Translations under genes and position numbers: made by a program
Shown here: positions 1 through 64,000 of the stretch, in pieces
Layout of the letters: each line of letters starts with the position of its first letter
How positions within the stretch are numbered: the first letter of the stretch is position 1
Notes under the pieces: generated by a model
What the model was told of the DNA's origin: nothing
The model's input: the letters and a program-made list of their open reading frames with translations, nothing else
Database searches by the model: none
Assembly (NCBI GenBank): GCA_030390025.1
Contig: CM059432.1
Coordinates: forward strand, 9,734,001 to 9,798,000
Direction of reading: 5' to 3'
Origin: Squalus acanthias
Lineage: Eukaryota
DNA length: 64,000 bases

Positions 1-378
1 GTCCCATCTGCCTGTTCAGGTGAACACAAGAATCCAATGGTAATTTCTGAAGAAGACCAGTGTCCCAGCTGACATTCCTCGCTCAACTAACATCAGCAAA
101 AGAGATTAGCTAGCCGTTCATCTCGCTGCTGTTTCTGTGACCTTACTATGTTCAAATTGGCTACCACTTTTACCTACGTAACAGCAGTAACTACAGGGGC
201 GATTTTCCCATTGGAGACGGGTTGGAGGCGGGTTCCGAACCCGCCCTCACTTTTTGCGATTTTCCCAATTGTCCCACCTCCAAACCCGCCTCCTCGGGGG
301 CTGGGAAATTCGCCCCCTACATTTCAAATGCAGCCCATCGGTTGCAAAGGACTTTGGGATGTCCTGAGGATGTGAAAA
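1..378 (+). mobile_element. Old DeuSINE/SacSINE1-like SINE (central and 3' part), interrupted by a MITE
   Basis: Diverged match to the SINE copies at 13125-13830 and 58788-59258 (tcaggtg..gaagaag..aaattggct..actaca..tttggga..tgaaa). Confidence 0.7.
195..317. mobile_element. ~120-bp PIF/Harbinger-type MITE
   Basis: TIRs aggggcgattttccca / tgggaaattcgccccc, 3-bp TSD TAC; splits the SINE at actac|atttcaaa. Confidence 0.7.
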
Positions 379-589
379 GCCTTATTGGCCCTGGATTTTA
401 GAGAATTCTAGTTATGTCCCTTCAGTCTCTCCCCTCCTTCAAAACCTACCTGTTCAATCTCACTTTCAGTGACCACTCCTTACCCTTCTTCATCCTTTTT
501 TGGTCCCTTGATGTTTTCAGCCTTTGAGAAGTGTTTTGGGCTATTGCATTAAATGAGCTATTAAAGCGTATGTTGTTGTTGTTGTTGCT

Positions 590-925
590 GATGACTATTC
601 CAATGCTTTCCTGGCCGGCCTCCCATCTTCCACCCTCCATAAACTTAAGCTCATTTAAAACTCTGCTGCCCGTATCTTAACTTGGACCAAGTCTCGTTCA
701 CCCATCACCCCTGTGCTCACTGACCTACATTATCTTCTGATCCACTAACGCCTCGATTTAAAAATTCTCATCCACATGATCGAATCCCTCCATGGCTTCG
801 CCCCTCCCTATCTTTGTAACCTCCTTGAGCCCTATGGCCCTCCACGATCTCTGTGCTCCTCCAATTCTGGCTCTCTTGCGAATCCCCCACAAGCTCTGGA
901 ACTCACGCTCTAAACCTCTCCGCCT
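590..925 (+). mobile_element. L2-like LINE 3' fragment
   Basis: Similar to the reverse complement of 26150-26720 and to 48600-48935. Confidence 0.65.
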
Positions 926-1384
926 CTCCACATAGCATTGACCCTTTATGAAACACACTTTCATTCCATAGAAGATGCAAGTCACTTTTGAAGTGGGGGA
1001 CAATGGTACTATGCATATAGCTCTTCACAGGTCACCTACAAAAACATACTGGCAGGAAAAACACTATGTAGGTTAATGTGTGAAGGTCTGACATGGGATG
1101 GGAAGTGGTCAGGACACAAGGATACAATTTGGCGAGATCAAGTACTTGCTAACCTGTACATAAATACGCTCTGCTTACAAGCTAAGGCTACTCACAGTCA
1201 TCATAAGAGAACAAGAACAGGTGGTGGCTTAACCATATTGAACGTGCTGCCTGAATTCGGGGAGATGGCCCTGACCCTTTTTTGAGCCATGCACCTGTTG
1301 AGGGTATTGCGATGTGTATTGGTGCCACCAATCAGCAAATATCCTCCATTTGTTCTGACCCTTCATCACTGACTCCCTGTCTCA

Positions 1385-1850
1385 ATGCTATGAGGAGAGA
1401 TTGGGTCGATTGGGCTTATACTCGCTGGAGTTTAGAAGAATGAGAGGGGAACGCATTGACACTTATAAAATTCTGAAAGGACTGGACAGACTAGATGCAG
1501 GAAGGATGTTCCCGATGGTCGGGGAGTCCAGAACCAGGGGTCACAGTCTAAGGATAAGGGGTAAGCCATTTAGGACAGAAATGAGGAGGAATTTCTTCAC
1601 CCAGAGAGTGGTGAACCTATGGAATTCTCTACCACAGAAGGCAGTAGAGGGCAATTCATTAAATAGATTCAAGAAGGAGTTGGATATATGTCTTAAGGCT
1701 AAAGGGATCAAGGGATATGGGGAGAAAGCAGGGACAAGGTACTGAATTTGGATGATCAGCCATGATCGCATTAAATGGCGGAGCAGGCTAGAGGGGCCGA
1801 ATGGCCTACTCCTGCTCCTATCTTCCATGATTCTATGTTTCTATGATTCT
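1385..1850 (+). mobile_element. CR1 LINE 3' fragment
   Basis: ORF 1401-1745 is the CR1 ORF2 C-terminus (LEFRRMRG..RNFFTQRVVNLWNSLP); 3' hairpin and ttctatg-type tail. Confidence 0.9.
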
Positions 1851-2313
1851 AGAATGCTCACGGGAGAGGCTGCTTCTGTAAACCAGCTGTATGACACACC
1901 AAAAGTCTTATCATCGTACAAGTCTTGCCTGGGAGCACAGGTACTAATATCTCAGAGAAAGTAGTTAAATTACTTTGAGGATGGTGCACTGAGCTTTGTT
2001 GGGCAAAAGTATTAAGGGTTACGGAACCAAGGTGGGTAGATGGAGTTAAGATATAGATCAGCCATGATCTAATTGAAAAGCAGAACAGGCTCGAGGGGCT
2101 GAATGGCCTTCTCCTGTTCCTATGTAATCATAAGCCACAAATGAGGAAGAGCACGTGGAGGTGGCAGGAGAGTCCAAGCCTGAGTCCTGGCTTGGAGACC
2201 ACGTAAAAATATTGACATGGTCAGTAATAGCAGCCTTTTTATAAAAGGGGCCAATTGGGCAACAAATAAAAAATTGTTTGTTTTCTTTTAACTTCAGAAA
2301 GCGTATTAAGCTG

Positions 2314-3034
2314 AGAGACAGAAATTCAATGGTGCTGCACCCATTTTTCAGGCGCAAAACAGGCGCCTAAGCATCCAATATAATGGGCGGGGCACGCATG
2401 GTCATTACCCACCATATTGAATCGCTCCGCTCCATTGGCCTCCAGGGCGCATACCAGAAGTATTTAAATCACTGATTTAAAATATTTAAATAAGGGCCCT
2501 ACCCTTGTTGTAGGACCTATTTGTGATATTGGGCTGGCCCCAGCACCTGACTAGTCATGTGATAAACACGGCCAGCAACTCATGGCACTAACAGGCAGGA
2601 AGGCTCCTTCAATAGTTCTATTTAAAGGGCGCATCCACTGCAAACTGGTTAGATGCTAGTTGGTCACTTGAGGCTGCTAGTGGACCTCTGGGTATTTTTT
2701 AGCCTGTTTTCCAGCCTGTCAGAAAGTTTAGACCTTCCCTGCCCCCATGGAGCTACCCACCTTCTCTCTCGTGAGACCCTCCCAAAACCGAGACATTCCT
2801 CCTTGTCGGCGAGCCTTCCTTTGGTGCCGACTAACAACATCATGCCCCGCAAACTTCCGCTTCCGGCCACTGAGCGGACAGCTAACCATCAGCACACAGA
2901 TGAGTGAGGCCCAGGAGATAAAATCACCCATTTATCATGCAGTCGGGGTTGGCACGTTGCCGCCTCGGGGACCCAAACGTGCCCCCACCCCCCTCCCCGT
3001 CTGCCCAAACCCCACTCCCAGCTAAAATTCCCCC
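2314..3034. mobile_element. Probable Harbinger-derived non-autonomous element
   Basis: Ends resemble the window's Harbinger TIRs (gagacagaaatt / aaaattccccc); contains the ctatttaaagg box and ggttag motif also seen at 32371-32505. Confidence 0.4.
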
Positions 3035-3394
3035 TTCACTTTACCCACAGATCCACTGATTGATCAGGCAATGAGGCTTGTGTAGTTTACTGACCACCCA
3101 TCCGCTCAAATATGTGCAAAAGTGACAAAACTACATGAAAAAGTACAGCTACCGATATCCGTCCCCTGGTAGCATCACAGTGCTGGTAATATTCACCGAA
3201 TGATACACAGAATAACACCAGGTGGTGTAAGTACATGGAAAGAAGATTAAAGTTGATAATGATTCCCCACTGCAGTGGTCTTTCAGAGAAAGATGGACTG
3301 GTATCTACCTTTATGGGAAAATGGCTCAACAGAATTTTCAGAGTAGGTCTTGTGCTGGCAATTTCCATGATGGAGTATTGCAACCAGATATCTG

Positions 3395-3845
3395 AGAAGA
3401 AAGACTTGCATTTATATAGCGTCTTTCATGCCCTCAGGACATCCCAAAGTGCTTTACAGCCAATTAAGTACTTTTGAAGTGTAGTCACTGTTGTAATGTA
3501 GGAAACGCGGCAGCCAAGTGCACACAGCAAGATCCCAAAAACACCAACGTGGTATTGGTCAGATAATCAGTTTTGGTGATGTTGATTGAGGGATAAATAT
3601 TGGCCAGGACACCGGGAATAACTCCCCTGCTCTTCTTCAAAATAGTGCCATGGGATCGTATATGTTCACCTGAGAGGGCAGACAGGGCCTCGGTTTAATG
3701 TCTCATCCGAAAGGTGGCAGCTCCAACAGTGCAGCACTCGCTCAATACTCGAGTGTCAGCCTAGATTTTTGTGCTCAAGTTTCTGGAGTTGAACTTGAAC
3801 CCACAACCTTCTGACTCAGAGTCGAGAGTGCTGTCCACTGAGCAT
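3395..3845 (-). mobile_element. DeuSINE/SacSINE1-like SINE
   Basis: Reverse-complement match to 13125-13830, including tRNA-like head, Deu core and tail. Confidence 0.85.
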
Positions 3846-4671
3846 TCTCCGACACTTCTGGTGCAAATATGCAATGGGAAGATGTTGACTTGTCACAGAA
3901 AGGATGATGTTCATGTGGACTTCTTGGGACCTGATGGGTGGCATTTTTTAAAAGTTCGTTCCTGGGATGTGGACGTAGCTGTCAAGGCCAGCATTTATTG
4001 TCCATCCCTAATAGCCCTTGAGAAGGTGGTGGTGAGCCGCCTTCTTCTTGAACCGCTGCAGTCCCTGTGGTGAAGGTACTCCCACAGTTCTTTTGGGAGG
4101 GAGTTCCAGGATTTTGACTCAGCGACGATGAAGGATCGGCGATATATTTCCAAGTCAGGATGGTGTGTAACTTGGAGGGGAACTTGCAGGTGGTGGTGTT
4201 CCCATACGTCTGCTGCCCTTGTCCTTCTAGGTGATAGAGGTCGCTGGTTTGGGAGTGAATGTTCAAGGTGGTAGATGGGGTGCCAATCAAGCGGGCTGCT
4301 TTGTCCTGGATGGTGTCGAGCTTCTTGAGTGTTGTTGGAGCTGCACTCATCCAGGCAAGTGGAGAGTATTCCATCACACTCTTGTCTTGTGCCTTGTAGA
4401 TGGTGGAAAGCCTTTGTGAGTCAGGAGGTGAGACACTCGTCACAGAATACCCAGCTTCTGACCTGCTCTTGTAGCCACAGTATTTATGTGGCTGGTTCAG
4501 TTAAGTTTCTGTTCAATGGTGGCCCCCAGGATGTTGATAGTGGGGGATTAGGCGATGGTAATGCCGTTGAATGTCAAGGGGCAGTGGTTAGAATCTCGCT
4601 TGTTGGAGATAGTCATTGCCTGACACTTGTGTGGCGCGAATGTTACTTGCCACTTATCAGCCCAAGCCTGA

Positions 4672-5075
4672 ATCACAGAATCATAGAATCATAGAATGGT
4701 TCCAGCACGGAAGGAGGCCATTCGGCCCGTCGAGCCCGTGCCGGCTCTCTGCAAGAGCACTTCAGCTAGTCCCACTCCCCCGCCCTTTCCACGTAGTACT
4801 GCAAATTTCTTTCCTTCAGATACTTATCCAACTCCCTTTTGAAAGCCGTAATTGAATCTGCCTCCACCACCCTTTCAGGCAGTGCATTTCAGACCTCAGC
4901 CACACGCTGCGTAAAAAAGTTTTTTCTTACGTTGCCTTTGGTTCTTCTGCCAATCACCTTAAATCTGTGTCCTCTGGTTTTCGACCCTTCTGTCAATGGG
5001 AACAGTTTCACTCTATCTACTCTGTCCAGACCCCTCATGATTTTGAACACCTCTATCAAATCCCCTCTCAATCTT
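4672..5075 (-). mobile_element. CR1 3' fragment nested in the LINE above
   Basis: catagaat tail; ORF 4889-5158 contains RLRGDLIEVFKIMRG..NFFTQRV. Confidence 0.85.
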
Positions 5076-7560
5076 GTCATCCAGGTCTTTTTGCATTCGG
5101 GCATGGGCTGCTTCATTATCTGATGAGTTATGAATAGAACTGAACACTGTGCAATCATCAGTAAACATTCCCACTTCTGACCTTATGCTGGAGAGAAGGT
5201 GAGTGATGAAGCAGCTGAAGATGGTTGGGCCTAGGACACTGCCCTGAGGAATTCCTGCAGCGATGTCCTGGGGCTGTGATGATTGACCTTCAACCACCAT
5301 AACCATCTTCCTTTGTGCTAGGTATGACTCCAGCCAGTGGAGAGTTTTCCCCGATTCCCATTGACTTCAATTTTACTAGGGCTCCTTAATGCCACACTCG
5401 GTCAAAGGCTGCCTTGATGTCAAGGGCAGTCACTCTCACCTCACCTCTGGAATTCAGCGCTTTTGTCAATGTTTGGACCAAGGCTGTAATGAGGTCTGAA
5501 GCCGAGTGGTCCTGGCAGAACCCAAACTGAGCATCGTGAGCAGGTTATTAGTGGGTAAGTGCCGCTTGATAGCACTGTCGACGACACCTTCCATCACTTT
5601 GCTGATGATTGAGAGTAGACTGATGAGGTGGTAATTGGCCGGATTGGATTTATTCTGCTTTTTGTGGACAGGACATACCTGGGCAGATTTCCACATTGTC
5701 GGGTAGATGCCAGTGTTGTAGCTGTACTGGAACAGCTTGGCTAGTGACGTGGCTAATTCTGAAGCACAAGTCTTCAGCATGACAGCCGGGATGTTGTCAG
5801 GGCCCATAGACTTTGCTGTATCCAGTGCGCTCAGCCGTTTCTTGATATCACGTGGAGTGAATCGAATTGGCTGAAGACTGGCTTTTGTGATGGTGGGGAC
5901 CTCAGGAGGAGGCTGATATGGACCATCCACTCGGCACTTCTGGCTGAAGATGGTTACAAACACTTCAGCCTTGTCTTTTGCACTCACGTGCTGGGCTCCA
6001 CCATCATTGAGGTAGAAATATTCATGGAGCCTTCTCCTCCCGTTAGTTGTTTAATGGTCCACCACCATTCACGACTGGATGTGGCAGGACTGCAGAGCTT
6101 TGATCTGATCCGTTGATTGTGGGATCACTTAGCTTTGTCTATAGCATGCTGCTTCCGCTGTTTAGCATGCATGTAGTCCTGTGTTGCAGCTTCCCCAGGT
6201 TGGCACCTCATTTTTAGGTACGCCTGGTGCTGCTCCTGGCATGCTCTTCTGCACTCTTCATTGAACCAAGCTTGGTCCCCTGGCTTGATGGTCATGGTAG
6301 AGTGAGGGATATGCCGGGCCATGAGGTTACAGATTGTGGTGGAATACAATTCTGCTGCTGCTGATGGCCCACAGAGCCTCATGGATGCCCAGTTTTGACC
6401 TGCTCAATCTGTTCTGAATCTATCCCATTTAGCACGGTGGTAGTGCCACACAACACGATGGAGGGTGTCCTCAGTGTGAAGACGGGATTTCATCTCCACA
6501 AGGACTGCGGTGGTCACTGCTACCAATACTGTCATAGACAGATGCATCTGCAACAGGTAGATTGGTGAGGACGAGGTCAAGTAGGTTTTTCACTCATGTT
6601 GGTTCTCTCACCACCTGCCGCAGTCCCAGTCTGGCAGTTATGTCCTTCAGGACTCGGCCAGCTTGGTCAGCAGTGGTGCTACCGAGCCACTCTTGGTGAT
6701 GGACATTGAAGTCCCCTACCCAGAGTACATTCTGTGCCCTTGCTACTCTCACTGCTTCTTCCAAGTGGTGTTCAACATGGAGGAGTACTGATTCATCAGC
6801 TGAGGGAGGGCGGTGTTTCTATGATTCTATGATTCTATGGTAGGTGGTAATCAGCAGGAGGCTTCCTTGCCCATGCTTGACCTGAAGCCATGAGACTTCA
6901 TGGGGTCCGGAGTCAATGTTGAGGACTCCCAGGGCCACACCTTTCCGACTGTACACTATGTGCCGCCACCCCTGGTGGGTCTGTCCTGCCGGTGGGACAG
7001 GACATATCCAGGGATGGTGATAGGAGGAGTTCGGGACATTGGCTGAAAGGTATGATTCTGTGAGTATGACTATGTCAGGCTGTTGCTTGACTCGTCTGTG
7101 AGACAGCCCTCCCAATTTTGCCACAAGTCTCCAGATGTTAGTGAAGAGGACTTTGCAGGGTTGACTGGGCTGGTTGTGCTGTTGCCGTGTCCGTAGCCGG
7201 TGCCGAGGTCGATGCCGGGTGGTCCGTCCGGTTTCATTTTTATTATTTTGTTTCGTAGCGGTTTGTTACAACAGAGGGCAGTTAAGAGTCAACCACATTG
7301 CCGTGGGTCTGGAGTCACATATCGGCCAGACCGGGTAAGGACGGCAGATTTCCTTCCCTGAAGGACATTAGTGAACCAGATGGGATTTTACGACAATCCG
7401 ATAGTTTCATGGTCACCATTACTGATACTAGCTTTTTATTCCAGATTTATTTAATTAATTGAATTTAAATTCCCCAGCTGTCGTGGTGGGATTTGAACTC
7501 ATGTCTCCGGATTATTAGTCCAGCTTTCAGGCCTCTGGATTACTAGTCCAGTATGCTACC

Positions 7561-7788
7561 TGACATGAATCTTGTCATTCATGTGGAAATGACTTCTGAA
7601 ATAATACTGGGTGGCCTGCTGGTGGTGCTGTCCAGGGAGAGTATAAATACTCAGGCACGGGCCCAGCTTGCGCGGGACATTCTTAACAGGAATCAGTGAA
7701 GGACACAACTAGACCTCCATGTTGTAAAACAGTTGATTAAAGCTTTGTTTAACGCTTAGACCAAGTGCCTAGTAGTTTTCTTACGTCA
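7561..7788 (+). mobile_element. 228-bp solo LTR (copy 1)
   Basis: TG..CA ends (tgacat..acgtca), TATAAATA and ATTAAA, 5-bp TSD ctacc/ctgcc; near-identical to 13365-13592. Confidence 0.8.
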
Positions 7789-8014
7789 CTGCCGTTCCCA
7801 TTGACTATGCTACCATTCCCGACATGAATAGTAATGTAAAATAGCAACAACAACTTGCTTTCATATGCAACTTTAAACACAGATAAATCATCCCAAGGCA
7901 CTTCACAGAAGAGATAGAGCATGGGCCCCAAGCCTTTGTGGGAGGGTTTGGAGAGGAGGACAAAAGTTTGGCTGAGGAGATGCGTTTTAAGACGGCTTTT
8001 AAAGATGAAGGGGA

Positions 8015-9075
8015 GATAGATACATACATAGATACATAGAAGATAGGAGCAGGAGTAGGCCATCCGGCCCTTCGAGCCTGCTCCGCCATTTAATGAGATC
8101 ATGGCTGATCCTCCAATTCAGTATCCCGTCCCCGCCTTCTCTCCGTAACCCTTAACCCCTTTTGCCTGTAGAAATACATCTAATTCCCTCTTAAATATAT
8201 TTAATGAGCTGGCGTACACTGCCCTCTGTGGCAATGAGTTCCACAGGTTCACCACCCTCTGAGTGAAGAAATTCCCCCTCATTTCTGTCCTAAATGGTTT
8301 AGCCCTTATCCTTAAATTATGTCCTCTAGTTCTGTTCTCACCCGCCAAGGGAAACATTCCTTCTGCATCTAGTCTGTCTAGACCTGTCAGAATTTTATAC
8401 ACTTCTATGAGGTCCCCTCTCAATCTTCTAAACTCCAGTGTGTACATCCCTAAACTACATAGTCTCTCCTCATAGGTCAATCCCGCCATTCCTGGTATCA
8501 GCCTGGTGAATCGCCGCTGCACCCCCTCCATGGCAAGAACATCTTTCCTCAGATGAGGCGACCAAAACTGTACACAGTACTCGAGGTGTGGTCTCACCAG
8601 TGCCCTGTACAGCTGCAGCAAGGTATCCCTGTTCCTGTATTCCAACCCTTTTGCTATGAAGGCCAGCATACCGTTTGCCTTCTTGATCGCCTGTTGCACC
8701 TGCATGCTCGCCTTCAGTGACTGGTGTACAAGAACACCCAGGTCTCTCTGTACTTCCCCCTCTCCCAATTTATTGCCATTTAAATAATAATTTGCCCTCC
8801 CGTTCCTGCACCCAAGGTGGATAACTTCGCACTTGTCCACATTATAGTGCATCTGCCATTTATCCGCCCAATCACCCAGTCTGTCCAAATCGCTCTGGAG
8901 CTTCCTGGTCTCCTCCTCTGAGCCCACCCCCCCTCCTAGTTTAGTGTCGTCTGCAAATTTGGAAATGCTGCATCCGACTCCCTGATCCAGGTCATTAATG
9001 TAAATTGTGAACAGCTGGGGACCCAGGACAGATCCCTGTGGTACCCCACTTGTTACTGCCTGCCATTCAGAAAAT
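8015..9075 (-). mobile_element. 5'-truncated CR1 LINE (3' half of RT)
   Basis: ORF 8118-9110 [33 protein letters not shown]; catagata tail. Confidence 0.92.
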
Positions 9076-9914
9076 GAATTTGGGAAGGGAGTTCCAAAGA
9101 CGAGGGCCAAAGTGGACTAAAAGTCTGCCACTAAGGGTGGAGCAGAGGTACACGGATGCAGAGGAACATAGAGACAGGAGTCAGCCATTCAGCCCCTCGA
9201 GCCTGTTCCGCCTTGCACAGGAGACCAGAGTCTTGAGGTAGAGGATGAAAGTGCTGGAGAAGTTTGAAAAGGCAGGGTAGGGTGGGTGAGGCTGCGGACA
9301 AAATTGTAGACAAGGACGAGGATTTCAAATGCAATCTGTTGGGGGATGAAGAGCCCATGTGGGTCAGGGAGGAGGGTGGTGATGGCTCCTAAGGGGCTAA
9401 ATGTAGGACAGGATATGATGGGTGGCAGAGTTTTTGAATGGTTTCAAGTTTAAGCAGGGTAGAGGTCCTTTGGTTGGTGATCGCGGGTGAAAAAGCTCAA
9501 GTGAAGCAAGAGTGGCTCCTGCTATGCTTGGCCAACCGTTTTTGGCACGGGGACTGAGAACAGGCGTTAGTCCCCCTCGTTTACATATGTAAGGGGCTTA
9601 GCGACTGCTTTATGTGGCCACCAGAGACGCCTGTAAAATGGGCCTGACAAATTTAGCAGTGGCCTGAACACATGCAGATTGCATGTGGGCCGTCCCACTG
9701 CTGAACTTGTCGTCGTTGCTGTGCCTGTTTTACACCCTAAAAACAAGAGCAACACACACCAATTTCTACCCGTATATTTCTCTATTGGAGATAAAACCAT
9801 AAGCAATTAATTTCTAGAGAGGCCATGATATACAAGAGCATTCAAATGATGAAGTGGAGTCACACAGATCTGTACTAATTTGGTGGTCTCACTTAAAGAG
9901 ACCATAAGAATGGC

Positions 9915-10340
9915 TTGTTTTTTTTTTTATTTGTTCATGGGATGTGGGCGTCGCTGGCAAGGCCAGCAGTTACTGCCCTTCCCTAATTGCCCTTGAGAAG
10001 GTTCTTGAACCCCAATGATGCTTCTTTGTAGCAGTTTGGTGCAACTGAGCGGCTTGCTAGGCCATCTCAGAGGGCAGTTAAGAGTCAACCACATTGTTGT
10101 TGGCCTGGAGTCGCATATAGGCCAGACCGGGTAAGAGGCGGCAGATTTCCTTCCCTAAAGGGCATTATGGTTCAATCCAGCAGTTTCATGGTCACTAGAT
10201 TCCAGATATTTTTTAATTAACTGAATTTAAACTCCCCAGTTGCCATGGTGGGAATCTGAACTCACATCGATCTTAGATCATTAGTCCAGGCCCACTGGAT
10301 TGCTAGTCCAGTAACATAACCACTATGCTACCGTACCCCC
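9915..10340 (-). mobile_element. tRNA-headed SINE made of the 5' and 3' ends of the 3944-7821 LINE family
   Basis: Box A TAGCATAGTGG and Box B-like GAGTTCAGATTC; body matches 7255-7560; tail matches 3950-4030 and 57575-57650. Confidence 0.8.
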
Positions 10341-10379
10341 ACCTGGTAACGTAGAAAATGAAAACATTCTCACCGGCGC

Positions 10380-10682
10380 AATAAGAAATAGGAGCTGGAG
10401 TAGGCCATACGGCCCCTCGAGCCTGCTCCGCAAATGGAGAACATAAGAACATAAGACGTAGGCGCAGGAGTCGGCCATACGGGCCCTGGAGCCTGCTCCG
10501 CCATTCAATAAGATCATGGCCGATCTGATCTTGGCCTCAACGCCACTTTCCCTGCCCGCTCTCCCCACAACCCTTGACTCCCTTATCATACAAAAATCTG
10601 TCTATCTCCACCTTAAAATATATTCAATGACCCAGCCTCCACAGCTCTCTGGGGTAGAGAATTCCAAAGATTCACGACCCTC
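10380..10682 (-). mobile_element. Two stacked CR1 3' UTR tails
   Basis: Two consecutive ggag..gagtaggccat..gagcctgctccgc hairpin tails with a cataagaa microsatellite. Confidence 0.75.
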
Positions 10683-11477
10683 TTATGTGGTGGAGGCGGG
10701 GGGGGGGGGGGGGTGGTTGGGTTAAGGTTCCTTTCTGGGGGCAGAGTAAGGGGGGAGTTTTGCTACGCTATAACTGACTTCAGGATTCTTGGTACCTGAC
10801 ATGCATTCCCCGCCCCCGACACTGAAATCCCTCACCTTGATGAGCTCGCAATTTCACCGAGAAATTAAAATGAAAAATTACACACGGAGTTACAGTGCCT
10901 TGGAAGCCATTAGAGATTTATTCCCCAATCAAGAAAGCAAATAGAAGATGCATTTATAAATGAGTTACAGAGATGCAACACAGTGTGCTCTCCACCTTCA
11001 TAACTTCGGAATGCTTTCAACAATTTAAAATGTCTTTATAAATATAAGGGATGAGAATTGAGGGATTGGCATATCTAGTAGCAAGCACGCTCTCATTGGG
11101 TTTGCAATCTGAGCACTAGTTATTTCTAGAGTATGACCTTACTAACTGTTTAATATTGAATGCTGTTCTTTACTCCGCGAAAATTGATAGATTCTTTATG
11201 GCATAATATTATGACACATGGTAATTCCCAGTGTAAACCCAGCACCTACAGCGGAGCGCGATGCTAATTTACGAACATTGCCTCAGGCATGACAGGTAAT
11301 AAACATAAACCACGTCATTTTGCTCCCCAGATTCTTGCCTTATCAGCTCCAGTTGCAGTGGCCGTGTAGAACAGGATTAGGAAGCCCACACCGATTAAAC
11401 AAAATTGAGTTTTATTGCCAATTTAAGAACGAACGGATTGCTGGCTCTTAAAAGCAAAATGCGAATAATAAATGTAA

Positions 11478-13070
11478 AAGAAAAAGAAAGACTTGCGTTT
11501 ATGCGGCGCCTTTCACGACCTCAGGATGCCCCAAAGCGCTTTACAGCCAATGAAGTACTTTTTGAAGTGTAGTCACTGTTGTAATGTGGGAAACGCAGCA
11601 GCCAATCTGTGCACAGCAAGCTCCCACAAACAGCAATGTGATAATGACCAGATAATCTGTTTTAGTGATGTTGATTGAGGGATAAATATTGGCCAGAACA
11701 CTGGGGATAACTCCCCTACTCTTCTTCGAAATAGTGGCCGCGGGATCTTTTCCGTTCACCTGAGAGAACAGACGGGGCCTCAGTTTAACGTGAAGGGATA
11801 ATTACTAGTCCTAGCCCCTTTAGGGCTACCCCAGATCAGGCGTATTCCTCAGACGTTCACTTTCAACTAAAGTTTGAGGTAGCCGAATCCTAAAGACGCT
11901 TAATTGGGTCTAAAGGTCTAGACCATCTCTCCCTAAAGGAAAGGAACAACCTGAAAATGTTACCGTCCTCCAGATAGCACTTTTAATAAGTTTAGCTAGA
12001 CTGTAACATTCCGGATATTATGAGGGTCTGGAAAACTCCCCCAGAATTCTGCAACTCCTCACCAAAGAGTGTACAGAGATTGAGTTTGTGAGTTTGATAC
12101 AGAAGTATTATGTGAGACAATTCTAAAAATATATAGATTTATTAAAGAACCGACATGTAATTTACAGTTGGTGAGTCAATCGCAACATTAACAGTTCTAA
12201 AAAAAGAAAGCTTTACAATCTTATTATCAGAGATCCTTATTCTCAAATCTTAACTTCGCTACAGTTTTACAGTTCTTAAAGTTTATTCAGGATATCCACT
12301 AAAATCAAATACAGTACCTTTGATCCCCGAGGTACAAAGAGTTGTAGACTTACAGAGCCGCCTCTGAAGCCTGAGAATCACTTTACCCCTTTACAGCGAG
12401 TCTACTATCCCATTTGAGAGTTCAATATTTATACCCTTTTTTAGTAGTATTTCCTTTAAGGTTTTTTGCTGATGTAAGCTAATTATCTCTAGTCATTTTT
12501 CTGCTGACTTCTGCAATTCTTAGTCACCTCAGCTGGCAGCATTACAGAATCATGTCTCTCCTCTAGGTGTTCCAAGCTTACCATAAAAAATGGTGTAACA
12601 GCAGGTGCGCTTTATTTGATATCATTTTTACTAAGGCAGATGTTTGTGCTTCTTTACAAAGTGTAAATTAGAACACCTTAACCAGGGTGAACTATTGTCT
12701 TGTTCCGAAAGGTTCAGACTGTCAGGAGCCTTTAACCTTTTGTTTCAATAAGGTTATTGATTCAGTGTCAACAACTATCTTATCTCTATGGCCAGAATGC
12801 TATCACAGCTTTTCCATAGTTTAGGTTTCTAGATTTCCAAACCCAGTTTGTCATGTTTTAATAAGGCCAGAATTCTTTCATAGAATGGTGTATTTTTCGG
12901 AATAGTTTATATGGCTTATTCCTTCACAAACGTCTCATCCAAATGACGGCACCTCTGACAGTGCAGCACTCCCTCAGCACTGTACTGGGAGTGTCAGCCT
13001 AGCTTTATTGTGCTCAAGTCCCTGGAGTGGAACTTGAACCCACAACGTTCTGACTCAGATGCGAGCTCAC
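11478..13070 (-). mobile_element. DeuSINE/SacSINE1-like SINE split by a solo LTR
   Basis: SINE halves 11478-11790 and 12929-13070 rejoin as gtttaacg-tctcatcc. Confidence 0.85.
11791..12928 (-). mobile_element. 1.14-kb solo LTR (ERV/Gypsy type)
   Basis: TG..CA ends with imperfect inverted termini (tgaagggataa / ttattccttcaca), TSD AACG; minus-strand TATAAA (~12430) and AATAAA (~12140). Confidence 0.75.
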
Positions 13071-13124
13071 ATTCAGGTTCTTACCTATGTCGTGTCAACG
13101 TTGTGTCAGGATCAGATGACCAGT

Positions 13125-13830
13125 GTCAGCTGTGGCTCAGTTGGTAGCACCCTCACCTCTGAGTCAGAAGGTTCTGGGATCAAGTCCCCACTCCAGAGAC
13201 TTGAGCACAAAAATCTAGGCTGACACTCCCAGTGCAGTGCTGAGGGAGTGCTGCACTGTCAGAGGTGCTGTCTTTCGGATGAGATGTTAAACCGAGGCCC
13301 AGTCTGCTCTCTCAGGTGGACATAAAAGATCCTGTGGCACTATTTCGAAGAAGAGCAGGGGAGTTGACATGAATCTTGTCATTCATGGGAAATTACTTGT
13401 GGCATAATACTGGACGGCCTGCTGGTGGCGCTGTCCAGGGAGAGTATAAATACTCGGGCATGGGCCCAGCTTGCTCAGGACATTCTTTAACAGGAACTAG
13501 TGAAGGACACAACTAGATCTCCATGTTGTAAAACAGTTGATTAAAGCTTTGTTTAACGCTTAGACCAAGTGCCTAGTAGTTTTCTTACATCAGGAGTTAT
13601 CCCCAGTGTTCTGGCCAATATTTATCCCTCAATCAACATCACTAAAACAGATTATCTGGACATTATCACATTGCTGTTTGTGGGAGCTTGCTGTGCGCAA
13701 TTTGGCTGCTGCGTTTCCTACATTACAACAGTGACCACACTTCAAAAAAGCATTTAATTGGCTGTAAAGCGCTTTGGGACATCCGGTGGTCATGAAAGGT
13801 GCGATATAAATGTAAGTCTTTCTTTCTTTG
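13125..13830 (+). mobile_element. Full-length DeuSINE/SacSINE1-like SINE with nested solo LTR
   Basis: Box A TGGCTCAGTTGG, Box B GGATCAAGTCC, Deu core (aaccgaggccc..tcaggtgga..gaagaagagcagg..ggccaatatttatccctca), tctt tail. Confidence 0.9.
13365..13592 (+). mobile_element. 228-bp solo LTR (copy 2)
   Basis: tgacat..acatca, perfect 5-bp TSD GGAGT, TATA box and ATTAAA. Confidence 0.85.
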
Positions 13831-15988
13831 AGAGAGAGCCTGTTCGATTTTAATTGTCATGTTGCTATAATATAAAAGGTGATTTCACCAAGTGTGGTAC
13901 TCAACTTCCATCAGGTTTATGAGAAATATACAGATGGGGGGCAAGGGGCAAGGTGCAAGGAATGAAACGGTGCAAATGACTTTATTTAATCAACACAAGG
14001 GGTCGGGAGAATGTCACGGCGATAACCTGTGCCATTTGGCAATAAAAAGTTAAGTGCGAATTAGCTGTGACCACAACATTAAGAATCAGTAACAACAGTG
14101 GCAGAATTCCCAGACATTCATAGCAACAAAGAATTTTGAGGAACAGGGAAAGGCCAATAGGCCGAATAATCTGGCCGCTTTATGATTAATCTATCTGTCT
14201 GCTCACCATCTTCATCAATTTCTTTTCTCTCCAGAAATACACTTAATTGCCTTTTGAACCCAATTATCTTGTCTGCTTAATTATCTTCCCTGGGAAATTA
14301 TCCCACTACTCGATAACTCTTTTTTTTTAAACAAAGAAAGGCTTTCACCCGGCTTCTCTCCTTATTCCTAATTTCCTCATTCTTAACTTGTATTCTCTGG
14401 TGTTTTCATAATGGTGAGTCCACCCTTCACCATGGTGAACAACTTCAATTGTGTCAATCCCTTCACGATCCTGAATACTTCATTAGTGAAGAGGGGTGGG
14501 AGGAGGCTCGTGTGGAGCATAAACGCTGGCATGAACCAGTTGGGCTGAATGGCCTTCTTCTGTGCTGTAGACTCGCTGAAACTCGATGTAGGCCAGCCTG
14601 AAGTCTCCTAGCGGCTGGCAAGGTGCCCCACGCATGTTCAGAGAATCTAGCATCAAGTACTCCAACTGTGGTTTGTTGGCGTCTAAGACCACAATTGGAG
14701 TATGAGACCACAGTTAGAAAGAAAGAAAGACTTGCATATATATAGCGCCTCGCCATGCGCTATGCGCTGGAAGCAGTACGTAACTATTTAAATGAGCTGT
14801 CCTTGCATTATGGGCCAAGGCTGCCTTGTAGCCTTGAAGGCACAGCCAGCACTTGATATACTGCTGCACCAGAGCCTCAGTATTCGCCCCTGTGTCATGG
14901 TTGTGATGAGCGGCTATGGACTGGAAGAAATATTGCTTAGTGGTTCCAATTCTTTTTCTCCTTAAGTCAAATTGTGCTGCTAATGTCCTGTTATCTGGTA
15001 GACAATCAGTCTCTCACCTCTAGTCCCCCTTTCTCTGTCGCAATCTTTCTTGTCAACATTTTATCGATGCAGAACTTTGTTTCTTTTGGGCTCCGAATAC
15101 ACAGCAGCACCAGCACAGAAACAAACCTCCCAGTCACTTACATTACACAGACGAGGTCCACATTCTTGTGCTATGGCACGTGGGCCCTGAATTTCCATGG
15201 AGTTTCTCCCAATCTCCTCCCGTGATTTCAGCAGGAGTCCAGTGGAACCCCTATAGAAGCAGCTGAAAATGGTGTTTACAGCATTTCTCTGGGAGGTTCC
15301 ACTGATCTGTTGCAGTGGGAGATCAGTACATCCCTCACTGAAACTTAGGGCTACACTGTCTGTCATCCATGTCTTTCAGAGTCTCACCAGCCATTCTAAT
15401 TGTTAGTCACACCTGCAGAGAGACGAAGAGCTACTCCGAGGGCATAATGTGAAGTAGCGCACCTCTTACTTAAGCTGTCTTGTGTCCCACTTGGCACACA
15501 CTCCTCAGCTGCTAGACTTAACCTAATTCATTCAATCTTGTTGCAGGCCAATCTGGTGCTCAATGCCAACAAGAGTCAGGCCACCGGGAGGACCATTCCC
15601 AAACTGAAAGATGTCCAGCTCCCTATGAGGTGCAGGACATGTAACTAATTGGGAGGCATTCTAGGCCAGAAATTCATTATAGCCCAGAAATGGACGGTAA
15701 AATTAGAAAAGTTGGAGAAATAGCGCCTGGCACTAATGCTTTAAACTGCACGCAAAATTCGTGCTCACTGCTCAAAGAAATGATTCGAGCGCTAATTCAA
15801 GTCTTAAAGCCCAAGTTCATTGGCATTAAACTCAAAGGGTGGACCAATATCAGGCTTTTTTCAGTACTTAAAGGGGAGGTTCATTGATGCTGCAGAACCT
15901 CATTCTCAGCATTGCTGGCTGTGCAGTTGCCTCAGCAAGCAGCAGCAGGTTAAGGAGAAGGAGCCGGAGGACTGAAGCAGCTGTACTC

Positions 15989-17357
15989 ATGCCAGATCCA
16001 CGCCCCAGGGAGAGAGACTGCAGATTCTGCGATCAAGCATTGGAGGCGTTGGTGTTCGCTGTGGAGAGACGGAGGGCGGTGCTCTACCCAACAAGTGGCA
16101 GGAGACCTTCGCCACAAGTCTTCCGAACCATGTGGCGAGAGGTAGCACAGCACATCTCGGGCAGCACTGTGGTCCCCAGGACCCACACACAGTGCAGGAA
16201 GAAATTTATCGACCTCAATCGCATGGTCAGGGTGAGTGAATGCTTCAATAAAGGCTACATACCAACATCTGAACCATAGTCTTCACACACTGCCCAAAGC
16301 ACCACACCCCCAGCACTCACCCACCAACAATCTCTACCTAACAACACTCACACCCACATCTCACACCTTGCATGCAATGACAGCTATTCAACTATAGCAG
16401 GCACATCACCCAAACACATTGCTCCACACTCACTCACACACTTTCCTTTCTCTTGCAGGCCAAGGTGGCTCACAACAAGAGGGAGCAGGAGTGCACAGGC
16501 GGGGGACAAGATGACTGTGTGCGCTGGAGAATCAAGTGCTGCAGATTATTGGGCGCCACGTGGTGGGCGCCATAGCCACCAGCAACGTTGACTCCCTTGG
16601 GGACAACAACGATATGTTCATCCCTACTCCTTCTTCTCATATCCCACTTCCCCTTCACCCCACAAGCGTTTCACACTTTCCACCTAATCATGCTGTATAC
16701 ATGTATTTCTCCCTTCCTGCCTCCCTCCCCTCACCTTAACCCGACTCTTGTGCCTTGATGCTTTGAGATAATCAGCAAGCACCTGAGCAGCCTGTCCCTG
16801 AGGGCACCGTAGAGAGTGAGTCGGGAGAAGAGGAGGAGGAAGAACACACCGTGTTACTGCATGTCTCACCCGCAGGCACCAGCTCAGATACTGGAACTAT
16901 GCGTTCTTTAGAGGCTAGTATAGTAGAGGGATCTGCACAGGGTGAGGCACTGGGGATGAGCGGGCTGCAGCAAGGCCAGGGGGAAAGGGTAGCTCGGGGG
17001 CCAGCTCCCCGGAAGACGAGTTCGCGCACGAGTTCTGCTACACAGGAATCAGATGAGGACCTCGATGGGGAGGCATTTAGAAGAAGGGTGATGGGCATGC
17101 ACATGGAGATGATAGGTGCAATGGCAAGGGTACCTGAGAGCCTCTCGGCAATGATAAGGAGCGTGGAGGAGTCCGCCTCCAACATTGCACAAGGCTCTGC
17201 GCACACCATGGAGCCCATCATTTCCAGTCTGCAAAGGATGGTGGACTCCCAGAGAGACCGTGGCAACCCAGACCTGATGCCGTGTGTGATGGGCAATCTG
17301 GCAGCTTCCATTGCAGCACAGGCAGAAGCGACGCAAAGTCTTAGTGCTGTAATGTAG
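15989..17357 (+). pseudogene. Harbinger Myb/SANT-like (MSANTD/NAIF1-type) gene, 3 exons, disabled
   Basis: Exons 15989-16231, 16459-16611, 16768-17357; RF..ALEALV..VERRR.VL..WREVA..RTHTQCRKKF; frameshift in exon 2, mutated donor (atatgt) and acceptor (gag); TIR-like ggccagaaatt near 15663. Confidence 0.8.
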
Positions 17358-17447
17358 TCTATGCTTGGTGGCATCCAATCTCAGTCTGCTCTCATGCAGT
17401 CTCAGCTTGACGCCATGCAAGCTCTAACTGTTGCCATCATGGCTGGG

Positions 17448-20065
17448 TCTGGAACTCACCACCCTTTCAGGCAGTGAGTTCCAGACCCCCAACCACCCCC
17501 TGGGTGAAAAAATTTCTCCTCAAATCCCCTCTAAACCTCCGACCAATTACTTTAAATCTATGTCCCCTGGTTATTGACCCTTCTACTAAGGGGAATAGGT
17601 CCTTCCTATCCACTCTATCTAGGCCCCTCATAATTTTATACACCTCAATCAAGTCTCCCCTCAGCCTCCTCTGTTCCAAAGGAAACAACCCCAGCCTATC
17701 CAATCTTTCCTCATAGCTAAAATTCCCCAGCCCAGGCAACATACTCGTAAATCTCCTCTGCACCCCCTCTAGTGCAATCACATCCTTCCTGTAATGTGGT
17801 GACCAGAACTGCATGCAGTATTCTAGCTGCGGCCTAACTAGTGTTTTATACAGTTCAAGCATAACCTCCCTGCTCTTATATTTTATGATGCGGAGATGCC
17901 GGTGTTGGACTGGGGTGGACAAAATTGAGAGGTCGCACAACACCAGGTTATAGTCCAACAGTTTTATTTGAAATCACAAGCTTTCGGAGCTATCGCGCCT
18001 CGGCTAATAAAGGCAAGTATCCCGTATGCCTTCTTAACCACCTTATCTACCTGTCCTGCTACCTTCAGGGATCTGTGGACAAGCACTCCAAGGTCCCTGT
18101 GATCTTCTGCACTTCTCAGTGTCCTACCATTTATAGTGTATTCCCCTGCCTTATTAGCCCTCCCCAAATGCATTACCTCACACTTCTCCAGATTGAATTC
18201 CATCTGTCACTGTTCCGCCCACCTGACCAGTCCATTGATATCTTCCTGCAGTCTGCAGCTTTATTCTTCCTTATCAACCACACGGCCAATTTTTGTTTCA
18301 TCTGCAAACTTCTTAATCATACTTCCTACATTCAAGTCCAAATCATTGATATATACCACAAAAAGCAAAGGACCCAGTACTGAGCCCTGCGGAACCCCAC
18401 TGGAAACCGCTTTCCAGTCACAAAAACACCCTTCGACCATTACCCTTTGTTTCCTGCCTCTGAGCCAATTTTGGATCCAACTTGCCACTTTGCCCTGGAT
18501 CCCATAGGCTTTTACTTTCGTGATCAGTCTGCCATGCGGGACCTTATCAAAAGCCTTGCTAAAATCCATATAGACTACATCAAATGCACTACCCTCATCG
18601 ACCCTTCTTGTTACCTCCTCAAAAAATTCAATCAAGTTAGTCAGACATGACCTTCCCATAACAAATCCATGCTGACTGTTCTTGATTAATCCGTGTCTTT
18701 CTAAATGAAGATTTATCCTGTCCCTCAGAACTTTTTCCAATAATTTTCCCACCACCGAGGTTAGGCTGACTGGCCTGTAATTACTCGGTTTATCCCTTTC
18801 TCCCTTTTTAAACAAAGGTACCACATTAACAGTCCTCCAGTCCTCCGGCACCACACCTGTAGCCAGAGAGGATTGGAAAAAAATGGTCAGAGCCTCTGCT
18901 ATTTCCTCTCTTACTTCTCTTAACAGTCTGGGATACATTTCATCTGGGCCTAGGGTATTTATCCACTTTCAATGACGCTAAACCCCTTAATACTTCGTCT
19001 TTCACTTTGTTTATTTCATCTAATATTTCACACTCCTCCTCCCTGATTGCAATGTCTGCATCGTCCCTCTCTTTTGTGAAAACAGACGCAAAATATTCAT
19101 TAAGAACCATACCCATGTCTTCCGTCTCCACACACAGGTTACCTTTATGGTCCCCAATAGGCCCTACTCTTACTTTAGTTACCCTCTTGCTCTTAATGTA
19201 TTTATAAAACATCTTTGGGTTTTCCTTGATTTTACTTGCCAATATTTTTCATGCCCTCTTTGCTTTCCTAATTTCCTTTTTAATTTCACCCCTGCACTTT
19301 CTATACTCCTTTCGATTTTCTGCAGTATTGAGTCCTCAGTATCTGTTATAAGCTTCCCTTTTTTTCTTTATTCTGCCCTGTATGCCCCTTGACACCAAGG
19401 GAGCTCTAGATTTGTTAGTCCCACCCTTTTTCTTTAAGGGAATATACTTGCTCTGAACCCTCACTATCTCCTCCTTGAATGCCTCTCACTGCTCCGACAC
19501 TGATTTGCCTTCAAGTTTCTGTCTCCAGTCCACTTTGGTTAAATCACCTCTCAGCTTAGTAAAATTAGCTTTTCCCCAATTGAGAACTTTTATTCCTGGT
19601 CCATCCTTGTACTTTTCCATAACTACCCTAAATCTAACTGATACCAATATGCTCTCCACTGATACCCCTTCTACCTGCCCAGCTTCATTCCCTAAAGCTA
19701 GGTCCAGAACCGCCCCCTCTCTTGTTGGGCTTGCTACGTACTGGCTAAAAAAGTTCTCCTGAATGCATTTTAAGAATTCTGCTCCCACTATACCTTTCAC
19801 ACTAATTTTATCCCAGTTAATATTAGGGAAGTTGAAATCCCCTACTATTACTGCCCCATTTTTGCACGTCTCAGAAATTTGCCGACATATTTGCTCTTCT
19901 ATCTCCCTCTGACTGTTCGGAGGTCTATAATACACTCCCAGCAGTGTGATTGCCCCTTTTTTGTTTTTCAGTTCAACCCATATCCTCCCTTCTCACAACT
20001 GTAATTGATTCTTTAATCAATATTGCAACCTCCCCCCCTCCTTTTTTATCCCCCTCTCTATCTCT
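17448..20065 (-). mobile_element. Decayed CR1 LINE (APE+RT, frameshifted)
   Basis: ORFs 19486-19935 (YYRPP, VGDFN), 18940-19242, 18261-18938 (NYRPVSLTS, QHGF, FADE), 17964-18203, 17467-17958. Confidence 0.92.
17887..17997 (-). mobile_element. Penelope-like terminal fragment inserted in CR1
   Basis: Reverse complement nearly identical to 31631-31702; includes the 3' half of the hammerhead (gctccGAAAgcttgtga). Confidence 0.7.
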
Positions 20066-20366
20066 ATTAAGTCAAAAGGTGTTCTTTTTAGCACGAGAGT
20101 TTAAATTTAAGCATCTGAAGCAACACAGCTATAAAGACACGAACAGGAGGGAGTGATTAATGCAGTGTCTGGGACTGCAGCCAAGGCATTGATGAGAGTA
20201 AACATAAATAAGGTGTAGACGAGATGATTGAGGTGAGGGAAAACTGTTGATGCAAAGGAGAGCAGTAATTGATGAAACAGTATTAAAACCAGCCAAAATT
20301 AATTAACAAATATAACACCAATCTCGCTGTATAGAATGTAGGTACAAACATTTTTTCCTATTTCTA

Positions 20367-20685
20367 CAACAACAACGGCTTGCATTTATGTAGCACCTTT
20401 AACATAGTAAAACGTCCTAAGGCGCTTCACAGGAGTGTTTATCAAACAAAATTTGACACTGAGCCACAAAAGGCGATATTAGGGCAGATCAAAGAGGTAG
20501 GTTTTAAGGAGCGTCTTAAAGGAGGAGGGAGAGGTAGAGAGGCCAAGAGGTTTAGGGAGGAAATTCCAGAGTTTGGGGACTAGGCAGCTGAACGCACGGC
20601 CACCAATGGTGGAGCGATGAAAATCGGGGATGCCCAACAGGCCAGAATTAGAGGAGCGCAGATACCTCGGAGGGTTGTGGGGCAT
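20367..20685 (-). mobile_element. L2-like LINE 3' end
   Basis: (CAA)n tail; matches 26150-26480. Confidence 0.75.
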
Positions 20686-21127
20686 ATGTAAAATTCTGTC
20701 ACAAAATCTAATTCTTCATCAGTAATATTCGGTCGTTGCAGTAACTGCCAAAACTTGGCAAAGATTGGCACAGAAAATAAATCTGAGCTCAGGCGCTCAA
20801 ATTGCTGAGTCCACACTTTATGGGTTCTCATTACTCTCCTATGAAGATCAAATTTGAATACTGGCTCGTAAATGTGACATCGCTTAACTTGCTGCAAAAC
20901 TTACGATGGCAACAGTGAATGGCTGAGTCGGGTTTTCCTGAGGCTAACATCACAGCACAGCTTGCATTACTGCGCAATAACACTGTGCCTCTGTGAAAGT
21001 ACTGCCACACACGGGAGCAATCTTTAACAAGTTTCAAAAGTAGTCTAAAGTAATAGTATTTCCAATAATCTTCACTTATATAGAGTATCATGTTGATGGA
21101 AAACGAAATATTACACAGAATTACATA

Positions 21128-23601
21128 GGGGGGAATTTTCCAGGGGGTCAGTGGGCACGATCAGTGGCCAGTCGGGTGGGGGAAAAAAAAAATTTTGACG
21201 GCAGGTCGGGACCCCGCTGTCAACCCGCCGCCATGCGCCTTTACCAAATATCGGGTCTGTCAGCGCTGAGCAGGCCTGACACACAGCGGCGCAGGAGGCA
21301 ATTCAGGTCATTATAACCTTGTTAACAGAGCATTAAGAACCATTTTCAGCTCACCTTCAGAGTTTACCAGGTTGCCCACGGGGTCCACGCTGCTCGGGGA
21401 TCACGTCAGGTAAGCAGGGCGGGAGTTGTACGACCATGGAATCATCTCATTACTTGACAGCTGCAAATGTGCTATAAAAGCTCCCATCTCACAGCTGTTC
21501 ACCTTCCAAGCTCAGAAGCTGTTGCTTACTGCATTTGGAAGACAGATTGAGCTTTATGCAGGTTGCAAGTGTTTGGAGCAAACTCTCTATCCAGTGTCAC
21601 CTCATTGGAACAACCTCTCTCACCATTGACAGATCGCTTCTGTCATCTCTACTTCACCAGCCATCTATTCCATCAGCATCGGTGCCCTTGAAACTATCTC
21701 ACCTTGGTCCTCAGAATCCCAACACGATCAGCCCCAACCCCAGCAGCACCAGGCACACCAGCAGCACCAACAACAACACCAACCTTCTCCGCAATCACCT
21801 GATGCTGCACAGGACACAGGGCATCAGCACCCGACCACATTGCTGCCTGGGAGGCCAGGGTTGGCCTCACCATGGCCAGATTTACTTCACTTGATGCTGC
21901 ACACCCTGGCTGCCACATGATGCACCAGGTTGGCACCACCCCACACCAACACCATAAAGCATCCCTATAATGTCCAAGCCATTCCTTTCACACTCATCAC
22001 CATTGCAGGGGGTACCGTTGTGTCTCACCATTCACTGCAACTCACTAAGCCACTTCCAAATGTGCACACAAATCTGTCCAAGAACACAAAGGGCTGAATT
22101 TTGATACTGGGACGGGTTGGGGTCGTGTCATCCGCATTTCGTGTTATCCACCCGCCTGAAATTGGATGTGGGAGATTGATGCAATTTTCACTTAATTGGG
22201 CAATTGAGTTCCAGCATGTGGGAACCCATGAACCAATTAGTGGTTTCAGTCTGAAAGTCGCCTCTGATGATGTCATCATTGCAGGTCAGAGACTGCCTGG
22301 TCTCAGAGATTGCCTGGCCTTTGCTGTGAGAGGACCTGGATGCAAAATGAGCAGCATCTGAGAGAGAGAGAGAGAGAATTTTTTTTGCAACCAAGTCCTC
22401 CCAGGCAGTCTCTGAAGACATTCAATGCAGCAGCATCAGAGGCATCTGACCTAATACTACTACCTTCATCACATCTCTGTTGTAATAGTGGACCTGCAGC
22501 TGATAGTCAGCTGTCCACTTGTGCTCCCGCCAGGATTCACTGGCGTGTTTCACGTCAGGCGTACTTCACGTCGGAAAAGGGTTAAACTAGCTAAAACGTT
22601 TCAAAATGGCATTACAGAGCCAATTTAGGGCTTGTTAAGGGCTTTAATGGCCTCTCCCGCCTCTTGGAGGCGGGACGGAGTCGGGAACCCCACGACCGAT
22701 TTTGTCAAAATTGCGTGGAGGCGGAATGGAGTCGGGATGGGGTCGGGACCCCCGAATCTGCAACTTTAACCCCCCACACGCCTCCAAACCCGACTCCACG
22801 GGTCATTGAAAATCCAGCCCAAAGTGTTCAAAATAAAGGTTTCAATGTTTGACAACACATTAACAGAAACTTTACAGGAACATTGCATAAAACACCCAAG
22901 TGCCTACCCTTGTGTGTTGTTAGTTGGTATGATTGCACTAGGGTGAGGGTGAGTGTGAGGGGTGGCTAGTGAGATGGGGAAGTGATAATGTAGATAGAGA
23001 GGGATGGGTGGAGGTGTAAGGTAAGTTGGTGTGAGTAAGGATGTGCAGGAGTAGGGTAGGGAAGGCAGAGTGTTGGTGATGTGATGAGTGGCACAGCAGG
23101 ATGAGGTTGAGTGTGGCTTTGCAGTAACATTTCGTGATCTACTAAGATCATTGAAAGTTTTGCGCCACTGCAGCCTGGTCCTCCTGACAACATCCCTGCT
23201 TGTGCCCTCCTGTGCAATGTGCAACCAGGCTGCGTTGGTCTCCTGGGGAGGTCTCTTCAGCCCATTGGAAGGGAAGAGAATCTCCCTGCGTGCTGTGACT
23301 CCCTCCATAAGCATATGGAGGGAGTCATGGGAGAGCCTGGGTGCAGCCGTGCACCTCTGTGCAGTGCTTGTCAGTATTTGCAGCACCTCAATGCTGTAGA
23401 ACACTGACAGCACAAATGTCAAAATCAATTTGCGCATGGTCCCTTTAAGGAAACCGGCTGATGATGCGTCATCAAATGACATCATCAGACCCACTTCATT
23501 CAACTGGCCGGGAAACTGGGGAGAATTATTTTGGACAGCGGGCTGGAGCCGGCAGCGCGGTCGCCCGCCACGAACCTGCTGAGGTTGGTAACATCCAGCT
23601 C
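21128..23601. mobile_element. Decayed PIF/Harbinger element with Myb/SANT remnant on the minus strand (~23120-23400)
   Basis: TSD ATA; splits a CR1 tail (ttacata|gactttaca); APRLSHDSLHMLMEGVTARREILFP..AWLHIA..LQWRKTFNDL. Confidence 0.75.
22091..22820. mobile_element. Harbinger MITE nested in Harbinger
   Basis: TIRs gggctgaatttt / aaaatccagccc, TSD AAA, repeated ggagtcggg motifs. Confidence 0.8.
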
Positions 23602-23827
23602 ATAGACTTTACACCACAGACACAGGCCATTCAGCCCAACTGGCCCATGCCGGTGTTTATACTTCACACGAACTTCCTCCCACCCGAATTCATCTCACCC
23701 TATCAGCGTATCGTTCTATTCCATTCTCCCTCCTGTACTTATCTAGCTTCCCCTTAAATGCTATGCTATTCACATCAAACACTTATGATTATGATGTAGC
23801 TTAATTACGACATATGTTGCATCGGTG

Positions 23828-24029
23828 CGGAGGTGAGGTGAGAGTGACTGCCCTTGACATCAAGGCAGCATTTGACCGAGTCTGGCATCAAGGAGCCCTA
23901 GTGAAACTGAAGTCAATGGGAATCGGGGAGAAAACTCTCCACTGGCTGGAGTCATACCTAGCACAAAGGAAGATGGTTGTGGTGGTTGGAGGTCAATCAT
24001 CACAGCCCCAGGACATCGCTGCAGGAGTC
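23828..24029 (+). mobile_element. RT fragment of the 3944-7821 LINE family
   Basis: EVRVTALDIKAAFDRVWHQG..WLESYL. Confidence 0.8.
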
Positions 24030-25568
24030 ATAGAGTCATCGAGTCATCGAGTTATACAGCACAGAAAGAGGCCCTTCGGCCCATCGTGTCCGTGCCGGCC
24101 ATCAAGCCCTGTCTATTCTAATCCCATTTTCCAGCACTTGGTCCGTAGCCTTGTATGCTATGGCATTTCAAGTGCTCATCTAAATGCTTCTTGAATGTTG
24201 TGAGGGTTCCTGCCTCTACCACCCTTTCAGGCAGTGAGTTCCAGATTCCAACCACCCTCTGGGTGAAAAAGTTTTTCCTCAAATCCCCTCTAAACCTCCT
24301 GCCCCTTACCTTGAAACTATGCCCCCTGGTTATTGACTCCTCTACTAAGGGGAAAAGTTCATTTCTATCTACCCTATCTATGCCCCTCATAATTTTGTAC
24401 ACCTCAATCAGGTCCCCCCTCAGCCTTCTCTGCTCTAAGGAAAACAACCCCAGCCTGTCCAGTCTCTCTTCATAGCTGAAGCGCTCCAGCCCAGGTAACA
24501 TCCTGGTGAATCTCCTCTGCACCCTCTCCAATGCAATCACATCCTTCCTATAGTGTGACGACCAGAACTGCACACAGTATTCCAGCTGTGGCCTAACTAG
24601 CGTTTTGTACAGCTCCATCATAACCTCTCTGCTCTTACATTCTATGCCTCGGCTAATGAAGGCAAGTATCCCATATGCCTTTTCAACCACCTTATCTACC
24701 TGTCCTGCTGCCTTCAGGGATCTATGTACATGCACACCAAGGTCCCTCTGATCCTCTGTCCTTCCTAGGGTCCTACCATTCATTGTGTATTCCCTTGCCT
24801 TGTTAGTCCTCCCAAAATGCATCACCTCACACTTTTCAGGGTTAAATTCCATTTGCCACTGTTCTGTCCATCTGACCAACTCGTCTATATCGTCCTGTAG
24901 CCTGAGGCCTCCCTCCTCGCTATTTACCACGCCACCAATTTTCGTGTCATGTGCGAACTTACTGATCATGCCTCCTACATTCATATCTAAATCATTAATG
25001 TACACTACAAACAGCAAAGGACCCAGCACCGATCCCTGCGGTACACCACTGGACACAGGCTTCCAGTCACAAAAACAACCTTCGACCATCACCCTCTGCC
25101 TCCTGCCACTAAGCCAATTTTGGATCCAATGTGCCAAATTGCCCTGGATCCCATGGGTTCCTACCTTCTTGACCAGTCTCCCATGCGGGACTTTGTCAAA
25201 AGCCTTACTGAAGTCCATGTAGACTACATCAACTGCACTACCCTCATCCACACACCTAGTCACCCCCTCGAAAAATTCAATCAAATTGGTTAGACATGAT
25301 CTCCCCCTGACAAAGCCATGCTGACTATCCTTGATTAATCCTTGCCTCTCCAAGTGGAGACTAATTCTGTCCCTCAGAATTTTTTCCAATAATTTCCCTA
25401 CCACTGATGTTAGGCTCACTGGCCTGTAATTCCCTGATTTATCCCTACAACCCTTCTTGAATAATGGTACTACATTAGCTTTCCTCCAGTCCTCTGGCAC
25501 CTCCCCTGTGGCCAGAGAGGTTCTGAAAATTTGTGTCAGAGCCCCTGCAATCTCCTCCCTTGCCTCAC
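24030..25568 (-). mobile_element. 5'-truncated CR1 LINE; RT reading frame open but FADD mutated to FAHD
   Basis: ORF 24118-25647 (509 aa) NYRPVSLTS, QHGF, DFSKAFDKV, GVPQGS, FAHD. Confidence 0.93.
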
Positions 25569-26144
25569 AAAGTATTTTATTGTTGGTTATTCCCTCCAAC
25601 AGTGTAATCTCTGATCTTCTGCGAGCAATGCCGTGGGAGATCTGCAAGTATTTTCGATCTAGAACAACAAAAACCTCTTCATAAAGGCTAGCTTTAGACC
25701 TGTGTCAAGCTCACTCTAATCAATGTTTTTTTTGCTTTCGATATGATGTGTCACGACTAATGAAGAACGATGGATGTGACTCTATCATATCTGAAGATCA
25801 TTAAATGTCAACTCATGGACTTGTAACAAGATTGCTGGTGGGACCATTGAAAGAGACAATAAGACAAAAATGGAATTTTCTCTGAAGGGTGGGGATATAT
25901 TCTGGGCAACAAGAAGTAGTGCCGCTGTGAAAAGACAAATCAATGCTTTATTCTATGTAGGCTAAATCAAACAGCCTTAAATTCATTGACTAAGAACACA
26001 AGCCAGATTTTTAATAATGACATATCTGCAGAGGTTTCAATCCACGATCACTCAAGTCAGCTTTCAAAATGATCAGTGGCATCAATAACTCTTAAAAGGG
26101 GACAGCCTTCGTGAAAAATATTTGGCAAGCTTTCTCCATTTCTT

Positions 26145-26720
26145 TACAACAGCAACAACTTGTATTTATATAGCGCCTTTAACATAGTAAAACGTCTCAA
26201 GGCGCATCACAGGAGCGATTATCAAACAAAAATTTGACACCGAGCCACAGAAGGAGATATTAGGACAGGTGATCAAAAGCTTGGTCAAAGAGGTCGGTTT
26301 TAAGGAGCGTCTTAAAGGAGGAGAGAGAGGTAGAGAGGCAGAGAGATTTAGGGAGGGAATTCCAGAGCTTTGGGCCCAGGCAGTTGAAAGCACGGCCGCC
26401 AATGGTGGAGCGATGAAAATCGGGGATGCGCTAGAGGCCAGAATTGGAGGAGCGCAGAGATCTCGGAGGGTTGTGGGGCTGGAGGAGGTGACAGAGATAG
26501 GGAGGGGCGAGGCCATGGAGGGATTGGAAAACAAGGATGAGAATTTTTAAATCGAGGCACTGTCGACCGGGAGCCAATGTAGGTCAGCGAGCACAGGAGT
26601 GATGGGAGAGCAGAACTCGGTGTGAGTTAGGACACGGACAGCCGAGTTTTGGATGAGCCCAAAGTTTGCGGCGGGTGCAAGGTGGGAGGTCACCCAGGAG
26701 GGCATTGGAAAAGTCAAGGC
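26145..26720 (-). mobile_element. L2-like LINE 3' fragment
   Basis: (CAA) tail with tttatatagcgcc; shared with other L2-like copies. Confidence 0.8.
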
Positions 26721-26829
26721 TATTGCATTTCCATGAGATAATCATAACACAAATGTTGCAAACCTTCTCCTTTTCTTCTCCCTTCCAAGCCAGAAATGTT
26801 TGGCAAACAGATTGAATGAATAGGATGTA

Positions 26830-27194
26830 CAGGAAACTCTTTATTAACCGGCACCCAAATATCCGGAAATCTCTCTTAACCGGCAAAATTCTTGAGTAGG
26901 TAACCGGGGTTTTCCTTCATCTCTCTACACTGGATCGTAGCATTATATGGGCCAAGTCTTTGCTGAATGCTCGCTGTAAGATCGCTGTAAGATCTGTCAC
27001 AAGAAGGGAGATGCAGAAATTCTTTAATGTGACCAGGGTTCCTGCACCTGTGGCCGTGCACCAGGGACTCCTGGATCTGTGGCCATGTATGGGGCTCCCC
27101 GTACCTTGGTAAATATAACTCTCCATTATCCGGACTTTTTGATAAACCGGCACCACGCCGGTCCCGTCGGTGCCGGTTAATAAAGAGTTTCCTG
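26830..27194. mobile_element. 365-bp Tc1/mariner (pogo/Tigger-like) MITE
   Basis: Perfect 26-bp TIR caggaaactctttattaaccggcacc, TA TSD, subterminal aaccggca and tatccgga repeats. Confidence 0.9.
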
Positions 27195-27489
27195 TACCTT
27201 TGAAGCAACTCTCCAGACTAAGCAATATATTTTACTCTGGATAAGAAGATGAAAAAGTAGACTTGAGTAAACATGTGAGTAAGACCAGCAGTACGCAAAA
27301 TATGCTGGAAAGTCAGTTTTCCAATGCTATGCCATACATTGCTCCCATCATAAAAAGATTGAAAAACAACTTAAGTAAAAAAATATGACATTAAATCCTT
27401 GGTAAGAACTTGTTAAGGACTGGAAATGCTCTGTTAAAGGACAATAGAGAGAGAAACCCAGGATTAGAATTGTAAAATAAGCCCTGAAC

Positions 27490-27846
27490 TCCCATAGGAA
27501 CATAGGAGCAAGAGGAGGCCATTCAGTCCCTGGAGCCTGTTCCACCATTCAATTAGATCATGGCTGATCTGTATCTTAAACTGCCTTGGTTCCATAACCC
27601 TTGCCTAACAAAAACCTATCAATCCTAGTTTTGAAATTTTCAATTGACCCCTCCAGCCTCAACAGCCTTTTGGGGGAGAGAGTTCCTGATTTCCACCACC
27701 CTTTGTGTGAAGAAGTGCTTCCTGACATCACCCCTGAACGACCTAGCTCTAATGTTACGGTTATGCCTCCTTGTTCTGGACTCCCCCACCAGACGAAATA
27801 GTTGCTCCCTATCTACCCTATCAACTCCTTCAATCGTCTTAAACAC
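27490..27846 (-). mobile_element. CR1 3' fragment
   Basis: ORF 27640-27846 ..KHFFTQRVVEIRNSLPQKAVEAG; cataggaa tail. Confidence 0.8.
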
Positions 27847-28261
27847 TCGGTGCTACCAAAGAGGAAGAAGGGCAAGATTTGTAATTCTGCACGTTGCAAC
27901 GATGGGCAGAATTAGCACAGCAGGGTTTTCACCCACAGGGTGTGGGAGCAGTGAGCGACGCAGGTTATTACATAGTGCAGCGGCAGATGGATGATAAAGG
28001 AGTAACCAGGTAACTATAGACCAGCCAACCCAAAGTTATTTATGGCTGAGCTTCGACAGGATAAAATTAATACTCACTTATAAAAACATGGGTTAATTAA
28101 GGTCAGCCGCACGGATTTCTAAAATGCAAGTCATGCCTTGACAAATGTGATCGAGTTCTTTGAGGAAAGAAGGTGCTGTATCGATACAGGAAGAGCAATG
28201 GATGCTGTGGATCTGCATTTTCAAAAGGCGCTGGATGTGTGGGTCTCTATGAGGTCTTGAA

Positions 28262-29507
28262 ATCATAGAAAACATAGAAAACATAGAAAATAGGTGCAGG
28301 AGTAGACCATTCGGTCCTTCGAGCCTGCAACGCCATTTAATGCGTTCATGGCTGAACATGCTACCTCAGTACCCCATTCCTGTTTTCTCGCCATACCCCT
28401 TGATCCCCCTAGTTGTGAGTATTATATCTAACTCCCTTTTGAATATATTTAGCGAACTGGCCTCAACAACCTTCTGTGGTAGAGAATTCCACAGATTCAC
28501 CACTCTCTGGGTGAAGAAGTTCCTCCTCATCTCAGTCTTAAATGGCTTCCCCTTTATCCTTAGACTGTGACCCCTGGTTTTAGTTTTCCCTAACATTGGA
28601 AACATTCTGCCCGCATCTAATTTGTCTAAACCAGTCAGGATTTTAAACGTCTCTATAAGATCCCCCCTCATTCTTCTGAACTCCAGAGGATACAAGTTCA
28701 GTTGATCCAGTCTTTCTTGATATGTCAGTCTGGCCATCCCAGGAATCAATCTAGTGAACCTTCGTTGCACTCCCTCAATAGCAAGAATGTCCTTCCTCAA
28801 GTTAGGAGACCAAAACTGCACACAATACTCCAGGTGTGGCCTCACCAAGGCCCTGTACAGCTGTAGCATCACCTCCCTACTCCTGTACTCAAATCCCCTT
28901 GCTATGAAGGCCATCATGCCATTTGCTTTCTTGACTGCCTGCTGCACTTGCCTTCCCACCTTCAGTGACTGATGTACCATGACGCCCAGGTCTCGTTGCA
29001 CCTCCCCTTTCCCTAATCTGCCACCATTCAGGTAATAGTCTGCCTCCCTATTTTTACCACCAAAGTGGATAACCTCACATTTATCCACATTGTACTTCAT
29101 CTGCCATACATTTGCCCATTCACCCAACCTGTCCAAGTCACTCTGTAGCCTCCTAGCATCCTCCCAATTTAGTGTCATCCGCAAATTTGGAGATATTACA
29201 ATTAATCCCTTCATCCAAATCATTAATATATAATGTAAACAGCTGGGGCCCCAGCACCGAACCCTGCGGTACCCCGCTGGTCACTGCCTGCCATTCTGAA
29301 AAGTACCCATTTACTCCTACTCTTTGTTTCCTGTGTGCCAACCAGTTCTCAATCCACGTCAACACATTACCCCCAATCCCATGTGCTTTAACTTTGCACA
29401 CCAATCTCTTGTGTGGGACCTTGTCGAAGGCCTTCTGAAAGTCCAAATACACCACATCTACCGGTTCCCCCCCGTCCACCCTATTGGAAACATCCTCAAA
29501 AAATTCC
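28262..29507 (-). mobile_element. Young 5'-truncated CR1, sister of 32505-36380
   Basis: Near-identical reverse complement of ~35120-36380; 20-nt deletion near 29163. Confidence 0.93.
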
Positions 29508-30430
29508 TCCTTACAACCAGTTTCTAAGAGAGTCAGAGGTGGCCATGAGCGCATCTTGGTTTTGTGACCCCCGCCCCAAGGCGACATTGTGAGCCTTCAT
29601 GATCAATGGACCTCAGGACATGTCCATGCTCGGTATTACTGCTGCATCACTGCAGTTGCTATTGCTGTTGGTCCCTGCTTAATGACAGGATGCAGTGCAG
29701 AAAACTGCTCCTCTATTCCTTGCTCCATCACTGGGTATAAAGCTCACTGAGTGCTCAATATGATCCGTGTGTTCTAGCGTTCTCTATATAAGGGATATAG
29801 ACAAGTTAAGTGAGTGGGCAAGAATCATAGAATGGTTACAGCACAGAAGGAGGCCATTCGGCCCGTCGAGCCCGTGCCAGCTCTCTGCAAGAGCATTTCA
29901 GCCAGTCCCGCTCCCCTGCCCTTTCCCCGTAGCCCCGCAATTTTTTTTCCTTCAGGTATTTAATCCAATTCACTTTTGAAAGCCACGAATGAATCTGCCT
30001 CCATCAGCCTCTCAGGCAGTGCATTCCAGATCCTAACCACTCGCTGCGTAAAAAGGTTTTTCCTCATGTCGCCTTTGGTTCTTTTGCCAATCACCTTAAA
30101 TCTGTGTCCTCTGGTTCTTGACCCTTCTGCCAATGGGAACAGTTTCTCTCTATCTACTCTGTCTAGACCCCTCATGATTTTTAACAACTCTATCAAATCT
30201 CCTCTCAAACTTCTCTGCTCTAAGGAGAACAACCCCAGCTTCTCCAGTCTATCCATATAACTGAAGTCCCTCATCCCTGGAACCATTCTTGTAAATCTTT
30301 TCTGTACCCTCTCTAAGGCCTTCACATCCTTCCTAAAGTGCGGTGCCCAGAATTGGACACAATACTCCAGTTGAGGCCGAACCAGTGTTTTATAAAGGTT
30401 CATCATAACGTCCTTGCTTTTGTACTCTAT

Positions 30431-31323
30431 GGGGTAAAAATTCACTTGGTTGCGCCACCCGTTAGCGCCTTAAGAGGGCGCTAATGGGGCGCAAAGCCGC
30501 TAACGCCCGGGCGCAGCGATGTTTGCGCCGCTCGAGAACTTAACTTGAGATTGTGCGGCGGTGCTAAAACTTACCGCTGCGACCACCTGCGCGCGCAGAT
30601 TGTGACGTCATTCCATGGTGCAACGCCCTTGGGGCGCCCCGTAGCGGAAATTGAGTGGCGCCCCCTGCCTTACCGCCTGGCGCTTCCAACGACCAGAAGA
30701 CTGGAACGCTATCAATCGCTGTGGGGCTAGGGGGGGCGCTATTTAAAGGGGGCCTCTTCCTGTCTTTTATTGTTGGTGGCATTTTTGAACTACGCATTCT
30801 GAGAGAGAGAGGGAGAGACTTCTGGAGAGATTCAACGTTGTGTGAAGGAGTTTTGGGTACTGAGCAGCACTTTGCAGGTTCATTTTGATTTGCCATTCCT
30901 TGTATCGATTTAGCAGAGACCGTGGGAGCTGCACTCTGAGCTCTTTGCCTGGTGCTCTCCATTGTTCTTTCCAGCACATTTGATGTGCAAGTCTCTCCAG
31001 GCCGAGATTCAAGGCAGCAATGAACAGGATGTGGATGGAAAGCAAGATTAACCATCCCCTTTAAGAACTGGCCCGTGCCATTGTGTGTGTGTTCCATTGC
31101 TGACTGACATTACATGAGCTTCGCCAGCGCTCCGAGTTAGCGCCTCACTGCTCGGCCTTTGCGCCTTAAGAGAGGTGTGCAGCGCCTGCTTTAGCGCTCC
31201 ACTCACCTCCCGGGGCGGTAAAAGTGAAGTTTCCCGTCAGTGCCGATAATTAGCGCCAGGCGCTAATATTTGCGTCCGGACGATATTTGCGCCCCAAATG
31301 GGGCACGACCTAATTTCTACCCC
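30431..31323. mobile_element. 893-bp Harbinger non-autonomous element
   Basis: TIRs ggggtaaaaatt / aatttctacccc, TSD TAT; related to 56129-56951. Confidence 0.88.
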
Positions 31324-31341
31324 TATGCCTCTATTTATGAA

Positions 31342-31702
31342 TTTTCCCAGTAAAAAAGTAAAAATTTTAAAGCTTTTCGTTTTACATACAGACGGCAGCT
31401 TTTGACACGTTAGACCCCCTGCGACTCCACCTCATTGTCTCAGTTGTATCTTGCTATGTCTTTGATGTGGTACCTTCCTGGCTGACCTGATTAACTTTAT
31501 CACACCTCGGCAGATAGTCAGGATGATTTAATTTAGTTGTCTGCAATTGTAAAGTACACATGCTTTGTTCTCTATCTATATATGCTTTGGCGATTCTGTA
31601 TCTATTTACTTCACCTGAGGAAGGGGCAATCGATAGCTCCGAAAGCTTGTGATTTCAAATAAAACTGTTGGACTATAACCTGGTGTTGTGCGACCTCTCA
31701 AT
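31342..31702 (+). mobile_element. Penelope-like terminal (pLTR) insertion
   Basis: 12-bp TSD tctatttatgaa; contains a hammerhead motif and AATAAA. Confidence 0.75.
31611..31652 (+). ncRNA. Minimal type I hammerhead ribozyme
   Basis: Stem I UCAC/GUGA, core CUGAGGA, extra A, stem II GGGGC/GCUCC, GAAA, palindromic AAGCUU stem III, putative CUU cleavage triplet. Confidence 0.75.
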
Positions 31703-31905
31703 TCTATTTATGAAGCCCAGGATACCGTATGCTTTTTTAGCCGCTTTCTCAACCTGCCCTGCCACCTTCAACGATTTGTGCAGATATACCCCCAGTTCTC
31801 TCTGTTCATGCACCCCCTTTAGGATTATACCCTTTAGTTTATATTGCCTCTCCTCGTTCTTCCTACCAAAATGTATCACTTCGCACTTTTCTGCATTAAA
31901 TTTCA

Positions 31906-32370
31906 GGTGGCAGATGGAGTATAATGTGGGGAAGTGTGAAATTATCCACTTTGTTAGGAAGAATGGAAAAGCAGAATATTTTTTAAAAGATGAGAGACTA
32001 GTAAATGTTGGTATTCAGAGGGATTTGGGGATCCTTGTACACAAATCACAAAATTAACATGCAGGTACAGCAAGCAATTAGGAAGGTAAATGGTATGTTA
32101 GCCTTTGTTGCAAGGAGATTGGAGTATAAGAGTAAAGAAGTCTTGCTGCAATTATATAGGGCTTTGGTGAGACCACACCTGGAGTATTGTGTACAGTTTT
32201 GGTCTCCTTACACAAGGGAGGATATACTTGCCTTAGAGGGAGTGCAACGAAGGTTCACCAGACTGATTCCTGAGGTGAGGGGATTGTCCTATGAGGAGAG
32301 ATTTAGTAGAATGGGCCTGTACTCTCTGAAGTCTAGAAGAATGAGAGGTGATCTCATTGAAACGTATAAC
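31906..32370 (+). mobile_element. CR1 RT fragment
   Basis: WQMEYNVGKCEIIHF; ORF 32005-32403 LYRALVRPHLEYCVQFWSP. Confidence 0.85.
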
Positions 32371-32504
32371 ATCCTACGCCCTGTCTTAACCTCATACAGC
32401 TGAACACAACGTTAAACGGCATGAAGGACCCCCCCACCAGTGCTACATAAAGGAATCATGAATTACTTACAGGTTAGTTGCTGGATTAATTATTCTGGCA
32501 GCTG

Positions 32505-33299
32505 GTGCAGTTCTGGAGCATGCACGATGCCGAGAACTCGGTGAATCGCTCATTTAGTGAGTTGTCCACACCGCAGGTAAAGGCTAGGACAGACAGTGAA
32601 TGGGTGACCAAGAAGCAGGGCAATATCAGGAAGGTAGTGCAGGAGTCCCCTGTGGTCATCTCCCTCCAAAACAGGTATGCCGCTTTGGATACTGTTGGGG
32701 GAGATGGCCTACCAGGGGAAGGCACTAGCAGCCAGGTTCATGGCACCATGGCTGGCTCTGCTGCACAGCAGGGCGGGAAAAAGAGTGGTAGGGCTATAGT
32801 GATAGGGGACTCAATTGTAAGGGGAATAGACAGGAGTTTCTGTGGCCGCAACCGAGATTCCAGGATGGTATGTTGCCTCCCTGGTGCAAGGGTCAAGGAT
32901 GTCTCGGAGCGGCTGCAGAACATTCTGAAGAGGGAGGGTGAACAGCCAGCTGTCGTGGTGCATGTAGGTACCAACGATATAGGTAAAAAGCGGGAAGAGG
33001 TCCTACAAGCAGAATTTAGGGAGCTAGGAGCTAAATTAAAAAGTAGGACCTCTAAGGTAGTAATCTCTGGATTGCTACCAGGGCCACGTGCTAATCAGAA
33101 TAGAGAGAACAGGATAGTGAGATTGAATACGTGGCTTGAGCAGTGGTGCAGGAGGGAGGGATTCAAATTCCTGAGGCATTGGAACCAGTTCTGGGGGAAG
33201 TGGGACCTGTACAAAAGGGACGGTCTGCACTTGGGCAGGACTGGAACCGATGTCCTCGGGGTAATATTTGCTAAAGCAGTTCGGGAGGATTTAAACTAA
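32505..33299 (+). CDS. CR1 ORF1 (N-truncated), SGNH/GDSL esterase domain
   Basis: IVIGDSIVRG, LPGARV, HVGTND and RDGLHL motifs intact; N-terminal zinc finger missing; first in-frame ATG at 32520. Confidence 0.85.
   Translation: MQFWSMHDAENSVNRSFSELSTPQVKARTDSEWVTKKQGNIRKVVQESPVVISLQNRYAALDTVGGDGLPGEGTSSQVHGTMAGSAAQQGGKKSGRAIVIGDSIVRGIDRSFCGRNRDSRMVCCLPGARVKDVSERLQNILKREGEQPAVVVHVGTNDIGKKREEVLQAEFRELGAKLKSRTSKVVISGLLPGPRANQNRENRIVRLNTWLEQWCRREGFKFLRHWNQFWGKWDLYKRDGLHLGRTGTDVLGVIFAKAVREDLN
33290..33299 (+). promoter_or_regulatory. Candidate -1 programmed ribosomal frameshift site T_TTA_AAC before the ORF1 stop
   Basis: ORF1 codons GAT TTA AAC TAA; the -1 frame TTT AAA CTA ATA TGG.. is open into ORF2. 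Confidence 0.55.
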
Positions 33300-33346
33300 T
33301 ATGGCAGGGGAATGGGAACCTATGTAGCGAAACAGGGGGAAGTAAT

Positions 33347-36283
33347 ATGCAGTCAGAAACAAATGTTAGAAGGGTGAGAAACAATAGGGGAAGGCCGAGT
33401 AAACAAAGGCAAGAAACACAAAGGGCCATACGAAATCATAAGTCTAAAAGAACAAAGGATGTTAATGAAACAAGCCTAAAGGCTCTGTGTCTTAATGCAA
33501 GGAGTATCCGTAATAAGGTGGATGAATTGACTGTGCAAATAGATGTTAACGGATACGATGTGATTGGGATTACAGAGACGTGGCTCCAGAACAATCAAGG
33601 CTGGGAACTGAACATCCAGGGGTATTCAACATTCAGAAAGGATAGAATAAAAGGAAAAGGGGGTGGGGTAGCATTGCTGGTTAAAGAGGAGATTAATGCA
33701 ATAGCTAGGAAGGACATCAGCTTGGAGGATGTGGAATCAATATGGGTTGAGCTGCAGAACACCAAAGGGCAGAAAACGTTAGTGGGAGTTGTGTACAGAC
33801 CTCCAAACAGCAGTAGTGAGGTGGGGGAGGGTATGAAACAGGAAATCAGAGGTGCGTGCAAAAAAGGCACGGCAGTTATCATGGGTGACTTTAATATGCA
33901 TATAGATTGGGCTACTCAAACTGGAAGCAATACGGTGGAGGAGGATTTCCTGGAGTGTTTAAGGGATGGTTTCCTAAATCAATATGTTGAGGAACCAACT
34001 CGAGGGGAGGCCATCCTGGACTGGGTGTTGTGTAATGAGGAGGGACTAATCAGCAATCTTGTGGTACGAGGCCCCCTGGGGAAGAGTGACCATAGTATGG
34101 TGGAGTTCTACATTAGGATGGAGAAGGAAACAGTTAAGTCAGAGACCATGGTCCAGAACTTAAATAAGGGCAACTTTGAGGGTATGAGGCGTGAATTGGC
34201 GAGGTTAAATTGGCAAGCGATATTTAAGGGGCTATCAGTGGAAGGGCAATGGCAGACATTTAGAGATTGCATGGATGAACTACAACAATTGTACATCCCG
34301 GTCTGGCGTAAAAATAAAAAAGGGAAGGTGGCTCAACCATGGCTAACAAGGGAAATCAGGGATAGTATTAAAACCAAGGAAGTTGCATACAAATTGGCCA
34401 AAAGTAGCAGCAAACCCGGGGACTGGGAGAACTTCAAAACTCAGCAGAGGAGGACGAAGGGTTTGATTAGGGCAGGGAAAATAAAATATGAAAGGAAGCT
34501 TGCAGAGAACATTAAAATGGACTGCAAAAGCTTCTATAAATATATAAAAAGAAAGAGGTTAGTAAAAACAAACGTAGGTCCCCTGCAGTCGGAAACAGGG
34601 CAAGTCGTAATGGGGAACAAGGAAATGGCAGATCAATTGAACAAGTACTTTGGTTCGGTGTTTACTGTGGAGGACACACACAACCTGCCGGAAATAAAAG
34701 GGGTCAGAGGATCTGGTAAGAGGGAGGAGCTGAGGGAAATCCTTATTAGTCGGGAAAAGGTATTGGGGAAATTGATGGGACTGAAGGCTGAAAAATCCCC
34801 GGGGCCTGATGGTCTGCATCCCAGAGTACTTAAGGAGGTGGCCTTGGAAATAGTGGATGCATTGACGATCATTTTCCAACATTCCTTAGACTCTGGATCA
34901 GTTCCGATGGAGTGGAGGGTGGCCAATGTAACCCCTCTTTTTAAAAAAGGAGGGAGGGAGAAAGCAGGGAATTATAGACTGGTCAGCCTGACATCGGTCG
35001 TGGGTAAAATGATGGAAGCAATTATTAAAGATGTCATAACAGACCATTTGGAAAGTGGCGACATGATAGGTCCAAGTCAGCATGGATTTGTGAAAGGGAA
35101 ATCATGCTTGACAAATCTTCTGGAATTTTTTGAGGATGTTTCCAATAGGGTGGACAGGGGGGAACCAGTAGATGTGGTGTATTTGGACTTTCAGAAGGCC
35201 TTCGACAAGGTCCCACACAAGAGATTGGTGAGCAAAGTTAAAGCACATGGGATTGGGGGTAATGTGTTGACGTGGATTGAGAACTGGTTGGCACACAGGA
35301 AACAAAGAGTAGGAGTAAATGGGTACTTTTCAGAATGGCAGGCAGTGACCAGCGGGGTACCGCAGGGTTCGGTGCTGGGACCCCAGCTGTTTACATTATA
35401 TATTAATGATTTGGACGAAGGGATTAAATGTAATATCTCCAAATTTGCGGATGACACTAAATTGGGAGGCAGTGTGAACAATGAGGAGGATGCTAGGAGG
35501 CTACAGAGTGACTTGGACAGGTTGGGTGAATGGGCAAATGTATGGCAGATGAAGTACAATGTGGATAAATGTGAGGTTATCCACTTTGGTGGTAAAAATA
35601 GAGAGGCGGACTATTACCTGAATGGTGGCAGATTAGGGAAAGGGGAGGTGCAACGAGACCTGGGCGTCATGGTACATCAGTCACTGAAGGTGGGAATGCA
35701 AGTGCAGCAGGCAGTCAAGAAAGCAAATGGCATGATGGCCTTCATAGCAAGGGGATTTGAGTACAGGAGTAGGGAGGTGATGCTACAGTTGTACAGGGCC
35801 TTGGTGAGGCCACACCTGGAGTATTGTGCGCAGTTTTGGTCTCCTAACTTAAGGAAGGACATTCTTGCTATTGAGGGAGTGCAGCGAAGGTTCACTAGAT
35901 TGATTCCTGGGATGGCCGGACTGACATATCAAGAAAGATTGGGTCAACTGAACTTGTATCCTCTGGAGTTCAGAAGAATGAGGGGGGATCTTATAGAGAC
36001 ATTTAAAATCCTGACTGGTTTAGACAAATTAGATGCGGGCAGAATGTTCCCAATGTTAGGGAAAACTAGAACCAGGGGTCACAGTCTAAGGATTAAGGGG
36101 AAGCCATTTAGGACTGAGCTGAGGAGGAACTTCTTCACCCAGAGAGTGGTGAATCTATGGAATTCTCTTCCACAGAAGGTTGTTGAGGCCAGTTCGCTAA
36201 ATATATTCAAAAGGGAGTTAGATATAACACTCACAACTAGGGGGATCAAGGGGTATGGCGAGAAAGCAGGAATGGGGTACTGA
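33347..36283 (+). CDS. CR1 ORF2: apurinic-like endonuclease + reverse transcriptase (978 aa, uninterrupted)
   Basis: [69 protein letters not shown] mutated to NYRL. Confidence 0.95.
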   Translation: MQSETNVRRVRNNRGRPSKQRQETQRAIRNHKSKRTKDVNETSLKALCLNARSIRNKVDELTVQIDVNGYDVIGITETWLQNNQGWELNIQGYSTFRKDRIKGKGGGVALLVKEEINAIARKDISLEDVESIWVELQNTKGQKTLVGVVYRPPNSSSEVGEGMKQEIRGACKKGTAVIMGDFNMHIDWATQTGSNTVEEDFLECLRDGFLNQYVEEPTRGEAILDWVLCNEEGLISNLVVRGPLGKSDHSMVEFYIRMEKETVKSETMVQNLNKGNFEGMRRELARLNWQAIFKGLSVEGQWQTFRDCMDELQQLYIPVWRKNKKGKVAQPWLTREIRDSIKTKEVAYKLAKSSSKPGDWENFKTQQRRTKGLIRAGKIKYERKLAENIKMDCKSFYKYIKRKRLVKTNVGPLQSETGQVVMGNKEMADQLNKYFGSVFTVEDTHNLPEIKGVRGSGKREELREILISREKVLGKLMGLKAEKSPGPDGLHPRVLKEVALEIVDALTIIFQHSLDSGSVPMEWRVANVTPLFKKGGREKAGNYRLVSLTSVVGKMMEAIIKDVITDHLESGDMIGPSQHGFVKGKSCLTNLLEFFEDVSNRVDRGEPVDVVYLDFQKAFDKVPHKRLVSKVKAHGIGGNVLTWIENWLAHRKQRVGVNGYFSEWQAVTSGVPQGSVLGPQLFTLYINDLDEGIKCNISKFADDTKLGGSVNNEEDARRLQSDLDRLGEWANVWQMKYNVDKCEVIHFGGKNREADYYLNGGRLGKGEVQRDLGVMVHQSLKVGMQVQQAVKKANGMMAFIARGFEYRSREVMLQLYRALVRPHLEYCAQFWSPNLRKDILAIEGVQRRFTRLIPGMAGLTYQERLGQLNLYPLEFRRMRGDLIETFKILTGLDKLDAGRMFPMLGKTRTRGHSLRIKGKPFRTELRRNFFTQRVVNLWNSLPQKVVEASSLNIFKRELDITLTTRGIKGYGEKAGMGY

Positions 36284-36493
36284 GGTAGCATGTTCAGCCA
36301 TGAACGCATTGAATGGCGGTGCAGGCTCGAAGGACCGAATGGTCTACTCCTGTACCTATTTTCTATGTTTCTATGTTTCTACGCATTTTTGGCGCTTTCC
36401 TACACTTGTCTAAAGTTTGAATAGTCTACAGGGAGTGGTCTGGCTGGTGCTGAAGTAATGTTTTGGTGGTTTAAGAGCTTGTGCTGAAACAAG

Positions 36494-38144
36494 TTGCTTC
36501 CAGACGTGGGTGACCTGGTAGGTCTTCCTCTTGAAATTGAGCATGACTGGGAGAATGAAGAGAGGCCATGCAGAGCAGGACAAGCTGCTAGAAGAGGGAG
36601 GAGGAGAAGAGAGAGAAGGGCTCTCAGCAGGAGGCCATATCTGCCCACGGTCTTTAGAGACCAATTCTCTTACCTCAACTTCAGTGATGACCAATGCTTG
36701 AGATGTCTTCGCTTCACTAAAGAGGTCATGACTGAAATCTGCCAACTGCTGCAGCCACAACAGCAACCTCAAAACAGGGCAAGGATGCATTGCCTGTGGC
36801 TGTCAAGGTGACCATGGCTCTTAACTTTTATGCATCTGGCTCCTTCCAGGCTGGTGCTGGAGATATTAGCAACATCTCGCAGTTTGCAGTGCCCTGCTGC
36901 ATAAGGGAGGTCACTGAGGCTCTCTATACAAAGAGAGACAGCTTCACCTCATTCCCTCTTGCCAGAAACTAGCAGGTGGAGCAAACACAAGGGTTTGCAC
37001 GGATTGCAGGCTTCCCCATGGTCAGGGTGCCATTGACTGCATGCCTCACGTGAACTCTGCCATTTTTCTGATCTGAAAGGGATTCCACTCCTTCAATGTG
37101 CAGCTGATGTGCGACCACAGGCAGCGCATCATGCAGGTGAATGCCCATTATATATACACCTGGAGTACTGAGTTTTGGTCTCCTTATTTAAGGAAGGATA
37201 TACTTGCATTGGAGGCAGTTCAGAGAAGGTTCACTAGGTTAATTCCTGAGATGAAGGGGTTGTCTTATGAAGAAAGGTTGAGCAGGTTGGGCCTATACTC
37301 ATTGGAGTTTAGAAGAATGAGAGGTGATCTTACTGAAACATATAAGATTCTGAGGGGACTGGACAGGGTAGATGCAGAGAGGATGTTTCCCCTCGTGGGG
37401 GTATCTAGAACTAGGGGGCATAGTTTCAGAATAAGGGGTCGCCCATTTAAAACGGAGATGAGGAGGAATTTCTTCTCTCAGAGGGTCGTGAATCTTTGGA
37501 ATTCTCTACCCCAGAGAGCTGTGGAGGCTGGGTCATTGAATATATTCAAGGCAGAGATAGACAGATTTGTGAAAAACAGGGGAGTCAAGGGTTATGGGGA
37601 GAGAGCGGGAAAGTGGAGTTAAGACCATGATCTTATTGAATGGCGGAGCAGGCTCGAGGAGCCGAATGGCCTACTCCTGCTCCTATTTCGTATGTTCTTA
37701 TGTTCTCATCGTGGCAGTAGTCACGATTCCTTCATTCTGTGGCAGTCCCCTGTGCCAGCTGCATGTGGCCCACCACAGCAAGTCAATGGCTGGCTACTGA
37801 GCGACAAGGGTTATCCACTCAGAACTCCGGTCTGGAACCCACGCTCACGTGCACAGCAGGCATACAATGAGAGCCATGCTGCCAGAAGGAATAGCAAAGA
37901 CCACACCATCGGCATCCTCAAACAACAGCTGGACCACTCTGGAGGAGCCTTGCAGTACTCAGCTGAGCCGGTATCAGGATTTGTGGTAGTGGGCTGCGTG
38001 CTGTGCAACCTGGCGATTATGAGGGAACAGCCCTTGCCACCACCTATCAGGCGAGAAGCTGAGGAGCAGGAGCACGAGGAAGAGGAGGAGGAGGAGGAAG
38101 TGGAGGAGGAGGAAGTGCAACAGGAAGTGGAGAAACAGGAATAG
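36494..38144 (+). pseudogene. Harbinger DDE transposase (HARBI1-like) pseudogene
   Basis: LRFTKE, ALNFYASGSFQ, GFP..GAIDC, KGFHSFNVQLMCD, GSSHDSFIL, WLLSDKGYPL, YNESH..TIGILK, CVLCNLAI; stops, frameshifts and a CR1 insertion. Confidence 0.9.
37152..37707 (+). mobile_element. CR1 3' fragment inserted in the transposase
   Basis: FWSPYLRKD..FFSQRVVNLWNSLP; splits NAHY|(P)GSSHD. Confidence 0.9.
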
Positions 38145-38531
38145 GAGGCCACAACATAGATAGCCCTTTTCAGCCCGGGCTCTACATGATCAAGTAATTC
38201 ATGAGCAATACCAATAACCTCAACCACATCTCCCCATTCACCAACAGTCCCACACTCCTTACCTTTCCTCTATCACTGACCATCACATCATCCTCTTTCC
38301 GAAAATACAAAAATAAAAGCCAACAGAAAATGCACATTCCAATCCAAATTTATAAATTAAACCATGACATAATGAATACAAAAATAAACTAATCACCATT
38401 ATGAATTCCCTTGGTGCCTCTTCTGTGTGCCTTTGCCTATCCTAGTGCTCCTACGAGGTGCTTCCCCAGTGGCTGCAGCATGGGTGGTGGAAGACTGCTG
38501 ATCTTCAATTGAGGAGACTGCAGATGGCCTT

Positions 38532-39050
38532 TGTAACCGGTTTCTGTGGTGGCCAATTTCCTATGGCCCCTGCCGCAATCGCCAATTATTGTAAGTGGTT
38601 TCGCCCCACCCGTAGCGAGCACGCAAACCCCCTTACTACAAGTTCTGGACGATAGGGATTACTGAGGACAGATTGGAACACGGACAGCATTTTCGGGCTC
38701 ACCCGTACAGTGTTTATTAAGGTTGACAAAACCACTCCACTCGCATACAGTACGAGCGGTGTGAACACAACAGTACAGTTTAAAACAGTACAACCCTGAC
38801 TTGTCCAACAAGCCCCTGCCGTGCTGACTTACCACGGCCTAAAAACACCCTCCCGTGAACTAAACTATCACAGGACCCTTCCAACGCCAAACCCCCTCTG
38901 GTTTGGTAGGAACATGCAGGCACCCCCTCACACAGCTAAGTGATCTTGTGGGTGTGCAGGCTTGGCAATGCTCACCTAGATTGCCCTTGATCTTGCTTGT
39001 AGCTTCCTCCCGTACGTCTCGGCTACCTGGTCCCGTACCGGCACGTTCGT
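38532..39050 (-). mobile_element. Truncated LTR-like insertion
   Basis: Begins TGTAAC inside Harbinger; minus-strand AATAAA near 38713; no clear second end. Confidence 0.4.
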
Positions 39051-39402
39051 ACTCCATGGAGCCACTGCCACTGCCACTCTCCTGGGGCGACGCCTCAGCA
39101 ATCCTAGTAATCTGTTGGAGAACAGATTGATGGACTGCTGTGATGCCCTGGAAGCCCCTTTGAACACTGGTATCTAGAACCATGATGGCAGCAGTCTGAG
39201 CTTCCACGGCAGCACTCAGACCTTTGGTGGGAGCTACTTGTGCTACAATGGAAGCTGAGACATCGGCCATCAGACATGAGGGTTGAGTCCTGATTGATAG
39301 AGATTGTTGGTAGGTGAGCGATGGGGGTGCAGTGAATTGAGCAGTGGATGAGGCTATTGGTGAAGTTGGTAGGATGTCCCATTTGAAGATGAATTCACTC
39401 AC

Positions 39403-39642
39403 CTTGACAACTCATGTGAGATCATTAACCCTCTTCCTGCACTGCATCCATGTTCGAGGAGTAACATTCCTGGCATTGACATCCGGTGCTATTTCTTCCC
39501 ACTGCCTTCTGAGCATGTGTCTGGAGGGCCTCCTGCCCCCACTATGGATACAGGACATCTCTCCTCCATTCCACCTGTTCCACCAAGGCCTCCAGCACAT
39601 TATCGAAAACCTTGGTGCACGCTCTCTACCATGTTCAGCCAT
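39403..39642 (-). pseudogene. Harbinger Myb/SANT gene exon 1 remnant
   Basis: MAEHGRERAPRFS..QWEEIA..RTWMQCRKRVNDLT*VVK|gtgagt. Confidence 0.8.
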
Positions 39643-39944
39643 TCTTCAATCTTTGGCAGCACAAATTCATCTCACCAAGTTCTCTCACCACCTATTCCAA
39701 CCACAATGCACCCACCTCTCCCTTAAGGCTGCCTTTAAGTAACGGCAGGCACTCGCGATATTGGGCTCCTGCTGATGCGTGCAGCCAACGGACAGCGCAG
39801 GTAGCGCAGACGACACACGGCAATCATTTGAAACAGCAGGCAGCACGAATTTAACATGCTGCGTGCATCACAATGAACGGGCGCGTGTTAAACGCGTACC
39901 GCGATCCCCACGGCCATTTTCGGGTGTTAGCCAATTTCTCCCTC

Positions 39945-40200
39945 AATAGAATCGTACAGCACAGAAGGAGGCCATTCGGCCCATCGTGCCTGTGCCGGCT
40001 CTTTGAAAGAGCTGTGCAATTAATCCCGCTGCCCTGCTCTTTCCCCATAGCCCTGCAAATTTTTTCCCCCTTCAAGTCTATCTCCAATTCCCTTTTTGAA
40101 AGTTACTGTTGAATCTGCTTCCACCGCCCTTTCAGGCAGCGCATTCCAGATCACAACAACTCGCTGAGTAAAAAAAAATTCTCCTCATCTCCCCTCTGGC
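39945..40200 (-). mobile_element. CR1 3' fragment
   Basis: cagcacagaaggaggccattcggccc tail family. Confidence 0.75.
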
Positions 40201-40337
40201 ATTCTTGCTTCACCTCAATGATTCTTCTTCAAGTCATGGAACTTTTTGCAGCTCTCCTTCAGGGAGTAGTCGATGCTGAGTTGATTAGTCATTCATGTGT
40301 TGCTGTGCTGTATGCCCTCTGGTAATACCTGTCAGCA

Positions 40338-40778
40338 GTCAGCCGTGGCTCAGTTGATAGACACCCTTGCCTCTGAAGGTTGTGGGTTCAAAGTCCCACT
40401 CTAGAGATTTGAGCACAAAAATCTAGGCTGACAACTCCAGTGCAGTACTGAGGGAGTACTGCACTGTCAGAGGTGCCGTCTTTCGGATGAGATGTGAAAC
40501 CGAGGTCCCGTCTGCTCTCTCAGGTGAAAGTAAATGATCCCACGGCACTATTTCGAGGAAGAGCAGGGGAGTTCTCCCCGGTGTCCTGGGCCAATATTTA
40601 TCCCTCAATCAACATCACTAAAACAGATTATCTGGTCATTATCACATTGCTGTTTGTGGGAGCTTGCTGTGTTTGCCGCGTTTCCCACATTACAACAGTG
40701 ACTCCACTTCAAAAGTACTTCATTGGCTGTAAAGGGCTTTGGGACATCCGGTGGTCGTGAAAGTCTTTCTTTCTTTTG
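40338..40778 (+). mobile_element. DeuSINE/SacSINE1-like SINE
   Basis: tRNA-like head, Deu core, tctt tail. Confidence 0.88.
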
Positions 40779-41275
40779 TCTTCGTCCAAAAACCTGAGGA
40801 AGACATTTCCATTCGCTGAAATCCCGACACGTGCTGGGAGCATGGAAGCAGGAAAAAAGCAATCGGCGCAAAGTTCATATTCAAGTCTGCCAGCTCGGTC
40901 TTCTGACCATTGTGCACAGCCATCTCAAAGTATTTTGGTTTTGTGCACCGCACAGCGGGATTAACTGCATTTGTGCCATTTGTACTATCGAAGTAGCTCA
41001 TTGTCTGCTTGAAGAGTGTGAAATAAACATTATTATGGCGCATATCGTTTGCTATTTTTCTGAGTTACTCCTGTCAAAATTGAGTTGCATGAAATTAAAG
41101 TAAAAAAAAAATCGTCAGTGACCATTTTGAATAGTGGCCACTAAACACACGCTCACACAAAAATACAGCAACTAACAACTGACAAATTTTTTGTCTTTTA
41201 ATACTCCTGTTAAGTGCCTTGGGACGTTTTACTACATTAAAGGTGCTGTATAAATACAAGCTGTTGTTGTTGTTT

Positions 41276-41540
41276 TAGATGTTGATTGAGGAATAAATAT
41301 TGGCCCAGGACACCGGGGATAATTCCCCTGCTCTTCCTCGAAATAGTGCCGTGGGATCATTTACATTCACCTGAGAGAGCAGACGGGACCTCGGTTTAAC
41401 ATCTCATCCGAAAGACGGCACCTCCGACACTGCACCACTCGCTCAGTGTCAGCCTAGATTTTTGTGCTCAAGTCTCTGGAGTGGGACTTGAACCCACAAC
41501 CGTCTGACTCAGAGGTGAGCATGCTACCAACCGAGCCATG
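41276..41540 (-). mobile_element. DeuSINE/SacSINE1-like SINE 5' half
   Basis: Reverse complement of the head and Deu core. Confidence 0.8.
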
Positions 41541-41995
41541 GCTTGTACTGGAATGGCTTGACTGGGGCGGGCTGGCTCGTTCTGGTTCACAGGTCTTAAG
41601 CACCACAGCCTGGATGTTGCCATGGCCTATAGCCCTTGCTGAGTCCACTGGACTCAGCCGCTTCTTAACACCATGCAGCGTGAACCAAGTTGGCTCAACG
41701 CTGACATTCATGATGGTGGGGACCTCGGGAGGAAGTCCAAGTGGGATCGTGCATTCAGCACTTTTGGCACTTCTCTCTTGCTCTCACGTGCTGGGCTCCA
41801 CTATCGTTGAAGATGGAAATGTTCATGAGCCTCTTCTTCCTGATAGTTGTTTAATTGTCGACCACCATTCTCCACTGGATGTGGGAGGAATACTGCCACC
41901 AGAATGTTCACTTTGACTATTATTGGATGGACGGTGACATAAAGCACTCAACCAATGCAATGGAAGTTGTTCCTGGAATATGTTTTTTTAATACC

Positions 41996-43100
41996 AAGTC
42001 AATGGGAATCGGAGGGAAAACACTCCACTGGCTGGAGTCATACCTAGCACAAAGGAAGATGGTTGTGCTGGTTGGAGGTCAATCATCACAGCCCCAGGAC
42101 ATCACTGCAGGAGTTGCTTAGGGTAGCGTCCTAGGCCCAACCATCTTCAGCTGCTTCATCAATGACCTTCCCTCCAATATAAGGTCAGAAATGGGGATGT
42201 TCGCTGATGACTGCACAGTGTTCAGTGTCATTCACAACTCCTCAGATAATGAAGCAGTCCATGCCTGCATGCAGCAAGACCTAAACGACATTCAGGCTTG
42301 GGCTGATAAGTGGCAGGTAACATTCGTGCCACACAAGTGCCAGGCAATGACTATCTCCAGCAAGCGAGAGTCTAACCACCGCCCCTTGACATTCAACGGC
42401 ATTCCCATTGCCGAATCCCCCACCATCAACATCCTGGGGGTCACCATTGACCAGAAATTTAACTGGACCAGCCACATAAATACTGTGGCTACAAGAGCAG
42501 GTCAAAGGCTAGGTATTCTGCAGCGAGTGTCTCACCTCCTGACTCCCAAAGCCTTTCCACCATCTACAAGGCACAAATAAGGAGTGTGATGGAATACTCT
42601 CCACTTGTCTGGATGAGTGCAGCTCCAACAACAATCAAGAAGCTCGACACCATCCAGGACAAAGCAGCCCGCTTAATTGACACTCCATCCACCACCTTAA
42701 ACATTCACTCCCTCCACCACCGGTGTACTGTGGCTGCAGTGTGTACCATCTACAAGATGCACTGCAGCAACTCGCCAAGGCTTCTTCGGCAGCACCTCCC
42801 AAACCCGTGACCTCTTCCACCTAGAAGGACAAGTGCAGCAGGCACATGGGAACACCACCACCTCCAAGTTCCCCTCCCAGTCACACACCATCCTGACTTG
42901 GAAGTATATTGTCGATCCTTCATCGTCGCTGGGTCAAAATCCTGGAACTCCCTCCCTAACAGCACTGTGGGAGTACCTTCACCACACGGACTGCAGCAGT
43001 TCAAGAAGGCGGCTCACCACCACCTTCTCAAAGGGCAATTAGGGATGGGCAATAAATGCTGGCCTTGCCAGCGAGGCCCACATCCCATAAACGAATAAAA
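41996..43100 (+). mobile_element. 3' part of the 3944-7821 LINE family
   Basis: MFADDCTVF, WADKWQV, MEYSPLVW; tail aagggcaattagggatgggcaataaa. Confidence 0.88.
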
Positions 43101-43465
43101 TAATGCCTACTTTTACTACAGAGTGTGCTCTGCCATTCAATTAGATCGGGGCTGATCTGTATTTTAACTCCATTTACCTGCCTTGGTTCCGTAATGCTTC
43201 CCCCCCCACCCCCACCTGCCCCCAGCCTCATCAGCCTTTTGGGGGAGAGAGTTTGAGATTTCCATTACCCTTTGTGTGAAGAAGTGCTTCCTGACATCAC
43301 CCCTGAATGACCTAGCTCTAAGGTTATGCCCCAAAATAGCACTAGTCAGAATCAGTCAAATTTTTAGTTACGCAGATAGAATTTCGCCGCATGACTTTTT
43401 ACTTACTGGCAATATTTGCTTCGGATCATTTTCTATAATGCAACATCATTATCCTTAGGTTGAAT

Positions 43466-43775
43466 TAGAATCATAGAATCTTACTGCACAGAAGGAGGCC
43501 ATTCGGCCCGTCGTGCCAGTGTTGTCTCTTTGAAAGAGCCGTCCAATTTAGTCCCACACCCAGCTTTCCCCATAACCCTGCAAATCGTCCTCTTTGAGTA
43601 CATGTCCAATGGCCCTTTCGAAAGTTCCTACGGAATCTGATTCCACCAGCCTTTCAGGTAGCGCGTTACAGATCAGAACAACCCTCAGTGCGAAATAATT
43701 TCCCCTCATTTCCCCTCTAGTTCTCTTGCCAATGATATTAAACCTAAGGCCTGTGGTTACCCGACCCACTTGCCA
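43466..43775 (-). mobile_element. CR1 3' fragment
   Basis: catagaat tail; ORF 43548-43769. Confidence 0.75.
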
Positions 43776-43965
43776 TCATCCCAAAGAGCTTCACAGCCAA
43801 TGAAGTACTTCTTGAAGTGTAGTCACTGTTGTGATGTGGGAAACACGGCAGCCAATTTGCACACAGCAAGCTCCCGCAAACAGCAAAGTGATCATGACCA
43901 GATCGTTTGTTTTTCATGATGTCGATCGAGGGATATATACTGGCCGGGGCACCGGGGAAATCTCA
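43776..43965 (-). mobile_element. DeuSINE 3' fragment
   Basis: cagccaatgaagtact..ggcagccaatttgcacacagcaagctccc. Confidence 0.75.
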
Positions 43966-44829
43966 CCGACGACATCAATCTTTTTTTCAGTTTAATTTCC
44001 CATACATCTCGACTTCATCAAGATTGAGAGCACTTGTTCCGTAATCCCTTCAGGGAGTGATCATCTTCCCTGCTCCCGTGCGTGGCTCCTGACACCCAGC
44101 TCTAAAGCCTGGGCGAGGTGAGAAAGATGTTTATTTGACGTTTAGATCTCGACATAACAAAGTGCTCCCAGCTGCATACGACAGTGCCTCTGTACCTGTT
44201 GCCTGTTATTATTCTAACGGAATTATTTCACTTTCTGCTCATGTGCATTTGTCACTGTCACCACTTCCCCCACAGTGTAATCCATAATCCAATTTAGTTA
44301 GGTAGAAAAAAAAAAATGAAGAATATGCTAAATAGCGGGACGGTGCATTTATTTACGATAAACACATATACACATCATCCAGCTGGGAAAAAAAAATGAC
44401 ATCGAAAGTAAATTCTGAATTCTGTGGGTTGGCTATTCTTTGCAAATAGCAAAGGAACGCAGCTGAGGCAAGTTTAAAATGTAGTCAAACAGACAGCTCC
44501 ATCCACTTAAATGAGTGTCTGAGAAGTGAATATTTCTGTCAAGTGAACACATCATTGAAAATGCCAACAATTTGCTGCCTTCATCTTATTGCATTCAGAC
44601 CTGTCAGCTTAATGATGTGAGCTGTTTACTCCTGTTGGGCAAATATTTTGCCTTTATCTTTCTTTCAAGTTAAGTTCAATCTGTTGCCATAATTGTCTCT
44701 GGCAATGCTCGAGGGTCGCCTGCTGCAGGGCTTCCCACTATTGCAGCAATCGATCAATTGAGAGCAAGTTCAAAATTACAGCGCAGGTGTGATGTCCACT
44801 TGTGTCCAACAGTGCCAGCTTGGTCTTCG

Positions 44830-47340
44830 GATTGCAAAATGGTTACGGCACGGAAGAAATCCATTCGGCCCGTCGAGCCCGTGCCGGCTCTCAGCCAGTC
44901 CCGCTCCCCCCTGCCCTTTCCCCGTTGCCCTGCAAATTTTTTTTCCTTCAGGTACTTATCCTTTTGAATAGAGAAGATTGAGCCTGCCTCCACCTGAATC
45001 TGAAACGTATAAGATACTGAGGGAGCTCGACAAGGTGGATGCAGAGAAGATGTTTCCCCCTCGTGGGGGAATCTAGAACAAGGGGGCATAGTTTCAGAAT
45101 AAGGGGTCGCCCATTTAAAACCGAGATGAGGAGGAATTTCTTCTCTCAGAGGGTCGTAAATCTGTGGAATTCTCTGCCCCAGAGAGCTGTGGAGGCTGGG
45201 TCATTGAATATATTTAAGGTGGAGATAGAGAGATTTTTGAACAATAAGGGAGTGAAGGGTTATGGGGAGCGGGCAGGGAAATGGAGCTGAGCCCAAGATC
45301 AGATCAGCCATGATCTCATTGAATGGCGGAGCAGGCTCAAGGGGCCCAATGGCCGACTCCTGCTCCTATTTCTTATGTTCGTATGTTCACCAGCCTTTCA
45401 GGCAGTGCATTCCAGATCCTAACCACTCGCTGTGTAAAATAGATTTTTCTTACGTCGCCTTTTGTTCTTCTGCCAATCACCTTAAATCTGTGTCCTCTGG
45501 TTCTCGACCCTTCTGCCAATGGGAACAGTTTCTCTCTCTCTATTCTGTCTAGACCCCTCATGATTTTGAACACCTCTATCAAATCTCCTCTCAATCTTCT
45601 CTGCTCTAAGGAGAACAAACCCAACTTCTCCAGTCTATCAACATAACTGATGTCTGATTCCTGGAATGATTCTCATAAATCTTTTCTGCACCCTTTCGAA
45701 GACCTTCACATCCTTCCTAAAGTGTGGTGCCCAGAATTGGACACAGTACTCCAGTTGGGGCCGAACCAGTGTTTTATACAGGTTCATCATAATTCCCACG
45801 CTTTTGTACTCTATGCCTCTATTCATGAAGCCCAGGATCCCGTAAGCTTTTTTAACTGCTTTCTCAACCTGCCCTGCCACCTTCAACAATTTGTGCACAC
45901 ATACCCCCAGGTCTCTCTGTTCATGCACCCCCTTTCGGATTGTACTCTTTAGTTTATATTTCCTCTCCTCATTCTTTCTACCAAAATGTATCACTTCGCA
46001 CTTTTCTGTGTTAAATTTCATCTGCCACGTGTCCGCCCATTCCACCAGCCTGTCTGTGTCCTCTTGAAGTCTATCACTCTCCTCCTCACTTTTCACTATA
46101 CTTTCAAGTTTTGTGTCATCTGCAAATGTTGAAATTGTGCCTTGTACACCCTCATCCAAGTCATTAATGTATATCAAGAAAAGCAGTGGTCCTAGTACCG
46201 ACCCCTGGGGAACACCACTGTATACCTTCCTCAAATCCGAAAAACAACCGTTCACCACTACTCTCTGTTTCCTGTCACTTAGCCAATTTCCTATCCAGGC
46301 TGCCACTGTCCCTTTTATTCCATGGGCTTCAATTTTGCTGGCAAGCCTATTATGTGGCACTTTGTCGAGCACCTTTTGAAAATCCATGTACACTATGTCA
46401 ACTGCATTACCCTTGTAGCTTCCAAAAGCTCTTTGTAATAATTTGTCCATGACTACACAAACCACTCTGGGTCCAGGTATATTGTGTATCAGTAAAACAG
46501 GTTTATTAAGCATTAAACATCCAGTACAAAGAAGTAATACTTAACAAGGAGATAGTCACAGTCTTGTTCGTTTGAGCCTCGGCGCTTCTTCCGAGTGACT
46601 GTGGCGCGGTCTCTTTATCCTCTTGCTGTGTTCTGTTGACTGAAGCTCACTTCTCTGGTTTCTTGCTGTGTTCTGTCGACTGAAACTCCTTCAACTCTGA
46701 TTACTTGGTTCGCGCTGCCTTCAGTGTTCAATATCTGTAAGTTTATACACTTTCCCTTCTTTTGCCTACGTGACTGCAATCAGCTACCCGACACCTGGTA
46801 CATGTTTTATGACCTTGTTGATCCCACTAGGTCTCGCTTTGTGCATATCAAAGTTCCCTTTATCTTTAGATGTTCTCTTTTCAAAGACCATTTCCCAAGA
46901 TGTTGTCTAAACAATCTGTCCATTTTATAGTGGTATCACTGAGGGGTGCCTTCCATTTCTCTCTCTCTTCTCTTCTCTTATCTCTTTTCCATCACATATA
47001 CTGAATACCACATTCCTGACAGTCTCCATAAACTTAGCATTATATTCCATTGCTTCAGTAATTGAAAACAGAGCCAGTTTCAGTCAGGTTGGCATAATTT
47101 CCCATCCTGCTTTTCTCTCGGCCATTCGCCATTTTATACAGGCTTTTAGGCTTTTAACATACAATTTCACATATTATAGTGATACAAAAATGTTTACTAA
47201 ATCATACAAATACACCCTATCCCACACCCTCATCAACCCTCTCTGTTACCTCATCAAAAAACTCGATCAAGTTGGTTAAACACGATTTGCCTTTAATAAA
47301 TCCGTGCTGGCTTTCCTTAATTAATCCACACCTATCCAAG
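44830..47340 (-). mobile_element. CR1 copy interrupted by an opposite-strand CR1 (~44997-45388, +) and a solo LTR
   Basis: ORFs 45373-45624 and 45638-46513 (GVPQGS, FADD); continues at 47227-47340. Confidence 0.88.
46414..47226 (-). mobile_element. 813-bp solo LTR
   Basis: tgtagc..cccaca, 4-bp TSD CCCT restores CR1 cattaccctcatcaacc; minus-strand AATAAA (~46502) and TATAAA (~46742). Confidence 0.8.
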
Positions 47341-47574
47341 TTGGACAGATCCTTTGGACCCCTAAAAATTATGGCTTAGGCTGTTCCGAGCGTAAATTGC
47401 CCTGATTTGCTGTCCTGATCCCAACCATTTCTGTTAATGTCTAACTTGAATAGATTTCTTATTGTTCTCCTCAGCCGAGTATTCAACAAGTCTCACCACA
47501 TTACCATTTTACATCTAATGACATCAAATTTTACAGAAACAGGCCATTCAGCCCAACTGGTCTATGTCGGTGTT

Positions 47575-48090
47575 TATAGAAACATAGAAACATAGAAGAT
47601 AGGAGCAGGAGTAGGCCATTCGGCCCCTCGAGCCTGCTCCGCCATTCGATGAGATCATGGCTGATCATCCAAATTCAGTACCCTGTACCTGCCTTCTCCC
47701 CATATCCCTTGATACCTTTAGCTTTAAGAAATATATCTAACTCATTCTTGAATATATTTAATGATTTGGCCTCAACTACCTTCTGTGGTAGAGAATTCCA
47801 CAGGTTCACCACTCTTTGGGTGAAGAAATTCTTCCTCATTTCTGTCCTAAATGGCTTACCCCTTATCCTTAGATTATGACCCCTGGTTCTGGACTCTCCG
47901 ACCATCGGGAACATTCTTCCTGCATCTAGTTTGTCCAGACCTGCCAGAATTTTATATGTTTTGATGAGATCCCCTCTCATTCTTCTATACTCCAGCAAGT
48001 ATAAGCCCAATCGACCCAATCTCTCCTCATATGTCATTCCTGCCATCCCAGGTATCAGCCTTGTGAATCTTCACTGAACTCCCTCCATCC
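47575..48090 (-). mobile_element. CR1 3' fragment
   Basis: ORF 47675-48046; catagaaa tail. Confidence 0.9.
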
Positions 48091-48224
48091 TATGCGCCCC
48101 ACGAGCCTCCTCCCACCCCTACTACAACAGGTGGAGAGGGGTGAAGACGGCACTGTAAGGATTTGGAAGGAGGTTTATGAGAGGTGTACTCAGACAGTCA
48201 AGTAAGTGACGTTCTTTTGATTAG

Positions 48225-48600
48225 TCCAGGGACTTGAGCACATAGCCAAGGCTGACTCTTCAGTGCAATACTGAGGGAGCGCTGCACTGTCGGAGCTGCC
48301 TTCTTTCAGATGAGACATTAAACCGAGGCCCCGTCTGCTCTCTCAGGTGGACAGAAAAGAATCTACAACACTTTTGAAAGAAGAGCAGGAGAGTTCGCCT
48401 GGTGTCCTGGTCCATGTTTATCCCTCAACCAACAACATCAAAAACAGATTAGCTCTTCATTTATGTCACAGCTGTTTGTGGAACCTTGCTGCGTCGCAAA
48501 TTATCTGCCACATTTTCCTACATTACAGCAGTGACTACAATGCTTAAAGTACTCCATTGGCTGTGAAGCACTTTGGGTTGTCCTCAGGTTCATGAAAGGG
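48225..48600 (+). mobile_element. Diverged DeuSINE
   Basis: Deu core match. Confidence 0.75.
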
Positions 48601-48935
48601 GCTATCTCTGTAACCTCCTCCAGCCCTACAACCCTCCAAGATACGGGCGCTCCTCCAAGTCTGGCCTCTTGCGCATCTCCGATTTTAATCGCTCCAGCAT
48701 TGGCGGCCGTGCCTTCAGATGCCGAGCCCCTAAGCTCTGGAATACCCTCCCTAAACCTCTCCACTTCTCTACCTCTCTTTCCTCCTTTAAGACGCTCCTT
48801 AAAACATACCTCAATTATCCTAATATCTCCTTATGCAGCTCGATGTCAAATTTTGTTTGATAACACTCCTGTGAAGCACCTTGGAACGTTTTGCTATGTT
48901 GAAGGTGCTATATAAATGTAACTTGTTGTTGTTGA
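48601..48935 (+). mobile_element. L2-like LINE 3' end
   Basis: ggtgctatataaatgtaacttgttgttg tail. Confidence 0.78.
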
Positions 48936-51900
48936 CATATAAATACAAGCTCTTTTATAAAAACGAATCAAGCAAACAAACAAGTAAATAAATAAGCCCC
49001 GAAAATGATGGAAGGATAACTCACGGTTGGTCTTCTTCTTCGGTGTGTCCCGCTTCTTCCTCCTGGTCATGTTCTGCTTCCAATATAGGAGCATATATTT
49101 GGAAATCCCTCTGGGAGCCCCATGGTAAGGGCTCCAGAAGGGCGAGAAGCAAAATAAATCCCGGTCTGAAGCGGCTGCAAGGCGACTTGCAGAATCCTTT
49201 CTTGGTAGAACGGTGGATGATGCACATCAGGTGTAGGCCACTTCACCAACCTACCTTTAAAGGCGGCACGGTGCCAATCTCTGAGCTGGTGCTCGCCAGG
49301 GTCCGATCGAGTGACGGCCCATCTTCAGGAAGGCTGCCTTCCTCTTCCTGAAGTGGCACAGGAGCCGTGACATTTTCAGCACCTGAAATGAATAAAAAGG
49401 GACCAGGGCGATGTACGCTGTAAGCTGCACCAGTGCGCGGCTGCCCAGCAATCGGTGAAGGCACCGGGCAGGCCACTCACAAGCTGTGCCATTGAAGGTA
49501 CCGCTCATTTAATTAAACAAGCCACGCACCCATGGTAATAGTTAGAGGGCGCAATGGACAAGGGTTAGCTTTTAGTGCAAAGGGAGAGCCAAGAGAGACG
49601 AGCGACTGCTAAAAGGAGATGCGGTTGGTCATGAAGAGTGGTGTGGGGGTGAGATAGAAGGGAGAAGGTAAAGAGAGGGTAAGTTGTGAAGAAATCCTGC
49701 ACCCGATGTCTCCGCCAGCGTTGCCACTGCCCCCCCCACCACCCCCCCCCCCCCGCCCGTGGTATCCAACACGTTTTCATCCAGACAGACAGGGAGTGCA
49801 GACGGGTTCAGTCTCTTCCGCCCGTGGTCGCCTGCCGCAGGTTCTTACGTGACCTTCTCCTGCAGGAAAGAATGGAGTGTGTTAGTGACAGCCTCGTGGG
49901 GCGTTTAGAGAATGTGCCTGTCAAGGTGGAACAGTTCGCTTATCATAGAATCATAGAATCATAGAATGGTTACAGCACAGACTGAGGCCATTCGGCCCGT
50001 CGAGCCCGTGCCAGCTCTCTGCAAGAGCACTTCAGCCAGTCCCCCTCCCCCGCCCTTTCCCCGTAGCCCTGCAAATTTTTTTCCTTCGGGTACTTATCCA
50101 ACTCCCTTTTGAAAGCCACGATTGATCTGCCTCCACCACCCTTTCAGGCAGTGCGTTCCAGATCATAACCACTCGCTGAGTAAAAAAGTTTTTCCTCATG
50201 TCGCCTTTGGTTCTTCTGCCAATCACCTTGAATCTGTGTCCTCTGGTTCTCGACCATTCTGCCAATGGGAACAGTTTCTCTCTATCTACTCCGTCCAGAC
50301 CCCTCATGATTTTGAACACCTCTATCAAATCTCCTCTCAATCTTCTCTGCTCCAAGGAGAACAATCCTAGTTTCTCCAGTCTATCCACGTAACTGAAGTC
50401 CCTCATCCCTGGAACCATTTCTTGTAAATCTTTTCTGCACCCTCTCTAAGGCCTTCACATCCTTCCTAAAGTGCAGTGCCCAGAATGGGACACAATACTC
50501 CGGTTGGGGCCGGACCTGTGTTTTATAAAGGTTCATCATAACTTCCATGCTTTTGTACTCTATGCCTCTATTTATGAAGCCCAGGATCCCGTGAGCTTCA
50601 TTAACTGCTTTCTCAACCTGCCCTGCCACCTTCAACAATTTGTGCACATATATCCCCAGGTGTCTCTGTTCATACACCCCCTTTAGGATTGTACCCTTTA
50701 GTTTATATGTTCTCTCTTCATTCTGTCTACCAAAATGTATCACTTTGCACTTTTCTGCGTTAAATTTCATCTGCCACGTGTCCACCCATTTCACCAGCCT
50801 GTCTATGTCCTCTTGAAGTCCATCACTATCCTCCTCACTGTTCACTTTACTTCCAAGTTTTGTGTTATCTGCAAATTTTGAAATTGTGCCCTGTACAACT
50901 ACGTCTAAGTCATTAATATATATCAAGAAAAGCAGTGGTCCTAGTACCGACCCCTGGGGAACACCACTGTATACCTTCCTCCGGTCCGAAAAACAACCGT
51001 TCACCACTACTCTCTGTTTCCTGTCATTTAGCCAATTTTGTATCCATGCTGCCACTGTCCATTTCATTCCATGGGCTTCAACTTTGCTGGTAAGCCTATT
51101 ATGTTGCACTTTGTCGAACGCCTTTTAGAAGTCCATGTACACTATGTCAACCGCATTACCCTCATCAACCCTCTCTGTTACCTCATCAAAAAACTTGGAC
51201 AATTTAGTTAAACACAATTTTCCTTTAACAACTCCGTGCTGGCTTTCCTTAATTAATCCACACTTGTCCAAGTCACTGTTCATTTTGTCCCTGATTATTG
51301 TTTCTGAAAGCTTCCCCACCATCGAGGTTAAACTGACTGGCCTGTAGTTGCTGGGTTTATCTTTACACCCTTTTTTGAACAAGGGTGTAATATTTGCAAT
51401 TCTCCAGTCCTCTGGCACCACCCCCATTTCTAAGGAGGATTGGAAGATTATGGCCAGTACCTCCACAATTTCTTCCTTCACTTCCCTCAGCGTCCTAGGA
51501 TGCATCCCATCCGGTCCTGGTGACTTATGAACTTTAAGTTTACAGCCAGCCTTTCTAGTACCTGCTCTTTATCAATTTTTATCCCATCCAGTATCTCCTT
51601 TACCTCCTCTTTCACTATGTCTATAGCAGCATCTTCTTCCTTGGTGAAGACAGATGCAAAGTACTCATTTAGTACCTCAGCCATACCCTCTGCCTCCGTG
51701 CATAGGTCTCCTTTTTAGTCCCTAATCGGCCTCAACCATCCTCTTACTATCCATTTACTATTTATATGCCTACAGAAGACTTTTGGATTCCACTTTATGT
51801 TGGCTGTCAATCTATTCTCATACCCTCTCTTTGCCCCTCTTATTTTCTTTTTCACTTCTCCTCTAAACTTTCTATATTCAGCCTGATTCTCAGATGTATT

Positions 51901-51977
51901 CTTGACCTGACATCTGTCATACGTGCCCTTTATATGCTTCATCTTACTCTCTATCTCTATACAGAATTTGTTCATCC

Positions 51978-54054
51978 CTGTTGGGCATAAAAATAAAACA
52001 AAAAAGGTGACTCAACCGTGGCTAACAAGGGAAATTAGGGATAGCATAAGATCCAAGGAGAGGACATATAAATTGCCCAGAAAAAGCAGCAAACCTGAGG
52101 ATTGGGAGCAGTTTAGGATTCAGCAAAGGAGGACAAAGGGATTAATTAAGAGGGGGAAAATAGAATATGAGAGTAAACTTTCAGGGAACATAAAAACTGA
52201 CTGTAAAAGCTTCTATAGATATGTGAAGAGAAAAAGATTGGTGAAGTCAAGCGTAGGTCCCTTGCAGTCAGAATCAGGGGAATTTATAATGGGGAACAAA
52301 GAAATGGCAGACCAATTAAATACATACTTTGGTTCTGTCTTCACAAAGGAGGACACAAATAACCTCCCAGAGATGTCGGGGAAGATAGGATCTAATGAGA
52401 GGGAGGAATTGAATGAAATCAGTATTTGTAGGGAAATAGTGTTAGGGAAATTGATGGGATTGAAGGCTGATAAATCACCAGGCCTGATAATCTACATCCT
52501 AGGGTACTTAAGGAAGTGGCCCTAGAAATAGTAGATGCATTGCTGGTCATCTTCCAAAATTCTATAGACTCTGGAACAGTTCCCATGGATTGGAGGGTAG
52601 CTAATGTAACCGCACTATTTAAAAAAGTTGGTAGAGAGAAAATGGGGAATTATAGACCGGTAAACCTGACATCGATAGTGGGGAAAATGCTAGAGTCCAT
52701 TATAAAGGATGTAATAGCAGAGCACTTGGAAAACAGTGACAGGATCGGACAAAGTGAAAATGGATTTACAAAAGGTAAATCATGCTTGACGAATTTACTG
52801 GAATTTTTTGAGGATGCAACTGGTAGAATAGATAAGGGAGAACCAGTGGATGTGGTGTATTTGGACTTTCAGAAGGCTTTCGATAAAGTCCCGCATAAGA
52901 GATTAGCATGCAAAGTTAAAGCACACGGGATTGGGGGTAAGGTACTGTCTTGGATAGAAAACTGGTTGGCAGACAGAAAGCAAAGTTGTAATAAACGGGT
53001 CTTTTTCCGAGTGGCAGGCAGTGACTAGTGGGGTACCGCAGAGATCGGTGCTAGGACCCCAGTTATTCACAATATATATTAATGATCTAGACAAGGGAAC
53101 TAGATGTAATATCTCCAAGTTTGTAGATGACACAAAGCTGGGTGGGCATGTGTGCTGTGAGGAGGATGCAGAGAAACTCCAGTATGATTTGGACAGGTTG
53201 GGTGATTGGGCAGATGCATGGCAGATGCAGTATAATGTGGATAAATGCGAGGTTATCCACTTTGGTGGCAAAAACAGGAAGACAGATTATTATCTGAACG
53301 ACAATAGATTGGGAAAAGGGGAAGGGCAACGAGACCTGGGTGTCCTTGTGCACCAGTCGCTGATGGTAAGTATGCAGGTGCAGCAGGCGGTTAAGAAGAC
53401 AAATGGTATGTTGGCCTTCATAGCGAGAGGATTCAAGTACAGGAGCAAGGATGTCTTGCTGCAGTTGTACAGGGCCTTGGTGAGACCACACCTTAAGTAT
53501 TGTGTGCAGTTTTGGTCACCTTATCTGAGAAAGGATGTTCTTGCCATGGAGGGAGTGCAGCGAAGATTCACCAGGCTGATACCTGGGATGGCAGGAATGA
53601 CGTATGAAGAGAGATTGGGTCGATTAGGCTTATATTTGCTAGAGTTTAGAAGAATGAGAGGGGATCTCATTGAAACTTATAAAATACTAACAGGACTAGA
53701 CAGACTAGATGCAGGAAGTATGTTCCCGATGGCGGGGGAGTCCAGAACCAGAGGTCACAGTCTAAGGATAAGGGGTAAGCCATTTAGGACTGAAATGAGG
53801 AGGAATTTCTTCACCCAGAGAGTGGTGAACCTGTGGAATTCTCTACCACAGAAGGCAGTTGAGGCCAATTCATTAAATATATTCAAGAAGGAGTTAGATA
53901 TATTTCTTAAGGCTAAAGGGATCAAGGGATATGGGGAGAAAGCAGGGACAGGGTACTGAATTTGGATGATCAGCCATGATCACATTGAATGGCGGAGCAG
54001 GCTCGAGGGGCCGAATGGCCTACTCCTGCTCCTATCTTCTATGTTTCTATGTTT
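51978..54054 (+). mobile_element. CR1 (family A) 5'-truncated, frameshifted
   Basis: ORFs 51923-52525, 52516-53028, 53021-53959; tail ttctatgtttctatg. Confidence 0.92.
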
Positions 54055-54389
54055 ATCTCTTCCATTACAGTTTTGCCTGCCAATCTTTGATTCCAATTTA
54101 CCTGGGCCAGATCCGTTCTCATCCCACTGAAATTGACCTTCCTCCAATTAAATATTTCTACTCTAGATTGCTCCCTGTCCTTTTCCATAGCTAATCTAAA
54201 CCTTATGATACTATGATCACTTTTCCTTAAATGTTCCCCTACTGACACTTGCTCCACTTTACCCACCTCATTCCTCAGAACCAGATCCAGCAATACCTCC
54301 TTCCTCGTTGGGCCAGAAACGTACTGATCAAGAAAGTTCTCCTGCACACACTTCAGAAATTCTTCCCCCTCTCTGCCCTTTACACTTCT

Positions 54390-54618
54390 GTTGCCTTCTG
54401 TTGCCTGGGCCCTAAGCTCTGGAATTCTCTGCCTAAACCTCTCCGCCTCTCTACCTCTCTTTCCTCCTTTAAGACGCTCCTTAAAACCTACTTCTTTGAC
54501 CAAGCTTTTGCCCTAATTTCTCCTTATGTGGCTCGGTGTCAAATTTTTTTGTCTCATAATACTCCTGTGAAGCACCTTGGGACGTTTTACTATGTGAAAG
54601 GTGCTATATAAATACAAG

Positions 54619-54659
<41 letters not shown>
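54390..54659 (+). mobile_element. L2-like 3' end with long (TTG)n tail
   Basis: tatataaatacaag followed by about 14 TTG units (54619-54659). Confidence 0.8.
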
Positions 54660-54798
54660 ACTATCCCAGTCTATATTAGGATAGTTGAAGTCCGCCATAT
54701 GGCATTGCTGCAGCCCACTGGGTCCAGAAGCTTCGCCCTCCTCAGACCCAAACCCCCTGCTCTCCTCCAGGGAAGGCGTGGCCCCAGTTTCGGATGTG

Positions 54799-55739
54799 TC
54801 ACCTTCGAGACACGCAGGCGTGAGGCTCCGGCTCCTCTTCCTCTTCCTCTGGTGCGTCACTGCCAATGGCAGGTTGAGGGACAGGCTGGTCAGCTGGTGG
54901 TTCACTATCTGAAAGCAGGAAGGTACAAGAGTGGCTTTAGCCTGAGGGCAGGGGAGCAGGAAGGGAGCAACGACTGGAGACAGTTAGTTGATTGAAAGTG
55001 TAAAAGGCTGGTGTTGTGAGGGGGAAGTGGTATGAGAGAGGAGAGAAAGCTGATGAACATACTATTGCTGTCCCCAAGGGGGTCGACCTCTCCAGCGGCC
55101 ACGGCACCTATGACCTGGCTGGCAACGATCCTGTGCACTCTGTCCTCCAACTCAGTCAGGGGGTGTAGGTCCGCCAGTCCTCCTTTCGTGCGTTGCTGCT
55201 TCCGTCTGTTATGAGAGAGCTCGGCCTGCAAGAAAAAGGATAGCGTGTGAGTGAGTGCGCAGCCATGTGTTTGGCAGATGTGCCTACCATAGTTGAATAG
55301 CCGTTATTCTGTGCAGCCATGTGTTTGCCAGATGTGCCTATCATAGTTGAATAGCCATTAATGTGTGGGATCTGCATGTGAGTTGTATGAGATGGCCATA
55401 AGTCTTGGACGAGTGTTGGGCATTTTGGGGTTTTTAAACCGTCTGGGCACAGAGTGAAGTTGAGATGGAGGGATGTAGAGGTATTGAAAAGCAGGTGCTC
55501 ACCCTGACCACCCGAGTGAGGTCGTTGAACTTCTTCCGACATTGAGTGTGGGTCCTTGGCACCAGGCTTCTCGAGGAGATGTGCTGAGTCACCTCCCTCC
55601 ACACCCTTCTAAACTCCCGGGGCAATAGCCTCCTGCCACTCTCTGGGAACAGCACTGCCCGTCGCCGTTCCACTGCGCCAACCAGAGCCACCAAGGCCTT
55701 GTTGCTGAAGCAGCGAGCTCTTTCTCTGGACCTCTTCAT
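54799..55739 (-). CDS. Spliced Harbinger Myb/SANT-like gene; ~169-aa frame, C-terminally truncated by a frameshift
   Basis: join(55739-55503, 55225-55063, 54908-54799); all GT/AG sites intact; element end aattttttcccc at 56092-56103. Confidence 0.6.
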
Positions 55740-56128
55740 TACTGCTTCTAAGAGACAATTTAAACACAGGTCTCTCCAGGCCGAGATTCAAGGCTGCAAT
55801 GAGCAGGGTGTGGCTGGCCGGCAAGATGGCCCCTCCCCTTTAAGAACTGGACGGCGCCAGTCTGTCTGGCTTCCATGGTAACTGACATCGCCTGAGCTTC
55901 GGTAGCGTTCTGAGGTAGCGCCTCGCTCCCCAGACGTTAGCGCCTTAAGAGAGGTGTGTAGCGCCTGATTTGGCGCTCAAATCACCTCCAGGGGGCGATA
56001 GAGGCGAATTTTGCAGTCGGAGGCGATAATTAGCGCCGGGCGCTAAACTTTGCGCCCGGCCGATATTAGTGCCCCAAAATGGACGACACTCAATTTTTTC
56101 CCCAAAAAGTTAAAAAGTTAAAAATTTA

Positions 56129-56951
56129 GGGGGAAAAATTCGGTTGGTTAGCGCGTCCCGCTAGTGCCTCCGTGGGGCACTAACGGGGCACTAGGAACTT
56201 AGCGCCCAAGCACGGCGATTTTAGTGCCGCTCGCAAAATTGACCAATCGTTTTGCAGCGGCGCTAAACACTACCGCCACGATCTCCTGCGCCCGCAGATC
56301 GTGACATCAGTCGAGCGTGCAATGCCCCGGTAGCGCCCTGGACTAGAAATTGAGTCGCGCCCCCTGCCTTAGTGCCTGCCGCTAGGAACGACAGGTAGAG
56401 GGGAACGTTTTCAAGTCGGGAAGGGGCTGGGGGAGCGCTATTTAAAGACGGGCGCTTCCTGCCTTTTCTTGTCGGCAAAATTTTTGGTACACGCAGGTTG
56501 AGAGGGAGAGAGACGTCTGGAGAGATTTAACGTCCTCAGCACCACTTTTGAGGTTCCTAAGCGCCGAGCTCTTTCCCTGGGCCTATCCATTAGTGCTTCC
56601 AACACAATTGCTTTCGAGGTCTCTCCAGGCCGAGATTCAAGGCTGCAATGACCAGGGAGTGGCTGGCCAGCAAGATGGCCCCTCCCCTTTAAGAACTGGA
56701 CGGCGCCAGTCTGTCTGGCTTCCATGGTAACCGACATCACCTGAGCTTTGGTAGCGTTCTGAGGTAGCGCCTCGCTCCCCAACGTTAGCGCCTTAAGAGA
56801 GGTGTGTAGCACCTGATTTAGCGCTCAAATCACCTCCAGGCGTGACAGAGGCGAATTTTGCAGTCCGAGGCGAAAATTAGTGCTGAGCGCTAAACTTTGC
56901 GCCTGGCCGATATTAGTGCCCCAAAATGGGCCGTACCCAATCTTTTCCCCC
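56129..56951. mobile_element. 823-bp Harbinger non-autonomous element
   Basis: TIRs gggggaaaaatt / aatcttttccccc, canonical TTA TSD; right ~340 bp duplicates 55765-56103. Confidence 0.9.
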
Positions 56952-57144
56952 TTAAAGCTTGTGGGGGAAGTGAGGGCAGCAATGGCAGTGAGAATAGAAG
57001 GTGCAGAGTGTGTGAGCAGGAGGAGAAGGCGGTGGAGTGAAGTGATTGTAGGAGAGTGAAGCGCAGCAAAGGAGGGGAATAGCGAGGCCTCAAGTGGAGC
57101 AAACGCAAGGAGAGCGTAACTGAGGTGAGAGGTTGGAATCTTAC

Positions 57145-57335
57145 CTTGACAACTCTGGTGCGGTCATTTGAACTGTTTGCTGCATTGCAGCCTTGTCCTG
57201 GGAGCTAAGCTCCGAGCATTGACCTCCTGAACAGCGTCTTCCTACTGGTGACAGAGGCATTGCCTGGAGGGCTTTCTGTCCCTTGGAGCGGGGGGGGAGG
57301 TAACAGGGTCTCGCTCCTCCTGTCGACAGTCTGTA
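57145..57335 (-). pseudogene. Harbinger Myb/SANT exon 1 remnant
   Basis: VDRRSETL..VQEVNARSLAPRTRLQCSKQF..TRVVK|gtaag. Confidence 0.7.
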
Positions 57336-57567
57336 CATCATGTAATATTCATAAGACACTGACATCAGCATGGCCCTCAATTGTTATGCATTGGTTATCT
57401 TTCACACTACCAGCGTCAGCCACCAATGTATCACAGGGTCACAGATGTATTATTCAGCAGGGCCATTAACTTCATCACTTTCACTATTGACCAACAATAG
57501 GATCATGAGGGCGCTGTGTAATTCTTCAGAACTGGTGAGCTTTCCCAGGATCCTGAGGGTCACTGAC

Positions 57568-58218
57568 TTTATTTTTATTAATTTATGGGATGTGGGCGTC
57601 GCTGGCAAGGCCAGCATTTATTGCCCATCCCTAATTGCCCTTGAGAAGGTGGTGGTGAGCCACCTTCTTGAACCGCTGCAGTCCCTGTGGTGAAGGTGCT
57701 CCCACAGTGCTGTTAGGGAGGGAGTTCCAGGATTTTGACCCAGCACCGATGAAGGAACGGCGATATATTTCCAAGTCAGGATGGTGTGTGACTTGGAGGG
57801 GAACTTGGAGGTGGTGGTGTTCCCATGCGCCTGCTGCCCTTGTCCTTCTAGGTGGAAGAGGTTGTGGGTTTGGGAGGTGCTGCAGAAGAAGCCTTGGCGA
57901 ATTGCTGCAGTGCATCTTGTAGATGGTACACACTGCAGCCACGGTACGCCGGTGGTGGAGGGAGTGAATGTTTAAGGTGGTGGATGGGGTGCCAATCAAG
58001 CGGGCTGCTTTGTCCTGGATGGTGTCGAGCTTCTTGAGTGTTGTTGCAGCTGCACTCATCCAGGCAAGTGGAGAGTATTCCATCACACTCCTGACTTGTG
58101 CCTTGTAGATGGTCGAAAGGCTTTGGGGAGTCAAGAGGTGAGACACTCGCCGCAGAATACCCAGCCTCTGACCTGCTCTTGTAGCCACAGTATTTACATG
58201 GCTGGACCAGTTAAGTTC
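57568..58218 (-). mobile_element. 3' end of the 3944-7821 LINE family
   Basis: ORF 57631-58239 WSSHVNTVATRAGQRLG..MEYSPLAW. Confidence 0.88.
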
Positions 58219-58419
58219 TGACTGCAATGATGTTGTCAATCAGACCCCTGTGTACAAGATGGGTGCTCTATGCGTTAAAGGGGTTTTCTTTAATCCCGAT
58301 GTGGTTGTGGCATTATGACCACCAGCACAGAATCATCAAGGACAACCTCTGCTTTCCCAGAAACTCTCAATGCTTTCATTTTAAGGTATTCATTGGTATC
58401 ACCTGTATTTGAAGGGAGT

Positions 58420-58780
58420 AATGTTACATAGAATTACATAGGATGTCCAGCACAGAAACAGGCCATTCAGCCCGACAGATCCATGCCGGTGTTTATGCTC
58501 CACACGAGCCTCCTCCCACCCCTCATCAGATAACCCTATCAGCATAACCTTTCCTTTCCTTTCTCCCTCGTGCTTATCCAGCTTCCCCTTAAATGCATCT
58601 ATACTATTCGCCTCATCCACTCCCTGTGGTAGCGAGTTCCACATTCTCATCGCTGTCTGGGTAAAGAAGTTTCTCCTGAATTAGCTACTGGATTTATTGG
58701 TGACTATCTTATATTTATGATCCCCTAGCTGTGGACTCCCTCACAAGTGGAAACACCTTCTCTACGTCCACCTATCAAGC
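58420..58780 (-). mobile_element. CR1 3' fragment
   Basis: ttacatagaattacatag tail; RMWNSLPQG. Confidence 0.75.
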
Positions 58781-58787
58781 TTCGTGT

Positions 58788-59258
58788 GTCAGCTGTGGCT
58801 CAGTGGGCAGCACCCTCGCCTCTGAGTCAGAAGGTTGTGGGTTCAAGTCCCACTCCAGGACTTGATGCACGTAAATCTAAACTGACACTCCAAGGGAGCG
58901 CTGAGGGAGTGCTGCACTGTCAGTAGGTGCCGTGCTTCAGATGAGACATTAAACAGAGGTCCCGTCTGCTCTCTCAGGTGGATGTAAAAGGTCCCACGCT
59001 ACTATTTCGAAGAAGAGCAGGGGAGTTCTCCCTAGTGTCCTGACCAATATTTATCCCTCAACCAATATCACTAAAACAGATTATCTGGTCATTGTCACAT
59101 TGCTGTTTGTGGGAGCTTGCTGTGTGCAAATTGGCTGCTGCGTTTCCCACATTAGAACAGTGACTACACTTCAAAAGTATTTCATTGGCTGTAAAGTGCT
59201 TTGAGATGTCCGGTGGTCATGAAAGGCGCTATATAAATGCAAGTCTTTCTTTTTTTTT
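58788..59258 (+). mobile_element. Full-length DeuSINE/SacSINE1-like SINE
   Basis: Box A TGGCTCAGTGGG, Box B GGTTCAAGTCC, Deu core, tail. Confidence 0.9.
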
Positions 59259-59470
59259 GCCTAATCTTAAATACATCTATCAGGTCACCCCTCAGTCTTC
59301 TCTTTTCTAAAGAAAAGAGCCCCAGCCTGTTCAACCTTTCCTGATTGGTATAATCTCTCCGTTCTGGTATCATCCTGGTAAATCTTTTTTGCACCTTATC
59401 CAGTGCCTTTATGTCCTTTTTATAATACGGAGAGCAGAACTCTCCAGGGTACGCTGAGTGTGGACTAACA
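59259..59470 (-). mobile_element. CR1 RT fragment
   Basis: VQKRFTRMIP..LFSLEKRRLRGDLI. Confidence 0.8.
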
Positions 59471-59839
59471 CGTTCTGTGGAGAACGACACCAGTGAAACC
59501 AAGACTAACCTGTCCGCTCATGTCTTTTGCAATAACCATTTACAGAAGCAGAGCGCAGGTGCGAAAATAAATAATATCAAGCACACCATTAGTGTCTTGA
59601 AGCAGTGCTTCACACGTCTGAGCCAATCAGGAGTAACCCTACAGTACCACACTGCTCCCCACAGGTTGTCCAGAATAAATTGTCCTCTGCTGCATGCTCC
59701 ATACCCTTGCCCGGCAAAGGGGCCTCTGCAGGCATCTCAATGATAAGGATAACAAAGCCTAGGTTGGATAGAAGGTGAAGGTGATAATGAAGAATTGGCA
59801 CCAATACCAACAATGAGGCAAGGGAGACTGTCAATCCCT

Positions 59840-60240
59840 ACTCAACATTGAGTTCAACAATTTCAGACCACAACCTCTGCCCACATTTTTTCCAGACGGC
59901 AGCTGTTGATGATTCTGCTATTCCCATTCACACCTCTTCTAGACCCAGCTTTTGTTTCTTTACTTGTCCCATTACCATCTCCTTTAACCTCGCACCAACA
60001 TCCCTTTCGTCATTTAATCTCTCCTGCCTTCCAGCCTATCACAGACCTTCCCTTTTGTTCTTTCCTCCCCTCCACCACCGTTCCATGCCCCACACTTGCT
60101 TAAAAACCTGCTACATCTCCAACTTTTTCCAGTTCTGACAAAAGGCCATCGACCTGGAACGTTAACTCTGTTTCTCTCTCTCTCTCTCCACAGATGCTGC
60201 CTGACCTGCTGAGTATTCGCCGCAGTTTCTGTTTTTATTG
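59840..60240 (+). mobile_element. Penelope-like 3' end with degenerate hammerhead (60131-60167)
   Basis: LNIEFNNFR-like terminus; agtt-CTGACAA-aaggccatcgacct-GGAA-cgtt-aact. Confidence 0.6.
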
Positions 60241-60606
60241 TCAATCCTGAACTCATTCCGCATGCCTCCCGAGGAGTTGCACAGTCTCGCCATTCCTTAA
60301 AGAGACAAGTCACATCTGTCAAATAACTGAGCCCAAAGCATCTCGTTCTACACTTTCATACTCAATTCTCGAAAATACCTTCTGTTGCTACTTTTTATTA
60401 GTAATATTAAAGGTTATGGTCAGTGAGAAGGAGATTGGGATTAGATGAGGAGAAAAACAATGGCAAATAGGGATACGCAAAACGACCTGTAACAATCTCG
60501 TGAACATTCTGTGATTGTGATTATCGGCTCCTGCTACACTGTGAGCACTGACAAATACATACTCAGGCTAGTAAATCCACAGATTTATTTCTTTTATTAT
60601 GTAGCA

Positions 60607-62845
60607 TTAGAAAGGAGAAACAAAGTGCACTAAGGATTGGGAGAGACAGATAGCACTAGAGTAAGAAATATTGAGGTTATTAGGTGGGGTCAGACTAAGA
60701 GAGAATACAATAAGGTCGAAGACAGGTTTACAGTGCATGCATGTAAACACACTAAGCACGGTAAATAAGGTTGGTGAGCTGCAGGTGCAGATAGCCACAT
60801 GGGAATATGATGTCGTGGTGATAACGGAGACCTGGCTCAAAAAAGGGCAGGATTGGGTTTTAAATATTCCTGGATATAAGGTGTTCAGGAAAGATAGGGT
60901 AGGAAAGAGAGGAGGTGGAGTGGCAGTATTGATTAAGGAGAATGTTACAGTGCTGGAGAGAGGGATGTCCTCGAGTTAAGAAATAATAAAGGTGCCATTA
61001 CACTACTAGGTGTATTCTACAGGCCACCAACTAGTGGGAAAAATATAGAGGAGTAAATTTTCAGGGAAATTACAGAGAGGTAGAAGAACTATAGAGTAGT
61101 GATAATGGGGGACTTCAATTATCCTAATATATACTGGGATAGTAATAGCGTAAAGGGGAGAGAGGGGGAAGAATTTCTGAAGTGAGTGCAGGAGAACTTT
61201 CTTGATCAGTAAATTTCCGGCCCAACGAGGAAGGAGGCATTGCTGGATCTGGTTCTGGGGAATCAGGTGGGTCAAGTGGAGCAAGTGTCAGTAGGGGAAC
61301 ATTTAGGGAACAGTGATCATAGTATCATAAGCTTTAGATTAGCTATGGAAAAGGACAGGGAGCAATCTAGAGTAAAAATACTTAATTGGAGGAAGGCCAA
61401 TTTCAGTGGGTTGAGAACAGATCTGGTCCAGGTAAACTGTAATCAAAGATTGGCAGGCAAAACTGTAATCGAACAATGCCTTTAAAGGAGATGGTTTGGG
61501 TACAGTCGAGATACATTCCCACGAGGGGGAAAGGTAGAGCAAACAATGTCAGAGCTCCCTGGATGATGAAAGAAATAGAGAGTAAGATGAAGCAGAAAAA
61601 GAGCGCGTATGACAGATGTCAGGGTGAGAATACAAGTGAGAATCAGGCTGAATATAGAAAGATCAGAGGGGAAGTGAAAAAGAAAGTAAGAGGGGCAAAG
61701 AGAGTATGAGAATAGATTGGCAGCTAACATAAAAGGTAATTCAAAAGTCTTCTATAGGCATATAAATAATAAATGGATAGTAAGAGGAGGGGTGGGGCCT
61801 ATTAGGGACCAAAAAGGAGATCTACACATGGAGGCAGAGGGTATGGCTGAGGTACTAAATGAGTACTTTGCATCTGTCTTCACCAAGGAAGAAGATGCTG
61901 CCAAAGTCATAGTGAAAGAGGAGGTAGTTGAGATACTGGATGAGATAAAAATTGATCAGGAGTAGGTACTAGAAAGGCTGTTTAAACTTAAAGTTCATAA
62001 GTCACCAGGACCGGATGGGATGCATCCTAGGATGCTGAGGGAGGTTAAGGAGGAAATCGCGGAGGTACTGGCCATAATCTTCCAATCCTCCTTAGATACG
62101 GGGTGGTGGCAGAGGACTGGAGAATTGCAAATGTTAGACCCTTGTCCAAAAAAGGGTGTAAGGATAAACCCAGCAACTACAGGCCAGTCAATTTAACCTC
62201 AGTAGTGGGGAAGCTTTTAGAAACGATAATCAGGGACAAAGTTAACAGTCACTTGGACAAGTGTGGATTAATTAAGCAAAGCCAGCACGGATTTGTTAAA
62301 GGCAAGTCGTGTTTAACTAACTTGATCGAGTTTTTTGATGAGGTAACAGAGAGGGTTGATGAGGCCAATGCGGTTGACATGGTATATTTGGACTTCCAAA
62401 AGGTGTTTGATAAAGTGCCACATAATAGTCTTACCAGCAAAGTTGAAGCCCATGGAATAAAAGGGACAATGGCAGCATGGATACAAATTTGGCTAAGTGA
62501 CAGGAAACAGAGTAGTGGTGAACGGTTGTTTTTCAGACTCGAGGAAGGTATAGAGTGGTGTTCCCCAGGGGTCGGTACTAGGACCACTGCTTTTCTTGAT
62601 ATATATTAATGACTTGGACTTGGGTGTAAAGGGCACAATTTCAAAATTTGCAGATGACACAAAACTTGGAAGTATAGTGAACAGTGAGGAGGATAGTGAT
62701 AGACTTCAGGAAGACACAGACAGGCTGGGAAATTTAACGCAGAAAAGTGCGAAGTGATACATTTTGATAGGAAGAATGAGGAGAGGCAATATAAACTAAA
62801 GGGTACAATCCTAAAGGGGGTGCATGAGCAGAGAGACCTGGGGGT
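60607..62845 (+). mobile_element. Decayed CR1 (family B) ORF2: APE to RT
   Basis: ITETWL, YRPP, GDFN, SDH, NYRPV, QHGF, FADD across frameshifted ORFs. Confidence 0.9.
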
Positions 62846-64000
62846 TGTAGGGGGTGGTGTTTTTGTGTCAGCTTTACCTCTGACTTCTGAACGGTTCAAA
62901 TCGCTCCCACTCCCTTGGTTCTAGACCTTGGACTTATTTGGGGGTTGTGATACAAAAGGTGCAGCAGACAACTGAGTTTGATGAAAGAACTTCAATCTTT
63001 ATTAAAAGGTAAGACACAAATAATAACACTCTTAGCACTTTAAAGGTGGGGAACACTTCGGTACAAGCGAGGGAAATGACAGTAGAACAATACTTCACCC
63101 CTCCCAACCCCACTTTACTAGCTAAGTTAGGTTTTGAAGGACCAGGGATAATGCTCACCAATCCTTTGACGATTGGGCTAAATCGCGGTTTTGGGATTCG
63201 CTGTTTATGGCGGTTAGTGTCTGCCGTAACCCGTACGCGGTAGAGGACTTCACCTAGATCTCTGGTTAGTCTTCGCGAGTCCGCTGATGCGGTAGGATGT
63301 CGTTATGGATTTATCTGGTGAGTACCCAATTTCTTTGGTTTAGCAGTAGGGCTTAGAGTCTTTGGGGAAAATCTTACCCAGGGGTAAGTCAGGAGTAGTT
63401 TGTAGTGTGGAAACTTTGCGATTCTTTGGGTTTTCTTCCCTGGAGTTGGTCTTTGTTGGTCGCGGTGGCCTGCTATTACCCGGTCAGTTGGGGGTAATGC
63501 GCAGTTGTTGGTTTCGTGAGGCCTTTGGTTTCCGCGATGGCTTTAGGCCTTGTCTAGTGTGTCGGTCGACCTCGTGGAGCCGTCGGTGACTGGTTGCTGC
63601 TTGTTGCTCCGGGTGGCTGTGTTGGGGCCGTGGTTGGGGGTCCGTCGAGGTGGTGTTTTCGCGAGCTGGACTCAGGTGTGTCTGAGTGGTGAGCGATGCC
63701 GACTCGCTTCCAGCTCGGGCCTTCTTCTTCTTGCTCTCTCCTCTTCTTGCTGGCTCTCCTTCCTTCTTCTCTCTCCTGCTTCTCCTCGTGTGTGCTTGGT
63801 GGGCCTTCAATTATACAGAATTGAAGTGGTCTTATCTACCCGCCAAATCTGTTTAGTTCATTGTCTAGTTTTGGCGGGCTCGTAAATCGGTAACGATTTA
63901 CTAGCACGTTAACTGGGTTTTAACAGGCCTTCAATCTGACCCATTGAATATGGCCTTATCTACCCGCCAAATCTGTTCAGTTCATTGTCTGAATTTGGTG
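62846..64000 (-). mobile_element. LTR-like insertion running off the window
   Basis: Starts TGTAG abruptly inside CR1 (RDLG); minus-strand AATAAA near 62998; ~124-bp-period repeat at 63828/63952. Confidence 0.5.

What the first reader, a model, noticed from the sequence alone, without database searches (positions are those of the whole stretch)
33281..33349. Canonical -1 frameshift heptamer U_UUA_AAC links CR1 ORF1 to ORF2 in register
Seen in sequence: ORF1 ends GAG GAT TTA AAC TAA. T_TTA_AAC (33290-33296) is an X_XXY_YYZ slippery site in the ORF1 frame. The -1 frame (TTT AAA CTA ATA TGG CAG GGG AAT GGG AAC CTA TGT AGC GAA ACA GGG GGA AGT AAT ATG) has no stop and is the ORF2 frame (57 nt to ATG 33347). 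G-runs (GG/GGGG/GGG/GGGGG) start about 6 nt after the heptamer, and a long basic linker precedes the APE domain. Established knowledge: UUUAAAC is the coronavirus ORF1a/1b slip site, G-quadruplexes can stimulate -1 PRF, and L1 ORF2 uses termination-reinitiation. From memory, unverified: amniote CR1 ORF1s also end ..TTTAAACTA. Inference: vertebrate CR1 may make an esterase-APE-RT fusion, gag-pol style. I see no strong pseudoknot.
Basis: partly seen in the sequence, partly recalled or inferred. Interest (0 to 1): 0.85.

Follow-up and report, generated by a model that had tools for sequence, protein, structure and literature searches.

The report
Conserved frameshift site joining CR1 genes
The first gene of this shark CR1 jumping element ends in a classic ribosome-slippage sequence that is kept letter for letter in distant relatives, including bird-like ones, so the element probably makes its copying enzyme as a fusion protein the way retroviruses do.

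Summary
ORF1 (SGNH/GDSL esterase) of a 5'-truncated CR1 LINE ends GAT TTA AAC TAA. T_TTA_AAC (33290-33296) is in the X_XXY_YYZ register. ORF2 (APE+RT, 978 aa) lies in the -1 frame, which is open from the heptamer onward.

The new result is comparative. In every diverged lineage whose junction DNA I obtained, the block NNT TTA AAC + stop + 4-7 nt + G run is kept. These were about 20 sequence clusters in this genome, several bird-like CR1 contigs and one unplaced contig.
- In 14 representatives the last two codons are TTA and AAC in 14 of 14. Eight other invariant residues use 2-4 synonymous codons each.
- The residue before Leu-Asn varies, but its codon ends in T in 13 of 14.
- ORF2 is always in the -1 frame and stop-free from the heptamer in intact copies.
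- The ORF2 ATG sits at codon 3, 16, 18, 19, 22, 28, 47 or 58, or is absent. One family without it has copies 99% alike.

No stem-loop or conserved G-quadruplex follows, only the G tract. Best reading (0.7): -1 programmed frameshifting makes an ORF1p-ORF2p fusion. Main rival: termination-coupled, AUG-independent reinitiation. No protein evidence exists. I found no report of this in eight literature searches, but the original CR1 papers were not readable.

The parts
32512..36381 (+). 5'-truncated copy of a very young, very abundant CR1 LINE family
   Evidence: blastn to full copies L003, L004 and L011 starts at 32512-32513. Similarity of the 3' end to other in-window copies stops at 36376-36381. 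ORF1 search: 147 of 147 scored hits at 99-100% identity, out of 85,537 candidates.
32520..33299 (+). ORF1 remnant (259 aa from an internal ATG; the full ORF1 is 315 aa). The SGNH/GDSL esterase domain is at about 32799-33245.
   Evidence: PF13472, E 1.8e-13, residues 94-242. Closest solved structure is 4c1b, the ZfL2-1 ORF1p esterase, E 1.2e-32. Full-length ORF1 read from L003.
33290..33296 (+). Slippery heptamer T_TTA_AAC in the ORF1 register
   Evidence: TTA and AAC are invariant in 14 of 14 lineage representatives, while 8 control columns vary.
33297..33299 (+). ORF1 stop codon TAA, directly 3' of the heptamer
   Evidence: A stop (TAA, TAG or TGA) abuts the heptamer in all 13 representatives aligned.
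33307..33310 (+). Conserved G tract, 10 nt after the heptamer. Further G runs lie at 33303-04, 33314-16 and 33335-39.
   Evidence: G at +11 to +14 after the heptamer in 12-13 of 13 representatives. A run of at least 4 G starts 7-10 nt after it in 12 of 13.
33290..33346 (+). Linker read only in the -1 frame (FKLIWQGNGNLCSETGGSN), upstream of the ORF2 ATG
   Evidence: The -1 frame has no stop here. In other lineages this stretch runs on into the APE domain without any ATG.
33347..36283 (+). ORF2, 978 aa, intact. APE is at about 33539-34093 and RT at about 34952-35611.
   Evidence: (PF03372 residues 65-249, PF00078 residues 536-755).
36284..36381 (+). 3' UTR ending in a short TTCTATGT-like repeat and no poly-A
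   Evidence: Read directly. That this is a CR1 hallmark is recalled, not tested.

Best explanation
The junction is a -1 programmed ribosomal frameshift signal. Most ribosomes translating ORF1 stop at UAA and release the esterase protein ORF1p. A minority slip back one base while UUA and AAC occupy the P and A sites (U_UUA_AAC to UUU_AAA). They then read CUA AUA UGG ... and continue into ORF2. The product is an ORF1p-linker-APE-RT fusion with the junction ...EDLN-LIWQG..., analogous to Gag-Pol.

The signal consists of the heptamer, the abutting stop codon and a G tract 7-10 nt downstream. How the G tract acts is unknown. I infer that it, the adjacent stop, or both raise or tune slippage in place of a pseudoknot.

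Shown here: the sequence, its register, the -1 frame relation, nucleotide-level conservation, and the non-conservation of the ORF2 ATG. Inferred: that ribosomes actually slip, how often they do, and the role of the G tract.
For: 1. Register and frames.

2. Junctions located by protein match, not by motif.
- Window family: 32 of 32 loci carry the heptamer + stop in register.
- A family whose ORF1 is about 45% identical: 25 of 30 loci do. The 5 exceptions are decayed copies (2 lost the stop, 2 have a point change in the heptamer, 1 has a deletion).
- 23 of 23 short regions picked only by HSP coordinates hold TTTAAAC + stop.
- Metagenome contigs: 6 carry the motif in register (L033, L038, L039, L040, L043, L051). 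3 are broken but still hold GCTTTAAAC. 3 teleost-type contigs lack it, and 3 ran off the contig end.

3. Codon control: 14 of 14 TTA and 14 of 14 AAC. Eight other invariant residue columns use 2-4 codons, and TTA is used 0 of 27 times at two other invariant Leu columns. TTA is 15 of 110 Leu codons and AAC 27 of 65 Asn codons in this element.

4. The preceding codon ends in T in 13 of 14 representatives although its residue varies. Across 74 database ORF1 proteins ending in LN, that residue is one without an NNT codon (E, K, Q, M, W) in 1 of 74. The background is 17%, and the counts at positions -4 and -5 are 46 of 74 and 36 of 74.

5. The APE match is in the -1 frame in every intact junction. 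12 of 21 clusters have a copy open from the heptamer into APE. The spacer to the APE motif is 37-70 codons, so it has changed length only by whole codons.

6. The first Met in that frame is at codon 3, 16, 18, 19, 22, 28, 47 or 58, or absent. One family has no Met before codon 255 and its copies are 98.9-99.7% alike. Its source copy therefore spread without an ORF2 AUG.

7. LN* C-termini occur in sharks, rays, chimaera-like sequences, coelacanth, a mormyrid, frogs and turtles. The contigs with GCT TTA AAC TAG match bird proteins best.
Against: - No protein, ribosome-profiling or reporter evidence exists.
- No thermodynamically significant structure follows the site. Z-scores are about 0 in all shark lineages; only one bird-like contig reaches -2.2. 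Pseudoknots cannot be predicted by the tool used.
- A lone G tract is not an established stimulator, and a canonical G-quadruplex is present in only 2 of 20 clusters.
- The stop always abuts the heptamer, which could point to a termination-linked event and not an elongation slip.
- Lack of an AUG is not decisive. Human L1 ORF2 is reported to start without one. I recall this from Alisch 2006, which I could not read; the 2010 review PMC2881922 says only that ORF2 uses unconventional initiation (passages seen).
- L033 has G_TTA_AAC, which re-pairs less well in the P site.
- The lineages share ancestry, so the counts are not independent events.
- The zero-stop count is partly circular, because I chose open copies as representatives.
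- 9 of 21 clusters had no open copy. 2 of these were cut by the locus end; the rest carry stops or indels.
Confidence: 0.7

Rival explanations
1. Termination-coupled, AUG-independent reinitiation. The ribosome finishes ORF1 at the stop and part of it stays on the RNA. It then restarts close by in the ORF2 frame, as described for L1 and SART1. The conserved TTTAAAC-stop-G-tract block would be the retention or restart signal, and ORF2p would be made as a separate protein.
For: - The stop codon always abuts the conserved block.
- Reviews state that bicistronic LINEs use unconventional, ORF1-dependent ORF2 initiation (PMC2881922, passages) and that the mechanism is 'not clear' (PMC3708506, passages).
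- A restart right at the stop would also require the frame to be open from there.
- In one lineage the stop and an ATG overlap as TAATG (L124), the arrangement reported for SART1 (PMC3708506, passages).
Against: - It gives no reason why the conserved letters form a canonical tandem-slippage heptamer in the exact ORF1 register, down to the third base of the preceding codon.
- It gives no reason why ORF2 is always in the -1 frame and never +1.
- Where an ATG exists it lies 3 to 58 codons away, not at a fixed short distance.
- The G tract lies downstream of the stop, whereas the calicivirus-type tethering motif lies upstream (recalled).
Confidence: 0.2
2. The block serves some other RNA or protein role, such as an ORF1p C-terminal Leu-Asn requirement or an RNA packaging or recognition site. 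ORF2 would be translated from its own AUG by leaky scanning, so the slippery pattern would be a coincidence.
For: The window family has an ATG 47 nt after the stop with A at -3. The region is purine-rich and could be a binding site.
Against: - Codon-level invariance rules out a purely protein-level constraint.
- At least five lineages have no ATG before the APE domain, one of them 99% young.
- The -1 frame upstream of the ATG carries 0 stops, against 28 and 43 in the other two frames over 385 codons (representatives were chosen as open).
Confidence: 0.07
3. The frames are joined at the RNA level, by splicing at the AG before the G run or by polymerase slippage, so that ORF1 and ORF2 end up in one frame.
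For: An AG precedes the G run in most lineages. G-run length varies from 4 to 15 among copies.
Against: The G run lies after the ORF1 stop, so slippage there cannot bypass the stop. There is no polypyrimidine tract. This does not explain the conserved heptamer.
Confidence: 0.02

Closest known systems
Retroviral and LTR-retrotransposon gag-pol -1 frameshifting, and the nidovirus ORF1a/1b signal that uses U_UUA_AAC
   Same: A tandem-slippage heptamer sits at the end of the upstream ORF, and the polymerase ORF is in the -1 frame and open from the site. The expected outcome is a minor fusion product beside an abundant upstream protein. The heptamer is the one recalled for coronaviruses, and the G_UUA_AAC variant in L033 is recalled for equine arteritis virus. 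The Atkins 2016 review (PMC5009743, passages) reports that 28 of 51 animal LTR elements have pol in the -1 frame.
   Different: The host element is a non-LTR LINE with an esterase ORF1 and no Gag. No pseudoknot or stem-loop was found. Instead the stop codon abuts the heptamer and a single G tract follows at 7-10 nt. No protease is present to process a fusion.
Plant luteovirus and dianthovirus frameshift sites where the ORF1 stop directly follows the slippery heptamer (recalled, not checked here)
   Same: The heptamer is immediately followed by the zero-frame stop codon.
   Different: Those signals depend on nearby or long-range RNA structure, and none was detected here. They also differ in heptamer and host kingdom.
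ORF2 translation in human L1 and silkworm SART1 (unconventional termination-reinitiation)
   Same: A bicistronic LINE RNA in which ORF2 expression depends on ORF1 translation and ORF2p is scarce (PMC2881922; PMC3708506; passages only).
   Different: L1 and SART1 make a separate ORF2p, and no slippery heptamer is involved. Here a conserved in-register heptamer and a fixed -1 relation point to a fusion protein.
HeT-A telomeric non-LTR element of Drosophila, whose gag needs a frameshift
   Same: A non-LTR retrotransposon for which frameshifting is reported (PMC5009743, passage).
   Different: In HeT-A the shift lies inside gag and the element has no RT. It is an insect element with no esterase ORF1.
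ZfL2-1 esterase-type ORF1p of zebrafish L2 (PDB 4c1b)
   Same: Closest solved relative of the ORF1 esterase (E 1.2e-32).
   Different: Teleost-type relatives do not end in Leu-Asn and lack the heptamer (P0082-P0087; L036, L037, L042). In L037, ORF2 follows a TGA in the same frame.

Membership tests
-1 programmed ribosomal frameshift signal | X_XXY_YYZ heptamer in the zero-frame register | tested here: met
   T_TTA_AAC at 33290-33296, with TTA and AAC as ORF1 codons.
-1 programmed ribosomal frameshift signal | Downstream ORF in the -1 frame and stop-free from the slip site | tested here: met
   ORF2 phase is 2 and ORF1 phase is 0. The -1 frame is open for 997 codons from the heptamer in the window, and the same -1 relation holds in all intact junctions.
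-1 programmed ribosomal frameshift signal | Heptamer conserved at synonymous positions among diverged relatives | tested here: met
   14 of 14 TTA, 14 of 14 AAC and 13 of 14 preceding codons ending in T, while 8 control columns use 2-4 codons. Protein-level proxy: 1 of 74.
-1 programmed ribosomal frameshift signal | 3' stimulatory RNA structure starting 5-9 nt downstream (usual, not obligatory: protein-dependent stimulators exist, recalled) | tested here: not met
   MFE z-scores lie between -0.7 and +1.9 for the 60-nt folds of all shark lineages. The region has 4-12% C. A G-quadruplex is not conserved. Pseudoknots were not modelled. A conserved G tract occupies the expected position.
-1 programmed ribosomal frameshift signal | Trans-frame protein product observed | not testable with these tools
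   No proteomic or ribosome-profiling data were available. The laid runs were contigs of uncertain RNA status.
Canonical CR1 LINE with esterase ORF1 | ORF2 with an APE endonuclease and a reverse transcriptase | tested here: met
   PF03372 E 6.3e-14 and PF00078 E 7.7e-34.
Canonical CR1 LINE with esterase ORF1 | ORF1 with an SGNH/GDSL esterase domain | tested here: met
   PF13472 E 1.8e-13 and 4c1b. PMC13343379 section 15 states that chondrichthyan L2 lack ORF1 and that canonical CR1s encode an esterase ORF1 or cluster with relatives that do.
Canonical CR1 LINE with esterase ORF1 | RT phylogeny places the element in the CR1 clade | not tested
   No tree was built. The assignment rests on domain content, on relatives, and on the statement in PMC13343379.
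Termination-reinitiation of the SART1 or calicivirus type | Stop and restart codon overlap or lie within a few nucleotides | tested here: not met
   In the window the ATG is 47 nt after the stop. Elsewhere it lies 3 to 58 codons from the heptamer start, or is absent. Only L124 has TAATG.

The most novel reading that the evidence does not exclude
All canonical esterase-type CR1 LINEs of jawed vertebrates, from sharks to birds, make their endonuclease-reverse transcriptase only or mainly as an ORF1p-ORF2p fusion. They do this by -1 ribosomal frameshifting at U_UUA_AAC. The signal has been kept for more than 400 million years, and its stimulator is not an RNA fold: it is the adjacent stop codon plus a short G tract. 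This would be the first Gag-Pol-style expression strategy in a vertebrate LINE and a new kind of frameshift stimulator.
Probability: 0.5. Interest if true: 0.9.

Novelty: new variant of a known kind. Interest (0 to 1): 0.82.

Why it matters
How LINEs translate their second ORF from a bicistronic RNA is an old open question. A 2013 paper calls the mechanism 'not clear' (PMC3708506, passages). CR1 is the dominant retrotransposon of most vertebrates (PMC13343379 abstract).

A conserved, canonical slip site at the ORF1 end would give CR1 a defined, testable mechanism. It would link LINE expression to the Gag-Pol logic of retroviruses and explain how scarce ORF2p could be tied in cis to ORF1p assemblies. 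It would also supply a natural frameshift signal that appears to work without a pseudoknot.

There is a practical consequence too. Genome annotation pipelines currently mis-model this junction: several public gene models read straight through it.

Tried and rejected
- **Stem-loop stimulator.** I folded 60 and 100 nt after the stop in 13 representatives against 100 shuffles each. There was no signal in shark lineages.
- **G-quadruplex.** A canonical four-run pattern occurs in 2 of 20 clusters, and a ViennaRNA G-quadruplex appears in the MFE of 9 of 20 but not in the window family. I rejected it as a conserved feature.
- **RNA-level joining.** One run search and one laying of 4 runs gave only Logan contigs whose RNA status is a guess. 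They showed no joints, and no indels between 33241 and 33511 among the rows shown. Contigs drop rare variants and 193 difference rows were not shown, so this settles nothing.
- **More foreign junction DNA.** The genome-contig scan gave only bacterial GDSL hydrolases at 22-28% identity, and the viral-contig scan gave none.
- **Longer fused proteins.** The 'longer' search gave 6 chimeric gene models of no use for the junction.
- **Second junction in the window.** The diverged copy near 60600 is truncated inside the linker.
- **Earlier notes of this scan.** Nothing relevant.
- **Literature.** Eight full-text searches and term searches within PMC13343379, PMC4120745, PMC4316615, PMC3905857 and PMC4255032 found no proposal of frameshifting in CR1. 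Not held, so unread: Kapitonov & Jurka 2003, Kojima 2005 (65), Alisch 2006 (66), Burch 1993 (72) and Kajikawa 1997 (73). I did not look up Haas 1997 or 2001. A prior note there cannot be excluded.
- **Young copies.** Using near-identical copies for a selection test was abandoned, because 147 of 147 hits are 99-100% identical.
Full report
**1. The observation**

The window reads GAG GAT TTA AAC TAA at 33285-33299. ORF1 (32520..33299) and ORF2 (33347..36283) are listed. Their phases differ by -1. Read from 33290, the -1 frame gives FKLIWQGNGNLCSETGGSNM... with no stop, and it is 57 nt to the ATG.

Pfam finds a GDSL/SGNH esterase in ORF1 and an APE endonuclease plus reverse transcriptase in ORF2. 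The closest solved structure is the esterase of zebrafish ZfL2-1 ORF1p. A 2026 survey states that cartilaginous-fish L2 elements lack ORF1 and that canonical CR1s encode an esterase ORF1 or cluster with relatives that do (PMC13343379, section 15). 'CR1' is therefore a fair label, although I built no RT tree.

The copy is 5'-truncated at 32512 and ends at about 36381. Full copies have a 315-aa ORF1. Taken alone the site could be chance: 18 of 100 shuffles contain TTTAAACTAA somewhere.

**2. Why near-identical copies do not help, and what I used instead**

The genome holds the family in huge numbers. There were 85,537 first-look candidates, and all 147 scored hits are 99-100% identical. These copies say nothing about selection.

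A protein search found ORF1 relatives in many sharks, rays and a chimaera at 41-75% identity. Nearly all full-length ones end in ...LN, while the residue before it varies. I then obtained junction DNA from diverged lineages in three ways:
- own-genome searches with diverged proteins;
- short regions chosen only from the coordinates of the protein matches;
- a scan of public metagenome contigs with an ORF1 alignment.

**3. The junction block is conserved at the DNA level**

When junctions are located by tblastn and not by motif, the tallies are:

| Source | Heptamer + stop in register |
|---|---|
| Window family | 32 of 32 loci |
| Family with ORF1 about 45% identical | 25 of 30 loci |
| Short regions picked by HSP coordinates | 23 of 23 hold TTTAAAC + stop |

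The five exceptions in the second family are decayed copies. Two lost the stop but keep TTTAAAC, two carry a point change in the heptamer, and one has a deletion.

Of the metagenome contigs with an ORF1 C-terminal match:
- six carry the block in register: L038, L039, L040 and L043 read GCT TTA AAC TAG, L051 reads GCT TTA AAC TGA, and L033 reads TCG TTA AAC TAG;
- three are frame-broken but still contain GCTTTAAAC;
- three teleost-type contigs lack it;
- three ran off the contig end.

The GCT TTA AAC contigs match bird proteins best among 18 named vertebrate proteins (48-72% identity). At the protein level, LN termini also occur in coelacanth, a mormyrid, frogs and turtles, and a lizard sequence ends in LK.

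**4. The constraint is on nucleotides, not on the protein**

In a codon alignment of 14 representatives, eight other invariant residue columns use 2-4 synonymous codons. The last two columns are TTA 14 of 14 and AAC 14 of 14. Two other invariant Leu columns never use TTA (0 of 27). TTA is 14% of Leu codons and AAC 42% of Asn codons in this element.

The codon before Leu encodes D, H, G, A, T or S but ends in T in 13 of 14 representatives. Among 74 database proteins ending in LN, that residue takes 13 different identities. It is one of the five residues with no NNT codon only once, whereas the two preceding positions carry such residues in 46 and 36 of 74.

Aligned without gaps, the conserved block spans the heptamer, the stop and G at +11 to +14 (12-13 of 13). 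Conservation falls away on both sides. The sequences share ancestry, so these are not independent trials. Even so, synonymous positions elsewhere in the same alignment are scrambled.

**5. Frame, openness and the ATG**

In every intact junction the APE match lies in the -1 frame. I clustered the 150 nt after the stop at 80% similarity and obtained 21 clusters. Twelve have a copy that is stop-free from the heptamer into the APE motif. Two more are cut by the locus end, and seven carry stops or indels typical of dead copies.

The distance from the heptamer to the APE motif ranges from 37 to 70 codons, so many indels have occurred and all kept the phase.

The first Met in that frame is at codon 3, 16, 18, 19, 22, 28, 47 or 58, or is missing:
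- In the '316-aa' family the window's ATG is AGG. No Met occurs for 174-182 codons in 4 of 4 copies, and none before codon 255 in a longer piece.
- Those four copies are 98.9-99.7% alike. A source element without an ORF2 AUG was therefore active recently, unless it was mobilised in trans.

Between the ORF1 stop and the first Met (or the APE motif where there is none), 12 representatives have 0 stops in the -1 frame. The other two frames have 28 and 43 over 385 codons. This count is partly circular, because I picked open copies where a cluster had several.

**6. What follows the site**

The 60-100 nt after the stop are purine-rich (4-12% C in most shark lineages). They fold no better than shuffles. 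A canonical G-quadruplex pattern is present in only 2 of 20 clusters, both with expanded G runs. The one conserved downstream feature is a run of at least four G starting 7-10 nt after the heptamer. That is roughly where a stimulator would begin. Its mode of action is unexplained.

**7. Interpretation**

The simplest reading is -1 programmed frameshifting that gives an ORF1p-ORF2p fusion. It accounts for five things at once:
- a conserved block that happens to be a textbook tandem-slippage heptamer;
- its exact register;
- the constraint on the third base of the preceding codon;
- the fixed -1 relation with whole-codon indels;
- the dispensable ATG.

The main rival is termination-coupled, AUG-independent restart, as described for L1 and SART1 (PMC2881922 and PMC3708506, passages only). 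It explains the abutting stop and the dispensable ATG. It does not explain the slippery pattern or the -1 rule. The two mechanisms could coexist in families that have an ATG.

I put frameshifting at 0.7, reinitiation at 0.2, and other roles or RNA-level joining below 0.1 together. Nothing here shows the protein.

**8. Known or new**

Frameshifting is standard for retroviruses and many LTR elements, and has been reported for the gag of the insect non-LTR element HeT-A (PMC5009743, passages). I found no statement of it for CR1 or any vertebrate LINE in eight full-text searches or in the CR1 papers I could open.

The original descriptions of chicken and turtle CR1 and the 2003 esterase paper were not available, so an early remark may exist. 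I class the finding as a new variant of a known kind: a known mechanism in a new class of element, with an unusual and apparently structure-free context.

Noticed in passing
L037:1817-2720 (metagenome contig; teleost-type, ZfL2-1-like esterase LINE): ORF1 ends ...TTLRH TGA. ORF2 continues in the same frame and is open for at least 300 codons into the APE domain, with C after the TGA. This sister lineage may use stop-codon readthrough or a restart in place of a -1 shift. Seen in one contig only.
   Followed up: partly
L062-L091 (own genome, second ORF1 family): The G run after the stop varies from 4 to 15 G among copies. Length changes that are not a multiple of three break the -1 frame in dead copies, so the tract is mutationally costly yet kept.
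   Followed up: partly
P0019, P0113, P0127 (ray and unnamed gene models); P0135 (duck): Public gene models read straight across the CR1 junction as ...G-FKL..., which is the -1 frame. Others fuse CR1 ORF1 pieces to host genes ('hydroxyacid oxidase 2', 'PDZ and LIM domain protein 5'). These look like annotation artefacts caused by this junction.
   Followed up: partly
P0006 (database record named SGNH/GDSL hydrolase of Pseudomonas aeruginosa): It is 60% identical to the shark CR1 ORF1 over its full length, ends in ...EGLN, and sits on a 4.2-kb contig. It looks like vertebrate DNA in a bacterial assembly.
   Followed up: no
window:1305-62739: The window is packed with CR1 ORF2 fragments of many ages on both strands: 46 tblastn pieces at 22-96% identity besides the intact ORF2. 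One 3' fragment ends just upstream of the studied copy (31703-32403).
   Followed up: no
window:32400-33900: Near-identical copies of this stretch (56-85% of sampled words) are held by runs of six differently coded organisms (A, B and D-G), so the young family is shared by several related species or samples.
   Followed up: no
L124 (G000:C2:173796170-173796900): In one shark lineage the ORF1 stop overlaps an ORF2-frame ATG as TAATG directly after the heptamer. This is the arrangement reported for SART1.
   Followed up: no
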